A DNA stretch of 64,000 bases, taken from positions 11,430 to 75,429 of the forward strand of contig JBARQV010000015.1 of the NCBI GenBank assembly GCA_049643885.1, given 5' to 3'. Both the position numbers and the translations under genes were made by a program. Source of the stretch: Candidatus Omnitrophota bacterium (lineage in GTDB: Bacteria; Omnitrophota; Gorgyraeia; Tantalellales; Tantalellaceae). Under the pieces are notes generated by a model. The model worked only from the letters and a program-made list of their open reading frames with translations, searched no databases and had not been told where the DNA came from. Numbering within the stretch: the stretch's first letter is position 1; the number at the start of each line of letters is the position of its first letter. Below are positions 1 through 64,000 of this stretch, piece after piece.

Positions 1-1
1 C

Positions 2-229
2 CATACTACGCTTGAGGCGAAAAAGTGGTTCTTAACAGGCCGCAAAATGAGCCTTTTTCATGCCGTCTGGCGCGCGCTTGACAGGTGTTTTTACCGCAGA
101 CTTTTGAGAAAAAAAGCATACAAGGACGGCGTGTACGGTATCGTCGTCGCCGTGTTCAGCGGATTATATCAGCTTGTAAGCTATGCAAAATATCAAGAGA
201 TGCTAACGAAGGAAAAAAGAGGGAGCTAA
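2..229 (+). CDS. C-terminal fragment of a family-2 glycosyltransferase (5' end outside window)
   Basis: Frame 2 is open from the window edge to the stop at 229. The C-terminus ...TTLEAKKWF...WRALDRCFYRRLL is paralogous to the C-terminus of the next GT2 (YTTLEAQELF...WRGLIFSILYAWV). Confidence 0.6.
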   Translation, partial: HTTLEAKKWFLTGRKMSLFHAVWRALDRCFYRRLLRKKAYKDGVYGIVVAVFSGLYQLVSYAKYQEMLTKEKRGS

Positions 230-230
230 A

Positions 231-1007
231 ATGGCAAGACAGAAATTTTCAGCGGTTGTTCTTACAAAAAACGTTGAAGATCAAGTGCGCGGAGTTCTTG
301 AATCCGTAAAATGGGCGGATGAAATCGTTATTGTTGACGGATTTAGCACCGATAAAACAGTGGATATTTGTAAGGAATATGGGGCTAAGATTGTACAGCA
401 TAAGTTTGGAGGAGACTTCGGTGAAGAAAGAAATATCGGCATAGATAATGCTTCCGGAGACTGGATATTACAGCTTGATGGTGACGATGTTGTAACGGAA
501 GGCTTTAAAGATAAGCTCATGAAGATCCTCGAAGGTGAAAATCAATACGTTGCTTATAAATTTCGACGTAAGAATTTCTTTATGGGGCATTTCATGAAGT
601 ACGGCGGCTGGTATCACTACTCGCTTCATCTTTTCAAAAAAGGATTTGCCAGATATAAGGGCAGAGTTCACCACGATCTAATTGTTGACGGTGAAATAGG
701 TGTTTTGGAAGCAGATGTAGAACATCACCCATTTCAAAATTTTTCACAGTTTATTGCAAGGCAAAATAGGTATACAACACTTGAAGCACAAGAGCTCTTT
801 GATTTACACGGAAAAATGCCGGACAAAAAGGTTAAATACAATATTAAGATAAAACCCGTTAAACTCTTCTGGAAGTTCTATGTAAAAAAACAGGGTTTCA
901 TGGAGGGCTGGAGAGGCCTTATTTTCTCTATTCTTTACGCGTGGGTCCATTTCGTTAAATGGGCAAAATACTGGGAGATCCAGAGGGATAATGGCATACG
1001 GGTGTGA
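231..1007 (+). CDS. Family-2 glycosyltransferase (WaaE/LPS-core type GT-A fold)
   Basis: N-terminal SAVVLTKN...DEIVIVDGFSTD and QLDGDD motif (DxD) in a 258-aa protein. Tandem paralog of the upstream fragment. Confidence 0.85.
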   Translation: MARQKFSAVVLTKNVEDQVRGVLESVKWADEIVIVDGFSTDKTVDICKEYGAKIVQHKFGGDFGEERNIGIDNASGDWILQLDGDDVVTEGFKDKLMKILEGENQYVAYKFRRKNFFMGHFMKYGGWYHYSLHLFKKGFARYKGRVHHDLIVDGEIGVLEADVEHHPFQNFSQFIARQNRYTTLEAQELFDLHGKMPDKKVKYNIKIKPVKLFWKFYVKKQGFMEGWRGLIFSILYAWVHFVKWAKYWEIQRDNGIRV

Positions 1008-2094
1008 CATAATACTCTTGAGCTATGAAAGCCCGGGTCTTTTGGAGAAGTGTGTCCGGAGCGTCTTGGACCATACCCGGGTCAGATCCCGGCTTATTAT
1101 CGTGGATAATGCCAGCCGCGACCCGGAGGTGGCGCGTTATATTGGCGGCATCAGCGGGAATGAGACCGTGGCGGTGGAAAAGATATTCAGCGAGGAAAAC
1201 GAGGGTTTCGCCGGCGGCATGAACCTGGGCCTGCGGTTATCCGGCGCGCCGTTCGCGTGTCTTTTGAATAATGACTGCGTGGTGACAGAGGGATGGCTTG
1301 AAGAAATGATCGCCGTGGCCCGGAGCCGTGATGATATAGGCCTTGTGAATCCCCAGAGCAACACCTTCGGCTCTAAGTCGCCGGGCGAAAAGGGAAAATA
1401 CTCGGAACTTGGGCATGCCATAGGTTTCGCGTGTCTAGTCAAGAAAGAAGTAATAGACCGTATCGGTTATCTGGATGAAGCCTACCAGGGGGTGTGTTAC
1501 GAGGATACCGATTTTTCTATCCGGGCGCAGAAGGCGGGATACATATCTGTTGTAGCCGAAGGGGCCTATGTTTTTCATCTTGAACAGGCTTCAAGAAGAA
1601 ATCTTAAAGAGAAAGAAGAGATATACCGCAGGAACAGGGAGATCTTTGAGAAGAGGTGGGGAAAACTCCTCAGGGTGCTCCACTTGAATTCACGGTATTC
1701 CGATAAGGAAGACATATTTTATGATTACGAAATACTGAAAGGGATAGCCAGGGAAAGGGCGATAGTCGACATGTGGATAGGCGCGGGCGGAAGGTTTTCG
1801 CCGGATGAGATCTATCAAAGGACGGTTAAACATGTCGATATCGGGGTCCACACTATCCCGGGCAGTTTTGTCAAGATCTCGATGCTGTTGAAGGTCCTGA
1901 CAAAGAAAAAGAAATACGACGCGGCTATAGTGGATAGCAGGGATGTCGCTTCTCTTTTGAGGTTCCTGCAGCCCGTGCACAAGACTGAAGTCTTGTTCCG
2001 GGAGGGCCGGACGAGGGTCGTATCCGGCAACGGACGGGCCTTTGATATGGAAAAACCCGGGGAAATTTCGGAATATCTGAGAAAGAGGATGTAA
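991..2094 (+). CDS. Family-2 glycosyltransferase with a ~150-aa C-terminal domain of unknown function
   Basis: DIILLSYESP...LIIVDNASRD and NNDCVV motifs in the N-terminal half. The C-terminal half has no recognisable motif. It overlaps the upstream gene by 17 nt. Confidence 0.8.
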   Translation: MAYGCDIILLSYESPGLLEKCVRSVLDHTRVRSRLIIVDNASRDPEVARYIGGISGNETVAVEKIFSEENEGFAGGMNLGLRLSGAPFACLLNNDCVVTEGWLEEMIAVARSRDDIGLVNPQSNTFGSKSPGEKGKYSELGHAIGFACLVKKEVIDRIGYLDEAYQGVCYEDTDFSIRAQKAGYISVVAEGAYVFHLEQASRRNLKEKEEIYRRNREIFEKRWGKLLRVLHLNSRYSDKEDIFYDYEILKGIARERAIVDMWIGAGGRFSPDEIYQRTVKHVDIGVHTIPGSFVKISMLLKVLTKKKKYDAAIVDSRDVASLLRFLQPVHKTEVLFREGRTRVVSGNGRAFDMEKPGEISEYLRKRM

Positions 2095-2146
2095 CCCCAC
2101 ACTTCCGTGCGGGGGAATGGATACTACAGGCGGAAGCCCGTAGAGG
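2095..2146 (+). repeat. Double-hairpin intergenic repeat, copy 1 (CCCCACACTTCCGTGcGGGG-N-CTACAGGCGGAAGCCcGTAGAGG)
   Basis: Starts immediately after the stop of the upstream GT2. Slightly degenerate: one A.C mismatch in each stem. The terminal TAGAGG lies 5 nt before the ATG at 2152. Confidence 0.85.
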
Positions 2147-2151
2147 TAGTT

Positions 2152-2562
2152 ATGCGTAAGCAAAAAATCCTAAAACTTGTTTTTGTGGTATGGATCGCGC
2201 TTTGGGTGTTGTTCCTTGTCCGGGAAGACAAGGACGGACAGTACGGCGCGCTAAAATATCTCTATACACATAGCGGGGAGGACCGGACCCGTTTTATCAT
2301 CGGCGAGCCTCTTTACGGGTTCTTGCTTTATTGCAGGGAAAACATCCCGATGGGATCAAGCTACCAGCTGCTGGGTTTCAAGAAGTTTTCCATAGATGAA
2401 GTAAGGGCCAGGTATTTTCTGTGGCCGCTGGTAAGTGTTCCCGAAGATCCGGATTTCAAGGTCGTTTACGGCAAGGGAGTATCTTCAGCCCTGGGGTATA
2501 AGGAATACGGCCGGTACGGTGAAGCGGGCTGTTTATTGATAAGGAAGGACCTCGTGAAATGA
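2152..2562 (+). CDS. Hypothetical protein with a single N-terminal TM anchor
   Basis: ATG at 2152 follows the repeat's AGAGG (MRKQKILKLVFVVWIALWVLFLV...). The ORF track's GTG start at 2107 would lie inside the repeat hairpin. Confidence 0.6.
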   Translation: MRKQKILKLVFVVWIALWVLFLVREDKDGQYGALKYLYTHSGEDRTRFIIGEPLYGFLLYCRENIPMGSSYQLLGFKKFSIDEVRARYFLWPLVSVPEDPDFKVVYGKGVSSALGYKEYGRYGEAGCLLIRKDLVK

Positions 2563-3953
2563 GTTTCGCTCTTTCTCTTTTATCGATCGAGATAGTCGGC
2601 ATGTTCTTCATATTCCTGGCGGTCAGGCCTAGCCGGCAGGAATATTCCTGCCTTGAATTTGTCTGCCTGTCATTCCTTGTGGGGATGGCTTTTACGTCAT
2701 ATCAACTATTCCTGTATTATGTCCTCGGGATAGATTTCAACCTGCTGAACATCCTCATCGTTCCGGGAATACTGCTCCTTATTATTTTTTCCCGCTATGC
2801 TTCGAAACCGGAAAGGCTAAAGGAGTTTCTCCCCGCGGTCGGTTACCGTTTGAAATGGGATCTTACTAAACGGTTCCTGGCGGCCGGCATCCTGGTGCAG
2901 ATCTTGTGGGTGCTCTTCCTGGTGATACCCACGCCGGTGTATTCCCATGACGCGGTAGCCAACTACGCGCTCAAGGCCAAGATCTTTTATTTCCTCGGCG
3001 GCGTGCCGGAAGGTTTTTTCAACTGGAGCGAATCCACGGTAGCGCACCCCGATTATCCGCTTCTCTTGCCTTTTCTGATGACATGGATATACGCCTTCAC
3101 GGGTTTCAACGACCTGGTGGTGAACTTGGTCATGCCGGTCATCTATCTTAGCTTCCTGGGGCTGTTTTATTCCCAGGCAAAAAAGATCTTTTCCGGGGCT
3201 TACGCGCTGCTTCTGACGTTTTTTATCGCTACCGTGCCGCAGGTCGCCGATTACGCTACGGTTATCCACGCGGACCTGATTTTGACGGCGGTGGTCACAG
3301 GGGCCTTTTTGTATTTTTTCCTCTATATCCGGAATATGAGCAAAGTGGACCTAGTGCTGTCGTCTATTTTGATCGGCTCTTCATTATGGGTCAAGAACGA
3401 GGCGATCGTTTTCGCCGGAGCCTTACTGGCGGTATTCGCTGCCTTTGTGCTTAGATCCGGCCCGGCCGATAAAAGACGCTTGATTTCGGGTCTGTTTCTG
3501 TTTATCATTATCGCGGCCGTTATTTCAGCTCCCTGGCTCGCGACTAAAGCGTTAAATCACGCGGCGAACAGTGATATTGATATTTCCAGGATGACACCGG
3601 ACCGGTTATTGCAAAATGTTAAAGATATTCCGGTCCTGCTTAATCTTTTCCAGCAGGAAGTATTCGGTCCGAAGAAATGGAATATTCTCTGGATGATCCT
3701 TCTGGCTGCCGTTATCTGGAAAAGGAAAGACGTCTGGCGGGGCGAAAATTTTTACACGACACTTTTCATCATCCTTGCGGCCTCGGGCTATTTTGCCGGA
3801 TACATGGCAACTACGGGAAATAACCTGTATTTCTATGTCAATACTACGATCTCCAGGTTCATGCTGCATTTTTCGGGTTTGGCGCTTTTTCTCACTGCCA
3901 GCCTGATCTACGGCGATGTCAGAGAGGTACCAAGCTTTAAAGAAGGGAGCTGA
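2559..3953 (+). CDS. Polytopic integral membrane protein, possibly a GT-C type glycosyltransferase or polymerase of the glycan cluster
   Basis: 464 aa with at least 11 hydrophobic segments. ATGA overlap with the upstream gene. Function inferred from context only. Confidence 0.5.
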   Translation: MSFALSLLSIEIVGMFFIFLAVRPSRQEYSCLEFVCLSFLVGMAFTSYQLFLYYVLGIDFNLLNILIVPGILLLIIFSRYASKPERLKEFLPAVGYRLKWDLTKRFLAAGILVQILWVLFLVIPTPVYSHDAVANYALKAKIFYFLGGVPEGFFNWSESTVAHPDYPLLLPFLMTWIYAFTGFNDLVVNLVMPVIYLSFLGLFYSQAKKIFSGAYALLLTFFIATVPQVADYATVIHADLILTAVVTGAFLYFFLYIRNMSKVDLVLSSILIGSSLWVKNEAIVFAGALLAVFAAFVLRSGPADKRRLISGLFLFIIIAAVISAPWLATKALNHAANSDIDISRMTPDRLLQNVKDIPVLLNLFQQEVFGPKKWNILWMILLAAVIWKRKDVWRGENFYTTLFIILAASGYFAGYMATTGNNLYFYVNTTISRFMLHFSGLALFLTASLIYGDVREVPSFKEGS

Positions 3954-4517
3954 ATGAGCGAAGAATACGTCTTTATCGACAGGGACGGTGTCATAAACAA
4001 GGACCCGGGAGGCTGGACCGAATACGGTTACGTGACCAGGTGGGAAGACTTTCATTTCCTGCCGGGCACTCTTGAAGCCCTTAAGGCGCTTAAGGGCGCC
4101 GGGTACAAGGCCGTGATAATCTCCAATCAGCAAGGGGTGGGAAAAGGTTATTTTACGGAAGCGGCCCTGAAGGATATCACCGGTAAAATGGTAAGTACAA
4201 TAAAGGGATCAGGGGGAGAGGTAGCCGGTGTTTTTTATTGCATCCATGCCAAAGAAGAAGATTGTGATTGCAGGAAACCCAAGGCCGGCCTGTTTCTTAA
4301 AGCCAAGGAAGAGCTTGGCATAGAAAGTTTCGAGAGTAATTTTTATATGGGGGATACGGAACGCGATATTCAGGCAGGCCGGGCAGCGGGACTCAAGACC
4401 ATCCTTGTCCTTTCGGGCAAGTCTTCCCGCCAGGATGCTGAAGGGTGGAGCCATAAGCCGGATCATATATGCGGCAGTATCGCTGAAGCGGTGAACATAG
4501 TGATAGGAGGAGAATGA
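3954..4517 (+). CDS. gmhB: D,D-heptose 1,7-bisphosphate phosphatase (HAD family)
   Basis: FIDRDGVIN motif I, ISNQQG, CDCRKPK (zinc-loop type) and GDTERD motif IV. Confidence 0.85.
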   Translation: MSEEYVFIDRDGVINKDPGGWTEYGYVTRWEDFHFLPGTLEALKALKGAGYKAVIISNQQGVGKGYFTEAALKDITGKMVSTIKGSGGEVAGVFYCIHAKEEDCDCRKPKAGLFLKAKEELGIESFESNFYMGDTERDIQAGRAAGLKTILVLSGKSSRQDAEGWSHKPDHICGSIAEAVNIVIGGE

Positions 4518-5644
4518 AAAAAGTCATTATAATATATTCCACGGCCGGTATGGGCCACAAAAAAGCGGCCTTGGCACTTTTGAAGACTTTCCGTGAAAAG
4601 GGGGAAGGTCTTATCGAGGTCAAGGCGATCGACCTCTTGGAATACTCGACCAGGTTTTACAAGTTTTTGTATATTACGTTCTATATTTTCGTTGTGCAGC
4701 GGGCTAAATGGTTCTGGAGTATGATGTATTATACTTCTAACCATCCAGCTATCGATATCCTTGTCCGGAAGATCCGGGAATGGCTGGATTCGAAAAGCCT
4801 GAAGATGCTGAGAGAGATGCTGGCAGAAGAAGCGCCGGACGCGATAGTCGCCACGCATTTTTTGCTGCCGGGCATAGCGAGCGCCCTTAAAGGGACGAAG
4901 GGTTTTAAGTCCATGATGTACGTCGTGGTGACCGATTACGGACCGCACAGTTACTGGCTTTCCGATCATATCGACGGTTATTTCGTGGGCGCGGAATACA
5001 CTTTACAGGAGATGGTCAAAAGGGGAGTGCCGGCCGGAAAGATCGTTGTCACCGGTATCCCTACCCAGGAAGAATTCAGCAGTGCCTTCAATACTGACGA
5101 AATGCGCGGAAAATATGACCTGGACAGGGAAAAGAAGACTGTATTTCTTTTGAGCGGGGGATTCGGTGTCGGTCCCATGGAAGGGATATTGCGTTCCCTG
5201 AATTCATGCCGCGCGGATATACAGGTGATCACGGTCTGCGGGCATAACAAGGACGCGTACCGGAAGATAGAGGCATTGAGGTCTGAGCTTAACTACCGGG
5301 TGATACTCTTCGGGTATACGGAAAAAATAGCAGAGCTTATGTCCGTGTCGGACCTTATGGTGACAAAAGCCGGGGGGATAAGCGTGACGGAAGCCATGAA
5401 CATGCGTCTGCCTATGGTCCTTTTCGCTTCAATACCCGGGCAGGAAACGTGGAATGAGATACTCCTGACCAGGAACGGTGCTGCTGAAAAGGCGAGGAGA
5501 GTCGAAGACATACCGGTCATGGCAGACAGGATCCTTTTATCCGGAGAAGTCCTGAACAGCATAAAATCCGGTATCGACAAGATCCGCCGGCCGGATGCCG
5601 CGGAAAAAGTCACTGATATCGTCATGGATAGAATAAGGGAGTAA
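4514..5644 (+). CDS. GT28-family diacylglycerol glycosyltransferase (MGDG synthase / UgtP-like)
   Basis: N-terminal IIYSTAGMGHKKAA and G-loop SGGFGVG, in the MGDG_synth plus glycosyltransferase-28 C-terminal architecture. ATGA overlap with gmhB. Confidence 0.75.
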   Translation: MKKVIIIYSTAGMGHKKAALALLKTFREKGEGLIEVKAIDLLEYSTRFYKFLYITFYIFVVQRAKWFWSMMYYTSNHPAIDILVRKIREWLDSKSLKMLREMLAEEAPDAIVATHFLLPGIASALKGTKGFKSMMYVVVTDYGPHSYWLSDHIDGYFVGAEYTLQEMVKRGVPAGKIVVTGIPTQEEFSSAFNTDEMRGKYDLDREKKTVFLLSGGFGVGPMEGILRSLNSCRADIQVITVCGHNKDAYRKIEALRSELNYRVILFGYTEKIAELMSVSDLMVTKAGGISVTEAMNMRLPMVLFASIPGQETWNEILLTRNGAAEKARRVEDIPVMADRILLSGEVLNSIKSGIDKIRRPDAAEKVTDIVMDRIRE

Positions 5645-5648
5645 AAAA

Positions 5649-6320
5649 ATGGATGACCTTTACGAAGGTATTAAGAACATTATTGAGTCCGAAAGACTGG
5701 CCGGAGTGGAAGAGATATGTCTTTCCGGGTCCGCAAAAAAACAGGAGACCTTTGAGGGGCTTAAAAAGGCGGTTCTCGAATGTCATCGCTGTCCGCTGGC
5801 TCATACCCGGACTAATGTGGTTTTCGGTGAAGGAAACCCCAGGGCCAAACTTATGTTCATAGGAGAGGCTCCGGGTGGCGATGAAGATAAACAGGGCAGG
5901 CCTTTTGTCGGACGGGCCGGGCAATTGTTGACAAAGATAATTGAATCCATAGGGCTTAAAAGAGAAGATGTATATATAGCGAATATTCTCAAGTGCCGTC
6001 CTCCCGGGAACAGAAATCCTCTACCGAGCGAGATCGCCACGTGTGTTACGTATCTTGAGAAACAGATCGAATTCATAAAACCCGGGATAATATGCGCGCT
6101 CGGTAAGTTCGCCGCCCAGACCCTTTTGAATACCGAGACCCCTATCAGCAGATTGCGCGGGAAGTTCCACGAGTACCGGGGCATCAAACTGATGCCTACT
6201 TATCATCCCGCGTATCTGTTGCGGAATCCCGGGGGCAAGAGAGAAGTATGGGAGGACATGAAAAAGGTGGCTAAAGAGTTAGGTCTTGAAATGCCTCCAA
6301 AAAGAGGGGTAAAGGGGTAA
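5649..6320 (+). CDS. Uracil-DNA glycosylase, family 4
   Basis: GEAPGGDEDKQGRPFVGRAGQLL and ANILKCRPPGNRNP motifs; C-x2-C near the N-terminus. Confidence 0.9.
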   Translation: MDDLYEGIKNIIESERLAGVEEICLSGSAKKQETFEGLKKAVLECHRCPLAHTRTNVVFGEGNPRAKLMFIGEAPGGDEDKQGRPFVGRAGQLLTKIIESIGLKREDVYIANILKCRPPGNRNPLPSEIATCVTYLEKQIEFIKPGIICALGKFAAQTLLNTETPISRLRGKFHEYRGIKLMPTYHPAYLLRNPGGKREVWEDMKKVAKELGLEMPPKRGVKG

Positions 6321-6325
6321 GGGGC

Positions 6326-6646
6326 ATGGATAAAAGAGAATTCATCCGCGAATTCATCACGTCCGATATCAAGTTGTATGATACGGAAGGGGATTTCATT
6401 TGCAAGGTAAATACTTATGATATTTCCGCGGGCGGCGTGCTGCTGGTTTCCAGCGGCCTTGAGTTCGAAAAGTTCGATACGGGTGACGAAGTGAATTTCA
6501 TCCTGACGATCCCGACCGGGGAAGTATCGGGTACGGCGGAAGTAATATGGGTGGACGAAGAAGAGTACAGGATGGGGCTGAAGTTCAAGAAGATACTCAA
6601 GGGCGCGTCCAACCTCATGGCGTTCATCGCCAACGGATTCTTTTAG
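6326..6646 (+). CDS. Standalone PilZ-domain (c-di-GMP binding) protein
   Basis: REFIR (RxxxR) and DISAGG (DxSxxG) motifs in a 106-aa protein. Confidence 0.75.
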   Translation: MDKREFIREFITSDIKLYDTEGDFICKVNTYDISAGGVLLVSSGLEFEKFDTGDEVNFILTIPTGEVSGTAEVIWVDEEEYRMGLKFKKILKGASNLMAFIANGFF

Positions 6647-6694
6647 TGTATAACATGTATAATTGGAATGTTTTGTGCGGGACTGTGAATTTGT

Positions 6695-6840
6695 ATTGCC
6701 TGTCTGTTCCGTACAGGGCTTTAAATTTCCGAGCGGGCACGGTTCGCCCGTGGCTAACTTCCGGCGAGAGCGAGGAAATTTTAGAGTCCGATTTACTCGC
6801 CGGGAAAATCGGACGTCCCTGGTAGGAACGGACAGGCAAT
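6695..6840. repeat. ~145-bp structured element closed by a 22-bp imperfect inverted repeat (ATTGCCTGTCtGTTCCgTACAGG ... CCTGGTAgGAACgGACAGGCAAT), with internal hairpins
   Basis: The terminal inverted repeat and the internal stems (CGGGCACGGTTCGCCCG; CCGATTT...AAATCGG) were read directly from the sequence. It sits between the PilZ gene and priA. Confidence 0.6.
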
Positions 6841-6867
6841 AAAAAAGCGACCAACGACAGACGAATC

Positions 6868-8868
6868 ATGACTAAAGAGTATCAATACGTTGAAGTAATA
6901 ACGAGCTTGCCGATCGACCGCACCTTCCAGTACCGGGTAACGGGCAGGGAAAGCCATCCGCCCGCTATCGGTAAAAGGGTGTATATACCGTTCCGCAGCA
7001 AAAAACGCATCGGGTATATTGTGAAGATCGAGGCCGATCCCGTGGTCAAGGACCCCAAACCCCTTATAGACATCATCGATGACGAGCCGATCTTCTCGGA
7101 GGAGATGATGGATCTGGCCAGGTGGCTCAAGGACAGGTATTTTTGTTCATGGGGTGAGGCGCTTGAAGCCATGATACCCGGGGTATTGAAACACGGTCAG
7201 GTCTCCTCCGTTTCCAGGGTCCAGGAGAAGCGGAAGAAGGTCGAAAGGGTGAACCCCCACACGCCTAATGCCGAACAGAAAAAGGTCCTGGACGACATCA
7301 ACAAATGCCTTGATGCGGGAAAACACGAGGTTTTTCTTCTTCATGGCATCACCGGAAGCGGTAAGACCGAGATATACCTCCAGGCCATGGAAAGTGTCAT
7401 AGCCAAGGGCAGATCCGGGATCATGCTTGTCCCGGAGATATCTCTCACCCCGCAGACGGTGGAAAGGTTCCAGTCGAGGTTCGGCAGTAAAGTCGCTGTT
7501 TTTCATTCCAGGATGCTGCAGAGCGCCAAGTTCAAGGAATGGAAAAGGATCAAGGAAGGCAAGGCCAGGGTCGTGGTAGGTCCCCGGTCTGCCGTCTTCA
7601 GCCCTTTCAAAGACCCGGGCATATTTATCGTCGACGAAGAACACGAACCAAGTTATAAGCAGGATGATGTTCCAAGATACCATGCCAGGGACTTTGCCAT
7701 AGAGAGGGCGCGGAGGGCTTCTGTCCCTGTAATACTCGGCAGTGCCACGCCTTCTTTGGAGTCGTACCATAAGGCAATGACAGGTGAATACCGTTTGGTA
7801 GAACTTACCCAGAGGATCAAGGAAAAAGAACTGCCCAAGGTCAAGCTGGTAGACATGAGGATGGAGTTCGGTACCAGGTCAGGGAGACAGGTGATCTCTC
7901 GTGTGATGGAGGACGTGCTTCGCAAGGACCTTGCTAAAAAACAGCAGGTCCTGGTATTCCTTAACAGGAGGGGGTTTTCCACGTTTGTCAGTTGCCGAAA
8001 GTGCGGATACGTAATAAAATGCGATAAATGTGACTCGCCTCTGGTGTTCCACAAGGAGAAGGACGCGCTCATATGCCATTACTGTAACCGGAGGATACCG
8101 CCGGCGAAGATCTGTCCCGCCTGCAACGGCGATTACTTGATGTATAAAGGGACCGGGACACAGAGGGTGGAGTCGGAGATCAGGAAGATATTCCCCGATG
8201 TCCGGATCGCCCGGATGGATTCTGATACCATGGGCAAAAGAGGTTCGCACGAAAGGGTCCTGGGCCAGTTCAAGGAACATCAGATAGATGTCATCGTCGG
8301 GACGCAGATGATCGCCAAGGGATTGGATTTCCCCAGGGTCACGCTGGTCGGGGTGATATCCGCCGACGCGAACCTGAACCTTCCGGATTTCAGGTCCGGA
8401 GAAAGGACGTTCAACCTTATTACCCAGGTCGCCGGGAGGGCCGGGCGCGGGGATCTTGGCGGTGAAGTGATCGTCCAGACTTTTACCCCGGAGCATTATG
8501 CCGTCAGTTTCGCCGCAAAGCATGATTATCACGGTTTTTATGACCGTGAGATAATATCCAGGAGGGAGCTCCTTTTTCCGCCTTTCATGCACCTGGTAAA
8601 GTTGACTTTAAGGGGCAGAAAAGAAGAGAACGTGGTCAAAAGCGCCGAGAAGCTGGCTGAACGCCTCAGGAAGAAGATCCCCGGTATAGACATCCTCGGT
8701 CCGGCACCGTCGCCGATGTTGAAACTCAGAGGATACTACAGGTGGAACGTAATAGTAAAGACAAGGGACAGGGACGGGGTGATAAAAAAGTTTCGTGAAG
8801 TGTTAAAGGGTTTCCGCAAAGGGACAGGTGTTTTCCTCGCGGTGGACGTGGATCCTATTACGATGTAG
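6868..8868 (+). CDS. priA: Primosomal protein N' (replication restart helicase)
   Basis: Walker A GITGSGKTE, DEEHE box, Cys4 zinc finger CRKCGYVIKCDKCDSPLVFH...CHYCN. Confidence 0.95.
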   Translation: MTKEYQYVEVITSLPIDRTFQYRVTGRESHPPAIGKRVYIPFRSKKRIGYIVKIEADPVVKDPKPLIDIIDDEPIFSEEMMDLARWLKDRYFCSWGEALEAMIPGVLKHGQVSSVSRVQEKRKKVERVNPHTPNAEQKKVLDDINKCLDAGKHEVFLLHGITGSGKTEIYLQAMESVIAKGRSGIMLVPEISLTPQTVERFQSRFGSKVAVFHSRMLQSAKFKEWKRIKEGKARVVVGPRSAVFSPFKDPGIFIVDEEHEPSYKQDDVPRYHARDFAIERARRASVPVILGSATPSLESYHKAMTGEYRLVELTQRIKEKELPKVKLVDMRMEFGTRSGRQVISRVMEDVLRKDLAKKQQVLVFLNRRGFSTFVSCRKCGYVIKCDKCDSPLVFHKEKDALICHYCNRRIPPAKICPACNGDYLMYKGTGTQRVESEIRKIFPDVRIARMDSDTMGKRGSHERVLGQFKEHQIDVIVGTQMIAKGLDFPRVTLVGVISADANLNLPDFRSGERTFNLITQVAGRAGRGDLGGEVIVQTFTPEHYAVSFAAKHDYHGFYDREIISRRELLFPPFMHLVKLTLRGRKEENVVKSAEKLAERLRKKIPGIDILGPAPSPMLKLRGYYRWNVIVKTRDRDGVIKKFREVLKGFRKGTGVFLAVDVDPITM

Positions 8869-8917
8869 TTGTCGGTCGTCGGTAGTCGGTGGTAAATTTA
8901 CGATATACGACCGACAA
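8869..8917. terminator. 10-bp stem hairpin (TTGTCGGTCG ... CGACCGACAA) after priA; its 3' arm is part of the recurring ACGACCGACAACCGAC motif
   Basis: The complementarity was read directly. No U-tract follows, so it may be a terminator, an attenuator or a processing site. Confidence 0.4.
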
Positions 8918-8941
8918 CCGACGAAATACGAGAGGTGCGAT

Positions 8942-9874
8942 ATGAAACTTATGTTTTTCGGGACGGGGGAGTTCGGCATACCGACTTTGGAAAAACTCCT
9001 GGAAAGCGACCATAAGGTCATCGCTGTAGTTACGCAGCCTGACAGGCAAAAAGGCCGGGGATGGAAGGTCCAGCCTGCTCCGGTAAAGGCTTTTTTAAAA
9101 GAGAAAGGTGTTAGAGTAGAACTTTTTCAGCCGGGGAAAGTGTCGGATATGGCGCTGGGCAATAAGCTCAGGAGCAAGAGAGCGGACGTGTTCGTGGTCG
9201 TTGATTACGGAATGTTTTTAAGCCAGCCTCTTTTGAACGCACCGAACAAATTTTGCATAAACCTGCATCCTTCACTTTTGCCTAAATACAGGGGAGCGGC
9301 TCCGGTAAACTGGGCGATATTGAACGGTGAGAAGGAAACAGGCAATACCGTGATAAGACTTTCGGGGCGCATGGACGCGGGGAGCATTATTTTGCAGGAA
9401 AGGATTTATATAGGCGATGGCGAGAATGCCATTGAATTGGCCGACAGGCTTTCAAAGAGCGGCGCGGACCTGGTGCTCAAGGCGTTGGAGCTTATAGAGG
9501 AGAATATAGTGGAATTCAAGGAACAGGAAGAAAGTGAGGCTTCCTTCGCCCCGGGGCTGGAGAAGGAGCAGGGCAGGATAAATTGGAAAGAGTCCGCGTT
9601 CGAGATCGGAAGAAAGATCAGGGCTCTTCAGCCTTGGCCCGGCACGTTCACTCATTTTGGGGGAAAGATCCTGAAGGTGATCAAGGCGCAGGTGGTCATG
9701 AATATCGAAGACAATAAGACGCCGGGTAGTATTTGCGATGAAAGTAAGTTCATCGTTGCTACCGGGAAAGGCGCCCTGCAGATGGAAGAGGTCCAGATAG
9801 AAGGCAAGAAAGCGATGTCCAGGGATGAATTCCTCAGGGGACACCGGCTTGAAAAAGGCACGGTTCTGGAGTAG
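8942..9874 (+). CDS. fmt: Methionyl-tRNA formyltransferase
   Basis: MKLMFFGTGEFGIPTLEKL...VVTQPDRQKGRG; HPSLLPKYRG. The ORF track start at 8828 is an upstream in-frame extension through the hairpin. Confidence 0.9.
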   Translation: MKLMFFGTGEFGIPTLEKLLESDHKVIAVVTQPDRQKGRGWKVQPAPVKAFLKEKGVRVELFQPGKVSDMALGNKLRSKRADVFVVVDYGMFLSQPLLNAPNKFCINLHPSLLPKYRGAAPVNWAILNGEKETGNTVIRLSGRMDAGSIILQERIYIGDGENAIELADRLSKSGADLVLKALELIEENIVEFKEQEESEASFAPGLEKEQGRINWKESAFEIGRKIRALQPWPGTFTHFGGKILKVIKAQVVMNIEDNKTPGSICDESKFIVATGKGALQMEEVQIEGKKAMSRDEFLRGHRLEKGTVLE

Positions 9875-9878
9875 GAAG

Positions 9879-10994
9879 ATGAAGATAGGGATCGATGTAA
9901 GATCTACCTTGAAGCGGAAGAGAAGAACGGGCATAGGTTACTACACCCTGAACCTGGTCAAACACCTGGCCGCCGCGGACCCTGAAAACCAGTATTTTCT
10001 TTACAGCTACATAAAGCCGTTTGATTTTAAAAGGCGCCTGCCTGAGCTCCCCGGGCCTAACTTCCGCCACAGGCTTGACAGGTTGAGTTTCCGGCCCGAG
10101 ATCAAGATGAAAGACATGGACGTATTCCATTCTTCCAGTTATGATGTCCCGCCTCTTGAGTCCGCGAAACTGGTGACCACGATCCACGATATTATACCGC
10201 TTATGTTTTCTGAAGGGTTCCCTGAAGAGTATCTAAAAAAACTTGAAAACGACATAAAAAAAGTGCTTAAAGAAAGCGACCTCGTGGTAGTGGATTCCAT
10301 TAATACAAAGAAGGACCTGCAGGAAAAGTTTTCCCCTGTTCCCACCAAAGTAAAGGTGATCTATCCCGGAAGGGATGAGTCTTTTTCGCCTATGGACGAT
10401 AAAGAAAAAGCCTTTTTTCGTCTCCGGAAAAAATACGGCATAGAGAGAGAATTCATACTTTATGTCGGCACGATCGAGAAACGGAAGAACGTTGCCGGCC
10501 TGGCCGGCGCCTTCCTGGAGTTGAAGAAGGAAAAGAACCTGCCGCATTTATTGGTGATAGTGGGAATGAAGGGGTGGGAGAGCGAGAAGGTATTTGAAAT
10601 GGTAGAGAAGTCCGGCTTGGAGAAGGATGTCAGGTTCACCAGCTATATCGATCGGAAGGACATGAATCTTTTTTACAACGCCGCGGAGGTATTTGTGTAT
10701 CCTTCTCTTTACGAAGGTTTCGGCCTGCCCGTCCTGGAGGCGTTCAGCTGCGGGACTCCCACCGTTACTTCTTTTACCACGAGCTGCGGCGAGATCGCCG
10801 GGGATGCCGCGCTGACCGTCGATCCCAGGGACTCCGCCGGCATGAAAAAGGCCATATACCGCCTTCTGACCGATAAGACCCTCCGGGAAGAGTTGAGGGC
10901 CAGAGCTCTTAGCCGGGCACGTCTATTTTCGTGGGATAAGGCAGCGGAAGAGTTCAGCGGCATATTCCGTGAACTGGGTTCAGGAAAGAAGTAA
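9879..10994 (+). CDS. GT4-family (GT-B) glycosyltransferase
   Basis: EGFGLPVLEAFSCGTPTV motif. The ATG at 9879 is preceded by GGAGTAGGAAG. Confidence 0.85.
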   Translation: MKIGIDVRSTLKRKRRTGIGYYTLNLVKHLAAADPENQYFLYSYIKPFDFKRRLPELPGPNFRHRLDRLSFRPEIKMKDMDVFHSSSYDVPPLESAKLVTTIHDIIPLMFSEGFPEEYLKKLENDIKKVLKESDLVVVDSINTKKDLQEKFSPVPTKVKVIYPGRDESFSPMDDKEKAFFRLRKKYGIEREFILYVGTIEKRKNVAGLAGAFLELKKEKNLPHLLVIVGMKGWESEKVFEMVEKSGLEKDVRFTSYIDRKDMNLFYNAAEVFVYPSLYEGFGLPVLEAFSCGTPTVTSFTTSCGEIAGDAALTVDPRDSAGMKKAIYRLLTDKTLREELRARALSRARLFSWDKAAEEFSGIFRELGSGKK

Positions 10995-11002
10995 AAAAAA
11001 TA

Positions 11003-11031
11003 TTGAAGGAAAAGGCATATAAGTATATAAT
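11003..11031 (+). promoter_or_regulatory. Sigma-70 type promoter TTGAAG-N17-TATAAT for the gap-pgk-tpiA-secG operon
   Basis: Hexamers and 17-nt spacing were read directly. It lies about 125 nt upstream of gap. Confidence 0.55.
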
Positions 11032-11105
11032 ACAAAATCTTGTAGTATAGTAGACCCCGCGATTCACTTCGTTCGCGCGGGGTTAAATTCGCACTAATCA
11101 CTTAG

Positions 11106-12173
<1,068 letters not shown>

Positions 12174-12186
12174 TCGGAGGTAAGAT

Positions 12187-13365
12187 ATGAAGAAGGCTGT
12201 GACAGATGTCGACGTGAACGGCAAACGTGTCTTGATGCGCGCCGATTTTAACGTCCCTCTTGACGAGAACCGCAGGATCACTGATGACAGCAGGATAGTC
12301 GCGGCGCTGCCCACGATAAAGTACGTCCTTGATAACGGCGGCAAGCTTGTCCTCATGAGCCATCTGGGCCGTCCAAAAGGAGAGGTCAAGATGGAACTTT
12401 CCCTCGCGCCGGTGGCGGAGAGGCTTTCCGAACTTTTGAAGAAAGACGTAAAAAAGATGGATGACTGCGTGGGAGAGGATGTTGAAGAGGCAGTGAACAA
12501 GATGGAGAAAGGGGATGTCATCCTTCTTGAGAATCTCCGGTTCCATAAGGAAGAGACAAAGAACGACCCTGAATTCGCCAAACAGCTTGCTTCACTCGGC
12601 GAGATATTCGTGAATGACGCGTTCGGCACTTGTCACCGCGCCCATGCCTCAACGGTAGGGGTCACCCAGTATCTTCCCAGCGTGGCCGGTTTTCTTGTGC
12701 AGAAAGAGATCGAATATTTCGAAAAAGTCACGAAGAATCCGGAAAAACCGTTCTGTCTTATGCTGGGCGGGGCCAAAGTAGCCGACAAGATCCCGGTTAT
12801 CGAGAACATGATGGATAAGATAGATTTTCTCTTGATAGGCGGGGCCATGGCCTATACTTTCCTTAAATCCAGGTTTAAGGGGATAGGTGCTTCCCGGCTT
12901 GAGGAAGAGATGCTCGGGACAGTGGAGAAGATCTTTGAGATGGCCAGCGCTAATAAGGTAGGTATCTTTCTCCCCAAGGATCACGTGATCGCCCGTGAGA
13001 TAAAGGCCAATGCAAGGAAAAAGGTAGTAAAGGATAATATCCCTGACGGCTGGATCGGACTGGACATCGGCCCGTTGACGGTGAAAAATTATGAATCAGT
13101 CCTCAAAGATTCAAAAACGATCGTCTGGAACGGACCGGTAGGCCTGTTCGAGATGAAACCGTTCGCCACCGGAACACGTGAACTGGCCAAATTCCTTTCC
13201 CGGCTTGACGCGACCACCGTCATCGGCGGCGGGGATACGGTAGCGGCGGTAAACCAGTTAAAACTGGGCGAAAAGATGTCTCATATTTCAACAGGCGGCG
13301 GCGCGTCGCTGGAATACCTCGAAGGCAAGGAGCTTCCCGGGATCGCGGCCCTGGCAGACAAATAG
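12187..13365 (+). CDS. pgk: Phosphoglycerate kinase
   Basis: RADFNVPLD near the N-terminus; C-terminal GGGDT...STGGGASLE. Confidence 0.95.
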   Translation: MKKAVTDVDVNGKRVLMRADFNVPLDENRRITDDSRIVAALPTIKYVLDNGGKLVLMSHLGRPKGEVKMELSLAPVAERLSELLKKDVKKMDDCVGEDVEEAVNKMEKGDVILLENLRFHKEETKNDPEFAKQLASLGEIFVNDAFGTCHRAHASTVGVTQYLPSVAGFLVQKEIEYFEKVTKNPEKPFCLMLGGAKVADKIPVIENMMDKIDFLLIGGAMAYTFLKSRFKGIGASRLEEEMLGTVEKIFEMASANKVGIFLPKDHVIAREIKANARKKVVKDNIPDGWIGLDIGPLTVKNYESVLKDSKTIVWNGPVGLFEMKPFATGTRELAKFLSRLDATTVIGGGDTVAAVNQLKLGEKMSHISTGGGASLEYLEGKELPGIAALADK

Positions 13366-13374
13366 AGGAGGATC

Positions 13375-14157
13375 ATGCGTAAACCGGTAATTGCCGGTAA
13401 CTGGAAAATGAACAAGGACGTCAACGAGGCTATTGTCCTGGTGAACGATATCAAACGCGAAGTGTTCAGCGTAGAGAACGTCGATATTGTTGTCTGCCCG
13501 CCTTTTAGTGACTTGGGCGACGTGGGAGAGATGCTGGTAGAGAGCAACATAGTCCTGGGGGCACAGAATTGTTACTGGCAAAAAGAAGGCGCTTTTACCG
13601 GGGAAGTCTCGGTGGGCATGCTGAAAAGCGTAGGGTGCAGGTATGTCATAATCGGGCATTCCGAACGCCGGCAGTATTTCGGGGAAACGGACCAGACGGT
13701 AAATAAAAGGTTAAAAGCGGCGATAGAAGGGGGGCTCGCTCCGATCATGTGCGTCGGTGAGACCCTTGCAGAGAGGGAAGCAGGCAAGACCCTGGATGTC
13801 GTGAGGACCCAGGTGACCGAAGGACTGAGGGATTTTGACGAAGAGTTCCTGTATCTCTTGGTAATAGCTTACGAACCGGTCTGGGCGATAGGCACGGGGA
13901 AGACGGCTACGCCGGACCAGGCCCAGGAGGTCCACGCTTTTATAAGAGGGATCTTAAAGGAACTTTTTTCTGATTCTTTCGCCGAAAGCAGGTGCATACT
14001 TTACGGCGGCAGCATAAAGCCCGATAATATCGAGGATGTAATGCGTGAAGAGGATGTCGACGGCGGGCTGGTAGGCGGTGCGAGTTTGAAAGCGGAAAAC
14101 TTTTCGGATATTGTCAATAAGACATCCAAACTATATGCGGAAATAAAAAAAGGATAG
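13375..14157 (+). CDS. tpiA: Triosephosphate isomerase
   Basis: AGNWKMN, IIGHSERR, AYEPVWAIGTG, GGS. Confidence 0.95.
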   Translation: MRKPVIAGNWKMNKDVNEAIVLVNDIKREVFSVENVDIVVCPPFSDLGDVGEMLVESNIVLGAQNCYWQKEGAFTGEVSVGMLKSVGCRYVIIGHSERRQYFGETDQTVNKRLKAAIEGGLAPIMCVGETLAEREAGKTLDVVRTQVTEGLRDFDEEFLYLLVIAYEPVWAIGTGKTATPDQAQEVHAFIRGILKELFSDSFAESRCILYGGSIKPDNIEDVMREEDVDGGLVGGASLKAENFSDIVNKTSKLYAEIKKG

Positions 14158-14159
14158 AT

Positions 14160-14510
14160 ATGTTTATATTGATGTTGATCGTCCATATAATGGCTTGTTT
14201 TGTGTTGGTCGCTGTAATATTGCTTCAGGCCGGCAGGGGAGGCGGTTTAAGCGAAGCGTTAGGCGGCGAGGCTGCCCAGTCGCTTTTAGGCACGCAGGCC
14301 CCGACGCTGTTGAAGAAGGCCACCACGATAAGCGCGATAGTCTTCTTAATAACTTCGCTCTTATTGGGCATGATGACAGCCAGAAAAGGTAAATCTCTTT
14401 TTCAGCAGCAGTTCCCTATGGCGCCGATGGCGCCTCAGCAGGGGGCAGTTCCGGCCGCCCAGCCCGTGGCACAGCCTGAACAAGGACAGCCGGCTGAAGA
14501 GACTCAGTAG
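14160..14510 (+). CDS. secG: Preprotein translocase subunit SecG
   Basis: VLVAVILLQAGRGGGLSEALGG motif with two TM segments. The usual position after tpiA. Confidence 0.85.
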   Translation: MFILMLIVHIMACFVLVAVILLQAGRGGGLSEALGGEAAQSLLGTQAPTLLKKATTISAIVFLITSLLLGMMTARKGKSLFQQQFPMAPMAPQQGAVPAAQPVAQPEQGQPAEETQ

Positions 14511-14514
14511 GTCT

Positions 14515-16155
14515 GTGTTGGATCCGGAAAAAAGAAAAATCGCATTTAAAAGATCACTGTTTATCCCGAAAGCAGTGGTCTTTTTTTTGTTCCTTTTTCT
14601 GACTGTTACGCCGGATCCGGCCCAGGAAGTCTGGACGAGCCGGGACGCGTACGTAAGCGCCGGGATAGGTGATGCCCGGATACTTGTGCCTTTTCTCGCC
14701 GATGATGTATCTTCAGGCTCGGTATGCGGACTTATCTTTAACGGCCTGACCAAGGTCGATAAGGACCTGAAAGTGGTGGGGGACCTTGCCGAAAGTTGGG
14801 ACGTCTTGGATGGAGGCCTTACCATAACCTTTCATTTGAGAAAAGGCGTCAAGTGGCACGATGGCGCGCCTTTTACCGCCGAAGATGTCCGTTTTACCTA
14901 TGAGACCATACTTGATCCCGGGACGGGGTGCCCGTATATTTCGAGTTATTCAAGCATTAAAACAATAACGGTTATCGATCCCTACACTATCCGTTTTGAT
15001 TATAACCGGCCTTATGCACCTGCCATCCTTAAGTTTGGAATGGGTATTGTCCCTAAACATCTATTTGAGAAGGCCGGGGATGTCAGGAAGTCGGCTTATG
15101 CCATAGCCCCGGTCGGCACCGGTCCTTACAGGTTTACCAGGTGGGAGAGAGGCCGGTACATTATCCTGGAAGAAAACCCCGAATATTTTGAACACCGCCC
15201 GGGGATCAAGCACTACATCTACAGGCTTATTCCCGACCAGGCGGTCCAGTTCCTTGAACTGGTTTCGGGAGGCGTCGATTCCATGTCCCTGAACCCATAC
15301 CAGTACCGCTATCGCAGTGAAACGTCTGAATTCAGGGAAAGGATACGCAAGTACCATTATCTTGCCCATTCCTATACCTATATAGGATATAACCTGAAGG
15401 ATCCCTTTTTTGCCGACAAAAAGGTCCGGCAAGCTTTGAGCTACGCTATAAACAAGAAGGAAATAATAAACGCGGTTCTTCTTGGGCTTGGGGAATCCTG
15501 TACAGGGCCTTTCTTGAAAGGGTCGCTTTACTATGATGATTCCGTCCCGGGGTATGCCTATGACCCGGATAAGGCCGCGCGGCTCCTGCGTGAAGCGGGA
15601 TGGGAGGACACGGACGGAGACGGGATACTTGAAAAAGAGGGACAAGAATTCAAAGTCACCTTGGTGACAAATCAGGGGAATCAGGTCAGGGAGGACATAG
15701 CTACAGTGGTCCAGGATCAATGGGCAAAGCTGGGCATCAAGGTCGAGATCAATGTGATCGCCTGGGCGGCGTTTTTGGACCAGTTCGTGAACAAAAAGAA
15801 GTTTCAGGCTATGATACTGGGGTGGACCATCCCCCTGGACCCCGATCCTTACTCGGTCTGGCATTCAGATTCCATGCGGCCCGGCGGGCTGAATTTCATT
15901 TCTTATTCCAATCCGAAAGTAGATGAGCTGATAGTGCTCGGCCGGGAAGAATTCGCCCCGGCGGTCAGGCGAGAGATCTATCACGAGATCCACAGGGTCA
16001 TATCGGAAGATGCGCCGTACACTTTTTTATTTTTTCCTTATGCCACGCCGGCGATCGATAAACGCTTCAAAGGGATAATACCCGCACCGGCCGGCATAGG
16101 GTATAATTTTATCGACTGGTACGTGCCGGAGGACGAGGTAAAGTATAAATTTTAG
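14515..16155 (+). CDS. oppA: ABC transporter substrate-binding protein, family 5 (oligopeptide/dipeptide)
   Basis: 546 aa with an N-terminal hydrophobic signal. SBP_bac_5 architecture, followed by permeases and ATPases. Confidence 0.85.
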   Translation: MLDPEKRKIAFKRSLFIPKAVVFFLFLFLTVTPDPAQEVWTSRDAYVSAGIGDARILVPFLADDVSSGSVCGLIFNGLTKVDKDLKVVGDLAESWDVLDGGLTITFHLRKGVKWHDGAPFTAEDVRFTYETILDPGTGCPYISSYSSIKTITVIDPYTIRFDYNRPYAPAILKFGMGIVPKHLFEKAGDVRKSAYAIAPVGTGPYRFTRWERGRYIILEENPEYFEHRPGIKHYIYRLIPDQAVQFLELVSGGVDSMSLNPYQYRYRSETSEFRERIRKYHYLAHSYTYIGYNLKDPFFADKKVRQALSYAINKKEIINAVLLGLGESCTGPFLKGSLYYDDSVPGYAYDPDKAARLLREAGWEDTDGDGILEKEGQEFKVTLVTNQGNQVREDIATVVQDQWAKLGIKVEINVIAWAAFLDQFVNKKKFQAMILGWTIPLDPDPYSVWHSDSMRPGGLNFISYSNPKVDELIVLGREEFAPAVRREIYHEIHRVISEDAPYTFLFFPYATPAIDKRFKGIIPAPAGIGYNFIDWYVPEDEVKYKF

Positions 16156-16162
16156 GATTGCC

Positions 16163-17140
16163 ATGAGACGCTACATACTTAAACGACTACTACTCATCAT
16201 CCCGATGCTGTTCGGGATATCCATCCTGCTTTTTGTCGTCATGCATCTTGCTCCGGGAGACCCCGCAAGCCTGAGGTACGGTCTTAATCCGGAAGTATCG
16301 GAAAGCGCCAGGGAGAATTTCAGCCGGTTGTACAACCTGGACAAACCGGTCCTGGTCCAGTATCTCCTGTGGCTGAAAAGATTGGTGTCGCTTGATTTCG
16401 GCAAATCTTTTATCGACGACCAACCGGTCATAATGAAAATAGCTTCCCGGCTTCCCGCGACGCTACTCCTGCAGATAGTCTCTCTTATCGTGATCTTTTG
16501 CCTTGCCCTTCCCATAGGGATAATAAGCGCGGTGAAACGGAACTCTGTTTTTGACAGGGTCATGACGGTAGTCGTCTTTATCGGTTATGCCATGCCGACT
16601 TTCTGGCTGGCCCTTTTGCTGATATTTTTCTTCGGGTTCAAGCTGCAGTGGTTTCCCGTCTCCGGGATGTCTCCCTGGTATACCCAGTATCTCGATGTGT
16701 TCGGCAAGATCAGGGACCTTGCCTGGCATATGGTTTTGCCGGTGGTGACTACGGCTTTCGGGGGACTGGCGGCTTTGTCCAGGTATTCAAGATCAAGCAT
16801 GATAGAGGTCATGCAGGAAAATTATATCCTCACGGCCAGGGCCAAGGGCCTAACGGAAAGAAGGATAATCATGGTCCATGCTCTCAGGAACGCGCTGTTG
16901 CCGATCGTGACCATAATGGGCCTTACTCTTCCCGGGCTGATATCAGGCAGTTTTATTTTCGAGACGATATTTGCCTGGCCGGGCATGGGCCGGCTGGGGT
17001 ATGAGGCGATCATGAATTATGATTATCCGGTGGTGATGGGGGTAGGGTTTATCGCGACTTTCCTCACGCTCTTGGGGATATTCCTGTCGGACATGACGTA
17101 CGCGATCGTCGATCCGAGGATCAGGTACGAAGGTAGATGA
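16163..17140 (+). CDS. oppB: Peptide ABC transporter permease
   Basis: BPD_transp_1 EAA-like region ...LTARAKGLTERRIIMVHALRNA. Confidence 0.9.
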   Translation: MRRYILKRLLLIIPMLFGISILLFVVMHLAPGDPASLRYGLNPEVSESARENFSRLYNLDKPVLVQYLLWLKRLVSLDFGKSFIDDQPVIMKIASRLPATLLLQIVSLIVIFCLALPIGIISAVKRNSVFDRVMTVVVFIGYAMPTFWLALLLIFFFGFKLQWFPVSGMSPWYTQYLDVFGKIRDLAWHMVLPVVTTAFGGLAALSRYSRSSMIEVMQENYILTARAKGLTERRIIMVHALRNALLPIVTIMGLTLPGLISGSFIFETIFAWPGMGRLGYEAIMNYDYPVVMGVGFIATFLTLLGIFLSDMTYAIVDPRIRYEGR

Positions 17141-17153
17141 TGGAGTTGGTAAT

Positions 17154-17351
17154 GTTTGAGCTGTCACATAAACCAGATGTTTTGGATATTTTTCGCCGGG
17201 ACGTTAATTTTCCCCACCGAGGAAAATTAACTCGAAATTTTTATTCGCTCTCCCTCAGGCCCTTTGGGTCTTCGGGAACCGTGGCCGCTCACAAAAATTA
17301 CGCCCTGCTCAAAACATCCAAAACATCTTGCTCCCGGAAAACAGCTCAAAC
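17154..17351. repeat. ~198-bp inverted-repeat element inserted between oppB and oppC (GTTTGAGCTGT...CAGATGTTTTGGAT // ATCCAAAACATCT...ACAGCTCAAAC)
   Basis: Terminal inverted repeats were read directly. There is an internal hairpin GACGTTAATTTTCC...GGAAAATTAAC. oppB and oppC are otherwise adjacent genes in such operons. Confidence 0.6.
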
Positions 17352-17366
17352 ATTACAAGGCACATT

Positions 17367-18182
17367 ATGAACAAGCGACTCTTATTCGGGGTAATGATAG
17401 TAGTGGTGATGGCGCTGGTCGCGGGCCTCGCGCCTTTTATCGCTACCCATGACCCCCTGGAGATGGACCTTTCGCCGGAAGCGAGGCTCCATGCCCCTTC
17501 CGTCGGGCATCTTTTCGGGACAGACAGCCTGGGCCGCGACGTGTTCAGCCGGATGGTCTACGGGACGCGTATATCTTTAAGCGTCGGGTTCATCGCCGTT
17601 TTCATATCCCTGGTCATAGGCATTTTTCTTGGGGGATTGAGCGGTTATTACGGGAAATGGGTAGATACCGTTATCATGCGGCTTGTCGAGATCATGTATT
17701 GTTTCCCAACGTTTTTTCTGATAATGATGGTCATCACTTTCCTGGGGCCGAGTGTCATCAACGTGATGGTCGTTATCGGGATAACCAGCTGGGCGGGTCT
17801 GTGCAGACTTGTCCGCGCGGAATTTTTGACGCTCAGGGAAAGGGATTTCGTGCATTCGGCAAGGGTCCAGGGTGTTTCGGATATGCGTATCATATTCAGG
17901 CATATTCTTCCCAATGCCATGGCCCCGGTATACGTGAGCGCCACTCTTAGTGTAGGCGCGGCGATACTGGTCGAGAGCGCGCTGTCTTTTCTGGGTCTGG
18001 GTGTGCAGATACCCACTCCGAGTTGGGGGAATATCCTTGCCAACGGGAAAAATTATATAGATTACGCCTGGTGGCTTACTCTTTTCCCCGGCCTGGCGAT
18101 ACTTGTGACCGTTCTGAGCTTTAATTTGATAGGCGAAAGCATGAGAGAAAGGCTGGACCCAAGGCTCAGGGAGAGGAAATAA
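17367..18182 (+). CDS. oppC: Peptide ABC transporter permease
   Basis: N-terminal TM and a BPD_transp_1 domain. The ATG at 17367 is preferred over the track's upstream start. Confidence 0.9.
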   Translation: MNKRLLFGVMIVVVMALVAGLAPFIATHDPLEMDLSPEARLHAPSVGHLFGTDSLGRDVFSRMVYGTRISLSVGFIAVFISLVIGIFLGGLSGYYGKWVDTVIMRLVEIMYCFPTFFLIMMVITFLGPSVINVMVVIGITSWAGLCRLVRAEFLTLRERDFVHSARVQGVSDMRIIFRHILPNAMAPVYVSATLSVGAAILVESALSFLGLGVQIPTPSWGNILANGKNYIDYAWWLTLFPGLAILVTVLSFNLIGESMRERLDPRLRERK

Positions 18183-18183
18183 C

Positions 18184-18232
18184 CCCACACTTCCGTGTGG
18201 GGAATTGATACTACAGGCGGTAGCCTGTAGAG
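18184..18232 (+). repeat. Double-hairpin intergenic repeat, copy 2
   Basis: CCCCACACTTCCGTGTGGGGAATTGATACTACAGGCGGTAGCCTGTAGAGG. Its 3' AGAGG is 6 nt upstream of the oppD ATG. Confidence 0.9.
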
Positions 18233-18238
18233 GAGAAA

Positions 18239-19039
18239 ATGGATAACTTACTTGAGGTAAAGAATCTGACAATAAGTTTCGGCGGCAAAAAGGCCGTCGA
18301 CAACGTCAGTTTTTCTCTTCACCCCGGCCAGATAATGGCTCTTGTGGGTGAATCGGGAAGCGGGAAGACCATAACCGCCCTTGCGTTACTGGGGCTCCTT
18401 CCCGGGGCTGCGGTCCGGGAAAAGGGAGATGTGATCTTCAGGGGCAAGAACATATTTGACGTCGGCGCGGATAAGATGCGGCAGATAAGAGGGAAAGATA
18501 TCGCCATGGTATTCCAGGAACCCTTTACTTCTCTCAATCCCGTTATCAGGACGGGTGAGCAGATATCTGAGACGATACTCGCTCATCGCGGCAGTCTTGC
18601 AAAGACAGTGAGCATAGAAGAAAAGATGCGTGAACTTCTTTCGACGGTAAAACTTTCACCTGACGTGGTTTCGCTTTATCCTCACGAACTTTCCGGGGGG
18701 ATGAGGCAGAGGGTGATGCTGGCCATGGCCTTGAGCTGCGACCCGGAAGTCCTCATACTCGACGAACCCACGACGGCGCTGGACGTTTCCATACAAAAAC
18801 ATATTCTTGATCTCATCAAGACCATACAGCGTGAAAGAGGACTTACCATACTTTTCATAACCCATGATTTTTCAGTAGTCAATATGATAGCAGACAGGGT
18901 GTGCGTTATGAACCGGGGAAAAGTAATGGAATACGGGGAAAAGGACGAGGTTTTACACGATCCCAAGGACGGGTATACCCGTCATCTTATCGATTGTATA
19001 CCAAGATCAGGGGATAAACGGGAAAGGTTGCCTGCGTGA
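18239..19039 (+). CDS. oppD: Peptide ABC transporter ATP-binding protein
   Basis: Walker A GESGSGKT, signature LSGGMRQR, Walker B ILDEPTTALD. Confidence 0.9.
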   Translation: MDNLLEVKNLTISFGGKKAVDNVSFSLHPGQIMALVGESGSGKTITALALLGLLPGAAVREKGDVIFRGKNIFDVGADKMRQIRGKDIAMVFQEPFTSLNPVIRTGEQISETILAHRGSLAKTVSIEEKMRELLSTVKLSPDVVSLYPHELSGGMRQRVMLAMALSCDPEVLILDEPTTALDVSIQKHILDLIKTIQRERGLTILFITHDFSVVNMIADRVCVMNRGKVMEYGEKDEVLHDPKDGYTRHLIDCIPRSGDKRERLPA

Positions 19040-19040
19040 T

Positions 19041-19775
19041 ATGGGGACCGTGATCGAAGTCAGCGATATAAAGAAATATTTCAGGAAGAGAGCGCTTTTC
19101 CGGACAGGTTCCGGACCGGTCAAAGCCGTAGACAGTGTCAGTTTCAGCGTGCCGGCAGGGAAGACGTTCGGCCTGGTCGGCGAGTCCGGGTGCGGGAAGA
19201 CGACCATAGCAAAATTGTTAGTCGGGATATTTAAACCGGATTCCGGCCGGATAGAGATCAAAGGCGACAGGGATATCGTTTTCCAGGATCCTTTTAGCTC
19301 ACTGAACCCGCGCATGACCGTAAGAGAAATAGTGGGGGAATCCCTGGAGGTAAGAGGTATCGGAAAAAAAGAGATATACCACAGGGTGCACGAGACCCTT
19401 GAAATGGTCAGGCTCAGGGTGTCCGAATCCATGGACAAATACCCTCACCAGTTCTCGGGCGGCGAACGCCAGAGGATAGCCATAGCCAGGGCCATAGTGC
19501 GCCGGCCCGGGGTCCTGGTCCTAGACGAACCCGTTTCCAGCCTGGACGTGTCTATCCAGGCAAGTATACTGAACCTTCTGAAAGATCTGCAAGAAGAGCT
19601 CGCTCTTACCTATGTGTTCATCTCTCATGATCTCAGGGTCGTCGAATTTATGGCCGATATAGTGGGCGTAATGAGGGAAGGCAGGCTTGTCGAGGTCGCC
19701 GATCGCGAGGCCATTTACATATCTCCCCAGAACGATTATACCAAGCTTCTTCTCGAATCCATCCCTAAATTCTAA
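19041..19775 (+). CDS. oppF: Peptide ABC transporter ATP-binding protein
   Basis: GESGCGKTT, FSGGERQR, LVLDEPVSSLD. Confidence 0.9.
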   Translation: MGTVIEVSDIKKYFRKRALFRTGSGPVKAVDSVSFSVPAGKTFGLVGESGCGKTTIAKLLVGIFKPDSGRIEIKGDRDIVFQDPFSSLNPRMTVREIVGESLEVRGIGKKEIYHRVHETLEMVRLRVSESMDKYPHQFSGGERQRIAIARAIVRRPGVLVLDEPVSSLDVSIQASILNLLKDLQEELALTYVFISHDLRVVEFMADIVGVMREGRLVEVADREAIYISPQNDYTKLLLESIPKF

Positions 19776-19844
19776 AAGATCGGCGATGTATGGCTTGTTT
19801 CTGCCGGGAACATCCGATCCCCTCGTTATTTGCGACTCAGCATT

Positions 19845-20197
19845 GCGAAAACAATAAAATCCTTCCCAACCTAAAATTTGGAAATGGGTCCCTTTGATCT
19901 TATTGTTTTTGCAATGCCGATTCCGCAGAATAACTAGGCGTTGTATGCAATGCAACGCCTAGTCAGGAAAGGGTAAATATCTATGATGGCGAATGCATGC
20001 CTGACGGACCATTACAAAAATTCAGCTTTTCCGGATATTTTAAGCTGAGGTTATCATGGCTATATACAATGCGTAGGCATGGCAACTGTCCGAGCCCCGA
20101 GCATTCCTGTAGCGAGGGGCGAGTTTTGCCATGTCAGCTTGAAATGCCCGGAAAAGCGTTAAGAATTTTTGTCGGGACGGAAGGCATGCATTCGCCG
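19845..20197 (+). repeat. Composite structured repeat, copy A: short palindromic arm module (19845-19912) plus ~210-bp core (about 19990-20197) bounded by inverted termini GGCGAATGCATGCC / GGCATGCATTCGCC
   Basis: About 88% identity to copies B and C. The ORF track's 68-aa ORF inside it is not conserved in copy B. Confidence 0.85.
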
Positions 20198-20285
20198 TTA
20201 TAGACATTTAACATAAGCAACGGGAAAAATGATGTCGCCGATAGAACAGCTCAAACTTCCGCTGGTCTTTGCGGTTTAAAAGGCG

Positions 20286-20314
20286 TTGATTTTGAGGTGA
20301 AAATCTGTTAAAAT
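20286..20314 (+). promoter_or_regulatory. Promoter TTGATT-N17-TAAAAT upstream of leuC
   Basis: Read directly. It lies about 25 nt before the RBS AAGGAG. Confidence 0.5.
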
Positions 20315-20338
20315 CTCACTTTAACTTAAGGAGATTCA

Positions 20339-21619
20339 ATGGGATATACGATAACGGAAAAGATCCTGCTTTCGCACGCGATCGGGGTCAAAGGGATCGC
20401 CCCGGGCGATTTCATAAGAACCAGGGTCGACATGTGCCTTGGGAACGATATCACCAGCCCCATCGCTATAAAAGAATTTTGCGAGCTGGGGGTGGATAAG
20501 GTTTTTAACCAGAACAAGATAGCTCTGGTGCCGGACCATTTCGTACCCGCCAAGGACATGAAAAGCGCTAACCAGGCCGCGTCTCTCAAAAAATTCGCGC
20601 AAAAATACGGTATCACTAATTATTTCGAAGTCGGGCGAATGGGTATTGAACACGTCTTACTGCCTGAAAGAGGGCTTGTCCTTCCTGGCGCTCTCATCAT
20701 AGGGGCTGATTCCCATACTTGCACCCATGGTGCGCTTGGCGCTTTCGCCACGGGTGTGGGAAGCACGGACCTTGCCTACGCCATGGCATTTGGAGAATGC
20801 TGGTTCAGGGTCCCCGAGACGATAAAGATCGTCTTCACGGGAAAGCCCAGGAAATGGGTCGGCGGCAAGGACTTGATACTGCACGTAATATCCGATATCG
20901 GTGTCTCCGGCGCCCTTTACAAGACCCTGGAGTTTACGGGCGATACCATTTCTGAGCTTTCCATGGATGACCGGTTCTCTATCTGCAATATGGCAATTGA
21001 AGCCGGGGCGAAGAACGGAATAGTCGAACCGGACAAAACGACTGAAAGATACGTCAAGACGGCGGTAAGAAAATATAAGCCCCCGCGTAAATCGTTTAAA
21101 ATGATAAAAAGCGATAAAGATGCCGTGTATGCCGACGTCAGGGAATATAATGTTTCCAAACTTGAACCGGTAGTTGCCAAGCCCCATCTGCCGTCAAACG
21201 GTGTTCCGGTAAGTACACTGAAGGATGTCAAAGTAGATCAGGTATTCATCGGATCATGCACCAACGGGAGGATCTCGGACCTCAAAACCGCGGCGTCCAT
21301 TCTTAAGAACAGAAAGGTCCATCCCCAGACGCGTTTGATCGTGATACCGGCCACGCAAGCGATCTACATGGAAGCTGTGAGGGAAGGGTATGTAGATGTA
21401 TTTATCCGCGCCGGAGGGGTCTTCTGCACGCCGACCTGCGGGCCGTGTTTGGGTGGTCACATGGGGATCCTGTCCGAGGGAGAGGTCGCGGTAGCGACTA
21501 CGAACCGCAATTTTGTCGGACGGATGGGACATCCGAAAAGTTTTGTTTATCTGTCCAACCCGGCTATCGCGGCCGCGAGCGCGGTCAAGGGAAAGATAGC
21601 GCATCCGTCGGATCTGTGA
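20339..21619 (+). CDS. leuC: 3-isopropylmalate dehydratase large subunit (aconitase family)
   Basis: Aconitase-family Cys ligands (GSCTNGR, CGPCLG) in the archaeal-type short LeuC architecture. Confidence 0.85.
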   Translation: MGYTITEKILLSHAIGVKGIAPGDFIRTRVDMCLGNDITSPIAIKEFCELGVDKVFNQNKIALVPDHFVPAKDMKSANQAASLKKFAQKYGITNYFEVGRMGIEHVLLPERGLVLPGALIIGADSHTCTHGALGAFATGVGSTDLAYAMAFGECWFRVPETIKIVFTGKPRKWVGGKDLILHVISDIGVSGALYKTLEFTGDTISELSMDDRFSICNMAIEAGAKNGIVEPDKTTERYVKTAVRKYKPPRKSFKMIKSDKDAVYADVREYNVSKLEPVVAKPHLPSNGVPVSTLKDVKVDQVFIGSCTNGRISDLKTAASILKNRKVHPQTRLIVIPATQAIYMEAVREGYVDVFIRAGGVFCTPTCGPCLGGHMGILSEGEVAVATTNRNFVGRMGHPKSFVYLSNPAIAAASAVKGKIAHPSDL

Positions 21620-21669
21620 CCCCACACTTCCGTGTGGGGAATGATACTACAGGCGGAAGCCTGTAGAGG
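21620..21669 (+). repeat. Double-hairpin intergenic repeat, copy 3
   Basis: CCCCACACTTCCGTGTGGGGAATGATACTACAGGCGGAAGCCTGTAGAGG sits between leuC and leuD. A second AGAGG follows before the ATG. Confidence 0.9.
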
Positions 21670-21684
21670 AAAAAGAGGAAAAAC

Positions 21685-22281
21685 ATGAAACTCAAAGGCA
21701 AAATCCATAAGTTCGGTAATAACATAAACACTGATGAGATAATTCCCGCCCGTTATCTCAATACTTGTGATCCGGGTGAACTGGCGAAACACTGTATGGA
21801 AGACGCTGCCCCGCAATTCGCTAAAAACGTCCAGGAAGGGGATATAATCGTCGCGGGCGAAAATTTCGGATGCGGTTCCAGCCGGGAGCACGCACCGATC
21901 GCCATAAAAGCTTCCGGGGTTTCCTGTGTAGTGGCCAAAAGTTTCGCCAGGATATTTTACAGGAACGCCATTAATATCGGCCTTCCGATCTTCACGAGTC
22001 CGGAAGCCGTGAAGGACCTGAAAAACAACGACACGGCTGAAGTGGACGCCACCAAGGGGACTGTCACCAAATCCGGGAGAAAGAAAGCTTATGATGCGGA
22101 AGTGTTCCCTGAATTCATAAAAGAGATCATCAGGAGCGGAGGGTTGATGGCTTACGCGAAAAAGATGGGACCCGCGGAAGAGCCAAAACCCGTTAAAAGA
22201 AAGAAGAAAGCTGTGCAAAGAAAGAAGATCGTCAAAAGAAAGGCCAAAACTACCAAGAAGACAAAGAAGCACAAGAAATGA
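21685..22281 (+). CDS. leuD: 3-isopropylmalate dehydratase small subunit with a ~35-aa lysine-rich C-terminal tail
   Basis: LeuD core (GENFGCGSSREHAP) followed by the tail ...EEPKPVKRKKKAVQRKKIVKRKAKTTKKTKKHKK. Confidence 0.85.
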   Translation: MKLKGKIHKFGNNINTDEIIPARYLNTCDPGELAKHCMEDAAPQFAKNVQEGDIIVAGENFGCGSSREHAPIAIKASGVSCVVAKSFARIFYRNAINIGLPIFTSPEAVKDLKNNDTAEVDATKGTVTKSGRKKAYDAEVFPEFIKEIIRSGGLMAYAKKMGPAEEPKPVKRKKKAVQRKKIVKRKAKTTKKTKKHKK

Positions 22282-22283
22282 CA

Positions 22284-22369
22284 AATATGTCATCCCGGAC
22301 GGCCGAAAGGCCGATCCGAGATCAAATAATAATTTTTATGTGATCCCCGCTTTCGCGGGGATGACATAC
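22284..22369 (+). repeat. TIR element family 2, copy 1 (AATATGTCATCCCGG ... CCCCGCTTTCGCGGGGATGACATAC)
   Basis: Perfect outer inverted repeat ATGTCATCCC/GGGATGACAT with an inner hairpin. It lies between leuD and leuB. Confidence 0.8.
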
Positions 22370-22390
22370 TATTAAGTAATAGGAGGATAA

Positions 22391-23443
22391 ATGTACAAGA
22401 TAGCGGTTTTGCCGGGGGACGGTACAGGACCAGAGGTCATAAGGGAAGGGCTTAAGGTCTTGGACGCGGTCGCGGAAAAGACGGGTTTCAAATATGAAAA
22501 GATAATGTATGACCTGGGAGGCGAGCGCTACAAAAAAACGGGTGAAGTGCTCCCGGGCAGCGTCCTTGAGGAGATAAAGACGGCTGACGCTATCTATCTG
22601 GGAGCTATAGGCCATCCGGACGTGAAGCCCGGCATCCTGGAGAAGGGGCTTCTTTTGAGCTTAAGGTTCGCGCTTGACCAATATATAAATCTGCGCCCCA
22701 TTAAATTATATCCGGGCGTGGACTGTCCCCTGAAAGATAAGGGCCCTGAGGACATCGACTTTGTTGTCGTGCGCGAGAATACCGAAGGCCTTTACACGGG
22801 AACGGGCGGCCTGCTGAAAGAAGGCACTAAGGACGAGGTGGCCATACAGACTTCGGTGAATACTTATAAAGGCGTGGAAAGATGCCTCAGGTACGCGTTT
22901 GAATACGCTAAGAAACGCAACAAGGATAAACAGCTCACGCTTGTCGGCAAGACGAATGTCTTGACCTACGCGTTCGGTTTGTGGGAGAGGACTTTTGAAA
23001 AAATGTCTGAAGATTACCCGGACATCAAAACGGGCTACGCTCATGTCGATGCTACCTGCATGTGGATGGTGAAAAATCCGGAATGGTTTGACGTCATCGT
23101 GACGGATAACATGTTCGGTGACATCATCACAGATCTTGGCGCCATGATCCAGGGCGGTATGGGTATAGCCGCTGGCGGAAACATCAACCCGGAAGGCGTT
23201 TCCATGTTTGAACCGATCGGAGGCTCGGCGCCCAAGTATACGGGGAAGAACGTCATCAATCCGCTCGCCGCGATCTGTGCCGGTGGTATGATGCTGGAGG
23301 TGCTCGGCGAGCAGAAAGCCGCGGATCTCGTGGAGAAGGCGGTGATGTCGGTCACTGTCAAAAAGCTGAAGAGTCTTTCGGCCGGCAAGATGGGATATTC
23401 GACGCAGGAAGTCGGGGATCTCGTAGTGGAGGCGCTGGGATAG
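22391..23443 (+). CDS. leuB: 3-isopropylmalate dehydrogenase
   Basis: MYKIAVLPGDGTGPEV; NMFGDIITD; isocitrate/isopropylmalate dehydrogenase fold. Confidence 0.9.
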   Translation: MYKIAVLPGDGTGPEVIREGLKVLDAVAEKTGFKYEKIMYDLGGERYKKTGEVLPGSVLEEIKTADAIYLGAIGHPDVKPGILEKGLLLSLRFALDQYINLRPIKLYPGVDCPLKDKGPEDIDFVVVRENTEGLYTGTGGLLKEGTKDEVAIQTSVNTYKGVERCLRYAFEYAKKRNKDKQLTLVGKTNVLTYAFGLWERTFEKMSEDYPDIKTGYAHVDATCMWMVKNPEWFDVIVTDNMFGDIITDLGAMIQGGMGIAAGGNINPEGVSMFEPIGGSAPKYTGKNVINPLAAICAGGMMLEVLGEQKAADLVEKAVMSVTVKKLKSLSAGKMGYSTQEVGDLVVEALG

Positions 23444-23529
23444 AGCTTGCATCTTTTCGGGACAGGTTTCCTGTAGTAGTGTAAACTGTCGGCTGAAACC
23501 AGTCCCGCTATTTTTATAAAGGATAATAA

Positions 23530-24576
23530 ATGATGAAGAAGAAAGCGAAATATAATGTTGGGATAATGGGCGTGACCGGTGCAGTCGGCGGCCAGTTTCT
23601 CTCGATACTGGAACAAAGGGACTTTCCGGTGGATGAGCTCCGTCCTCTGGCCAGCGAAAGGTCAAAAGGCAAAAAGGTAGTATTCCGCGGGCAAGAGATC
23701 GATGTGCAAATACTCGGCGAAGATTCGTTCGGAGGCATCGACATCGTCCTAGCCTCAGCGGGCGCCTCGCGGAGCAAGGAGTTTTTACCCCACGCGGTCC
23801 GGGCCGGTGCTGTCTGCGTAGACAATTCCAGCGCGTTCAGGATGGATAAAGATGTTCCTTTGGTCGTTCCGGAGGTCAATCCCCATGCCATAAGAGCGCA
23901 TCAAGGCATCATCGCAAATCCCAACTGCTCCACCATCCAGATGGTCCTCCCGTTGTGCGCTATCCATAAAGCCGCGTCGATCGAACGAGTGGTAGTTACC
24001 ACTTTTCAGTCGGTTTCGGGCGCCGGGCAGAAAAACATCCTAGAACTCGAAAGCCAGGCAGTGCACCTGGGCAATAAAAAGTCCCATTACGGTATCGGGG
24101 AACATACCGTTCCCCGGGAGATGGTTAAAGAGTTTGCACATCAGATCGCGTACAATCTCATACCCCATATCGATGTCTTCCAGGACAACCTTTATACCAA
24201 GGAAGAGATGAAGATGGTGAACGAGATCCGCAAGATCATGGAGATTCCGGATCTTGCCGTTACTGCTACCTGTGTCCGTGTTCCCGTTTATTACGCTCAT
24301 TCCGAAAGCGTGAACGTGGAGACCGGCAAGAAGCTCGGTCCAGGACAGGCCAAAGATATCCTTGAAAAATTTCCCGGAATAAAGGTCGTTGACGACCCGG
24401 CAGGTTCAAAGTATCCCATGCCTATTTTCGTGGAAGGTAGGGATGAAGTCTTTGTCGGAAGGATCAGGGAAGATGAGTCCGTCGAAAACGGCCTCAACAT
24501 GTGGGTCGTCGCGGACAACCTCAGAAAAGGCGCCGCCCTCAACGCCATACAGATCGCCGAACACCTTATCAAGTAA
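23530..24576 (+). CDS. asd: Aspartate-semialdehyde dehydrogenase
   Basis: GVTGAVGG; NPNCSTIQMV active-site cysteine motif. Confidence 0.9.
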   Translation: MMKKKAKYNVGIMGVTGAVGGQFLSILEQRDFPVDELRPLASERSKGKKVVFRGQEIDVQILGEDSFGGIDIVLASAGASRSKEFLPHAVRAGAVCVDNSSAFRMDKDVPLVVPEVNPHAIRAHQGIIANPNCSTIQMVLPLCAIHKAASIERVVVTTFQSVSGAGQKNILELESQAVHLGNKKSHYGIGEHTVPREMVKEFAHQIAYNLIPHIDVFQDNLYTKEEMKMVNEIRKIMEIPDLAVTATCVRVPVYYAHSESVNVETGKKLGPGQAKDILEKFPGIKVVDDPAGSKYPMPIFVEGRDEVFVGRIREDESVENGLNMWVVADNLRKGAALNAIQIAEHLIK

Positions 24577-24664
24577 TATGTCATCCCGGACGAGCCCGCA
24601 GGGATCGAGCCGGGACCACATAATATTTTTATTTGATCCCGGCTTTTACCGGGATGACATACAT
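24576..24664 (+). repeat. TIR element family 2, copy 2
   Basis: AATATGTCATCCCGGACGAGCC...GATCCCGGCTTTTACCGGGATGACATAC. The inner stem sequence differs from copy 1 (GCCGGG vs GCGGGG) but pairing is kept. The element ends at the truA start codon. Confidence 0.8.
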
Positions 24665-25405
24665 ATGCGCAACATAAAGCTTACCATTTCTTACGACGGG
24701 ACCGATTTTAACGGTTGGCAGGTCCAGCCTAACGGCAGGACAGTCCAGGAAGAGGTAGAAAAAGCGATCGGCAAAGTTTTCGGCAAGCCTCACCGTTTAT
24801 ACGCGGCCAGCCGGACAGATGCCGGTGTCCATGCCGAAAGACAAGTCGCGAATTTCAAGACCGGTCTTTCTTCGACCATACCCACTGGCAAGATACCTGC
24901 CGCGTTGAACGCTTATCTTCCCGATGAGGTAGCCATAAAAAGTGCCGAGGAAGTCCCGCCGGGATTCCATTCCCGTTTTGACGCGAAAAGCAAGCATTAC
25001 AGGTATTACATTATCAACAGCAGGCAGCGCGACCCTTTCGGTGAAAAATACACCTGGCGGGTGCCGTATGAACTTGATGTCTCTTTGATGAAAAAAGAAG
25101 CGAAAGTGCTCGTAGGCAGGCATGATTTCAAGTCTTTCCAGGCTAAAGACAAAAGAGAAAGGCATTCCGTGCGCAGGATATTCTATATCAACGTGGCGAA
25201 AAAAAAGTCGTTCCTGACGATAGACATTGAAGCTGACGGTTTTCTTTTTAATATGGTCCGCAACATCATGGGTACCCTGGTGGATATCGGCAGGGGATAC
25301 CTTCCCGGGGGAAGCATGCGGAGCATACTCAAGAAAAAGGACCGGACCCAGGCCGGCCCCACCGCTCCCCCTAAAGGCCTTTTTCTTGTCGATGTAAAAT
25401 ATTGA
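24665..25405 (+). CDS. truA: tRNA pseudouridine(38-40) synthase
   Basis: MRNIKLTISYDGTDFNGWQVQ...RTDAGVHA (catalytic Asp). The track start at 24389 reads through the asd 3' end and the repeat. Confidence 0.9.
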   Translation: MRNIKLTISYDGTDFNGWQVQPNGRTVQEEVEKAIGKVFGKPHRLYAASRTDAGVHAERQVANFKTGLSSTIPTGKIPAALNAYLPDEVAIKSAEEVPPGFHSRFDAKSKHYRYYIINSRQRDPFGEKYTWRVPYELDVSLMKKEAKVLVGRHDFKSFQAKDKRERHSVRRIFYINVAKKKSFLTIDIEADGFLFNMVRNIMGTLVDIGRGYLPGGSMRSILKKKDRTQAGPTAPPKGLFLVDVKY

Positions 25406-25483
25406 TTTTTTTATTTTCCCCTCTTGACAAGTATACATACTTATAATAAACTTGTATCATACTTGTTAAACAGGAGCTTTTCA

Positions 25484-25654
25484 ATGAAGAGGAAGTACCG
25501 TTTCAGGTTTTTTGCCACAGTTTCGGACAGGGGCCAGATATTCATTCCCAAGGTCCTGCAAGAGTATTTTAGTATCCGCAGGCGGGACAAGGTGGAGTTT
25601 GAAATAACCGATGATGGGAAGGTCATTTTCAAGAAAAAGGAGGGAGAAGAATGA
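25484..25654 (+). CDS. 56-aa AbrB/MazE/SpoVT-fold (swapped-hairpin) protein, first of three coupled mini-genes
   Basis: TVSDRGQIFIPKVLQEYFSIRRRDKVEFEITDDGKVIFKK aligns with AbrB KVDELGRVVIPIELRRTLGIAEKDALEIYVDDEKIILKK. SD AGGAG is 7 nt upstream. Ends KKKEGEE*. Confidence 0.7.
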   Translation: MKRKYRFRFFATVSDRGQIFIPKVLQEYFSIRRRDKVEFEITDDGKVIFKKKEGEE

Positions 25655-25803
25655 GGCGAAAGAAAAAGAAGCACCTTCATAAGGTGTCGATCCCAGAAGC
25701 GTTAGAAAACAGGTTCGGGAGTTACAACCGAAAGAAAATCCAATTTCTTGTGACTTCGGACGGAGATATTCTCATGCGGAAGAAGAAGGAGGGGAGAAGA
25801 TGA
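25651..25803 (+). CDS. 50-aa paralog of the AbrB-fold mini-protein, second of three
   Basis: The ATGA overlaps the upstream stop. SD AAGGAGGG lies within the upstream coding sequence. KVSIPEALENRF...KKIQFLVTSDGDILMRKKKEGRR parallels ORF-a. Confidence 0.6.
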   Translation: MRRKKKKHLHKVSIPEALENRFGSYNRKKIQFLVTSDGDILMRKKKEGRR

Positions 25804-25970
25804 AAAAGGGACATGTACACAAAGTTACGATCAACGAAAAACGCCGCACGAACAAAAAGCGCAATGATCTTTTGAGGAAGGGCGTATCCACCGACAGCCT
25901 CCAGGCAACATTTAATAATTATTACCGGGGCCCGCTCAAAGCGCTGTACAAGAGGATCATGAAGGGGTAA
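25800..25970 (+). CDS. 56-aa basic mini-protein, third of three; shares the HxHKV(S/T)I N-terminus with the second
   Basis: ATGA overlap with the second mini-gene. SD AAGGAGGGG. MKKGHVHKVTINEKRRTNKK... has a divergent C-terminus. Confidence 0.5.
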   Translation: MKKGHVHKVTINEKRRTNKKRNDLLRKGVSTDSLQATFNNYYRGPLKALYKRIMKG

Positions 25971-25983
25971 ATAAGGATTATCC

Positions 25984-26012
25984 TTGACAAAAATCCCCAA
26001 ATATGTTAATTT
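25984..26012 (+). promoter_or_regulatory. Promoter TTGACA-N17-(TGt)TAATTT upstream of rplM
   Basis: Read directly. Extended -10 arrangement TGnTAATTT, as upstream of the Na/Pi transporter gene. Confidence 0.45.
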
Positions 26013-26065
26013 TACTCCTCTAAAAGTTAATGCTCTCGCTGTAAGTAGCGACATAGAGGAGAATT

Positions 26066-26497
26066 ATGAAAACAACCAGGTTGAAAAAGCATCAGGAAGC
26101 TACGCATGACTGGTACGTTGTCGACGTGATGGGCAAGGTTCTCGGCAGGGCAGCTACAGAGATAGCATCGTTACTGAAAGGGAAGAACAGGGTAGATTTT
26201 ACGCCTCATGTTGACAGCGGTTCGGGAGTAATAGTCCTGAACTGTGACAAGCTGAGGGTTACCGGAAAGAAGGGGCTCCAAAAAGTATATAAACGATATT
26301 CGGGTTATCCCAGCGGGCAGAAGGAAACCGCTCACAAGAAAATGATGGAGAAAGACCCCAAATACGTGATCAGGCATGCGGTAAAGGGGATGCTTCCAAA
26401 GAGCAAGCTTGGAGCAAGGATGCTCAAACGTTTAAAATTGTATACGGGCGACACCCATCCCCACGCCGCCCAGTTGCCGAAGGAAAAGAAAATATAA
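26066..26497 (+). CDS. rplM: 50S ribosomal protein L13
   Basis: WYVVDVMGKVLGRAATEIASLLKGK. Confidence 0.95.
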   Translation: MKTTRLKKHQEATHDWYVVDVMGKVLGRAATEIASLLKGKNRVDFTPHVDSGSGVIVLNCDKLRVTGKKGLQKVYKRYSGYPSGQKETAHKKMMEKDPKYVIRHAVKGMLPKSKLGARMLKRLKLYTGDTHPHAAQLPKEKKI

Positions 26498-26515
26498 GGA
26501 AGAGGTATCCGTAAG

Positions 26516-26917
26516 ATGGTGGAGACAAAGCAGGCATATTTCGCAGCTACCGGGAGAAGAAAGGAATCCGTTGCTAGGGTCAGGATCAAGCCCGGGGACG
26601 GTAAGGTAAGAGTCAACAAGAGACAAATCGAGGATTATTTCCCCAGGGAGTCGCACCGGATCACAATAATGCAGCCCCTGAAGACGGTCGGAATGGTGGG
26701 AAAATTCGATCTTTACGCGAATCTTACCGGAGGCGGGTTGAGCGGCCAGGCGGGGGCTTTCAGGCACGGTATCGCCAGGGCTCTTCTTGAATACGACGAA
26801 AATCTACGGAGCACCTTGAAAAAAGCGGGTTTTCTAACGCGTGATCCAAGAGCCAAAGAAAGGAAGAAATACGGACAAAAACGGGCCAGAAAGCATTTCC
26901 AATTCTCAAAACGTTAA
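26516..26917 (+). CDS. rpsI: 30S ribosomal protein S9
   Basis: [12 protein letters not shown]...[19 protein letters not shown]...[17 protein letters not shown]. Confidence 0.95.
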
Positions 26918-26949
26918 ACACGAAATTACATTTTTTAACTTTAGTAGAA

Positions 26950-26978
26950 GGTCGCTTAAAAAGCGGCCTTTTTTATTT
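26950..26978 (+). terminator. Rho-independent terminator after rpsI
   Basis: GGTCGC-TTAAAAA-GCGGCC followed by TTTTTTATTT. Confidence 0.7.
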
Positions 26979-27015
26979 GAGGAGCACGCGACGGGATTAC
27001 CTTGCATCTTCTAGT

Positions 27016-27492
27016 TGCAAAAACAGTAAAATCTTTCCCAACCAAATTTTTTAACGGCATTTTTCTAACTTTCAAAGGGCGTAAAAGAAACTCGCCCCCG
27101 CTGCTTTGCTTTGCGAATCCAAGCGACGGGGGTTCAAACAACTTTTACGCTTTTTTCCTTCAAAAGTTAGAAAAATGCCTAAAATTTGTAAATGGGGCCC
27201 TTTAATTTTATTGTTTTTGCGAATAGATGAGCAGTTTCTTAACTATGATTATTTTCAAACACATGGCAAATGTCACCGCCGGCGAATATATGCCTGACGG
27301 ACCATTTCAAAAATTTAGTTTTTCCGGGCATTTTAAGCTGAAGTTGTCGTGGCTACTAAACATGTGTAGGCATGGCAAATGTCCGAGCCCCGAGTATTTC
27401 TATTAACGAGGGGCGAGTTTTGCCATGTCAGTTTAAAATGTCCCGAAAAGCGTTAAGAATTTTTGTCGGGCCGGAAGGCATATATCCGCCGG
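27016..27492 (+). repeat. Composite structured repeat, copy B: ~205-bp near-palindromic arm module (27016-27220) plus ~210-bp core (27283-27492) with inverted termini CCGGCGAATATATGCC / GGCATATATCCGCCGG
   Basis: Aligned by eye to copies A and C. The reading frame that is open in copy A is closed here by TAA. Confidence 0.85.
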
Positions 27493-27543
27493 TCTACTGT
27501 CACGCGACTTATGTTCGCTTCGCTTCATAAGTTACGGTTTCAC

Positions 27544-27573
27544 TTGACAGGGTAGGGCTGTTTACTTTATACT
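27544..27573 (+). promoter_or_regulatory. Promoter TTGACA-N18-TATACT upstream of argC
   Basis: Read directly. About 50 nt upstream of the start codon. Confidence 0.5.
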
Positions 27574-27626
27574 CTGTTCTTATATTAATTTTGCCCGTAA
27601 AGTAATATATTAATACATAAGGAGAA

Positions 27627-28643
27627 ATGATGATAAAAGTCGGAGTAGTGGGAGCGACAGGGTATACCGGCGAAGAACTGGTAGACACTCTTTTAAGAAA
27701 TCCCGGTGTGGAGATCACTTCCTTGACGGCTCTTGTGGAGAAAGAGGCAGAGTTTTCCGAGCTGTATCCGAAGTTCGGAAAAAAGATCTCGATAGTCTGC
27801 AAAAATCTCGATATGGAAGAGGTTTCCGCGAAAAGTGACCTGGTTTTTCTGGCCCTTCCTCACACGGTTTCCATGAAATTCGCGCCGGAGTTCCTTAAAA
27901 AGGGGAAGAAGGTCATAGACTTGAGCGCTGATTATCGCCTGCCGTGCGATATTTATGAAAAATGGTACAAGGCGAAGCACGCGGATAAGGAAAACCTTTC
28001 GCAGGCTGTTTACGGTCTGCCGGAGATGAACCGTGAGAAGATCAAAAAAGCCGGACTGGTAGCGAATCCGGGCTGCTATCCGACGAGTGTTATTCTGGCC
28101 CTTTTGCCGATCATAAAGGCCGTCCGTGAATCCGGACAACCCATCGTGGTGGACTCAAAGAGCGGGGCGACCGGCGCCGGGAGAAAGGCATCCGTGTTTT
28201 TATCGTTCGGTGAGGTGGATGAGAATCTAAAGTGCTACAAGGCCAACGAGCACCAGCACATGCCGGAGATGGACCACGTGTTGAGTGAAGCCGCCGGAGG
28301 GGAAGTCCGGGTGAACTTTACACCGCATCTTCTGCCGGTGAGGAGGGGAATATTGTCGACGATCTATATCCCCGATAAGGGCCTCCCGTCCACGGGCGAG
28401 ATATTACGGATGTATAACGATTATTACAAAGACGAGCCATTTGTGCGTGTCCATGATTCCGGGTACATGCCCCAGCTCCTGGACGTGGCGGGGACTAATT
28501 TCTGCGATATCGGGATAAAGTCTGCCAGAGGGCTCTTGATCATAGTTTCCGTTATAGATAATCTCCTGAAAGGGGCAAGCGGGCAGGCCGTCCAGAACAT
28601 GAATATCATGCTGGGGGAGGAAGAAACAGCGGGTCTTTTATGA
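27627..28643 (+). CDS. argC: N-acetyl-gamma-glutamyl-phosphate reductase
   Basis: VGVVGATGYTGEEL; NPGCYPTS active-site cysteine. Confidence 0.9.
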   Translation: MMIKVGVVGATGYTGEELVDTLLRNPGVEITSLTALVEKEAEFSELYPKFGKKISIVCKNLDMEEVSAKSDLVFLALPHTVSMKFAPEFLKKGKKVIDLSADYRLPCDIYEKWYKAKHADKENLSQAVYGLPEMNREKIKKAGLVANPGCYPTSVILALLPIIKAVRESGQPIVVDSKSGATGAGRKASVFLSFGEVDENLKCYKANEHQHMPEMDHVLSEAAGGEVRVNFTPHLLPVRRGILSTIYIPDKGLPSTGEILRMYNDYYKDEPFVRVHDSGYMPQLLDVAGTNFCDIGIKSARGLLIIVSVIDNLLKGASGQAVQNMNIMLGEEETAGLL

Positions 28644-29830
28644 AGAAGCATATTTTACCCAAAGGATTTCTTGCGGGCGGGATCCACTGCGGATTAAAAA
28701 GGAAGCGGAAGGATCTTTCGCTTTTTTATTCGGGCAGCCCCTGCAAGGCTGCGGCGGTCTTTACCACGAATCTCGCCATGGCCGCGCCTGTCATCCTGGG
28801 GCGGGAGAAAATAGAAAAAGACAGCCACGCGCAGGCGGTGATAGTCAATAGCGGCAACGCTAATTGCATGACCGGTAAGCGCGGCATCGCGGACGCAAAA
28901 AAAATGGCCAAAGCTACGGCTCGCCAGTTGGATATCCCGGAAAACATGGTGCTGGTCTCGTCTACCGGGGGCATCGGGAAGTTTCTTTCCATGGGCCCGA
29001 TCCTCAAGGGATTACCACGCCTGGTTTCAGGGTTGTCCCAGGACGGTATCGCCGATGCGGCAGAAGGGATAATGACCACGGACCGGTTCCCGAAGATCGC
29101 GTCGCGGACTTTCAAGGTGAAAGGCAAAAAAGTGACTGTTACGGGAGTGGCCAAAGGAGCGGGGATGATCAACCCCAACATGGCCACGATGCTCTCTTAT
29201 GTATTGACCGATATCAACATAACTTCCGGCGCGCTTAATCTGGCGCTGCGGGAAAGTTGTGATGTATCTTTTAACGCGATCACCGTGGACGGGGAGATGA
29301 GTACCAATGATACTGTAATGCTTCTCGCGAACGGGGAAGCCGGGAACACGATAGTTACCGAGGCTGATGCCGCTTTCAAGCGTTTTCGGAAGAACCTGGA
29401 CATCGTTACGAAGGAACTCGCGGGCATGATCGTTCGGGACGGGGAAGGAGCCAGCAAGTTCATAGAGGTCCATGTCAAGGGGGCCAGGAGCAAGGCTGAC
29501 GCCAAAATAGCCGCCGGGTCTATAGCCAATTCGATACTGGTCAAATGCGCGGTCCAGGGAGGCGACCCCAACTGGGGACGAGTGGCTTCTTCGGTAGGCG
29601 CCAGCGGCGCGGTTTTTGACCCGGGCAAGCTGGAAATAATCCTGGACGGCGTGGCATTTTTTAAACGGGGCAGGAACGCCTCTCCGGGAAAACGGAAAAA
29701 AGCGGAAGTGTTCAAGAAAAAAGATGTTAAAATAGAGGTCAATCTGCATTCCGGCAGATCCGAGACGGTCATGTATACCTGTGATATATCGAAGAAGTAT
29801 ATAACCTTAAACTCGTATTATACGACTTAA
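28640..29830 (+). CDS. argJ: Bifunctional glutamate N-acetyltransferase / ornithine acetyltransferase
   Basis: Autocleavage site ATMLSYVLTD. ATGA overlap with argC. Confidence 0.9.
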   Translation: MKKHILPKGFLAGGIHCGLKRKRKDLSLFYSGSPCKAAAVFTTNLAMAAPVILGREKIEKDSHAQAVIVNSGNANCMTGKRGIADAKKMAKATARQLDIPENMVLVSSTGGIGKFLSMGPILKGLPRLVSGLSQDGIADAAEGIMTTDRFPKIASRTFKVKGKKVTVTGVAKGAGMINPNMATMLSYVLTDINITSGALNLALRESCDVSFNAITVDGEMSTNDTVMLLANGEAGNTIVTEADAAFKRFRKNLDIVTKELAGMIVRDGEGASKFIEVHVKGARSKADAKIAAGSIANSILVKCAVQGGDPNWGRVASSVGASGAVFDPGKLEIILDGVAFFKRGRNASPGKRKKAEVFKKKDVKIEVNLHSGRSETVMYTCDISKKYITLNSYYTT

Positions 29831-29865
29831 ATAAGGGATAAGCGTTAAGCGGTAAGGGGTAGGAG

Positions 29866-30723
29866 ATGGAAGAAGCGATAAAAAAGAGCCAGGTGCTGAT
29901 AGAGGCGCTGCCGTATATCAAGAAGTTTTTCAACAAGGTAGTGGTCATAAAGTACGGCGGAAATTCTCTCGAGAACAAGGATGTCCGTGAAATGGTGCTC
30001 CAGGATATCGTGTTCATGCGTTACGCGGGCATGAAACCTGTCCTGGTGCATGGCGGCGGGCCGCATATAACGGAGAAGCTGAAAGAAGCCGGCATCGAAC
30101 CTAAATTCATCGGGGGCTTGAGGGTCACGAGCAAGGAATCGATGGGGGTGATCGATTCGGTCCTCATGGAAGTGAATAAAGACCTGGTAGACGAGATCAA
30201 CGGTTTTGGAGGAGAAGCGTTCGGGCTCAGCGGGAAAGAGAACAACATGATCCAGGCTTTACCGGCCAAGGGGAAGGAAGATCTGGGATATGTAGGCAGC
30301 GTCAAGGCTATAAATACCACGATCCTGGAAAGGCTGATCAACACCAACATGATCCCGGTCGTGTGCCCGGTCGGTAAAGGCGGCGATAACGAGCTTTACA
30401 ACATAAACGCCGATGAAGCCGCCAGCAATATCGCAGTGGCGCTGAGTGCGGAAAAGTTCGTTATTTTAACGAACGTGCGCGGTGTAATGAAGGACAAGGA
30501 AGATCCTGGATCGTTGTTCCATTCTTTGACCTTTAAGGCCACGAACCATCTTATAGAAACCGGAGTGATAGACGGAGGCATGCTGCCCAAGACCATGGCG
30601 TGCTTGGGAGCTCTTGAAAGAGGAGTGCGCAAGGCCCACATAGTCGAGGCCGACCTCCCTCACGCGCTTCTTCTGGAGATTTTCACCGATAAAGGTATCG
30701 GGACAGAGATAATCAAAGAGTAA
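29866..30723 (+). CDS. argB: Acetylglutamate kinase
   Basis: VIKYGGNSL; VHGGGP. Confidence 0.9.
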   Translation: MEEAIKKSQVLIEALPYIKKFFNKVVVIKYGGNSLENKDVREMVLQDIVFMRYAGMKPVLVHGGGPHITEKLKEAGIEPKFIGGLRVTSKESMGVIDSVLMEVNKDLVDEINGFGGEAFGLSGKENNMIQALPAKGKEDLGYVGSVKAINTTILERLINTNMIPVVCPVGKGGDNELYNINADEAASNIAVALSAEKFVILTNVRGVMKDKEDPGSLFHSLTFKATNHLIETGVIDGGMLPKTMACLGALERGVRKAHIVEADLPHALLLEIFTDKGIGTEIIKE

Positions 30724-30730
30724 CGTAACA

Positions 30731-30782
30731 CCCCACACTTCCGTGTGGGGAATGATACTATACAGGCGGAAGCCTGTAGAGG
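30731..30782 (+). repeat. Double-hairpin intergenic repeat, copy 4
   Basis: CCCCACACTTCCGTGTGGGGAATGATACTATACAGGCGGAAGCCTGTAGAGG. The AGAGG is 6 nt upstream of the argD ATG. Confidence 0.9.
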
Positions 30783-30788
30783 TGACAT

Positions 30789-31970
30789 ATGAAACTAAAC
30801 GAGGTAAAAGAATTGTATGAAAAATATGTGATGCCGACGTATACCCGGCAGGAACTCTGCCTGGTCAAGGGTGACGGTATATGGGTGGAGGATACCGAAG
30901 GGAAAAAATATCTGGATTTTTTTCCAGGCTGGGCAGTAAGCGGCATCGGCCATTGTCATCCCAGGGTCGTAGACAAACTCCGGGAACAATTGGGCAGGAT
31001 ACTTCATGTCTCGAATAATTTTTATAACGATGTCCAGCCCGTCCTGGCCCAAAAGATCATCCAGCATTCTTTTCCGGGTAAGGTCTTTTTCGCCAACAGC
31101 GGCGCCGAGGCCAATGAAGGCGCGATAAAGCTCGCCCGCCGTTACGGCCGTCCGGGAAGATACGAGGTCATAACAATGGAAAAGTCTTTTCACGGCCGGA
31201 CACTGGCGACATTGACAGCGACCGGCCAGGATAAGATAAAAAAGGGTTTTGAGCCTCTTCCTGAAGGGTTCAAGCATGTCCCGTTCAATGACATAGACGC
31301 TTTTACCCGAGCGATCACCGAAAAGACCGCGGCGGTGATCATTGAACCTATCCAGGGAGAGGGCGGGATAAATGTCCCGGACACGGATTACATGCGCATG
31401 CTCGAGAAAGTATGCCGCGAGAAGGATATTCTCCTTATCGTGGACGAAGTCCAGACAGGCATGGGCCGAACGGGGGAAATGTTCGCGTATAAGCATTATG
31501 GGATCGAACCAGATGCCATGACGCTTGCCAAATCCCTTGGAGGAGGGCTTCCCATCGGGGCGCTGGTGGTCGGCGAAAAATGCGTCGAGGCTTTGCCGCC
31601 CGGGACCCACGCTTCGACTTTCGGAGGAAGTCCTATTGTCTGTTCCGCTGCGCTCGGTGTCTTTGAGGCGATAGAGGAGGATAAGCTCCTGGAAAACGCG
31701 TTATCGGTGGGTAAATATCTTTTGGGCCGCCTGGAGGAGATGAAAAAGAAAATGCCCGTCATCAAACTGATAAAAGGCAAGGGGCTGATGATAGGGGCAG
31801 AGCTGGACATGGAAGATGCTTCTGGGATAGCCGAGGGGTGTATGAAAGAAGGCCTTTTGATAAACTGTACCCAGAAAAACATTCTGCGGATAATGCCTCC
31901 TCTTACGGTCAAAAAAGAAGAGGTGGATCTGGCCATCAAGAAATTATCCAAGGTATTGGAGGAAGCATGA
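30789..31970 (+). CDS. argD: Acetylornithine aminotransferase (class III PLP)
   Basis: Class III aminotransferase motifs: LIVDEVQTGMGRTG and SLGGGLP (PLP lysine region). Confidence 0.85.
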   Translation: MKLNEVKELYEKYVMPTYTRQELCLVKGDGIWVEDTEGKKYLDFFPGWAVSGIGHCHPRVVDKLREQLGRILHVSNNFYNDVQPVLAQKIIQHSFPGKVFFANSGAEANEGAIKLARRYGRPGRYEVITMEKSFHGRTLATLTATGQDKIKKGFEPLPEGFKHVPFNDIDAFTRAITEKTAAVIIEPIQGEGGINVPDTDYMRMLEKVCREKDILLIVDEVQTGMGRTGEMFAYKHYGIEPDAMTLAKSLGGGLPIGALVVGEKCVEALPPGTHASTFGGSPIVCSAALGVFEAIEEDKLLENALSVGKYLLGRLEEMKKKMPVIKLIKGKGLMIGAELDMEDASGIAEGCMKEGLLINCTQKNILRIMPPLTVKKEEVDLAIKKLSKVLEEA

Positions 31971-32884
31971 AAAAGGACCTGATAAGCATAAACGATCTTA
32001 GTTCTGAAGAGATCTTCGATATTATAAAGCTGGCAGGCAAGCTGAAGAAAAAGCCATTGCTTTACAAACAGCTGTTCAGGAATAAGACTTTGGCCCTTTT
32101 GTTCCAGAAACCGTCGAACCGCACGAGGATATCATTCGAGGTGGCCATGGTCCACCTGGGCGGGCATGCTCTTTACCTTGCTCCGAATGAGATACAGATG
32201 GGTAAACGCGAGTCCGTGAAGGATGTAGGATGTGTTATTTCCCGTTACGTGGACGGGATAGTGGCCAGGGTGTTTTCTCACCAGGACGCGGAGGAGCTGG
32301 CTCACTATTCGGATGTCCCGGTCATAAACGGATTATCCGATCATGAGCATCCCTGCCAGGCCCTGAGCGATATTTTCACAGTCTCGGAAAACATGAAAAA
32401 CCTCAAGAAAACAATTGTTTCTTATGTGGGAGACGGGAACAATGTTTTGAATTCTTTGCTGATGACGTGCGCCAAGGCCGGGGTGAACATGAAAGTGGCA
32501 ACGCCGGCAGGTTACCGGCCGCCTGAGGATATATACGAAGAAGCGGTAATGACGGCCGCGAAAAACGGCGCGTTGATAAAGTTGTTTGATGATCCCCGCC
32601 AGGCGGTAGAGGGCAGCGATATCGTATACACCGATGTCTGGGTGAGCATGGGCCAGGAAGCAGAAAGGGAGAAGCGGCTCAAGGATTTCGCTTCATTCCA
32701 GGTGAATGAAGAACTGATGAAGGCGGCGAAAAAAGGCGCTCTTATCATGCATTGTCTCCCGGCTCACCGCGGGGAAGAGGTCACCGACGTCATCGACGGG
32801 AAGAATTCAATTATTTATGACCAGGCGGAGAATCGCATGCATGTTCAAAAAGCGATCCTGCTGAAATTGTTAGGCCGCAAGTAA
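31967..32884 (+). CDS. argF: Ornithine carbamoyltransferase
   Basis: SNRTRISFEVAM (STRTR motif); HCLP. The ATG at 31967 overlaps the argD stop; the track's upstream extension is rejected. Confidence 0.85.
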   Translation: MKKDLISINDLSSEEIFDIIKLAGKLKKKPLLYKQLFRNKTLALLFQKPSNRTRISFEVAMVHLGGHALYLAPNEIQMGKRESVKDVGCVISRYVDGIVARVFSHQDAEELAHYSDVPVINGLSDHEHPCQALSDIFTVSENMKNLKKTIVSYVGDGNNVLNSLLMTCAKAGVNMKVATPAGYRPPEDIYEEAVMTAAKNGALIKLFDDPRQAVEGSDIVYTDVWVSMGQEAEREKRLKDFASFQVNEELMKAAKKGALIMHCLPAHRGEEVTDVIDGKNSIIYDQAENRMHVQKAILLKLLGRK

Positions 32885-32895
32885 AGGAGCTGAAA

Positions 32896-34071
32896 ATGGC
32901 GAAAAAGAAAGTCGTACTTGCATATTCGGGAGGGCTGGACACCTCCGTGGCTTTAAAATGGCTTATGGATAAAGGATTCGACGTGGTATGTTTCATGGCC
33001 GATGTGGGCCAGGGCGCGGAGGTGGAAAGCGCTCACAAACGGGCCCTTAAAATAGGCGCGTCGAAATGTATCGTCAAAGACCTCCGGAAAGAGTTTGTGA
33101 CCGGTTACGCTTTCCGGGCTCTTAAGGCCGGAGCGCTTTATCAGGGAAAATATAACCTGGCCACGGCTTTATCGCGGCCTTTGATAGCGGCCGCCATGGC
33201 AAAAACGGCAAAAGATGAGAAGGCCGGGAATGTTGCTCACGGGTGTACCGGTAAGGGTAATGACCAGGTGCGTTTCGAGGTGACGTTCCACCTGAAAGCC
33301 CCGGGGCTGAAGATAATAGCGCCTGTCCGGGAATGGGAACTTACCACCCGCGAACAGGAAATAGATTACGCGAAGAAACACAAGCTGCCTATCGAACAGA
33401 CGAAGGAGAAAGTCTACAGCATTGACCGCAACCTGTGGGGAATAAGCGTGGAAGGCGGGAAGCTGGAAAACCCGTGGACCGAACCTCCGAAGGAAACCTA
33501 TATCACGGTGGCTCCTCCTGAGAAGGCCCCGGCAAAAGCAGAATATGTCGTCATCGGGTTCAAGAAAGGAGTGCCGGTCACTCTTAACGGCAAGAAATAT
33601 GATCCGATCAGCCTGGTGGAAAAGCTTAACCGTGCCGGGGGGAAACACGGCATCGGCAGGGTGGATATGATCGAGGACCGCCTGGTAGGCATAAAGTCAC
33701 GTGAAATATACGAAGCACCCGCTTCGACGATCCTTCACGCCGCGCATGTCGCGCTTGAAGAATTAGTGCTCGACAGGGAGACCCGGCGCTACAAAGCGGG
33801 TATTGCCGGCCTGTATTCAGAAATAGTTTACTACGGATTATGGTTCGCGCCTCTTAAAGATGCTATCGACGCTTTTGTCGATAAGACACAGGAGAGTGTT
33901 TCCGGCGAAGTCAAGATGAAACTCTGCAAAGGCGCGGCTACGGTAGCCGGAAGGAAAAGCCCCCACTCCCGTTACAAGCGAGAGCTTGCCACTTACGGGG
34001 AAGGGGATGTTTTTGACCAGTCTTTGGCCAAGGGGTTTATTGACCTCTGGGCGATGCCGTATAGGAAATAG
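32896..34071 (+). CDS. argG: Argininosuccinate synthase
   Basis: AYSGGLDTS PP-loop. Confidence 0.95.
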   Translation: MAKKKVVLAYSGGLDTSVALKWLMDKGFDVVCFMADVGQGAEVESAHKRALKIGASKCIVKDLRKEFVTGYAFRALKAGALYQGKYNLATALSRPLIAAAMAKTAKDEKAGNVAHGCTGKGNDQVRFEVTFHLKAPGLKIIAPVREWELTTREQEIDYAKKHKLPIEQTKEKVYSIDRNLWGISVEGGKLENPWTEPPKETYITVAPPEKAPAKAEYVVIGFKKGVPVTLNGKKYDPISLVEKLNRAGGKHGIGRVDMIEDRLVGIKSREIYEAPASTILHAAHVALEELVLDRETRRYKAGIAGLYSEIVYYGLWFAPLKDAIDAFVDKTQESVSGEVKMKLCKGAATVAGRKSPHSRYKRELATYGEGDVFDQSLAKGFIDLWAMPYRK

Positions 34072-34084
34072 TGGATCGTGGTTC

Positions 34085-34140
34085 GTCATTCGTGATTCGC
34101 TTCTACGATTCACGAAAACCGAACGACGAACGACGAAACA
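34085..34140. promoter_or_regulatory. Hairpin-rich spacer between argG and argH with a motif (CGAACGACGAACGACGAAAC) related to ACGACCGACAACCGACGAAA
   Basis: CGTGATTCG-cttcta-CGATTCACG hairpin, and the GTTCGTC/GACGAAC arms, were read directly. Confidence 0.35.
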
Positions 34141-34151
34141 AGGGAGCTGAC

Positions 34152-35525
34152 ATGAACAAGATGTGGGGCGGGAGATTCTCGAAGAAGATGGATCCGCGCG
34201 TGATGGATTTTACGTCCAGCCTGGGTGTCGACATCATCCTTGCCAAGTATGATTGCCTGAGCAGTAAGGTCCATGTGGAGATGCTTGCCAAGTGCGGATA
34301 TCTCACCAAGAAGGAAAAGGGCGAACTGGTCAAGACGCTTGATGAACTTTATAAAAAGATCGAAAAAGGCACCTGGGCGGTCGGTAACTATGAGGATATC
34401 CATTCGGCGATACAGGCCTATGTCGAGAAAAAAGCTCCGGGGGCGTCGAAAAAACTGCATACCGGCAGGTCCCGGAACGAACAGGTGGTCAACGATGTCC
34501 GGCTTTACTGCAAGGACAGCGTCCGGCGGATATCAAAACTTATTGACGACCTCCAGAAGGGACTCGTAGCACTTGCCGAACGGACTGTAGACATTATTGT
34601 TCCCGGTTATACACATCTCAACCGGGCACAGCCCGTGCTTTTCGCGCACCTGGTCATGGCGTATGTCGAGATGCTCCAGCGCGACAAAGAACGTATTGAA
34701 GACGCCGGACGGCGTTGCGACGTTTCGGTCATGGGTTCAGGGGCGCTGGCGGGGTCTTCTCTTGAGTTGGACAGGAAGTTCACCGCGGAAAAACTTTCTT
34801 TCAAGAATATTTCCGCGAACAGTATCGACGCGGTGAGCGACCGGGATTTCATTGTGGAGATCGTCTCTTCCCTGAGCCTTATCGCCGTGCATCTTTCGCG
34901 GATAAGCGAGGATTTCATTTTATACAGCACTTTGGAATTCGGTTTTCTGGAGATAGGGGAGGATTACTGTACCGGAAGTTCTTTTATGCCGCAGAAGAAA
35001 AACCCTGATGTTCTGGAGCTTTTCCGGGGTAAGGCCTCCCGGGTCATCGGCGCACTGAACTCGCTCTTGATACTTCTTAAAGGACTGCCCCATGCGTATA
35101 ACCGGGACCTCCAGGAGGATAAGGAGCCCTTGTTCGAGTCCGTTGAACTGGTCGCGGCAGAGCTCGAGATCATGGCCGGGCTGGTAAAGACCATAAAACT
35201 GGTCAAAGCCCGGGCGAAGGAGGCTCTGGAGGACGAGTTTATTTATGCTACCGATCTTGCGGAATACCTGGTCCGCAAGGGCGCGGCTTTTAAGGACGCG
35301 CATGATATCGTAGGCGAGATCGTCCGGTACTGCACCCAGAAGGGTGTGAACATATCGGACTTGTCGATATCGGAGCTGAGAAAGTTTTCGGAAAAGCTCG
35401 AGGAAGACGTGTGTGATTTTCTTAATCCGGAAACTTCGGTAAAGATGAAGAAGACGCCCGGCGGGACGAATCCGCGGTTTGTCAAAAGAGAGATAAACCG
35501 CTGGAAGAAAAAACTGAGGAGTTAG
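34152..35525 (+). CDS. argH: Argininosuccinate lyase
   Basis: MWGGRFS; GSSFMPQKKNPD fumarate-lyase signature. RBS AAGGGAG. Confidence 0.95.
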   Translation: MNKMWGGRFSKKMDPRVMDFTSSLGVDIILAKYDCLSSKVHVEMLAKCGYLTKKEKGELVKTLDELYKKIEKGTWAVGNYEDIHSAIQAYVEKKAPGASKKLHTGRSRNEQVVNDVRLYCKDSVRRISKLIDDLQKGLVALAERTVDIIVPGYTHLNRAQPVLFAHLVMAYVEMLQRDKERIEDAGRRCDVSVMGSGALAGSSLELDRKFTAEKLSFKNISANSIDAVSDRDFIVEIVSSLSLIAVHLSRISEDFILYSTLEFGFLEIGEDYCTGSSFMPQKKNPDVLELFRGKASRVIGALNSLLILLKGLPHAYNRDLQEDKEPLFESVELVAAELEIMAGLVKTIKLVKARAKEALEDEFIYATDLAEYLVRKGAAFKDAHDIVGEIVRYCTQKGVNISDLSISELRKFSEKLEEDVCDFLNPETSVKMKKTPGGTNPRFVKREINRWKKKLRS

Positions 35526-35526
35526 C

Positions 35527-36768
35527 ATGCACGAATTTGATTACAAGAACGGGATCCTGCACTGTGAAGAGATGTCTCTGACCGAGGTCGTGGAGAAATT
35601 TCCGACTCCATTTTTTCTTTACAGCCCCAAGACCCTGATCGATCATTTCCTGAAAATAAAGGAAGCTTTCAAGGATCTGGACCCCCTTGTGTGCTTTTCG
35701 ATGAAATCTAACTCCAACCTGAATATCTGCAAGCTCCTGGTCAACACGGGGGCCGGGCTGGATATCGTGTCGGGAGGCGAACTTTATAAGGCCCTCAAGG
35801 TAGGGTGTCCTCCGGAAAGAATAGTCTATGCCAGTGTCGGCAAGACCGAGGCCGAGATCGGCAAAGCCATCAAGGTGGGGATACTTTCATTTAATGTGGA
35901 ATCGGTCCCGGAACTGATAATGATCGATACCGTGGCCAAAAGGCTGAAGAAAAAGCCCGGGGTAGCTCTCCGTGTCAACCCGGACGTCAAACCCGATACG
36001 CATGATTACATAACTACCGGGACAAAGGAGAAGAAGTTCGGCATAGATTTTAAGGTGGCCGAGGATGTGTTCGATAACGCCAATAAATATTCTAACGTTT
36101 CTATAAAAGGTCTGCATATCCATATTGGATCGCAGATAACGGAGACGGGACCTTTTGTCGATGCCATAGAGAAGGTCCTCGATTTTCTGGACAAAAGCAA
36201 GATCGAGATAGAATGGCTGAACCTTGGAGGCGGATTCGGCATCGATTACGGGAAAGAGAAAGCCAGAACAGCACAGGAGCTTTCCGAAAAGATAGTCCCT
36301 CTTTTAAAAGACAGGTCCTTCAAGATCATCCTTGAGCCCGGACGTTTTATCGTGGGGAATGCCGGTATCCTGGTATGCAAGGTACTGTATATCAAGACCG
36401 GCGCCACCGGAAAGAAGTTCGCCGTTGTCAATGCGGGTATGAATGATTTCATCCGGCCTACTCTCTACGAGGCTTACCACGAGATCCTGCCGATCGTCCA
36501 GCAGGACGCGAAGACTTATAATTACGATGTGGTCGGGCCGATATGCGAGAGCGGCGATTATCTGGCCCTGGACAGGGACCTGCCCGAGCTTGTCGCCGGG
36601 AATTACATAGCGGTGATGGGGGCGGGCGCTTACGGCTATGTCATGGCTTCCAATTATAATTCCAGGCCAAGACCCGCGGAACTCATGGTCTTCGAGGGCG
36701 AGGTCAAGGTAGCCCGCCGCGCGGAGACACAGAAGGACCTGATAGGGGGCGAGAAGATAATTCTTTAA
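35527..36768 (+). CDS. lysA: Diaminopimelate decarboxylase
   Basis: Type III PLP fold: FSMKSN (lysine), GGGFGI, CESGD. Confidence 0.9.
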   Translation: MHEFDYKNGILHCEEMSLTEVVEKFPTPFFLYSPKTLIDHFLKIKEAFKDLDPLVCFSMKSNSNLNICKLLVNTGAGLDIVSGGELYKALKVGCPPERIVYASVGKTEAEIGKAIKVGILSFNVESVPELIMIDTVAKRLKKKPGVALRVNPDVKPDTHDYITTGTKEKKFGIDFKVAEDVFDNANKYSNVSIKGLHIHIGSQITETGPFVDAIEKVLDFLDKSKIEIEWLNLGGGFGIDYGKEKARTAQELSEKIVPLLKDRSFKIILEPGRFIVGNAGILVCKVLYIKTGATGKKFAVVNAGMNDFIRPTLYEAYHEILPIVQQDAKTYNYDVVGPICESGDYLALDRDLPELVAGNYIAVMGAGAYGYVMASNYNSRPRPAELMVFEGEVKVARRAETQKDLIGGEKIIL

Positions 36769-36785
36769 GAACAAGGATCAGCAAA

Positions 36786-37604
36786 ATGAACAGGAAATAC
36801 AATATAGCTTTTACAAAAGTCGTAGCCAGCGGCAATGATTTCGTGATCATCGATAACAGGAGCGGTGAACTGGACACCCACGATATCGATTATTCGTCCA
36901 TGGCCAGGGAATTATGCCCCAGGAGGTTTTCGGTGGGCGCTGACGGTCTCTTGGTCCTGGAGAACTCGGACAAGGCGGATTTCCGTATGCGCATAATCAA
37001 TCCGGACGGGTCGGAAGTGACCATGTGCGGCAACGGCGCGCGCTCGAGCGCTCTTTACGCCTCCGTCAACGGCTGCGGGGAAAATATGGTGATAGAAACA
37101 GGAGCCGGCCTGATCGATGCCGCGGTGAGCGGGGACAGCATCAGGCTGAAGATGAGCGACCCTACTGACATAAAGCTCGGGATCAGGCTTGGTATCGGCC
37201 CGACTATTATGGACGTCCATTATATCAATACAGGGGTGCCCCATGTGGTGCATCTTGTGGAGCATCTGGAAGAGTACCCGGTGAAAGAGATGGGGCAAAA
37301 GATACGCGAACATTCCTTGTTCGCCCCAGAAGGGACCAACGCTGATTTTGTCGGGGAGATCGCGGAAGGCCGGGCCCGTATCCGGACTTATGAGAGAGGT
37401 GTCGAGGACGAGACTCTGGCTTGCGGGACGGGAATTACCGCATCCGCTATCATTCTGGGCCTTTTAGGACAGGTCTCACCGCCGGTCAGGCTGCAGGCAA
37501 AAAGCGGAGAAATGCTGACTGTTCACTATAACATCTCAGGCAAGAAAGTATCGGATGTGTACCTTGAGGGTGGAGCAATCATAGTTTATGAAGGGAGAGT
37601 GTGA
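36786..37604 (+). CDS. dapF: Diaminopimelate epimerase
   Basis: ASGNDFVIIDN; two catalytic cysteine regions (MCGNGARS; ACGTG). Confidence 0.9.
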   Translation: MNRKYNIAFTKVVASGNDFVIIDNRSGELDTHDIDYSSMARELCPRRFSVGADGLLVLENSDKADFRMRIINPDGSEVTMCGNGARSSALYASVNGCGENMVIETGAGLIDAAVSGDSIRLKMSDPTDIKLGIRLGIGPTIMDVHYINTGVPHVVHLVEHLEEYPVKEMGQKIREHSLFAPEGTNADFVGEIAEGRARIRTYERGVEDETLACGTGITASAIILGLLGQVSPPVRLQAKSGEMLTVHYNISGKKVSDVYLEGGAIIVYEGRV

Positions 37605-38476
37605 TAATGTGGAAGGGGTCATATGTGGCTTTGGCAACGCCGTTTGAAAACGGCAAAGTCGATGAAAAAAAATATAGAAAACTCATCGAGTTTCATATTA
37701 ACAATGGCACGGATGGGCTTGTTCCATGCGGGTGTACAGGGGAAGCGGCTACCCTGACCACTACCGAACAAAAACATCTTATAAAAGTAGCGGTGGAAAC
37801 TTCGGACAAACGAGTCCCGGTAATCGCTGGCACGGGGTCTAACTGCACCCAGGAAGCGATAGAACTGACATCCTATGCCAGGAAAGCCGGGTGCGACGGG
37901 GCTTTGATAATAACCCCTTATTACAATAAACCGACGCCTGAGGGCCAGTACCGGCATTATGTGGAGATCGCGAAGGCCACGGATATCCCTATCATGCTCT
38001 ACAATGTACCTTCGCGTACGGGCATCTCGCTTCTTCCTGAGACTGTCGCCAGACTGTCAAAGATCGATAATATTGAAGCCATCAAAGAAGCTGCTGGCAG
38101 CGTGCAGCAGGTCATGGACATCAGGGCTCTTTGTGATATCGCCATAATGAGCGGTGACGACGCCATGACCCTGCCGTTCATGACGGTAGGAGCGACGGGA
38201 GTTGTGAGCGTCGTGGCAAATATTATACCGGGAAAAGTCCATGAACTGGTCCAGTTTTTTTTGGACGGCCATATCGACCGTAGCAGGGAGATACATTTCG
38301 AGATAATGGATCTTTGCAAAGCGATGTTTATCGAGACCAACCCCATACCGGTGAAGACCTCGATGGCCATGATGGACATGATCAATGAGGAGTGGCGCCT
38401 GCCGCTCTGCGAAATGAGCGACGCGGGCAGGACCAGGCTCGAGCAGGTACTGAGAAGGTATGGACTAGTTAAATAA
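37601..38476 (+). CDS. dapA: 4-hydroxy-tetrahydrodipicolinate synthase
   Basis: VPCGCTGEAATL; YNVPSRTG; the KEA Schiff-base lysine region. Confidence 0.9.
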   Translation: MIMWKGSYVALATPFENGKVDEKKYRKLIEFHINNGTDGLVPCGCTGEAATLTTTEQKHLIKVAVETSDKRVPVIAGTGSNCTQEAIELTSYARKAGCDGALIITPYYNKPTPEGQYRHYVEIAKATDIPIMLYNVPSRTGISLLPETVARLSKIDNIEAIKEAAGSVQQVMDIRALCDIAIMSGDDAMTLPFMTVGATGVVSVVANIIPGKVHELVQFFLDGHIDRSREIHFEIMDLCKAMFIETNPIPVKTSMAMMDMINEEWRLPLCEMSDAGRTRLEQVLRRYGLVK

Positions 38477-38508
38477 GTGATGATACTTAGACGCTTAATG
38501 GAGGCCTT

Positions 38509-39228
38509 ATGATCCGTATAGGGATAAGCGGTATCGCGGGCAAGATGGGGCAGCGCATCGCCGACCTCGCCATGAAGGAAGGGGATATTCGCATAGCCTG
38601 CGCTCTTGAGAAAGAAGGCAGTCCGATGATCGGGAATAGCGATTACGGCGTTGTCGTTACTTCCGAGGTTGAAAGCGCCTGCGATGATATTGATTGCCTG
38701 ATAGAGTTCACTTCACCCGAAGCGACTTTACGTCATGTCGATATCTGCGTTAAAAAAAAGATCCCCATGGTCATAGGCACGACGGGGCTGGGCCCCGAAG
38801 GCGAGAACAGGATCGCGGAAGCCGCAAAAAAAATACCTGTTGTTTTCTCACCGAACATGGCGATCGGGGTGAATCTTCTCTTTAACCTGGTAAAGGAAGC
38901 TGCGAGGGTCCTGGAAAAAGATTTTGAGATAAAGATCGACGAGACCCATCATGTCCATAAGAAGGACGCTCCAAGCGGCACGGCAAAAATGATAGCGAAG
39001 GTCATCAGGGAATCCTCCGGGGTCGATGCCCCTATTGAAGCTTTTCGGGAGGGCGAGGTCATCGGAAATCACGGTATCATTTTCGACGGGAAATATGAAA
39101 AACTTGAGATAAGGCATGACGCCAAATCGCGGGATGTTTTCGCGGCCGGAGCCATCGAAGCCGCCAAATTTGTCGCAGGAAAAGCTCCCGGGTTATATAG
39201 CATGGCCGATGTCCTGGGCCTAACATGA
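38509..39228 (+). CDS. dapB: 4-hydroxy-tetrahydrodipicolinate reductase
   Basis: IRIGISGIAGKMG; ETHHVHKKDAPSGTA. Confidence 0.9.
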   Translation: MIRIGISGIAGKMGQRIADLAMKEGDIRIACALEKEGSPMIGNSDYGVVVTSEVESACDDIDCLIEFTSPEATLRHVDICVKKKIPMVIGTTGLGPEGENRIAEAAKKIPVVFSPNMAIGVNLLFNLVKEAARVLEKDFEIKIDETHHVHKKDAPSGTAKMIAKVIRESSGVDAPIEAFREGEVIGNHGIIFDGKYEKLEIRHDAKSRDVFAAGAIEAAKFVAGKAPGLYSMADVLGLT

Positions 39229-39245
39229 TTATGGATCCGTGGGGG

Positions 39246-39344
39246 TGGGTGGCGCGACAGTGTCCGAGCACCGCACAAGCCAGCGGCGCGGAGGCGCGCA
39301 GGACACTGAGCGATAGGACCCGCACACTGGATTGTGGATAATGG
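39246..39344 (+). repeat. Repeat family D, copy 1 (GGTGGCGCGACAGTGTCCGAGC...CAGGACACTGAGCGATAGGACCCGCACACTGGATTGTGGATAATGG)
   Basis: Shares its 5' and 3' blocks with the copy upstream of panC. Internal CAGTGTCC/GGACACTG inverted repeat. Confidence 0.75.
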
Positions 39345-39363
39345 ATGTTGGAGGAGGAGATAC

Positions 39364-40533
39364 ATGCAAATAGATTTTGCGGAGCGTTTGAAAAAGTTAC
39401 CCCCATATCTTTTCGAGGAGATCGACAAAGCGAAACAGAAGGCCGTGGATGAGGGCCGTCCGGTTATAGACCTTGGTGTCGGTGACCCGGACAAGCCTAC
39501 TCCGGATTTCATAATAAAGAAGCTGCACAAGGCCAGCCTTGACCCTTCAACTCATAATTACGCCTTGAATAAAGGGCTGAGAAGCCTGCGTGAAGCTATG
39601 GCCTCTTGGTATAGATCACGTTTTGGTATAGATCTTGATCCGGATACGGAAGTCCTTCCTCTTCTGGGTTCGAAAGAGGGGATAGCGCATATACCTCTGG
39701 CTTTTATAAATCCGGACGACGAAGTGCTTATACCCGATCCGGGGTACCCTCCTTATAATTCAGGCTCGATCTTTGCGGGGGCGAAAGTCCACCGCATGCC
39801 CCTTCTGGCGGAGAACGCGTTTCTCCCGGACCTGGAAAGTATAGACGCGGGAACGGCCGGCAGGTGTAAACTCATGCATATAAATTATCCTAACAATCCT
39901 ACCGGAGCCGTATGCGACAAGGGTTTTTATGAAAAAGTCGCGGCGTTCGCCGAGAAGTATGGTATCATCGTGTGTTCGGACGCGGCTTATACCGAGATGA
40001 GCTATGATAATTATTCTCCTCCCAGCTTTCTTGAAGTGCCGGGCGCGAAGGAAGTAGGGATCGAATTTCATTCTCTTTCAAAGACTTTCAACATGACTGG
40101 ATGGAGAGTAGGCATGGCGGTAGGCAACGCGAAAGTCCTGGAGGGGCTTGCGAAAGTCAAATCTAACATAGATTCAGGGATATTTACCGCTATCCAGCTG
40201 GCTTCAATAGAAGCTTTAGATCACGCGAAGAAAGTGAAGAAAGAGTTGAACCAGATGTACAGGGACAGGCGCGACACGCTTGTCGACGGGCTGAATAAAG
40301 CCGGGTGGAAAGTACAGAAACCCCTGGCCACGTTTTATATATGGGCGCCTGTCTTCGGGGGGTACGATTCGACCGGTCTGGCCAAAGCCCTGATGGAAAA
40401 GGCGGACATCGTTGTTACTCCCGGGGTCGGTTTCGGCCAGCACGGGGAAGGTTATGTGCGGATGGCGATAACAAGAGACAAATCGAAGCTGGAAGAAGCT
40501 GTCCGGCGTATAAAGAAAGCGTTTTTCAGCTGA
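39364..40533 (+). CDS. dapL: Class-I PLP aminotransferase, probably LL-diaminopimelate aminotransferase
   Basis: RLKKLPPYLFEEID N-terminus. The PLP lysine region SLSKTFNMTGWRVG. Context: dapF, dapA and dapB are adjacent and there is no dapD/dapE. RBS GGAGGAGG. Confidence 0.6.
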   Translation: MQIDFAERLKKLPPYLFEEIDKAKQKAVDEGRPVIDLGVGDPDKPTPDFIIKKLHKASLDPSTHNYALNKGLRSLREAMASWYRSRFGIDLDPDTEVLPLLGSKEGIAHIPLAFINPDDEVLIPDPGYPPYNSGSIFAGAKVHRMPLLAENAFLPDLESIDAGTAGRCKLMHINYPNNPTGAVCDKGFYEKVAAFAEKYGIIVCSDAAYTEMSYDNYSPPSFLEVPGAKEVGIEFHSLSKTFNMTGWRVGMAVGNAKVLEGLAKVKSNIDSGIFTAIQLASIEALDHAKKVKKELNQMYRDRRDTLVDGLNKAGWKVQKPLATFYIWAPVFGGYDSTGLAKALMEKADIVVTPGVGFGQHGEGYVRMAITRDKSKLEEAVRRIKKAFFS

Positions 40534-40535
40534 AA

Positions 40536-41015
40536 ATGGCGATCATCTTTGCAGGTATAGGGTCGAATATCGGCGACAAAAAGGCTAACCTTGATGAAGC
40601 GATAAAACGGTTAGAGGAGGAAGAAGAGATAAGGATCACGGCAAAATCCTCCTTTTACGAGACCCGCCCTGTCGGCGGTCCGCGGCAGGAAGACTACTTG
40701 AACGGTGTGATAAAGATCGAAACCTCTCTTTCCCCTGAAAGCTGCCTCGTCGTGTTCAAGGCAATAGAAAAAGATATGGGCCGTGTCCCGGCCGGCCGCA
40801 GCCACCCGAGGGCAATAGACCTTGATATCTTGTTCTATGAAGACCTGGTAATGGAAACCGGTGAGCTTGCGATCCCCCACCCGCGGCTGCAGGAAAGATA
40901 TTTTGTTCTGCGTGGGCTTGCCGAGATAGCACCGGACGCTGTGCACCCGGTGTTGGGGAAGACGGTGAGGGAATTGTACGAGGGGATATTGGATAATGGA
41001 GTTAGTAGTTTGTAG
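40536..41015 (+). CDS. folK: 2-amino-4-hydroxy-6-hydroxymethyldihydropteridine pyrophosphokinase
   Basis: MAIIFAGIGSNIGD; YETRPVGGP; RAIDLDIL. 159 aa. The track's 40305 ORF is an upstream read-through in the same frame. Confidence 0.85.
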   Translation: MAIIFAGIGSNIGDKKANLDEAIKRLEEEEEIRITAKSSFYETRPVGGPRQEDYLNGVIKIETSLSPESCLVVFKAIEKDMGRVPAGRSHPRAIDLDILFYEDLVMETGELAIPHPRLQERYFVLRGLAEIAPDAVHPVLGKTVRELYEGILDNGVSSL

Positions 41016-41040
41016 TTAGATTCGTGGGGGGCAGGTGGTG

Positions 41041-41245
41041 CGACAGTGTCCGAATAGAGTTCAAAGCAGTTTGCGGTGTAAAAGCATAGTGCAGTATGTC
41101 CCCATACAGGGAGGATCCACACCGGGCGGAGGGGCCCTGGCAGGGAACATACTGCACTGTACAGCTTGCACCCGGGCACAGCACAAATGAAATGTGGATG
41201 CGCTCAGGATACTGAGCGACAGGATCCGCACACTGGATGTTGGAT
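41041..41245 (+). repeat. Repeat family D, copy 2, carrying a nested ~110-bp hairpin insertion (AGTGCAGTATGTCCCC...GGGAACATACTGCACT)
   Basis: The blocks GGTGGTGCGACAGTGTCCGA and CAGGATACTGAGCGACAGGATCCGCACACTGGATGTTGGATATG match copy 1. The 3' block overlaps the panC start. Confidence 0.75.
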
Positions 41246-42094
41246 ATGAGAGTGATAACGAAGATAGATGACATGAAGAGATACTCGCGGGAAGCGAGAA
41301 AAGAGGGCAAGTCGATAGGTCTTGTGCCTACCATGGGTTTCCTGCACGAAGGGCACATGAGCCTGGTAAGGGCGGCTGGTGAGGAGTGCGATGTAGTTGT
41401 GCTGAGCATTTTCGTCAACCCCGTCCAGTTCGGTCCTGACGAGGATTATAAAAAGTACCCCCGCGATATGGAAAGGGATAAAAAGATAGCCGAAGAGACA
41501 GGAGTGGATCGCATTTTCGCTCCGGGAGTTGATGAGATGTATCCGGACGGATACGCGACGTATGTCGAGCCTGAAGGTCACATGGCTTCTATCCTTTGCG
41601 GGAAGTCCCGCCCGGGGCATTTTAAGGGGGTGGATACCGTTGTGGCCAAGCTTTTCAATATCGTGTCACCGGGCAAAAGTTACTTTGGACAGAAAGACGC
41701 TCAACAGGCGGTGATCATCAGGCAGATGGTGAAGGACCTGAACATGAACACCGAAATACGGGTGATGCCGATAGTGCGGGAAGATGACGGCCTGGCTGCC
41801 AGTTCGCGTAATGCCTATCTTACCGGAGATGAAAGACGTCAGGCTCTCAGGTTGTATAATTCTCTAAAAAAAGCAGAGAAGCTGGTTGCTGAAGGTGAAC
41901 TTTTGGCAGGGAAGATCAAAAAAGAAATAGAAAAGGTCCTGGTAGAAGGGGAAGATATAAGGATCGATTATATCGAAGTCGTCGATGCGGAAACGTTAGA
42001 ACCGGTCGAGAATGTGAGAGATAACGCATTAGTGGCCGTGGCAGCTTTTGTCGGGAACACAAGGTTGATCGATAACACAGTGGTAAGGATATAA
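41237..42094 (+). CDS. panC: Pantoate--beta-alanine ligase
   Basis: [15 protein letters not shown] (HIGH motif); the start may instead be ATG 41246. Confidence 0.9.
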
Positions 42095-42096
42095 TT

Positions 42097-43044
42097 ATGA
42101 AACCTGTACAATTTGACGCGAAATATAAAGAACACCTGCAGCGAAAGATAGCGGATCTGAGAGAAGAAAAGGACGCGCTGATCGTGGCCCACAACTACCA
42201 GCGCGACGAGATCCAGGAGATAGCCGACATCACCGGCGATTCTTATGCCCTGGCTCGCGAGGTCACTAAATCCAGGCATAAAGTCGTTGTCTTTTGCGGG
42301 GTGAAATTCATGGCTGAAAGCGCTTCCATCCTCAACCCGGAAAAGACCATACTGCTCCCGGTCGAGGAAGCGGGATGCCCCCTGGCAGAGATGGCCACCG
42401 TGGAAAAGCTCCGGCAGAAAAAAGAAGAATATCCGGAAGCAGCAGTGGTGTGTTACGTGAACTCCACGGCAGCGGTCAAAGCGGAAAGCGATATATGCTG
42501 CACTTCTTCAAATGCCATCGAGATCGTGAGATCCCTCAAGGAAGACAAGATCATATTTGTCCCGGACAAGAACCTCGGCCGCTATGTCAGGGAACGCGTG
42601 CCGGAGAAGGAGATCATACCGTGGGAGGGATACTGCGTCGTGCACATGAGACTGACCAGGGAAGAGGTCCTGAAGACGAAAGAACTCCATCCCGAAGCCG
42701 AGTTCATAGCTCATCCGGAATGCCGGAAAGAGGTGCTGGAACTGGCGGATTACATAGGGAGCACCGCCGGCATGATAAAGTACGTCAGGGAATGCCCCAG
42801 GAGCGAATTCATCATAGGGACCGAGACGGGCATTATTTATAAATTGAAAAGAGATAACCCCGACAAGAAATTTTACATACCCACGGAACAATTCGTGTGC
42901 GCCAACATGAAGCTTACGACGCTGGGCTGGCTGGCGAGGTCCCTCGAACAGATGGTCTACAAAATAGAGGTCCCTGAAGAGATCGCCGCAAAGGCCCGCG
43001 GGACATTGGAACGGATGCTGGAAGTGATGGAGAGTAAAAAATGA
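42097..43044 (+). CDS. nadA: Quinolinate synthase A
   Basis: Three-fold repeat with Cys ligands; IVAHNYQ. Confidence 0.9.
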   Translation: MKPVQFDAKYKEHLQRKIADLREEKDALIVAHNYQRDEIQEIADITGDSYALAREVTKSRHKVVVFCGVKFMAESASILNPEKTILLPVEEAGCPLAEMATVEKLRQKKEEYPEAAVVCYVNSTAAVKAESDICCTSSNAIEIVRSLKEDKIIFVPDKNLGRYVRERVPEKEIIPWEGYCVVHMRLTREEVLKTKELHPEAEFIAHPECRKEVLELADYIGSTAGMIKYVRECPRSEFIIGTETGIIYKLKRDNPDKKFYIPTEQFVCANMKLTTLGWLARSLEQMVYKIEVPEEIAAKARGTLERMLEVMESKK

Positions 43045-43853
43045 AAAGGAAGACGATAGGGATCATAGGTTGCGGAGTAATAGGTTCGGCGCTTGCCGAG
43101 GACGCGGATAAAAACCTCAAGGACCACATAGAAAGGATCGTCCTTTTCGACGTGGATCCGCAGAAAAGCAGCACGCTTGTCCGGGGTCTTTCAGGCGCAG
43201 TAGTAGTCAGCGGCATCGACGAATTAGTGGCGGAGTCGGATCTTGTAATAGAAGCGGCCACACCCAAGGTTGTTGAGGAGATTCTCAAGGGTGCCATCTC
43301 CAGCAGCAAAGACGCGATGATAATGAGCGTGGGCGGGATCCTGGGCAATGAAGGACTTCTCTATGACGCCAGCGAGCGCGGGATCCGGATACTTGTTCCC
43401 TCAGGCGCGATAGCCGGGATAGACGCGGTGAACGCTGCCAAACAAGCAGGGATAGAGAGCGCGACGATCATTACCCGCAAACCTCCCGCGTCCATAAAAG
43501 GTGCACCTTATCTTTCGGAAAATAATATTGATGTTGATAACATAAAGGAAGAGACAGTCGTTTTCGAAGGTGACGCATTGGACGCGATAAAGGGTTTTCC
43601 CAAGAATATAAATGTTTCGGCTCTTCTTTCGATCGCCGGCATAGGCCCTGAAAAGACCAGGGTGAAGATAGTCATCTCTCCCGATTATACACGCAACACG
43701 CACGAAATAGAGATCAGGGGGAAGGCTGGGACCATCATGACCCGCACGGAGAATGTTCCATCGCCCGCCAATCCCAAAACCAGTTATCTCGCGGTACTTT
43801 CCGCCATAGCCTCGCTCAGAGGTTACTTCGATTCCGTACGCATCGGGACGTAG
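43041..43853 (+). CDS. nadX: L-aspartate dehydrogenase
   Basis: IGIIGCGVIGSALAE Rossmann motif. Thermotoga TM1643-type architecture. No nadB in the window. Confidence 0.8.
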   Translation: MKRKTIGIIGCGVIGSALAEDADKNLKDHIERIVLFDVDPQKSSTLVRGLSGAVVVSGIDELVAESDLVIEAATPKVVEEILKGAISSSKDAMIMSVGGILGNEGLLYDASERGIRILVPSGAIAGIDAVNAAKQAGIESATIITRKPPASIKGAPYLSENNIDVDNIKEETVVFEGDALDAIKGFPKNINVSALLSIAGIGPEKTRVKIVISPDYTRNTHEIEIRGKAGTIMTRTENVPSPANPKTSYLAVLSAIASLRGYFDSVRIGT

Positions 43854-43913
43854 TCATCAGAATTGCTTTCTGCAAAAACAACAAAATCCTTCTGTTTACC
43901 TTAAATGTCTTTC

Positions 43914-44349
43914 CGGCGAATATATGCCTTTCGTCCCGACAAAAATTCTTAACGCTTTTCGGAACATTTTAAACTGACATGGCAAAACTCGCCCCTCGTT
44001 ACAGGAATACTCGGGGCTCGGACAGTTGCCATGCCTACGCATGTTTAATAGCCATGACAACTTCAGCTTAAAATGCCCGGGAAAAGCTAAATTTTTGCAA
44101 TGGTCCGTCAGGCATATATTCACCGGCAGTGACATTTGCTATATCTACCAGCAAAAACAATAAAGTCAAAGGGACCCATTTCCAAATTTTAGGTATTTTT
44201 ATAACTTTCGAAGGGAAAAAGCGTAAAAGCCTGTTTGAGCCCCCGTCGCTTTGCGAAGCAAAACGACGGGGGCGAGTTCTTTTACGCCCTTTGAAAGTTA
44301 GAAAAATACCGTTAAAAAATTTGGTTGGGAAAGATTTTATTGTTTTTGC
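43914..44349 (-). repeat. Composite structured repeat, copy C (inverted orientation): core 43914-44126, near-perfect ~200-bp palindrome 44150-44349
   Basis: Reverse complement aligns with copies A and B. Central hairpin CCCCCGTCG-ctttgcgaagcaaaa-CGACGGGGG. Confidence 0.85.
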
Positions 44350-44400
44350 AGAGTTATTCATTCTGACACTGTATGCTTTCCGACATGTCCCTGATACCCC

Positions 44401-44429
44401 TTGACATAATACGTCCTTCATGCTAATTT
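44401..44429 (+). promoter_or_regulatory. Promoter TTGACA-N17-(TGc)TAATTT upstream of the Na/Pi cotransporter gene
   Basis: Preceded by GATACCCCTTGACAT, a motif shared with the promoter at 46502. Confidence 0.45.
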
Positions 44430-44480
44430 ATGCCTGACATTTCTTGTCGCAAAAATAAAAATTAATAAAATATAAATATC

Positions 44481-46169
44481 ATGCAGATCGCGTTAATGCT
44501 AATAGGTGGCGTAGGATTGTTTTTCTTCGGCATGCAGATCATGTCTGATGGGCTGAAGAATATTGCCGGCGACCGCCTTAAAAATATCCTTCGCGCGGTC
44601 ACAAAACTGCCTATTATCGGTATCCTTGCAGGAGCCGGGATCACGTGTCTTATCCAGTCTTCCAGCGCGACGACCGTCATGGTCGTCGGGTTCGTTAATG
44701 CCGGTCTCTTGGCCTTGAAACAGGCCATAAGCGTTGTAATGGGGGCGAATATCGGAACAACGTTTACCGCCTGGCTTGTTTCTTCCATGGCTGTTTTCAG
44801 GATCACCAATTATGCTCTTCCCGCCATAGGTATCGGTTTCGCCATTAAAACTTTCGGTAGGACAAAAAACGCAAAATACTGGGGCACAGCGCTCATGGGT
44901 TTTGGTCTTCTTTTTCTGGGGCTGGGATTCATGAAAGAAGCCTTTGATCCGCTGAAAGAAAGCCAGCAGGTCAAGGATATGTTCGCTGCCTTCAGCAGAA
45001 ATCCCATGCTTGGGGTGTTGGTGGGCATGCTTATTACCATGTTGATCCAGAGCTCCAGCGCCACTATAGCCATCGTCCAGGTCATGGCTTTTAACGGCAT
45101 TATAAGTTTTCCAGCCGCGATCCCGTTGATGCTAGGGGATGATATAGGGACGACCATTACCGCGCAGTTGGCAGCTGTGGGGACGACACTGCCGGCAAGG
45201 CGGGCGGCGATGTCACATACTTTGTTTAATGTCATAGGTGTATCCTATATGTTGGTATTTGTCTATAACGGGTGGTTTGTAAAAGCGATAGATTTTATTA
45301 TCCCCGGCGAGGTGACGCTTAAAAACGTCATGTTTCACATCGCCGTCGCTAACAGTGTTTTTAAGATTTTCAATGTTTGTCTTTTTCTCCCCTTTATCGG
45401 GGTCCTGGAAAAATTGAGCATCATGCTGGTCCCGAGAAGAAAAGGGGCTATCGAACTGGGTCCCCGGTATCTGGAAAAGCATCTTTTGAATACTCCGCCC
45501 ATCGCCCTGGGACAGGCGCGCAAAGAAATGGTCCGCATGCTCGGCTTGGCCAATAAATCAGTAGGGATCACCGTGAAGAGTTTTCTGGAAAACGATCTAA
45601 GTACGGTAAAACCCGTGCTTAAAATGGAGCAGGCGGTCGATAATCTGCAGTCGGAGATAACCCAGTATCTGATAGAACTTTCACAGAGAAATCTTACTCA
45701 GGAAGAATCCGAAGAACTTCCGGTGCTGATCCACAGCGTGAACGACATTGAAAGGATAGGCGACCATTCCGAAAATATCTTTGAGCTCAGCGAACGTAAA
45801 ATAGAGAGAAGGCTGACGCTTCCGGAGAATGCCATCAGAGAGCTGAATCTGATGTGGAATGAACTTAATAGCATGATGATCGAGACCGAAGAAGCCCTGA
45901 GTAAGAATGATACCCAGCGGGCCGAAAGCGTTATCATGAGGGAACAGAAAATAAACCATTTACAGATCGAGCTTAAGCGATCTCATGCGAATCGTTTAAA
46001 TAACAACGAGTGCGGACTCAAGGCCGGCATAATGTTCATGGATATGGTCGATAACATGGAGAAGATAGGGGATCATCTCACCAATATCGCTGAAGGCGTC
46101 ATTGGCGGCATGCGGTGGACCTACAAGGGTGAGCCCCGTGTACCCCTCGAGAACGCTCCAGCCACCTGA
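44481..46169 (+). CDS. Na+/phosphate cotransporter family protein with C-terminal PhoU-like repeats
   Basis: Duplicated QSSSAT(T/I) motifs of the Na_Pi_cotrans family; C-terminal helical PhoU-like region. Confidence 0.85.
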   Translation: MQIALMLIGGVGLFFFGMQIMSDGLKNIAGDRLKNILRAVTKLPIIGILAGAGITCLIQSSSATTVMVVGFVNAGLLALKQAISVVMGANIGTTFTAWLVSSMAVFRITNYALPAIGIGFAIKTFGRTKNAKYWGTALMGFGLLFLGLGFMKEAFDPLKESQQVKDMFAAFSRNPMLGVLVGMLITMLIQSSSATIAIVQVMAFNGIISFPAAIPLMLGDDIGTTITAQLAAVGTTLPARRAAMSHTLFNVIGVSYMLVFVYNGWFVKAIDFIIPGEVTLKNVMFHIAVANSVFKIFNVCLFLPFIGVLEKLSIMLVPRRKGAIELGPRYLEKHLLNTPPIALGQARKEMVRMLGLANKSVGITVKSFLENDLSTVKPVLKMEQAVDNLQSEITQYLIELSQRNLTQEESEELPVLIHSVNDIERIGDHSENIFELSERKIERRLTLPENAIRELNLMWNELNSMMIETEEALSKNDTQRAESVIMREQKINHLQIELKRSHANRLNNNECGLKAGIMFMDMVDNMEKIGDHLTNIAEGVIGGMRWTYKGEPRVPLENAPAT

Positions 46170-46290
46170 TCAACAGACTTCAGACAGTTTTTTATTGCCT
46201 GACCTGCTCCTACCAGGGACGTTCTATCCGGAACAATACAGACATTTTAAATGTTCATTAGATGCTTGATCTATCTGAATGTTGAAATGG

Positions 46291-46380
46291 CCCGGGGTGT
46301 ATTCCGTGCTCAGACAGTCCAAAAAAAGCGACCTAAAATCGCTTTTTTTTGGAAACTCGCACTGAACACACCCCCGGGCC
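46291..46380. terminator. Bidirectional A7-GCGA-loop-TCGC-T8 terminator nested inside a ~30-bp imperfect GC-rich hairpin
   Basis: GGCCCGGGGTGTATTCCGTGC...AAAAAAAGCGACCTAAAATCGCTTTTTTTT...GCACTGAACACACCCCCGGGCC. Confidence 0.6.
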
Positions 46381-46501
46381 TTTTCATGGCTTAATCAGGT
46401 CAAACATCTGGGTGAAGTAAGTTTGAATTTTTAACTTTATTTTTTTAATTTACAATGGACGACCGACAACCGACAAAATACGACATTCCCTTGATACCCC
46501 T

Positions 46502-46530
46502 TGACATTTTCAGTACCCTTTAGTATCATA
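46502..46530 (+). promoter_or_regulatory. Promoter TTGACA-N17-TATCAT upstream of the IMPDH-family gene
   Basis: Read directly. Preceded by the ACGACCGACAACCGACAAAATACGA motif at 46460-46484. Confidence 0.55.
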
Positions 46531-46578
46531 CCTTAAATATTTTAGATAGTTTAATTATATATACTTACGGAGGATATC

Positions 46579-47739
46579 ATGGGGATGTGGATGGGCATAG
46601 GACGCAAGGCGCGGAGAAGTTATGGATTTGACGAAGTCGCGCTCGTTCCCGGGACGCTTACGATCGATCCGGTTGGTGTCGATACTTCATGCGAGATAGG
46701 GGGGATAAAGTTCCAGGTGCCCATAATGGCCTCCTCCATGGACGGCGTTGTAGACGTGAATTTCTCCATCGCCATGGGCAAGCTTGGCGGCCTGGCCGTT
46801 CTTCACCTGGAAGGCGTTTCGACCCGTTATGAAGATCCAGCGGAAGCGATCGAGGAGATCGTGAACTGCGACCCAGAAAAATCTACTGAAGTCATCCAGG
46901 AAGTATATTCCAAACCCATCAAAAAAGACCTGATCGCCAAAAGGATCAGCGAGATCAAAGCCGCGAAAGTCCCGGCCGTGGTTAGCTGCAATCCCCAGGT
47001 AGCGGGTGAGTTCGGTCCCATTGCCAGGGACGCCGGGTGTGATATCTTCATCATCCAGTCCACGGTGATAAGTGTCGACCATGAATCCACAAAATATAAA
47101 CCCCTGGACCTGTATAAATTCTGTAAAGATATGAAAATACCCGTTCTTCTGGGGAACTGTGTCGGTTACAAGGCATGCCTGGAGCTTATGAAGACCGGTT
47201 GCCAGGGAATATTCGTGGGCATCGGTCCGGGCACGGCCTGCACATCACGCGGCGTATTGGGGATAGGTGTTCCGCAGATCACTGCTACCTGCGACTGTGC
47301 GGCCGCGAGAGATTTCTATTACAAGAAGACCGGAAGATACGTCCCGATCTTCACGGACGGCGGTATGGCCAACGGCGGCGATATCTGCAAGGCTTTCGCC
47401 GCGGGCGCCGATGCGGTGATGCTCGGCAATGCTTTTGCCAAGGCCAAGGAATCCCCAGGGAAAGGTTACCACTGGGGGATGGCGATGCCGCACCGTTATC
47501 TTCCTAGGGGGACGCGGATAAAAGTAGGTACGACCGGGACCCTGGAGGAGATCCTGTTCGGTCCGGCGCGGACCGACGACGGCACACAGAACCTGATGGG
47601 CGCCCTTTCTACAAGCATGGGTAATCTCGGAGCGCGTAATATCAAAGAGATGCAGCTCGTTGATATAATCATAGCCCCCTCTATCCAGACCGAGGGCAAG
47701 GTCTATCAGTCCGCCCAGCGTGTCGGTATGAGAAAATAA
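46579..47739 (+). CDS. IMP dehydrogenase/GMP reductase family protein lacking the CBS pair
   Basis: TIM-barrel with the catalytic loop GIGPGTACTSRGVLGIGVPQ. 386 aa. Confidence 0.65.
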   Translation: MGMWMGIGRKARRSYGFDEVALVPGTLTIDPVGVDTSCEIGGIKFQVPIMASSMDGVVDVNFSIAMGKLGGLAVLHLEGVSTRYEDPAEAIEEIVNCDPEKSTEVIQEVYSKPIKKDLIAKRISEIKAAKVPAVVSCNPQVAGEFGPIARDAGCDIFIIQSTVISVDHESTKYKPLDLYKFCKDMKIPVLLGNCVGYKACLELMKTGCQGIFVGIGPGTACTSRGVLGIGVPQITATCDCAAARDFYYKKTGRYVPIFTDGGMANGGDICKAFAAGADAVMLGNAFAKAKESPGKGYHWGMAMPHRYLPRGTRIKVGTTGTLEEILFGPARTDDGTQNLMGALSTSMGNLGARNIKEMQLVDIIIAPSIQTEGKVYQSAQRVGMRK

Positions 47740-47777
47740 AACACTGCTTTTTTACTTCTATTTCTGCCGCATTTACT

Positions 47778-50700
47778 ATGACTGAACCGCGATCTGGTTT
47801 TATACATTTGCACGTCCATACTCAGTACAGCCTCCTTGACGGAGCCTGCCGTCTGGATGAACTCCTAGGCAGGGTCCAGGAATACAATATGTCTGCCTGC
47901 GCGATAACCGACCACGGGAACATGTACGGGGCGGTAGAGTTTTACCAGAGGGCCGTAAAAAGGGGTATCAAGCCGATCATCGGCGCGGAGATCTATATCG
48001 CGCCCGAAAGCCGTTTTGATAAGACAAGCCACGGTATAAAAGGGGCATCATTCCACCTGGTCCTCCTGGCCAAGAACATGACCGGGTATAAGAACCTGAT
48101 GGAGATAGTCTCCTGCGGGTACCTGGAGGGTTTTTACTATAAACCCCGGGTAGATAAGGAAGTCCTGTCGCGCTGCAATAAGGGCCTTATATGTATGTCA
48201 GCCTGTCTCAAGGGCGAAATATCCCATTTTCTTCTGTCCGACCAGTGGGACCAGGCCAGGAAGGCAGCCACGGAATACGTGGATATATTCGGCAAGGAGA
48301 ATTTTTACCTTGAGCTGCAGGATAATAATATCGAGGAGCAGCGTGTCCTTAACCAGAGGATCGTCAAACTTGCCGGAGAGCTTGACCTGCAGCTGGTAGC
48401 GACAAACGACGTCCATTACCTGAACCGTGACGATGCCAGGGCCCACGAGGCGCTTCTCTGTATACAGACGCAGACCACTCTGGACGATCCCAACCGCATG
48501 AAGTTCCAATCGGATCAACTATATTTCAAATCTCCGGAAGAGATGAAAGAACTTTTCGCGGATCTTCCCGAGGCCATAGCCAATACGGTTAAAATAGCCG
48601 ACAGCTGCCAGCTTGAGCTGAACTTTAATGAGATGCACTTGCCGAAGTTCAAGACGCCCGATGGGGCGGACAACGAAGGGTTTTTCAAAAAGCTTGTCCA
48701 GGAAGGCATTGCAAAAAGGTACAAGGCCGTGACCGGAGAGATAAAAGAGCGCGTGAACCACGAGTATAAGATCATAAAGGACCTGGGGTATATCAGCTAC
48801 TTTTTGATAGTCTGGGATTTCATAAATTTCGCGAAAAACAAAGGTATCCCGGTCGGTCCGGGCAGAGGGTCGGCGGCCGGGAGCATTATCAGTTACGCCC
48901 TGGGCATAACCGATATAGACCCGCTGAAGTACAATCTTATCTTCGAAAGGTTTCTTAATCCGGAAAGGGTCACCATGCCGGATATTGATATAGATTTCTG
49001 TTTCGAGAGAAGGAACGAGGTCATCGATTATGTCATAGATAAGTATTCCAAGGAGAACGTAGCCCAGATCATCACTTTTGGGACGATGATGGCCAAAGGC
49101 GTATTGAGAGACGTGGGCCGGGTCATGAGTCTTCCTTACGCGGAGGTAGATAAGATCGCCAAGCTTGTCCCGAATGATATCGGCATAACCCTGGAACAGG
49201 CTTTGCAGATAGAACCGGATCTCAGGAACGCGTATAAGGAAGATCCTAAGATAAAGCTTCTCATAGATACTTCGCGGAGGCTCGAAGGCCTTACGCGCCA
49301 CGCATCGACACATGCCGCGGGAGTAGTGATATCGGATAAACCCCTCTTGAAACGGATACCGCTTTTCAAGACTGTTGACGACCAGATCACCACCGGATTC
49401 GAAATGAAATCTCTCGAGAAGCTGGGCATGCTGAAGATGGATTTCCTGGGGCTAAAGACCCTTACCGTCATCGATCAGACCATCCAAATAGTCAAACGCA
49501 CAAAGTCTCAGAATATCGTCATAGAAGATATTTCCCTGGGTGATAAAAAGACGTTTGATCTGCTGGACGGGGCGGAGACTGCGGGAGTATTCCAGCTGGA
49601 ATCCGGCGGGATGAGAGATCTGCTGCGCAAGATAAGACCCGAAAAACTTGAAGACCTTATCGCTATACTTGCCCTTTACCGGCCGGGTCCCATGGGAAGC
49701 GGGATGCTTGACGAATTCATCAAAAGGCAGCAGGGCGAGATCGAGGTGAAATATGACCACCCGGTTCTTGAGCCCATACTTAAAGAGACTTACGGGGTAA
49801 TCGTCTACCAGGAACAGGTGATGCAGATCGTCTCGGTCCTGGCCGGGTTTAGCATGTCCGAAGCCGATAATGTCCGTAAGGTCATGTCGAAAAAGAACCC
49901 CGAAGCCATGGCCAAGCTTAAGGCAAAGTTCCTGGGCGGGGCTGCGGGGAACAAGATCGATATGGCCACCGCCGAGAAGATATTTGACCTTATCGCTTAC
50001 TTTGCCGGTTACGGTTTCAATAAATCCCATAGCGCGGCTTACGCCATGATCAGTTACAGGACAGCCTACTTAAAGGCGAATTATCCGGTAGAATTCATGA
50101 CGGCGCTTCTTACCAGCGAAAAGAACAACACGGACAAGCTTTCGGATTATATCAGCGAATCGATAAGGATGGGGATAGAGATCCTTCCCCCGGATGTTAA
50201 CGAAAGTTTCAAGGATTTTACCGTAGTAGGGAACGACATCAGGTTCGGACTTTCGGCGGTCAAGAACGTCGGGGTGAACGCGGCAGACTTTATCATTTCG
50301 ACCAGGCAGGAAAGCGGCAAGTTCGAGTCACTGGTCGATTTTGCCGAAAAAGCCGATTCCCGCCTGGTGAACAGGAAAGTCGTGGAAAGCCTGGTAAAAT
50401 GCGGCGCCTTCGATTCCACGGGCATAAAAAGGTCGCAGGCGATGGCTATACTGGACAAGGTCCTGGAGCTGGCCAGTAAGACCCAGAAAGACCGGCGTAA
50501 CGGGCAGATGTCGTTTTTTGACGACATACACGAAGAAGAGAGTTTCAAGTTCAGTTTTCAGGAAGTGCCGGATATAGAAGAGTGGCCGGAACACGAGCTT
50601 CTGGCAAACGAGAAGGAAATGCTCGGGTTTTATATAACCAAGCATCCACTGGCGAGGTTCGAGAGGCTCTTGCACGCGTATTCGACATGCAGCGTTTCAA

Positions 50701-51230
50701 AACTCGCGAATCTTTCGGACGGCCAGGAGGTTTTGATCGGGGGTATCGTTAAAAAGGTAAGAACTACGGTGACCCGGAAGAAAGGCGAAAAGATGGCCAT
50801 CGTGACCCTGGAGGACCTTGATAATTTTGTAGGGGTGCTGGTGTTTCCATCGGCTTACCGCAAAGCTCCAGATCTGGTAAAAGAGGACAGCATGGTCTAT
50901 GTGCGCGGGCGTCTGAACCTGAGGGAAGAGGAGCCCAAAATAGTGGCCGAAGATATCATACCCCTTGAGAAGGTAAAGGAGATGTTCACAAAGTCGGTAC
51001 TGGTCAAGCTTTCCACAACGGGGCTCGAAGAAAAGACCATGGAAAGAATAAAGAAAGTGATGCAAAGGCACAAAGGAAAGATACCTGTTTTTGTTGACAT
51101 CGTTTCACCCGGGGGCAGAAGGATCAGGTTGTCCACGGACAAGGATCTGGGTGTCTACCCGAGTGACGAGCTTGTCGCAGAGGTGGAAGAGATCGTGGGC
51201 CCCGGGAATATCAAATTCGTGACCAAATAA
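47778..51230 (+). CDS. dnaE: DNA polymerase III alpha subunit
   Basis: PHP domain HLHVHTQYSLLDG; polymerase core GPGRGSAAGS; 1150 aa. Confidence 0.95.
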   Translation: MTEPRSGFIHLHVHTQYSLLDGACRLDELLGRVQEYNMSACAITDHGNMYGAVEFYQRAVKRGIKPIIGAEIYIAPESRFDKTSHGIKGASFHLVLLAKNMTGYKNLMEIVSCGYLEGFYYKPRVDKEVLSRCNKGLICMSACLKGEISHFLLSDQWDQARKAATEYVDIFGKENFYLELQDNNIEEQRVLNQRIVKLAGELDLQLVATNDVHYLNRDDARAHEALLCIQTQTTLDDPNRMKFQSDQLYFKSPEEMKELFADLPEAIANTVKIADSCQLELNFNEMHLPKFKTPDGADNEGFFKKLVQEGIAKRYKAVTGEIKERVNHEYKIIKDLGYISYFLIVWDFINFAKNKGIPVGPGRGSAAGSIISYALGITDIDPLKYNLIFERFLNPERVTMPDIDIDFCFERRNEVIDYVIDKYSKENVAQIITFGTMMAKGVLRDVGRVMSLPYAEVDKIAKLVPNDIGITLEQALQIEPDLRNAYKEDPKIKLLIDTSRRLEGLTRHASTHAAGVVISDKPLLKRIPLFKTVDDQITTGFEMKSLEKLGMLKMDFLGLKTLTVIDQTIQIVKRTKSQNIVIEDISLGDKKTFDLLDGAETAGVFQLESGGMRDLLRKIRPEKLEDLIAILALYRPGPMGSGMLDEFIKRQQGEIEVKYDHPVLEPILKETYGVIVYQEQVMQIVSVLAGFSMSEADNVRKVMSKKNPEAMAKLKAKFLGGAAGNKIDMATAEKIFDLIAYFAGYGFNKSHSAAYAMISYRTAYLKANYPVEFMTALLTSEKNNTDKLSDYISESIRMGIEILPPDVNESFKDFTVVGNDIRFGLSAVKNVGVNAADFIISTRQESGKFESLVDFAEKADSRLVNRKVVESLVKCGAFDSTGIKRSQAMAILDKVLELASKTQKDRRNGQMSFFDDIHEEESFKFSFQEVPDIEEWPEHELLANEKEMLGFYITKHPLARFERLLHAYSTCSVSKLANLSDGQEVLIGGIVKKVRTTVTRKKGEKMAIVTLEDLDNFVGVLVFPSAYRKAPDLVKEDSMVYVRGRLNLREEEPKIVAEDIIPLEKVKEMFTKSVLVKLSTTGLEEKTMERIKKVMQRHKGKIPVFVDIVSPGGRRIRLSTDKDLGVYPSDELVAEVEEIVGPGNIKFVTK

Positions 51231-51242
51231 CGGTAAACGGGG

Positions 51243-51271
51243 TTGACATAGTCCATAACCCGTGTTAACAT
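51243..51271 (+). promoter_or_regulatory. Promoter TTGACA-N17-TAACAT upstream of hup
   Basis: Read directly. Confidence 0.45.
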
Positions 51272-51317
51272 AACAACTTATCGATAAGAATAGCAAAAAA
51301 AAGAAAGGGGAGAATAT

Positions 51318-51599
51318 ATGACGAAGAAAGACATTATCATGAAGATCGCTGAAGACACGGGATTGAAGCAGATCGATGTCAAGGAGGTCGTGCAGAGGAC
51401 TTTTGATATCATCACTGACAGTTTGACCAAAGGGGAAACTGTCGAGCTTAGAAATTTCGGCATCCTTAAAGTAAAGACCCGCAAAGGCAGAATGGGCCGG
51501 AATCCAAGAACAGGCGACAATGTCTCCATACCCGATAAGAAGGTAGTATCTTTCAAGCCGGGGATGAAGATGAAACTCGACGTGGAAAGAAGCTCCTGA
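51318..51599 (+). CDS. hup: HU/IHF-family DNA-binding protein
   Basis: Histone-like DNA-binding family signature GFGxF-RxxRxGRNPxTGxxI, seen here as FGILKVKTRKGRMGRNPRTGDNVSIP. Confidence 0.9.
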   Translation: MTKKDIIMKIAEDTGLKQIDVKEVVQRTFDIITDSLTKGETVELRNFGILKVKTRKGRMGRNPRTGDNVSIPDKKVVSFKPGMKMKLDVERSS

Positions 51600-51648
51600 T
51601 CGCACAAACAAACACACGTATATTCACGTATCTATTAAAAGGAGGATC

Positions 51649-52902
51649 GTGGGTTTCACGCCTAAGTATAAAGCCCTGAGGGGGATGCCGGATATACTTC
51701 CGGAAGACGCTGCTATTATGCGTTGGGTGGAAGAAAGGGCCAGAGAGGCGTTTGACAGGTTCGGCTACCGGGAAATAAGGACGCCGCTCGTGGAACAAAC
51801 GGAAGTTTTTACCCGCAGTATAGGGGAGGATACAGACATCGTCGAAAAAGAGATGTACTCCTTTACCGACCGCGGTGGTAAAAACATTTCGCTCCGTCCG
51901 GAGGCCACTGCCTCCATAATCCGCGCTTATATCGAACATGGGATGCATGCCGAGAATGACGTCACAAAGCTTTATTACATTGGCCCCATGTTCAGGGGTG
52001 AACGTCCCCAGAAAGGCCGCCAGAGGCAGTTCTACCAGATAGGCGCGGAGATCATCGGCAGTTCCGACCCGTACGTTGATGCCGAACTTATTCTTAACCT
52101 TCAGGCCTTGCTCAAGAACATCGGGATAAACGGTTTTGAAATATTGCTCAATTCTCTGGGCTGTTCTTCGGACCGTGCCCCCTATAAAAGAGAGTTGACT
52201 AAATACCTGTCAGAAAAAAAAGGCAAGTTGTGTGATGATTGTGTCAGGCGGACCGGGACCAATGTCCTTCGCGTACTTGACTGTAAAAAGAAGGAATGCA
52301 GGAAGGTGATCGAAAAAGCACCCTCTGTTCTTGATCATCTCTGCGATAAATGCAGGGATGATTATGAAAAGGTTAGAGCCGTTCTTTCCGGGATGGATGT
52401 CGCCTTTACAGAGAAAAAAGATCTGGTCAGGGGCCTGGATTATTATACCAATACAGTTTTTGAAGTCGTTCATTCTGCACTCGGAGCCCAGGACGCTATA
52501 GCCGCCGGGGGCAGGTACGATGACCTGACCAGACAGATGGGCGGTCCGGTTGTGGGGGCAACGGGTTACGCTGTAGGCGTTGAAAGGCTGCTTTTGGCCG
52601 TCGACCGTGAAAAAATAGATCTTCTCCTGCCGGGGATACTGGTCATAGCGGTGGACGGGGATTCCAAGCCGGAGGCTTTTGCCCTGGCCGAGAAGTTCAG
52701 GTCCGCGGGGCCGGCGTGTGAAATGGATATTTCGGGGCGCTCTCTGAAGGCACAGCTTCGCAAGGCGAATAAAGACGGAAGGAAATTCGTGATAATGCTC
52801 GGCGAAGAAGAAAGAAAGAGCGGAAAGCTGCTCTTGAAGGATATGGAAACGGGCCAGCAGGAAACACTGACATTTGAAGAAGCATTGAAAAGAGTAAAAT
52901 AA
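51649..52902 (+). CDS. hisS: Histidyl-tRNA synthetase
   Basis: GTG start after GGAGGA. Class II motifs: MFRGERPQKGRQRQF; GGRYD. Confidence 0.9.
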   Translation: MGFTPKYKALRGMPDILPEDAAIMRWVEERAREAFDRFGYREIRTPLVEQTEVFTRSIGEDTDIVEKEMYSFTDRGGKNISLRPEATASIIRAYIEHGMHAENDVTKLYYIGPMFRGERPQKGRQRQFYQIGAEIIGSSDPYVDAELILNLQALLKNIGINGFEILLNSLGCSSDRAPYKRELTKYLSEKKGKLCDDCVRRTGTNVLRVLDCKKKECRKVIEKAPSVLDHLCDKCRDDYEKVRAVLSGMDVAFTEKKDLVRGLDYYTNTVFEVVHSALGAQDAIAAGGRYDDLTRQMGGPVVGATGYAVGVERLLLAVDREKIDLLLPGILVIAVDGDSKPEAFALAEKFRSAGPACEMDISGRSLKAQLRKANKDGRKFVIMLGEEERKSGKLLLKDMETGQQETLTFEEALKRVK

Positions 52903-52936
52903 CGAACGGCATTCTAAAGAACAGGAAATAGACAAC

Positions 52937-54700
52937 ATGATGAGGACGCATAACTGCGGGGAATTGGACGCGAAAGATCTGGGAAAAAAAGTGACCCTCT
53001 GCGGCTGGGTCGCCGCAAGAAGGGATCACGGAGAGATCATTTTCATGGACCTCAGGGATAAACACGGGGTGGCCCAGATAGTTTTCGACCCGGACAAGAA
53101 CAAGGAAGCTCATCAAAAGGCCCACCAGCTTAAAAATGAGTACTGCATAAAGATCACGGGTAAGGTCTCGCCCAGGCCCGAAGGCACCGTGAACCCTAAG
53201 CTTCCCACGGGTGAGATCGAAATAGAAATCGAAGATGCGGAAGTGCTTTCCGAGTCTCTCACGCCGCCGTTCGAGATCAAGGAAAACGTCAACATAAGCG
53301 AAGAGGTGCGTCTTAAATACCGCTACCTGGACCTGAGACGGGAATCCATGCAGAAAAAACTTACCCTTAAACACAAGGTCTATAAATTCGTCACTGATTT
53401 CCTGGATTCAGAAGGATTTATTTCGGTGGAGACGCCGTGCCTGACCAAGTCGACGCCTGAAGGGGCAAGGGATTATCTTGTACCGTGCAGGATCCAGAGA
53501 GGAAGCTTTTACGCGCTTCCCCAGTCGCCACAGATATTCAAACAGCTCTTGATGGTCGCCGGTGTGGAGAAATATTTCCAGCTTGCCCGGTGTTTCCGCG
53601 ATGAAGACCTGCGCGCCGACCGTCAGCCGGAGTTCACCCAGCTGGATATGGAGATGTCATTTGTCGAGCAGGACGATATTTTGGATGTCTGCGAAAGGAT
53701 GTTCAGGGGGCTTTTCAGGGCGATCATGGGTCTGGAATTGGAGATCCCCTTTAAAAGGGTGGATTACCTGGAAGCGATGAGCCGGTACGGTTCGGATAAG
53801 CCCGATACCCGTTTTGAAGTATTCCTTCATGATTTTACCGAGGACGTGAAGAGCAGTGATTTTAAGGTCTTCAAAGATGCGGCTCATTCCGGGGGCATAG
53901 TGACAGGGCTGGCCGCTCCCGGGTACGCGGGCATCAGCCGGAAGGAAATAGACGAGCTTACTGCTTTTGTCGGAGGATTCGGAGCGAAAGGCCTGGCCTA
54001 TTTCAAGGTCGAAGATGAAAGGATCACTTCTCCAATAGCTAAATTTTTCACCCCTGAATTATTGGAGCTTTTCAAGGAAAGGGCAGGAGCCGGCCCCGGG
54101 GACATGATATTCATGGTTGCTGATTCAGCGGATGTCGCCCGCGAATCGCTGGGTGCGCTCCGGCTCAGGATCGGGCGCGAAAAGAAACTGCCCGATCCCA
54201 AAAAGTATGAATTTCTCTGGATAGTGGACTTTCCTCTTTTCAAATTCAACAGGGATGAAGAAAAGTGGGTATCCGAGCATCATCCTTTTACCGGTTTTTG
54301 CGAAGAGGACATGAAATTCCTGGATACCGGTGAACTTGCAAAGGTCAGGTCCAAATCCTATGACCTCGTTCTTAACGGTAGCGAGATAGGTTCGGGAAGC
54401 ATCAGGATCCACCGCCGGGACGTTCAGCAGAAGATATTCAAAGCACTGGGGCTGAGCAAGGAGCAGTGCGAAAAGAGGTTCGGCTTTCTGCTTGATGCTT
54501 TTCGCTACGGCCCGCCGCCGCACGGGGGGATCGCCTTCGGCATGGACAGGCTAATCACCTTGTTTACCGGGGACTCGTCGATCCGCGAGGTCATACCTTT
54601 TCCCAAGACACAGAAAGGCGTGTCTCCTCTTTCGGGGGCGCCGACGACCGTTGATGAGGAACAATTAAAAGAACTGGGAATAAAATTGAGGAAGCAGTAA
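52937..54700 (+). CDS. aspS: Aspartyl-tRNA synthetase
   Basis: OB-fold N-terminus, FRDEDLRADRQPEFTQLD motif 2, GLDRL motif 3. Bacterial insertion domain present. Confidence 0.95.
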   Translation: MMRTHNCGELDAKDLGKKVTLCGWVAARRDHGEIIFMDLRDKHGVAQIVFDPDKNKEAHQKAHQLKNEYCIKITGKVSPRPEGTVNPKLPTGEIEIEIEDAEVLSESLTPPFEIKENVNISEEVRLKYRYLDLRRESMQKKLTLKHKVYKFVTDFLDSEGFISVETPCLTKSTPEGARDYLVPCRIQRGSFYALPQSPQIFKQLLMVAGVEKYFQLARCFRDEDLRADRQPEFTQLDMEMSFVEQDDILDVCERMFRGLFRAIMGLELEIPFKRVDYLEAMSRYGSDKPDTRFEVFLHDFTEDVKSSDFKVFKDAAHSGGIVTGLAAPGYAGISRKEIDELTAFVGGFGAKGLAYFKVEDERITSPIAKFFTPELLELFKERAGAGPGDMIFMVADSADVARESLGALRLRIGREKKLPDPKKYEFLWIVDFPLFKFNRDEEKWVSEHHPFTGFCEEDMKFLDTGELAKVRSKSYDLVLNGSEIGSGSIRIHRRDVQQKIFKALGLSKEQCEKRFGFLLDAFRYGPPPHGGIAFGMDRLITLFTGDSSIREVIPFPKTQKGVSPLSGAPTTVDEEQLKELGIKLRKQ

Positions 54701-54721
54701 ATGATGAGCAAGGAGATTGTC

Positions 54722-55072
54722 ATGAAAAAACTTTTTATATTGATCGTCCTTACCGGTTTTATTTTGTCCGGATGCGGCACTACAAAATTCGGGATCGATA
54801 CGGTAAAAGTCTATAAGACCAAAATGGACCGTGTAGACCAGGCTGTTGTAGGCAACCGGGGGTATATTGTGGGAGAAAGCCCCGAGGGTCCTGTGCCGGA
54901 AAGGAAGCGTCAACGGACGATGATAGTTGTCGATTGGGACGTCCCGGATGATTTTATTATCGGGGAAATAGGAAGGGATCTGCCGGGTGAAGAAGAGACG
55001 ACTTCCCCTGAAAAGACTTCAGGCTGCGTGACAAGGGAAGAGGTCACAAAATCTGAAGAATGGATCAAGTGA
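54722..55072 (+). CDS. Hypothetical lipoprotein
   Basis: MKKLFILIVLTGFILSGCGT with lipobox LSGC. Confidence 0.6.
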   Translation: MKKLFILIVLTGFILSGCGTTKFGIDTVKVYKTKMDRVDQAVVGNRGYIVGESPEGPVPERKRQRTMIVVDWDVPDDFIIGEIGRDLPGEEETTSPEKTSGCVTREEVTKSEEWIK

Positions 55073-55073
55073 A

Positions 55074-56033
55074 ATGGCCGAAGTCATTATCAAAATAACG
55101 AACGACTCTGAAGCGCGCAGTCTATTTGGCAAGCATGATGAGAACCTGAAAAAGATCGAAAAAGGGTTCGGGGTCACAACGTCTTTTCGGGGAGGGGACC
55201 TGAAGCTTACCGGCGAAGATCCTTCTCTGGGTGATGCCGCGAAGATCATAAACGAATTTTTGACCGTGATAAGGGAAGGCGGGCACTTTTCCATTCGTGA
55301 TATCGATTACGCCATAAAAAACAAGAGGATCTCCGGGAAATTGCACGACATTTATCTGGACCGCATAGAAGTTTTTTCAAAACGAGCTTATATCACTCCG
55401 AAGAGTGAGGGGCAGAAACAGTATATCGATGCCATCCGCAGGTTCGATATAGTCTTCGGGATCGGTCCTGCCGGGACAGGCAAGACTTACCTGGCCATGG
55501 CCATGGCTATCAACGCGCTCAAAAAGAACTTAGTCTCAAGGATAATACTGACCCGTCCAGCCGTTGAAGCGGGTGAAAGCCTTGGCTATCTTCCCGGGGA
55601 CATATATGAAAAGGTGAACCCGTATCTTCGGCCGCTGTATGACGCCCTCTATGATATGGTCGAGCCGCATATGGCCAAGGACTATCTTGACCGCGGTATC
55701 ATCGAGGTCGCGCCGCTCGCGTTCATGAGGGGAAGGACCCTTAATGATTCGTTCATCATCCTTGACGAAGCCCAGAATTCCACGCCTGAACAGATGAAAA
55801 TGTTCCTTACCCGGCTCGGATTTGATTCCAAAACAGTCATTACCGGAGACATAACCCAGAGCGATCTGCCCAGGGGCAAAGAGTCGGGCCTTGTCCATGT
55901 AAAGTCGCTGCTGGAAAACATAGACGGCATAGAATTCGTGATCATGAAGGGTGAAGATGTGGTCAGGCACGAACTCGTTCAAAGGATCATCGAGATATAT
56001 AGGCAGCACGCGGAGAAAGAAAGCAAGGAGTAG
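55074..56033 (+). CDS. phoH: PhoH-like ATPase
   Basis: Walker A GPAGTGKTY. PhoH family, in the phoH / HD-membrane / ybeY gene order. Confidence 0.9.
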   Translation: MAEVIIKITNDSEARSLFGKHDENLKKIEKGFGVTTSFRGGDLKLTGEDPSLGDAAKIINEFLTVIREGGHFSIRDIDYAIKNKRISGKLHDIYLDRIEVFSKRAYITPKSEGQKQYIDAIRRFDIVFGIGPAGTGKTYLAMAMAINALKKNLVSRIILTRPAVEAGESLGYLPGDIYEKVNPYLRPLYDALYDMVEPHMAKDYLDRGIIEVAPLAFMRGRTLNDSFIILDEAQNSTPEQMKMFLTRLGFDSKTVITGDITQSDLPRGKESGLVHVKSLLENIDGIEFVIMKGEDVVRHELVQRIIEIYRQHAEKESKE

Positions 56034-56039
56034 TTTAAA

Positions 56040-58376
56040 ATGAAGGGAAGACCTATATTCGACGAGAATAACAAGAAAAAACTGGAGATGCAGAAAACTT
56101 CCCAGAAGGCCGGTCAGGCCCCGGCGCAACCGGCGCCTCCTCCGGGCAGGCGGGTCATGGATGTCTTGATCGGCGGGAAGGCGCTTTCGGTGCTCTTGCT
56201 TATAGTGTTTCTGGCCGCGGTCCTGGCCAGCGTGTTTATCAGTCCTCAACCGTATCGAAGAGAAGTGCGCGCGGGGGACATCTCTCTCCAGGATATGTAC
56301 TCTCCTTATGATTTTACATATTTCTGGGGGATAAACGAGAGCGAAACGGAAAAGGCCAGGAAAGCCGCTGCTATGGCCGTTCCTTATCTGGTTCGCAGGG
56401 ACGCGGCCCGAGAGAGGGATGCCCAGGCGCGTCTTGAGGGCTTTTTTAATGTCATGGAAGAGGAAAAAGCGCGGGAGATCCCTATAGAAGAAAAAGTAAA
56501 AAGTCTTAAAGAGAAGACGGTTTCCGGCGCCGATGAAAAGAATTTCCAGACTTTGATCGAATACGCGGACAGCCGGGAATTGAAGGAAAAGTCCGTGGAT
56601 ATACTGAAAAATGTCTTTAAAATAGGGTATATTAACGAGCAGAACAGGGATCTTTTTAAAAAAGAAAACGTCACCAGTGTCGTTGTCCTGAAAGAAGATA
56701 ACGGGACTGAAATAGTGCGGTCCACCGAAGGATTTTTAGATAAGGAAGGGGTCATTAAAGTCATAGGGGATTACGCTTCTAAAAATTTTTCGGACAAAAA
56801 AGTCAGGCAAGCGACCCAAGAACTTATCGGAGTGTATGCCGAACCTTCACTGAAGCTGGACGAAAAAGTCAGTTTTTCAAGAAGGGAGGCCGCGCGGAAA
56901 AAAGTCCAGCCGGTATATAGCGAATGGTCGGTAAAAAAGAACGAACTTATCGTTAATAAGGGCGAAAGGGTCAACGCGCGCCACACCGCACAGTTAGCCG
57001 AGATAAGGAGCACCTTGTCCGAGGGCAAGACCATGGTCTTTTTCACGGGAGTCCTTCTTCTTTTCCTCCTGCTTAGTATGATCGCGTACGTTTACATGAA
57101 ATTCACGGGCGGGATCAACTTCCTGCAGAGGCCGAAGGAACTTTCAATTATACTCCTGAACATGTTTTTCATCATCGTTGTCGCGGATTTCATCATCCGC
57201 GGCCCTTTACCGAGTTATTTCATACCGCTGGCCAGTATCGGCATGGCGATCAAGCTTCTTATCGGTTTCAACCCGGCTTTTTTGACGGTGGTCCTCATGA
57301 GCATTTTGATGTCCCTGCTCGCCGGGAGCAAGATAGAAGTAGCTCTGGTCCTTTTTGCCGGGAGCGTGGCCGGGATATACGCGGTCAGGGGTGCCCGGCG
57401 CCGCGCGACCATTTTATGGGGAGGACTGGTAGTAGGCCTAGCGAAATTTGTCGCGGTCGTATGTGTCGGAATGATCAACGGTATAGACGCGAACATCTAT
57501 CTGAGGGACGGGCTATGGGGCATATTCAGCGGTGTTATTTCCGGAGTAATAGTCCTGGGCCTTTTGCCTCTTTTTGAGCATTTTTTCAAAGTTCCGACCA
57601 ATATCAGCCTTCTGGAGCTCTCGGACCTTAATCACCCGCTTTTGAAACAACTGGCCATAGAAGCACCGGGGACTTATCATCACAGCATACTTGTGGGTAA
57701 CCTGGCCGAAGCGGCCTGTGACAACATCGGTGCCAACAGCCTGCTGGCCAGGGTCGGGGCATATTATCACGATATCGGTAAAATACCCAAAGCTTCATAT
57801 TACAGTGAGAACGAGATGGGGGCGGGATCCAAGCACGAGAAGCTCACCCCGTCCATGAGCGCGCTAATTATCAGCAAACACGTGAAAGAGGGTCTTGAGA
57901 TGGCGAAAAAACACAAGCTGAACAGCGCGATACTTGAATTCATCGGCCAGCATCATGGAGACAGCCTGATATCTTACTTCTATCAAAAGGCATTGGAAAA
58001 AGCGGAAGACGGGGTCGTGCTGCATGAGGAAAATTTCCGCTATCCCGGTCCCAAACCCCAGACCAAGGAAACTGCTATCGTCCTTCTTGCTGACGCGGTC
58101 GAGGCGGCCTCGAGGACCCTGGACGAACCGACCCCGGCCAGTATAAGAAATCTTGTAAAAAAGATAATCAACAACAAGTTTATCGACAGCCAGCTGGATG
58201 AATGCGACCTGACTCTTAAGCATATCCACATGATCGCTGAAAGTTTTGCCTGGGTGTTAATGGGTGTTTTTCATACCAGGTTAGATTATCCGGAGGATGC
58301 GGAAGAGAAGAAAGAGAAAGCGTCAAATGCCGACAAGAATAAACTGCGAAAATCGAAACAGCAAAAGAAGGATTGA
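56040..58376 (+). CDS. 7TM-receptor HD-hydrolase membrane protein (YqfF/PgpH-like)
   Basis: Extracellular N-terminal domain, multiple TM segments, then the HD motif HHSILVGNLAEAA...YYHDIGK. Confidence 0.85.
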   Translation: MKGRPIFDENNKKKLEMQKTSQKAGQAPAQPAPPPGRRVMDVLIGGKALSVLLLIVFLAAVLASVFISPQPYRREVRAGDISLQDMYSPYDFTYFWGINESETEKARKAAAMAVPYLVRRDAARERDAQARLEGFFNVMEEEKAREIPIEEKVKSLKEKTVSGADEKNFQTLIEYADSRELKEKSVDILKNVFKIGYINEQNRDLFKKENVTSVVVLKEDNGTEIVRSTEGFLDKEGVIKVIGDYASKNFSDKKVRQATQELIGVYAEPSLKLDEKVSFSRREAARKKVQPVYSEWSVKKNELIVNKGERVNARHTAQLAEIRSTLSEGKTMVFFTGVLLLFLLLSMIAYVYMKFTGGINFLQRPKELSIILLNMFFIIVVADFIIRGPLPSYFIPLASIGMAIKLLIGFNPAFLTVVLMSILMSLLAGSKIEVALVLFAGSVAGIYAVRGARRRATILWGGLVVGLAKFVAVVCVGMINGIDANIYLRDGLWGIFSGVISGVIVLGLLPLFEHFFKVPTNISLLELSDLNHPLLKQLAIEAPGTYHHSILVGNLAEAACDNIGANSLLARVGAYYHDIGKIPKASYYSENEMGAGSKHEKLTPSMSALIISKHVKEGLEMAKKHKLNSAILEFIGQHHGDSLISYFYQKALEKAEDGVVLHEENFRYPGPKPQTKETAIVLLADAVEAASRTLDEPTPASIRNLVKKIINNKFIDSQLDECDLTLKHIHMIAESFAWVLMGVFHTRLDYPEDAEEKKEKASNADKNKLRKSKQQKKD

Positions 58377-58749
58377 CCTGGCAAGGATAGAAAAGGCAGC
58401 CCGGAAGGTCTTAGGTCTTTTAAAAAAAAGCAATATTGAGCTTAACATAATCTTTTTCAGCAACCAAAAGATAAGAGCTCTTAACCGCAAGTTCATGGGG
58501 ATCGACAGATCTACGGACGTCATCTCATTTGACGGAGCCGGTTCATTTTTAGGCGATGTAGCCATATCTTCGGACATGTCTTTTAAAAATGCGAAAATAT
58601 ACGGGGCGACATTCATGGAAGAAACCGTGCTTTATGTCATCCACGGTATTCTCCATCTCGTTGGGTATGACGACCGCACTGTAAATGCGCGTACGGCTAT
58701 GAAGGAAAAAGAAAATGGACTCTTCCAAAAAATCAAAGAAACCTTTTAG
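58327..58749 (+). CDS. ybeY: Endoribonuclease YbeY
   Basis: HGILHLVGYDD metal-binding motif. The start is uncertain because the 5' end overlaps the upstream gene by about 50 nt. Confidence 0.8.
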   Translation: MPTRINCENRNSKRRIDLARIEKAARKVLGLLKKSNIELNIIFFSNQKIRALNRKFMGIDRSTDVISFDGAGSFLGDVAISSDMSFKNAKIYGATFMEETVLYVIHGILHLVGYDDRTVNARTAMKEKENGLFQKIKETF

Positions 58750-59443
58750 CATCGGTTTTTTTAGGAGCATAAATATTGCGCTCGAGGGCATCGTGCATAC
58801 CCTCAGGCACGAGAGGAACATGCGGCTGCATTTTATCGTCGGGTTTCTGGTCCTTATAGGCGGCATTTACCTGGACCTGAGCAGCCTGGAGTTCATGTTT
58901 CTTTGTTTTGCAGTGACTTTTGTCCTTTTCGCGGAGATGATCAATACGGTCGTGGAATATTCTATAGATCTCATAAACGATGAATATCATCCGCTGGCTA
59001 AGGTGATCAAGGATATCGCCGCGGGCGCGGTCTTTGTAAGTGCGGTCAACGCCGCGATCATTGGTTATATTCTTTTTGTAAAACGCCTTCAGGTGACTAT
59101 CAGCAAGGAGTCCCTTTTAAGGATCAAGCAGTCTCCCTGGCATATAACCCTGATAGCGCTGATAGTGATAGCCGGCCTGGTAATATTTATAAAGGTGATA
59201 CGCCACGAGCGGCCCCTCTTGCGGGGAGGAATGCCAAGCGGCCATTCCGCGATAGCTTTTTCCGTCTGGGTCGCGGTATCGCTGGTCACGTTGAACGCCC
59301 TGGCCAGTGTGCTTACGCTATTTTTGGCGGTCTTTGTCGCCAGAAGCCGTATGACGAATAACATCCATACTTTTTGGGAGGTTTTTCTGGGGAGCGCGAT
59401 CGGAGCGCTGGTCACTCTGATCGTGTTCCAGGTGCTTTCTTAG
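58715..59443 (+). CDS. dgkA: Fusion of diacylglycerol/undecaprenol kinase (DgkA) with a PAP2-family phosphatase
   Basis: DgkA motif AEMINTVVEYSIDLI in the N-terminal half. PAP2 motifs KVIRHERP, PSGHS and SRMTNNIH in the C-terminal half. Confidence 0.75.
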   Translation: MDSSKKSKKPFSIGFFRSINIALEGIVHTLRHERNMRLHFIVGFLVLIGGIYLDLSSLEFMFLCFAVTFVLFAEMINTVVEYSIDLINDEYHPLAKVIKDIAAGAVFVSAVNAAIIGYILFVKRLQVTISKESLLRIKQSPWHITLIALIVIAGLVIFIKVIRHERPLLRGGMPSGHSAIAFSVWVAVSLVTLNALASVLTLFLAVFVARSRMTNNIHTFWEVFLGSAIGALVTLIVFQVLS

Positions 59444-59457
59444 AAGGAGCTAAAGAC

Positions 59458-60126
59458 ATGGGTTTTAAGAAGAGGATATTGAACGTTGTTTTAGTGAATT
59501 TTATAAACGGGATAGCTATACTTACACCGGTCGCGGTCACTGTGGCGATCATCAGGTTCTGTGTCATAAAATTGAACCAGATAGTCCTGAATCCGCTTCT
59601 GAGGCTGATTCACCCGGATATCACCGTTGAACAGAGGATGTTCCTGGCGCGGACCATTATCTTCCTTATGGTCATTCTTATCATCGCCTTGATCGGGTGG
59701 GCCGCGAAGATATTGGTCATCAACCGTTTTTTCTCCATGGGAGAACAGGCCCTGATCAAGAAGGTCCCCATAGTGGGCAGGATCTACAACGCGGTCAAAC
59801 AGATCTCTTCGGCTTTTTTGGGCCATGGAAAGACGATTTTCAAACAGGTGGTCCTGGTCGAATACCCGAGAAAAGGGATATATTCTCTGGGTTTTACGAC
59901 AGGTGTTTCCAAGGGGGAGATAAAGGACGCCATGAGGCGGAACTGTATCAACGTTTTTTTGCCCACGACACCGAACCCGACAAGCGGTTTTTTTCTCGTC
60001 ATACCAAAGGAAGAGATCAAGTTCATGAAAATGAGCGTGGAGGAGGGGATGAAACTCGTTGTTTCGGGCGGATCGGTAACGCCCCCGCACCTGGACAAAA
60101 ATCCGGACGAGGATGTAACGGAGTGA
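59458..60126 (+). CDS. DUF502-family membrane protein
   Basis: Two N-terminal TM helices followed by the conserved PxVGxIY region (KKVPIVGRIYNAVKQI). RBS AAGGAG. Confidence 0.7.
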   Translation: MGFKKRILNVVLVNFINGIAILTPVAVTVAIIRFCVIKLNQIVLNPLLRLIHPDITVEQRMFLARTIIFLMVILIIALIGWAAKILVINRFFSMGEQALIKKVPIVGRIYNAVKQISSAFLGHGKTIFKQVVLVEYPRKGIYSLGFTTGVSKGEIKDAMRRNCINVFLPTTPNPTSGFFLVIPKEEIKFMKMSVEEGMKLVVSGGSVTPPHLDKNPDEDVTE

Positions 60127-60127
60127 A

Positions 60128-60895
60128 ATGGCAGCGGCTCAAAATGCAGAAGGCATTATTCTGCGAAAATTCTTTTTACGCGAAACAAGTTATATCCTTG
60201 TTGTTTTTACCAGGGAATACGGTAAAATAAGGGGGGTTCTCAAGGGGGTCAGGTCTCCTTACCCGCAATTTGCCGGTAATTACGAGATATTCACGAAATG
60301 CCAGCTGCTCTTTTACAAAAAAAAGAAAAGCTCTCTGGACCTTATTACCCGCTGTGAAGCTCTTGATTTCTTCCTCCCGGTGAGAAAAGAAATTGAGAGG
60401 TTGACATATGCTAATTATTTTATAGAATTAGTAGACGTAGTTACCAGTGATTATGACGCGAATGAAGAACTTTACAAGTCACTGGTGGAAAGCCTCCAGC
60501 TGTTAGCTACTAAAGCCAGCGCCAAACGTGTCTCGAGGATATTCGAGCTGAAATTGCTGAAAGCGATCGGGATGGCCCCCCACCTGGAGGAGTGTGTTGC
60601 TTGCGGCGCTCCGGAACCGGACGGTTTTTGCTTCAGTGTGAAGGACGGGGGAGTGAAATGCAGGCAATGCGCGGAGGACGATGCCGCAAGCTTGAAAATA
60701 TCTCTGGGTACCGTGAATTTCATGCGCAAGGTGCTGGCCAGTCCGATGACCAGAATATCCCATGTCAAGGTCAGCAGGGGGGTCGGGAAGCAGACCGAGA
60801 GAATACTCGGAAAGTTCCTGCAATACCATGTGGGCAGGCCGATAAAGTCGCTTGATTTTTTAGGGCAACTGGAGCGGGCCGGAATAGTAAATTAG
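60128..60895 (+). CDS. recO: DNA repair protein RecO
   Basis: OB-fold N-terminus; C4 zinc finger CVACG...CRQC. Confidence 0.85.
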   Translation: MAAAQNAEGIILRKFFLRETSYILVVFTREYGKIRGVLKGVRSPYPQFAGNYEIFTKCQLLFYKKKKSSLDLITRCEALDFFLPVRKEIERLTYANYFIELVDVVTSDYDANEELYKSLVESLQLLATKASAKRVSRIFELKLLKAIGMAPHLEECVACGAPEPDGFCFSVKDGGVKCRQCAEDDAASLKISLGTVNFMRKVLASPMTRISHVKVSRGVGKQTERILGKFLQYHVGRPIKSLDFLGQLERAGIVN

Positions 60896-60905
60896 GACAA
60901 GGAAG

Positions 60906-62231
60906 ATGTCAGAAGAAAAAATAAACAATGTGGAACTGAAAGATATAGCTAACCTCTGCAAGAGGCGGGGCTACATATTCCAGGACAGCGAGATCTACGG
61001 CGGCATAGGAAGCGTCTGGGACTACGGGCCTCTCGGGATCGAACTCAAGAAAAGCGTCAAAGACTTGTGGTGGAAAAGGATGGTCTACGAGAGAGACGAC
61101 GTTGAAGGGCTGGACGCGGCCATTATAATGAACCCTGAAACATGGAAGGCCTCAGGCCACGTGACATCTTTCGCGGACATGCTGGTCGACTGTAAGGAAT
61201 GCAAGAAGAGGTTCAGGGTAGATAAGCTTAAAGGGAAAAAGTGCCCTGAATGCGGCGGGAATATCACTGAACCCAAAAGTTTCAATCTCATGTTCAAGAC
61301 ACAAGTGGGTTCGGTAGAAGGCAACCAGCAGGATGTCTACCTCAGACCTGAAACGGCCCAGGGTATTTTCGTGAATTTCGAGAACATCCTTAATACCAGC
61401 CGTCGAAAGCTTCCTTTCGGGGTGGCGCAGATCGGGAAAGCTTTCAGGAACGAGATCACTACCGGGAACTTCACCTTCAGGAGCCGCGAGTTCGAGCAGA
61501 TGGAACTGGAATATTTCGTAAAACCCGGCGAGGACGAAAAGTGGTACGAGTATTGGCTCCAGGAGCGGCTTGACTGGTACATTTCACTCGGTATCAGAAA
61601 AGAGAACCTTAAACTGCGAGAACACGAGAAGGAAGAGCTAGCGCATTACGCCAAGAAATGCCACGATATCGAGTATCTGTTCCCCATGGGATGGTCCGAA
61701 CTTGAGGGCATAGCGAACAGGACCGATTTTGACCTTAAGCAGCATTCAGCGATAAGCGGGCATGACTTGACATATTTTGACGATGGGACAGGCGAGCGTT
61801 ATATGCCTTACGTTATTGAACCTTCCGGCGGTATAGACAGGACTGTCCTGGCCCTTCTTGTCGACGCGTACCGGTCCGAAGTGGTAAAGGAACGCAAGCG
61901 GGTATTTCTCTCGCTGGACAAGCGCCTGGCACCCATAAAGGTAGCCGTTCTGCCTCTTTTAAAGAACAGGCCGGAAATAGTGGAGATGGCGCACAAGGTA
62001 CGCGACGATATCAAGGGCAATTACCGGGTCGTATATGACGATACGGCGGCGATCGGGCGTTTGTACCGCAGGCAGGACGAGATCGGTACCCCGTTTTGTG
62101 TTACCGTGGATGTCGATTCCCTGACTGACGGAAAAATAACCCTCCGGTACAGGGATACTATGGAACAGGACCGCGTAGACGCGTCGAAACTTAAGGAGCT
62201 TTTGAAAAAGAAATTAGAAATTGGAAATTAG
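60906..62231 (+). CDS. glyQS: Glycyl-tRNA synthetase, alpha2 dimeric type
   Basis: Class II core; YGGIGSVWDYGPLG; FRNEITTGNFTFRSREFEQMELE. Confidence 0.9.
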   Translation: MSEEKINNVELKDIANLCKRRGYIFQDSEIYGGIGSVWDYGPLGIELKKSVKDLWWKRMVYERDDVEGLDAAIIMNPETWKASGHVTSFADMLVDCKECKKRFRVDKLKGKKCPECGGNITEPKSFNLMFKTQVGSVEGNQQDVYLRPETAQGIFVNFENILNTSRRKLPFGVAQIGKAFRNEITTGNFTFRSREFEQMELEYFVKPGEDEKWYEYWLQERLDWYISLGIRKENLKLREHEKEELAHYAKKCHDIEYLFPMGWSELEGIANRTDFDLKQHSAISGHDLTYFDDGTGERYMPYVIEPSGGIDRTVLALLVDAYRSEVVKERKRVFLSLDKRLAPIKVAVLPLLKNRPEIVEMAHKVRDDIKGNYRVVYDDTAAIGRLYRRQDEIGTPFCVTVDVDSLTDGKITLRYRDTMEQDRVDASKLKELLKKKLEIGN

Positions 62232-62295
62232 CGCATAGCACAAAACAACTAATTCCCAATTACTAATAGCTAAAGAAGAGAGGAGCAAAGAGGAA

Positions 62296-64000
62296 ATGGC
62301 AAAAAGAACTGCAAAGAAAAAGACATCAAAGACGAGATCAAAAAAGAACGTTTATTTCTTCGGCGGAGGAAAGGCCGATGGCAAGTCGGAGATGAAAAAT
62401 CTTCTGGGCGGCAAAGGCGCTAATCTCGCGGAAATGGCCGGACATCCCAGTTTAAGAATGCCCGTACCTCCGGGGTTCACTATAACGACCGACGTCTGCA
62501 CCTTTTATTACAAATATAAGGGCAAATATTCTCCCGGGCTCAAGGAAGAGGTGAGCGCCGCTTTGAGGAAGGTCGAAAAGCTTATGGGTAAAAAGTTCGG
62601 GGACCCGGCCGATCCTCTTTTGGTCTCCGTGAGATCGGGCGCGAGACAGTCCATGCCCGGGATGATGGAGACGGTTCTTAACGTCGGGCTTACAAGCAAG
62701 ACCTTAAGGGGTCTGATCAAGAGATCCGGCAGCGAACGCTTCGCGTATGACGCGTACCGGAGGCTCATAACGATGTATTCGGACGTTGTGATGGAAAAAG
62801 CCGCGGGAATCTATCCGGAAGAAGGAAAGGGGATAAGGGCCCAGTTGGAGAGGCTCTTGGCGGAAAAGAAAAAGAAAAAAGGTGTAAAGCTGGATACCGA
62901 ACTTGATGCCGAGGACCTCCAGGATCTGTGTGAAAAGTATAAGAAAAAGGTAAAACAGGTTCTCGGAAAATCTTTCCCGGACGACGCTATGGAGCAGCTC
63001 TGGGGCGGAATAGGTGCTGTCTTCAAGTCATGGAACGGCAAGAGAGCTATTTCATACAGGCGTATAGAGAACATCCCGGATGAATGGGGGACTGCAGTTA
63101 ACGTCCAGACAATGGTGTTCGGGAACATGGGCGAAAATTCAGCTACCGGCGTCGCTTTTACCCGTAACCCGGGCAACGGCGATAATAAATTTTACGGAGA
63201 GTATCTGATAAACGCCCAGGGTGAGGACGTCGTCGCCGGGATACGGACGCCTGCCCCGATAAACAAGAATTCCCAGAGTGAACACAATATCCACGAGGTG
63301 ATGCTGAAAGATTTCAAGCCCAAGATCTACAAACAGCTTGATTCCATCCAGAAAAGGCTCGAGAAGCATTATCATGATATGCAGGATATCGAGTTCACTA
63401 TCGAGGATGTGCGCCTGTTCATGCTGCAGACCCGGACGGGTAAGCGCAACGGCCCGGCCGCGGTGAAAATGGCCGTAGACATGGTCAGGGAAGGACTGAT
63501 CAGCAAAAAAGAGGCGGTGATGAGAGTAAAACCTTCACAGCTTGATGAGCTTCTACACCCGATCATCGATCCGGATGCCGAAAAGAAAAGCAAGGTCCTG
63601 GCGAAGGGCCTTCCAGCCGGCCCCGGCGGGGCAAGCGGAATGGTGGTTTTTGACTCGGATACTTCCGTTGAATGGGCAGAAAAAGGCAAAAAATCCATCC
63701 TGGTCCGGGAAGAGACCAATCCCGAAGACGTGGAAGGCATGAGAGCCGCGCAGGCCATACTTACCGCTCGCGGCGGTATGACTTCCCATGCCGCACTGGT
63801 CGCCCGCGGCTGGGGAAAGTGCTGTATTGTCGGGTGCGGAGACTTGGATATCAATTACAGTAAAAAGACCGCAAAAATTGGAGATACGACACTAAAACAG
63901 GGTGATTGGATCACCCTTAACGGAACGAAAGGTCTTGTGTATTCCGGTGTGCTCCCTACGATGGATGCGACCAAGGAAAACAAGGTCATGAACGAATTCC
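62296..64000 (+). CDS. ppdK: Pyruvate, phosphate dikinase (5' part; continues beyond the window)
   Basis: GGKGANLAEM, PPGFTIT and TSHAALVARGWGKCCIVG (the catalytic His region). It carries an 18-aa basic N-terminal leader MAKRTAKKKTSKTRSKKN. Confidence 0.9.
   Translation, partial: MAKRTAKKKTSKTRSKKNVYFFGGGKADGKSEMKNLLGGKGANLAEMAGHPSLRMPVPPGFTITTDVCTFYYKYKGKYSPGLKEEVSAALRKVEKLMGKKFGDPADPLLVSVRSGARQSMPGMMETVLNVGLTSKTLRGLIKRSGSERFAYDAYRRLITMYSDVVMEKAAGIYPEEGKGIRAQLERLLAEKKKKKGVKLDTELDAEDLQDLCEKYKKKVKQVLGKSFPDDAMEQLWGGIGAVFKSWNGKRAISYRRIENIPDEWGTAVNVQTMVFGNMGENSATGVAFTRNPGNGDNKFYGEYLINAQGEDVVAGIRTPAPINKNSQSEHNIHEVMLKDFKPKIYKQLDSIQKRLEKHYHDMQDIEFTIEDVRLFMLQTRTGKRNGPAAVKMAVDMVREGLISKKEAVMRVKPSQLDELLHPIIDPDAEKKSKVLAKGLPAGPGGASGMVVFDSDTSVEWAEKGKKSILVREETNPEDVEGMRAAQAILTARGGMTSHAALVARGWGKCCIVGCGDLDINYSKKTAKIGDTTLKQGDWITLNGTKGLVYSGVLPTMDATKENKVMNEF

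Follow-up and report, generated by a model that had tools for sequence, protein, structure and literature searches.

A putatively autoregulated AbrB-type mini-operon of the phylum Omnitrophota with a novel family of basic partner proteins

The N-terminal domains of AbrB, Abh and SpoVT (PDB 1Z0R, 2RO3, 2RO5, 2W1T) are the swapped-hairpin domains of transition-state regulators. ORF1, the first of the three small genes described here, aligns with them over the whole ~50-residue domain, from strand 1 through the G-x-(I/V)-x-IP strand 2 and the helix to strands 3-4. Unlike AbrB, Abh and SpoVT, ORF1 has no C-terminal multimerisation or sensor domain, and it comes with a basic mini-protein as its dedicated partner, the product of ORF3. 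AbrB binding sites are loosely defined, whereas the putative operator of the ORF1 operon is a sharply defined array of hexamers. The antitoxin operons of MazE, PrlF (SohA) and AbrB-type VapB share the layout of the locus: a DNA-binding gene comes first, a coupled partner second, and an operator lies over the promoter. They differ from it in several respects, in that ORF1 lacks a toxin-binding tail, no toxin is recognisable, both proteins are basic, the synteny is phylum-wide and looks vertical, and no mobile copies were found.

A further point of comparison is MraZ, which heads the dcw cluster; both MraZ and ORF1 are conserved proteins of the AbrB superfamily whose genes head a cluster of housekeeping genes, and the inheritance of ORF1, like that of MraZ, looks vertical. 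MraZ is reported to bind a direct-repeat array, spaced by about one helical turn, over its own promoter (PMC12957436), and by analogy the hexamer array of the ORF1 operon may be likened to such MraZ-type arrays. The hexamer sequence is nevertheless a different one, and MraZ has no partner resembling ORF3. MraZ is moreover a single chain of two half-domains that assembles into large rings, whereas ORF1 is a single 56-aa domain, and no MraZ sequence match to the ORFs was seen in the family-profile searches. Finally, PhS018 of Pyrococcus horikoshii (2GLW) is a single-chain double swapped-hairpin built from a fused tandem repeat. PhS018 illustrates that there are various ways to combine two AbrB halves, which is relevant to a possible pairing of ORF1 with ORF2, the middle gene; unlike in PhS018, each half is here encoded by a gene of its own, and ORF2 is both chimeric and truncated.

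Omnitrophota are bacteria that have not been cultivated and are often ultra-small; to our knowledge almost nothing is known about their gene regulation. Our literature search returned no paper linking Omnitrophota with AbrB or with a module of ORF1 and ORF3. Here we describe this module, hitherto uncharacterised, as a variant of the AbrB-type mini-operon that is specific to Omnitrophota and probably autoregulated, with a novel partner family. Its clear putative operator offers a concrete entry to transcriptional control in this phylum.

Gene layout, promoters and coding status

The window, that is the whole 64-kb stretch of DNA analysed, belongs to a Candidatus Omnitrophota metagenome-assembled genome (MAG) and carries the three genes on the + strand: ORF1 at 25484-25654 (56 aa), ORF2 at 25651-25803 (50 aa) and ORF3 at 25800-25970 (56 aa). 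The locus is flanked by truA upstream (end 25405) and rplM downstream (26066-26497). The three genes occupy three different reading frames, each shifted by -1 relative to the preceding one, and ATGA forms both gene junctions, at 25651-25654 (ORF1/ORF2) and 25800-25803 (ORF2/ORF3). Upstream of ORF1 the Shine-Dalgarno (SD) sequence is AGGAG (25472-25476, + strand, 7 nt before the ATG). That of ORF2 is AAGGAGGG (25637-25644, + strand, 6 nt before the ATG), which lies within the K-E-G codons of ORF1, and that of ORF3 is AAGGAGGGG (25786-25794, + strand, 5 nt before the ATG), within the K-E-G codons of ORF2. The original prediction, made from the letters of the window, had described three ATGA-overlapping ORFs each with its own SD; this description was accurate and its coordinates were confirmed, and the ATGA/SD junctions bear out the translational coupling that it proposed. 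The net charges of the three products are +5 (ORF1), +12 (ORF2) and +13 (ORF3).

A sigma-70-type promoter with 10 of 12 consensus matches was located by consensus scan at 25424-25452 on the + strand (-35 TTGACA at 25424-25429, 17-nt spacer, -10 TAAACT at 25447-25452), and a TTGACA-17-TATACT promoter precedes the homologous operon in all relatives examined. The rplM-rpsI genes have their own promoter of the extended -10 type at 25984-26012 on the + strand (TTGACA at 25984-25989, N17, TAATTT, with TGT before TAATTT), in which the hexamers are constant and the spacer variable among relatives. A terminator scan of the + strand over 25300-26150 gave no terminator, and thus none between ORF3 and the rplM promoter; because no terminator follows ORF3, its transcription probably also reads through into rplM-rpsI. 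The Rfam search of 25300-27700 returned no credible RNA element.

Fourteen independent contigs of the window species carry the 487-bp segment without a single difference, and all three genes had been annotated by gene callers in the NCBI, ENA and Logan assemblies. In the nearest distinct relative, L017, whose ribosomal protein L13 is 89.5% identical to that of the window species, all three frames are intact, of the same lengths and free of indels. Between these two the dN/dS ratio was 0.04 for ORF1, 0.13 for ORF2 and 0.10 for ORF3, with 0.05 for rplM. When synonymous and non-synonymous changes were compared by Fisher test, p was 9e-5 in ORF2 and 1.5e-7 in ORF3. The substitutions in ORF2 are distributed over the codon positions as 8, 5 and 9, without a third-position excess, a pattern due to the many synonymous changes at the first position of its Arg and Leu codons. 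ORF1, ORF2 and ORF3 are real genes under purifying selection; for ORF2 selection was read from the single pairwise comparison with L017 and from the integrity of its frame, and its coding status is well supported.

A conserved gene pair and its putative operator

Comparison of the loci of relatives indicates that the conserved ancestral unit is the translationally coupled pair of ORF1 and ORF3, and not the tri-cistronic array that had been taken as the unit in the original prediction. Conservation of the second and third ORFs accordingly divides: ORF3 recurs in many lineages, while ORF2 occurs in the window species and L017 only. The pair was found in at least 10 divergent lineages, with an overlap of 1-29 nt and an SD in the tail of ORF1 (L015/L016, L020, L021, L023-L026, L028, L030, L032-34); L015 and L032, with L13 78-80% identical, have the pair, and the trio is confined to the window species and L017. 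The neighbourhood truA-pair-rplM-rpsI is the usual one, within the longer order leuB-asd-truA-pair-rplM-rpsI-argC-argJ. Elsewhere the pair stands amid rpoD, dtd and pfk (L024) or has a different upstream context (L023). In L019 and L022 an unrelated gene of 68 aa is inserted between ORF1 and ORF3, and in L025 the operon opens with a homologue of this gene. In the Omnitrophica MAG L031, the most divergent lineage (L13 58% identical), truA and rplM enclose only ORF3, and the gap between the promoter and ORF3 holds no ORF1 gene. In 10 of 13 distinct lineages rplM-rpsI follows ORF3 immediately, without an intervening terminator; this is not so in two (L024, L030), and the contig of L023 ends too early to tell.

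To judge from these comparisons, the module appears to be inherited vertically and to be restricted to the phylum Omnitrophota. The 64-kb window holds one copy only, and no second copy was found in it. A candidate second pair at 8580-8751 on the - strand (tblastn E 0.003 to 1) lies antisense inside priA and has no ORF; it was rejected as a chance match.

A putative operator spans 25428-25465 on the + strand and consists of the hexamers CAAGTA (25428), TACTTA (25438), AACTTG (25449) and TACTTG (25460). Spaced by 10, 11 and 11 nt, these hexamers are in helical phase, and together they extend over the -35 and the -10, the spacer between these and the region of the transcription start. In all relatives examined the operon promoter reads TTGA-CAAGTA-N4-TACTTG-N5-TACTTG, often followed by one or two extra TACTTG at 11-nt steps, and the hexamer array is constant across lineages while the flanking bases are variable. 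Arrays of 3-5 hexamers in 10/11-nt phase were found in L015, L019, L021, L023-L026, L028 and L030-L032. The exact 16-nt palindrome CAAGTA-N4-TACTTG occurs once per locus in 12 relatives, always at the promoter of the mini-operon, including L023 and L024, where the gene context is another, and the ORF1-less L031; the copy in the window has 1 mismatch. An array of hexamers at one-turn spacing over a promoter is, by analogy with described systems, a classic repressor-operator layout, and a conserved repeated or palindromic site over the -35 and -10, which an autoregulated repressor would be expected to have, is present here.

ORF1 probably binds this putative operator; what argues for it is the fold of ORF1 and the fact that its hairpin loop and the operator are invariant together. 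In a palindrome search of the window only the mini-operon's own site was returned. A wider regulon was considered through ATACTTGT, of which the window has 7 copies against ~1 expected; the other six are isolated and lie inside coding regions rather than in promoter arrays, and the regulon was rejected. The L031 locus, which keeps the putative operator and the promoter without ORF1, is an observation that counts against the reading of ORF1 as the binder. There the site would be bound either by an ORF1 acting in trans from elsewhere in the genome or by another reader, possibly ORF3.

ORF1, ORF3 and the reading of the pair

ORF1 is a minimal swapped-hairpin DNA-binding domain of the AbrB/SpoVT/MazE type without a C-terminal extension. 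This assignment had been made in the original prediction and was upheld, with family profiles, PDB matches and AF2 with Foldseek in agreement. The profile scores all fall slightly below the curated cut-offs: PrlF_antitoxin PF15937 at 3e-7 and 30.9 bits (cut-off 32), MazE_antitoxin PF04014 at 5e-4 and 20.4 bits (cut-off 24.7) and the AbrB looped-hinge-helix model TIGR01439 at 1.2e-6 and 28.1 bits (cut-off 28.3). Precomputed PF15937 matches are present for ORF1 orthologues. The best PDB sequence match is 2GLW, the structure of PhS018 (E 2e-5 to 6e-5), followed by SpoVT (3.5e-4 to 6e-4), AbrB (0.07) and Abh. The AF2 model (pLDDT 82) has the order beta-alpha-beta-beta, with E7-12, H23-28, E36-41 and E47-51; strand 2 is unassigned in the monomer. 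The best Foldseek match of this model is SpoVT (2w1t) with a probability of 0.93 but an E of 0.38.

The chain of ORF1 ends 4-6 residues past the last AbrB strand, and most orthologues likewise end within ~6 residues of strand 4. A minority have tails longer by 10-15 residues, for example L019 (69 aa) and L026 (64 aa). The last codons of ORF1 (KKKEGEE) double as the SD of the next gene. Orthologues fall into more than 130 clusters (90% identity clustering) of 52-74 aa that are 64-82% identical; every cluster bearing an organism name is from Omnitrophota, and many clusters are nameless. Throughout these clusters ATVSDRGQIFIPK, in the DNA-binding hairpin region, is nearly invariant. The module pairs ORF1, which ranks among the most conserved small proteins of Omnitrophota, with a family, that of ORF3, which is annotated nowhere.

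The ORF3 product (56 aa) is predicted by AF2 to be all-helical, with a pTM of 0.36. Its N-terminus would be floppy and would be followed by a basic helix (residues 10-26, NEKRRTNKKRNDLL) and, towards the C-terminus, by a pair of amphipathic helices (residues 31-55, VFNxYYRxxxKALYRxV). Searches of Pfam, NCBIfam, PADLOC, the PDB and known folds gave no match, and comparison with the ORF1 family by hhalign found no profile similarity (probability 0.3%). An exhaustive profile search of 1.84 billion representative proteins recovered ~20 clusters of 56-83 aa, nearly all of 56-68 aa, which have in common, in this order, H-K-V-T-I-N, RRxNKKxxD and VFNxYYRDQVxALYRxV. All members checked have a net charge between +7 and +14, all members with a name are from Omnitrophota, and no homologues were found on plasmids or phages. 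By these comparisons ORF3 belongs to a new conserved family of its own and is not an AbrB paralogue. Its charge and the pattern of its predicted helices suggest that it may bind nucleic acid.

Our preferred reading, to which we give a probability of roughly 0.55, is that of a minimal AbrB-type regulator that represses its own operon and is made together with a basic helical protein, an effector or co-factor that binds nucleic acid. A dimer or higher multimer of ORF1 would bind the hexamer array over its own sigma-70 promoter and would repress the operon, as MraZ, MazE and AbrB repress theirs. ORF3, a basic and presumably three-helix protein, would be made in a fixed ratio to ORF1 by way of the ATGA/SD coupling. 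It would be the output of the operon, acting as a nucleic-acid-binding effector or co-factor and not as a toxin.

A bolder reading, which we hold only tentatively and consider rather unlikely, is that ORF3 founds a hitherto unrecognised, Omnitrophota-specific class of small basic nucleic-acid-binding proteins and that the module is a core, lineage-defining regulatory device of a non-selfish kind. The gate would then be either a dedicated minimal AbrB repressor at the hexamer operator or ORF3 reading the operator itself, the latter because the ORF1-less L031 locus hints at it. One candidate role for ORF3 in this class would be that of a ribosome-associated factor or of a factor linked to the r-protein operon. 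If this were true, ORF2 would show that an out-of-frame tandem duplication can create a functional mini-gene with the coupling preserved; if the module is ordinary, it would be a further small regulator of the AbrB type, with an uncharacterised partner.

ORF3 might also be in itself a ribosome- or rRNA-associated basic protein, similar to an r-protein or to a hibernation or assembly factor, for which ORF1 would be merely the transcriptional gatekeeper. Co-expression with rplM-rpsI, next to which ORF3 lies in most lineages with no terminator between, would fit such a role, as would the small, very basic and extended-helical character that ORF3 has in common with many r-proteins, and L031 keeps the position even without ORF1. 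We regard this as unlikely. It is gene position that mainly suggests the ribosome link.

Less probable still is a classical type II toxin-antitoxin system, with ORF1 as antitoxin and autorepressor, ORF3 as a new mini toxin and ORF2 as a spare or decoy antitoxin. The layout would suit it, the DNA-binding gene being first, followed by a coupled partner, with the operator over the promoter. The best family matches of ORF1 are the PrlF and MazE antitoxins, a PHROG antitoxin family was matched at 4e-5, and some databases label ORF1 orthologues as 'PrlF family antitoxin'. As the original prediction had observed, however, no toxin of normal size is adjacent, and ORF3 is unlike any toxin family or fold (MazF, PIN/VapC, YhaV, RelE/ParE, Doc, HicA and others). 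ORF1 has no tail for neutralising a toxin, and ORF1 and ORF3 are both net positive. Far from being patchy, the module extends across the phylum in conserved synteny and by apparently vertical inheritance, with no copies on plasmids or phages, and L031 has ORF3 without an antitoxin in cis. Four of the five listed features of type II systems were therefore absent when tested, namely the toxin fold, the antitoxin tail, mobility and charge complementarity. The database labels imply a toxin-antitoxin system that this evidence does not support, and the module as described here corrects them.

ORF2, a chimeric gene

Sequence comparison shows ORF2 to be a chimera of an ORF3 N-terminus with the C-terminal two-thirds of ORF1. 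Residues 1-14 resemble the N-terminus of ORF3 (KKxH[LV]HKV[ST]I), with KKKKHLHKVSI in ORF2 against KK(G/R)H(V/L)HKVTI in ORF3; BLAST aligned the two with 8/12 matches at E 4e-4, and composition-preserving shuffles reached the score in 1-3 of 20000 trials. The remainder belongs to the ORF1 family: ORF2 is 41% identical to ORF1 over 37 aa (BLAST, E 1e-8), and its residues 13-48 match positions 20-55 of the 57 of the ORF1-family HMM at E 4e-11 (E 8e-14 for ORF2 of L017). Strand 2, the helix, strands 3-4 and the tail are retained. An ORF3-like N-terminus stands in place of the first 19 profile positions, which hold AbrB strand 1 and the SDRGQ loop, so that a complete AbrB domain with strand 1 and the DNA-contact loop was not found in ORF2, and searches of Pfam and NCBIfam gave no match. 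ORF2 of the window species and ORF2 of L017 are 82% identical. The description of ORF2 as a tandem duplicate of ORF1 in the original prediction stands as far as it is a paralogue with the same KKKEG-stop/SD/ATGA junction; its N-terminus is like that of ORF3.

These results bear on the model in which the original prediction had placed all three genes, as co-translated AbrB-fold paralogues that could form hetero-oligomeric swapped-hairpin regulators. ORF1 and ORF2 do have the AbrB helix and strands 2-4 in common, and a heterodimer of the two is conceivable. The HxHKV(S/T)I block common to ORF2 and ORF3 is explained by ORF2 carrying the N-terminus of ORF3 and not by common AbrB ancestry. ORF3 itself, with its all-helical prediction, its lack of profile similarity to the ORF1 family and its own conserved family, does not qualify as a third AbrB-fold paralogue, most lineages have ORF1 and ORF3 alone, and ORF2 is without strand 1 and the conserved loop, all of which leave the model very improbable.

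That the locus encodes one protein by programmed -1 frameshifting, or is the decayed remnant of a single split PrlF/AbrB-like gene of ~110 aa, is scarcely credible and was rejected: a G-AAA-AAG run does lie 12 nt before the ORF1 stop with the -1 frame open into ORF2, and AbrB, PrlF and MazE do consist of an N-terminal hairpin and a C-terminal domain of similar combined size, but the slippery run is not conserved (AAG-AAG-AAG in L015 and L032), relatives keep separate overlapping genes, all coupled lineages retain the SD, the start codon and an ORF1 stop that overlaps the next gene or lies shortly before it, no fused homologue occurs among the >130 ORF1 or ~20 ORF3 clusters (all 52-83 aa), and the PrlF model has no match to ORF3 in its C-terminal half, all of which agrees with the original prediction in taking the frames for genes and not for a frameshifted pseudogene.

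Within the preferred reading of an autoregulated pair, ORF2 would have arisen in the common ancestor of the window species and L017, by a tandem duplication of ~149 nt that took in the 3' two-thirds of ORF1, the junction and the 5' end of ORF3. Through this duplication the N-terminus of ORF3 would have been joined, in frame, to the C-terminal part of ORF1, and a second SD/ATGA junction would have been remade. ORF2 would then be a clean natural case of a new mini-gene formed by a frame-shifting tandem duplication that recreates the SD/ATGA junction. It probably can pair with ORF1 and probably cannot contact DNA in the normal way; most plausibly, having kept the AbrB dimerisation half, it would pair with ORF1 and modulate it. 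In its C-terminal part ORF2 is nearer to the family consensus than to the ORF1 of its own lineage, which ranks only 65th of 120 orthologues by closeness, and the date and the donor of the duplication are therefore uncertain. Either this copy or ORF1 itself seems to have diverged fast, and the duplication would predate the split of the window species and L017. The period from junction to junction (25800-25651) is 149 nt, which is 2 mod 3 and therefore fits an in-frame fusion across a -1 overlap.

Promoter and 5' leader of rplM-rpsI

The promoter of rplM (the ribosomal protein L13 gene) and rpsI lies at window positions 25984-26012 and reads TTGACA-N17-TAATTT with an extended -10 TGT. Equivalent sites occur in all relatives, and the promoter is nearly invariant across lineages whose L13 proteins are 58-90% identical; the sole exception seen to the TGT is a TGC in the L026 locus. 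The rplM 5' leader (26012-26062, plus strand) is predicted to fold into a hairpin of -16.6 kcal/mol (z -3.1), in which the rplM Shine-Dalgarno sequence AGAGGAG is paired with CUCCUCU. This pairing is kept in L017, the nearest relative, and is only partial in L015. An Rfam search of the leader returned no match, and the predicted hairpin may represent a translational autoregulation leader of the L13 type.

Lineage variation of the mini-operon

In L031, the most divergent lineage (Omnitrophica MAG GCA_015231715.1), the truA-rplM interval was examined and the ORF1 gene was absent. An ORF3 homologue is encoded without ORF1 at L031 2923-3177, and the putative operator CAAGTA-N4-TACTTG-N5-TACTTG is intact in the promoter upstream. 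In the window, the 8-mer ATACTTGT has seven copies over both strands (on the plus strand at 14680, 18099, 21761, 43389 and 57687), compared with about one expected under a first-order Markov model; every copy beyond the operator is isolated and lies within coding sequence.

A third tiny-gene family was located inside ORF1/ORF3-type operons at L019 2730-2936, L022 223-429 and L025 2819-2974. Its products are 51-68 aa long with the motif RYxTVIxxxCxxxDEDxAxxTAGEYLRGN, the L019 form carrying a hydrophobic tail, and family searches gave no match for it. The place of this gene within the operon varies between lineages, and mini-genes seem to use the operon as a landing pad.

The rpsI-argC gap

In the window, 710 nt (26917-27627) separate rpsI from argC, against only about 170-280 nt in the relatives. 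This interval was searched for ORFs, tRNAs and Rfam families, with nothing convincing found; it contains a terminator-like hairpin at about 26949-26980.
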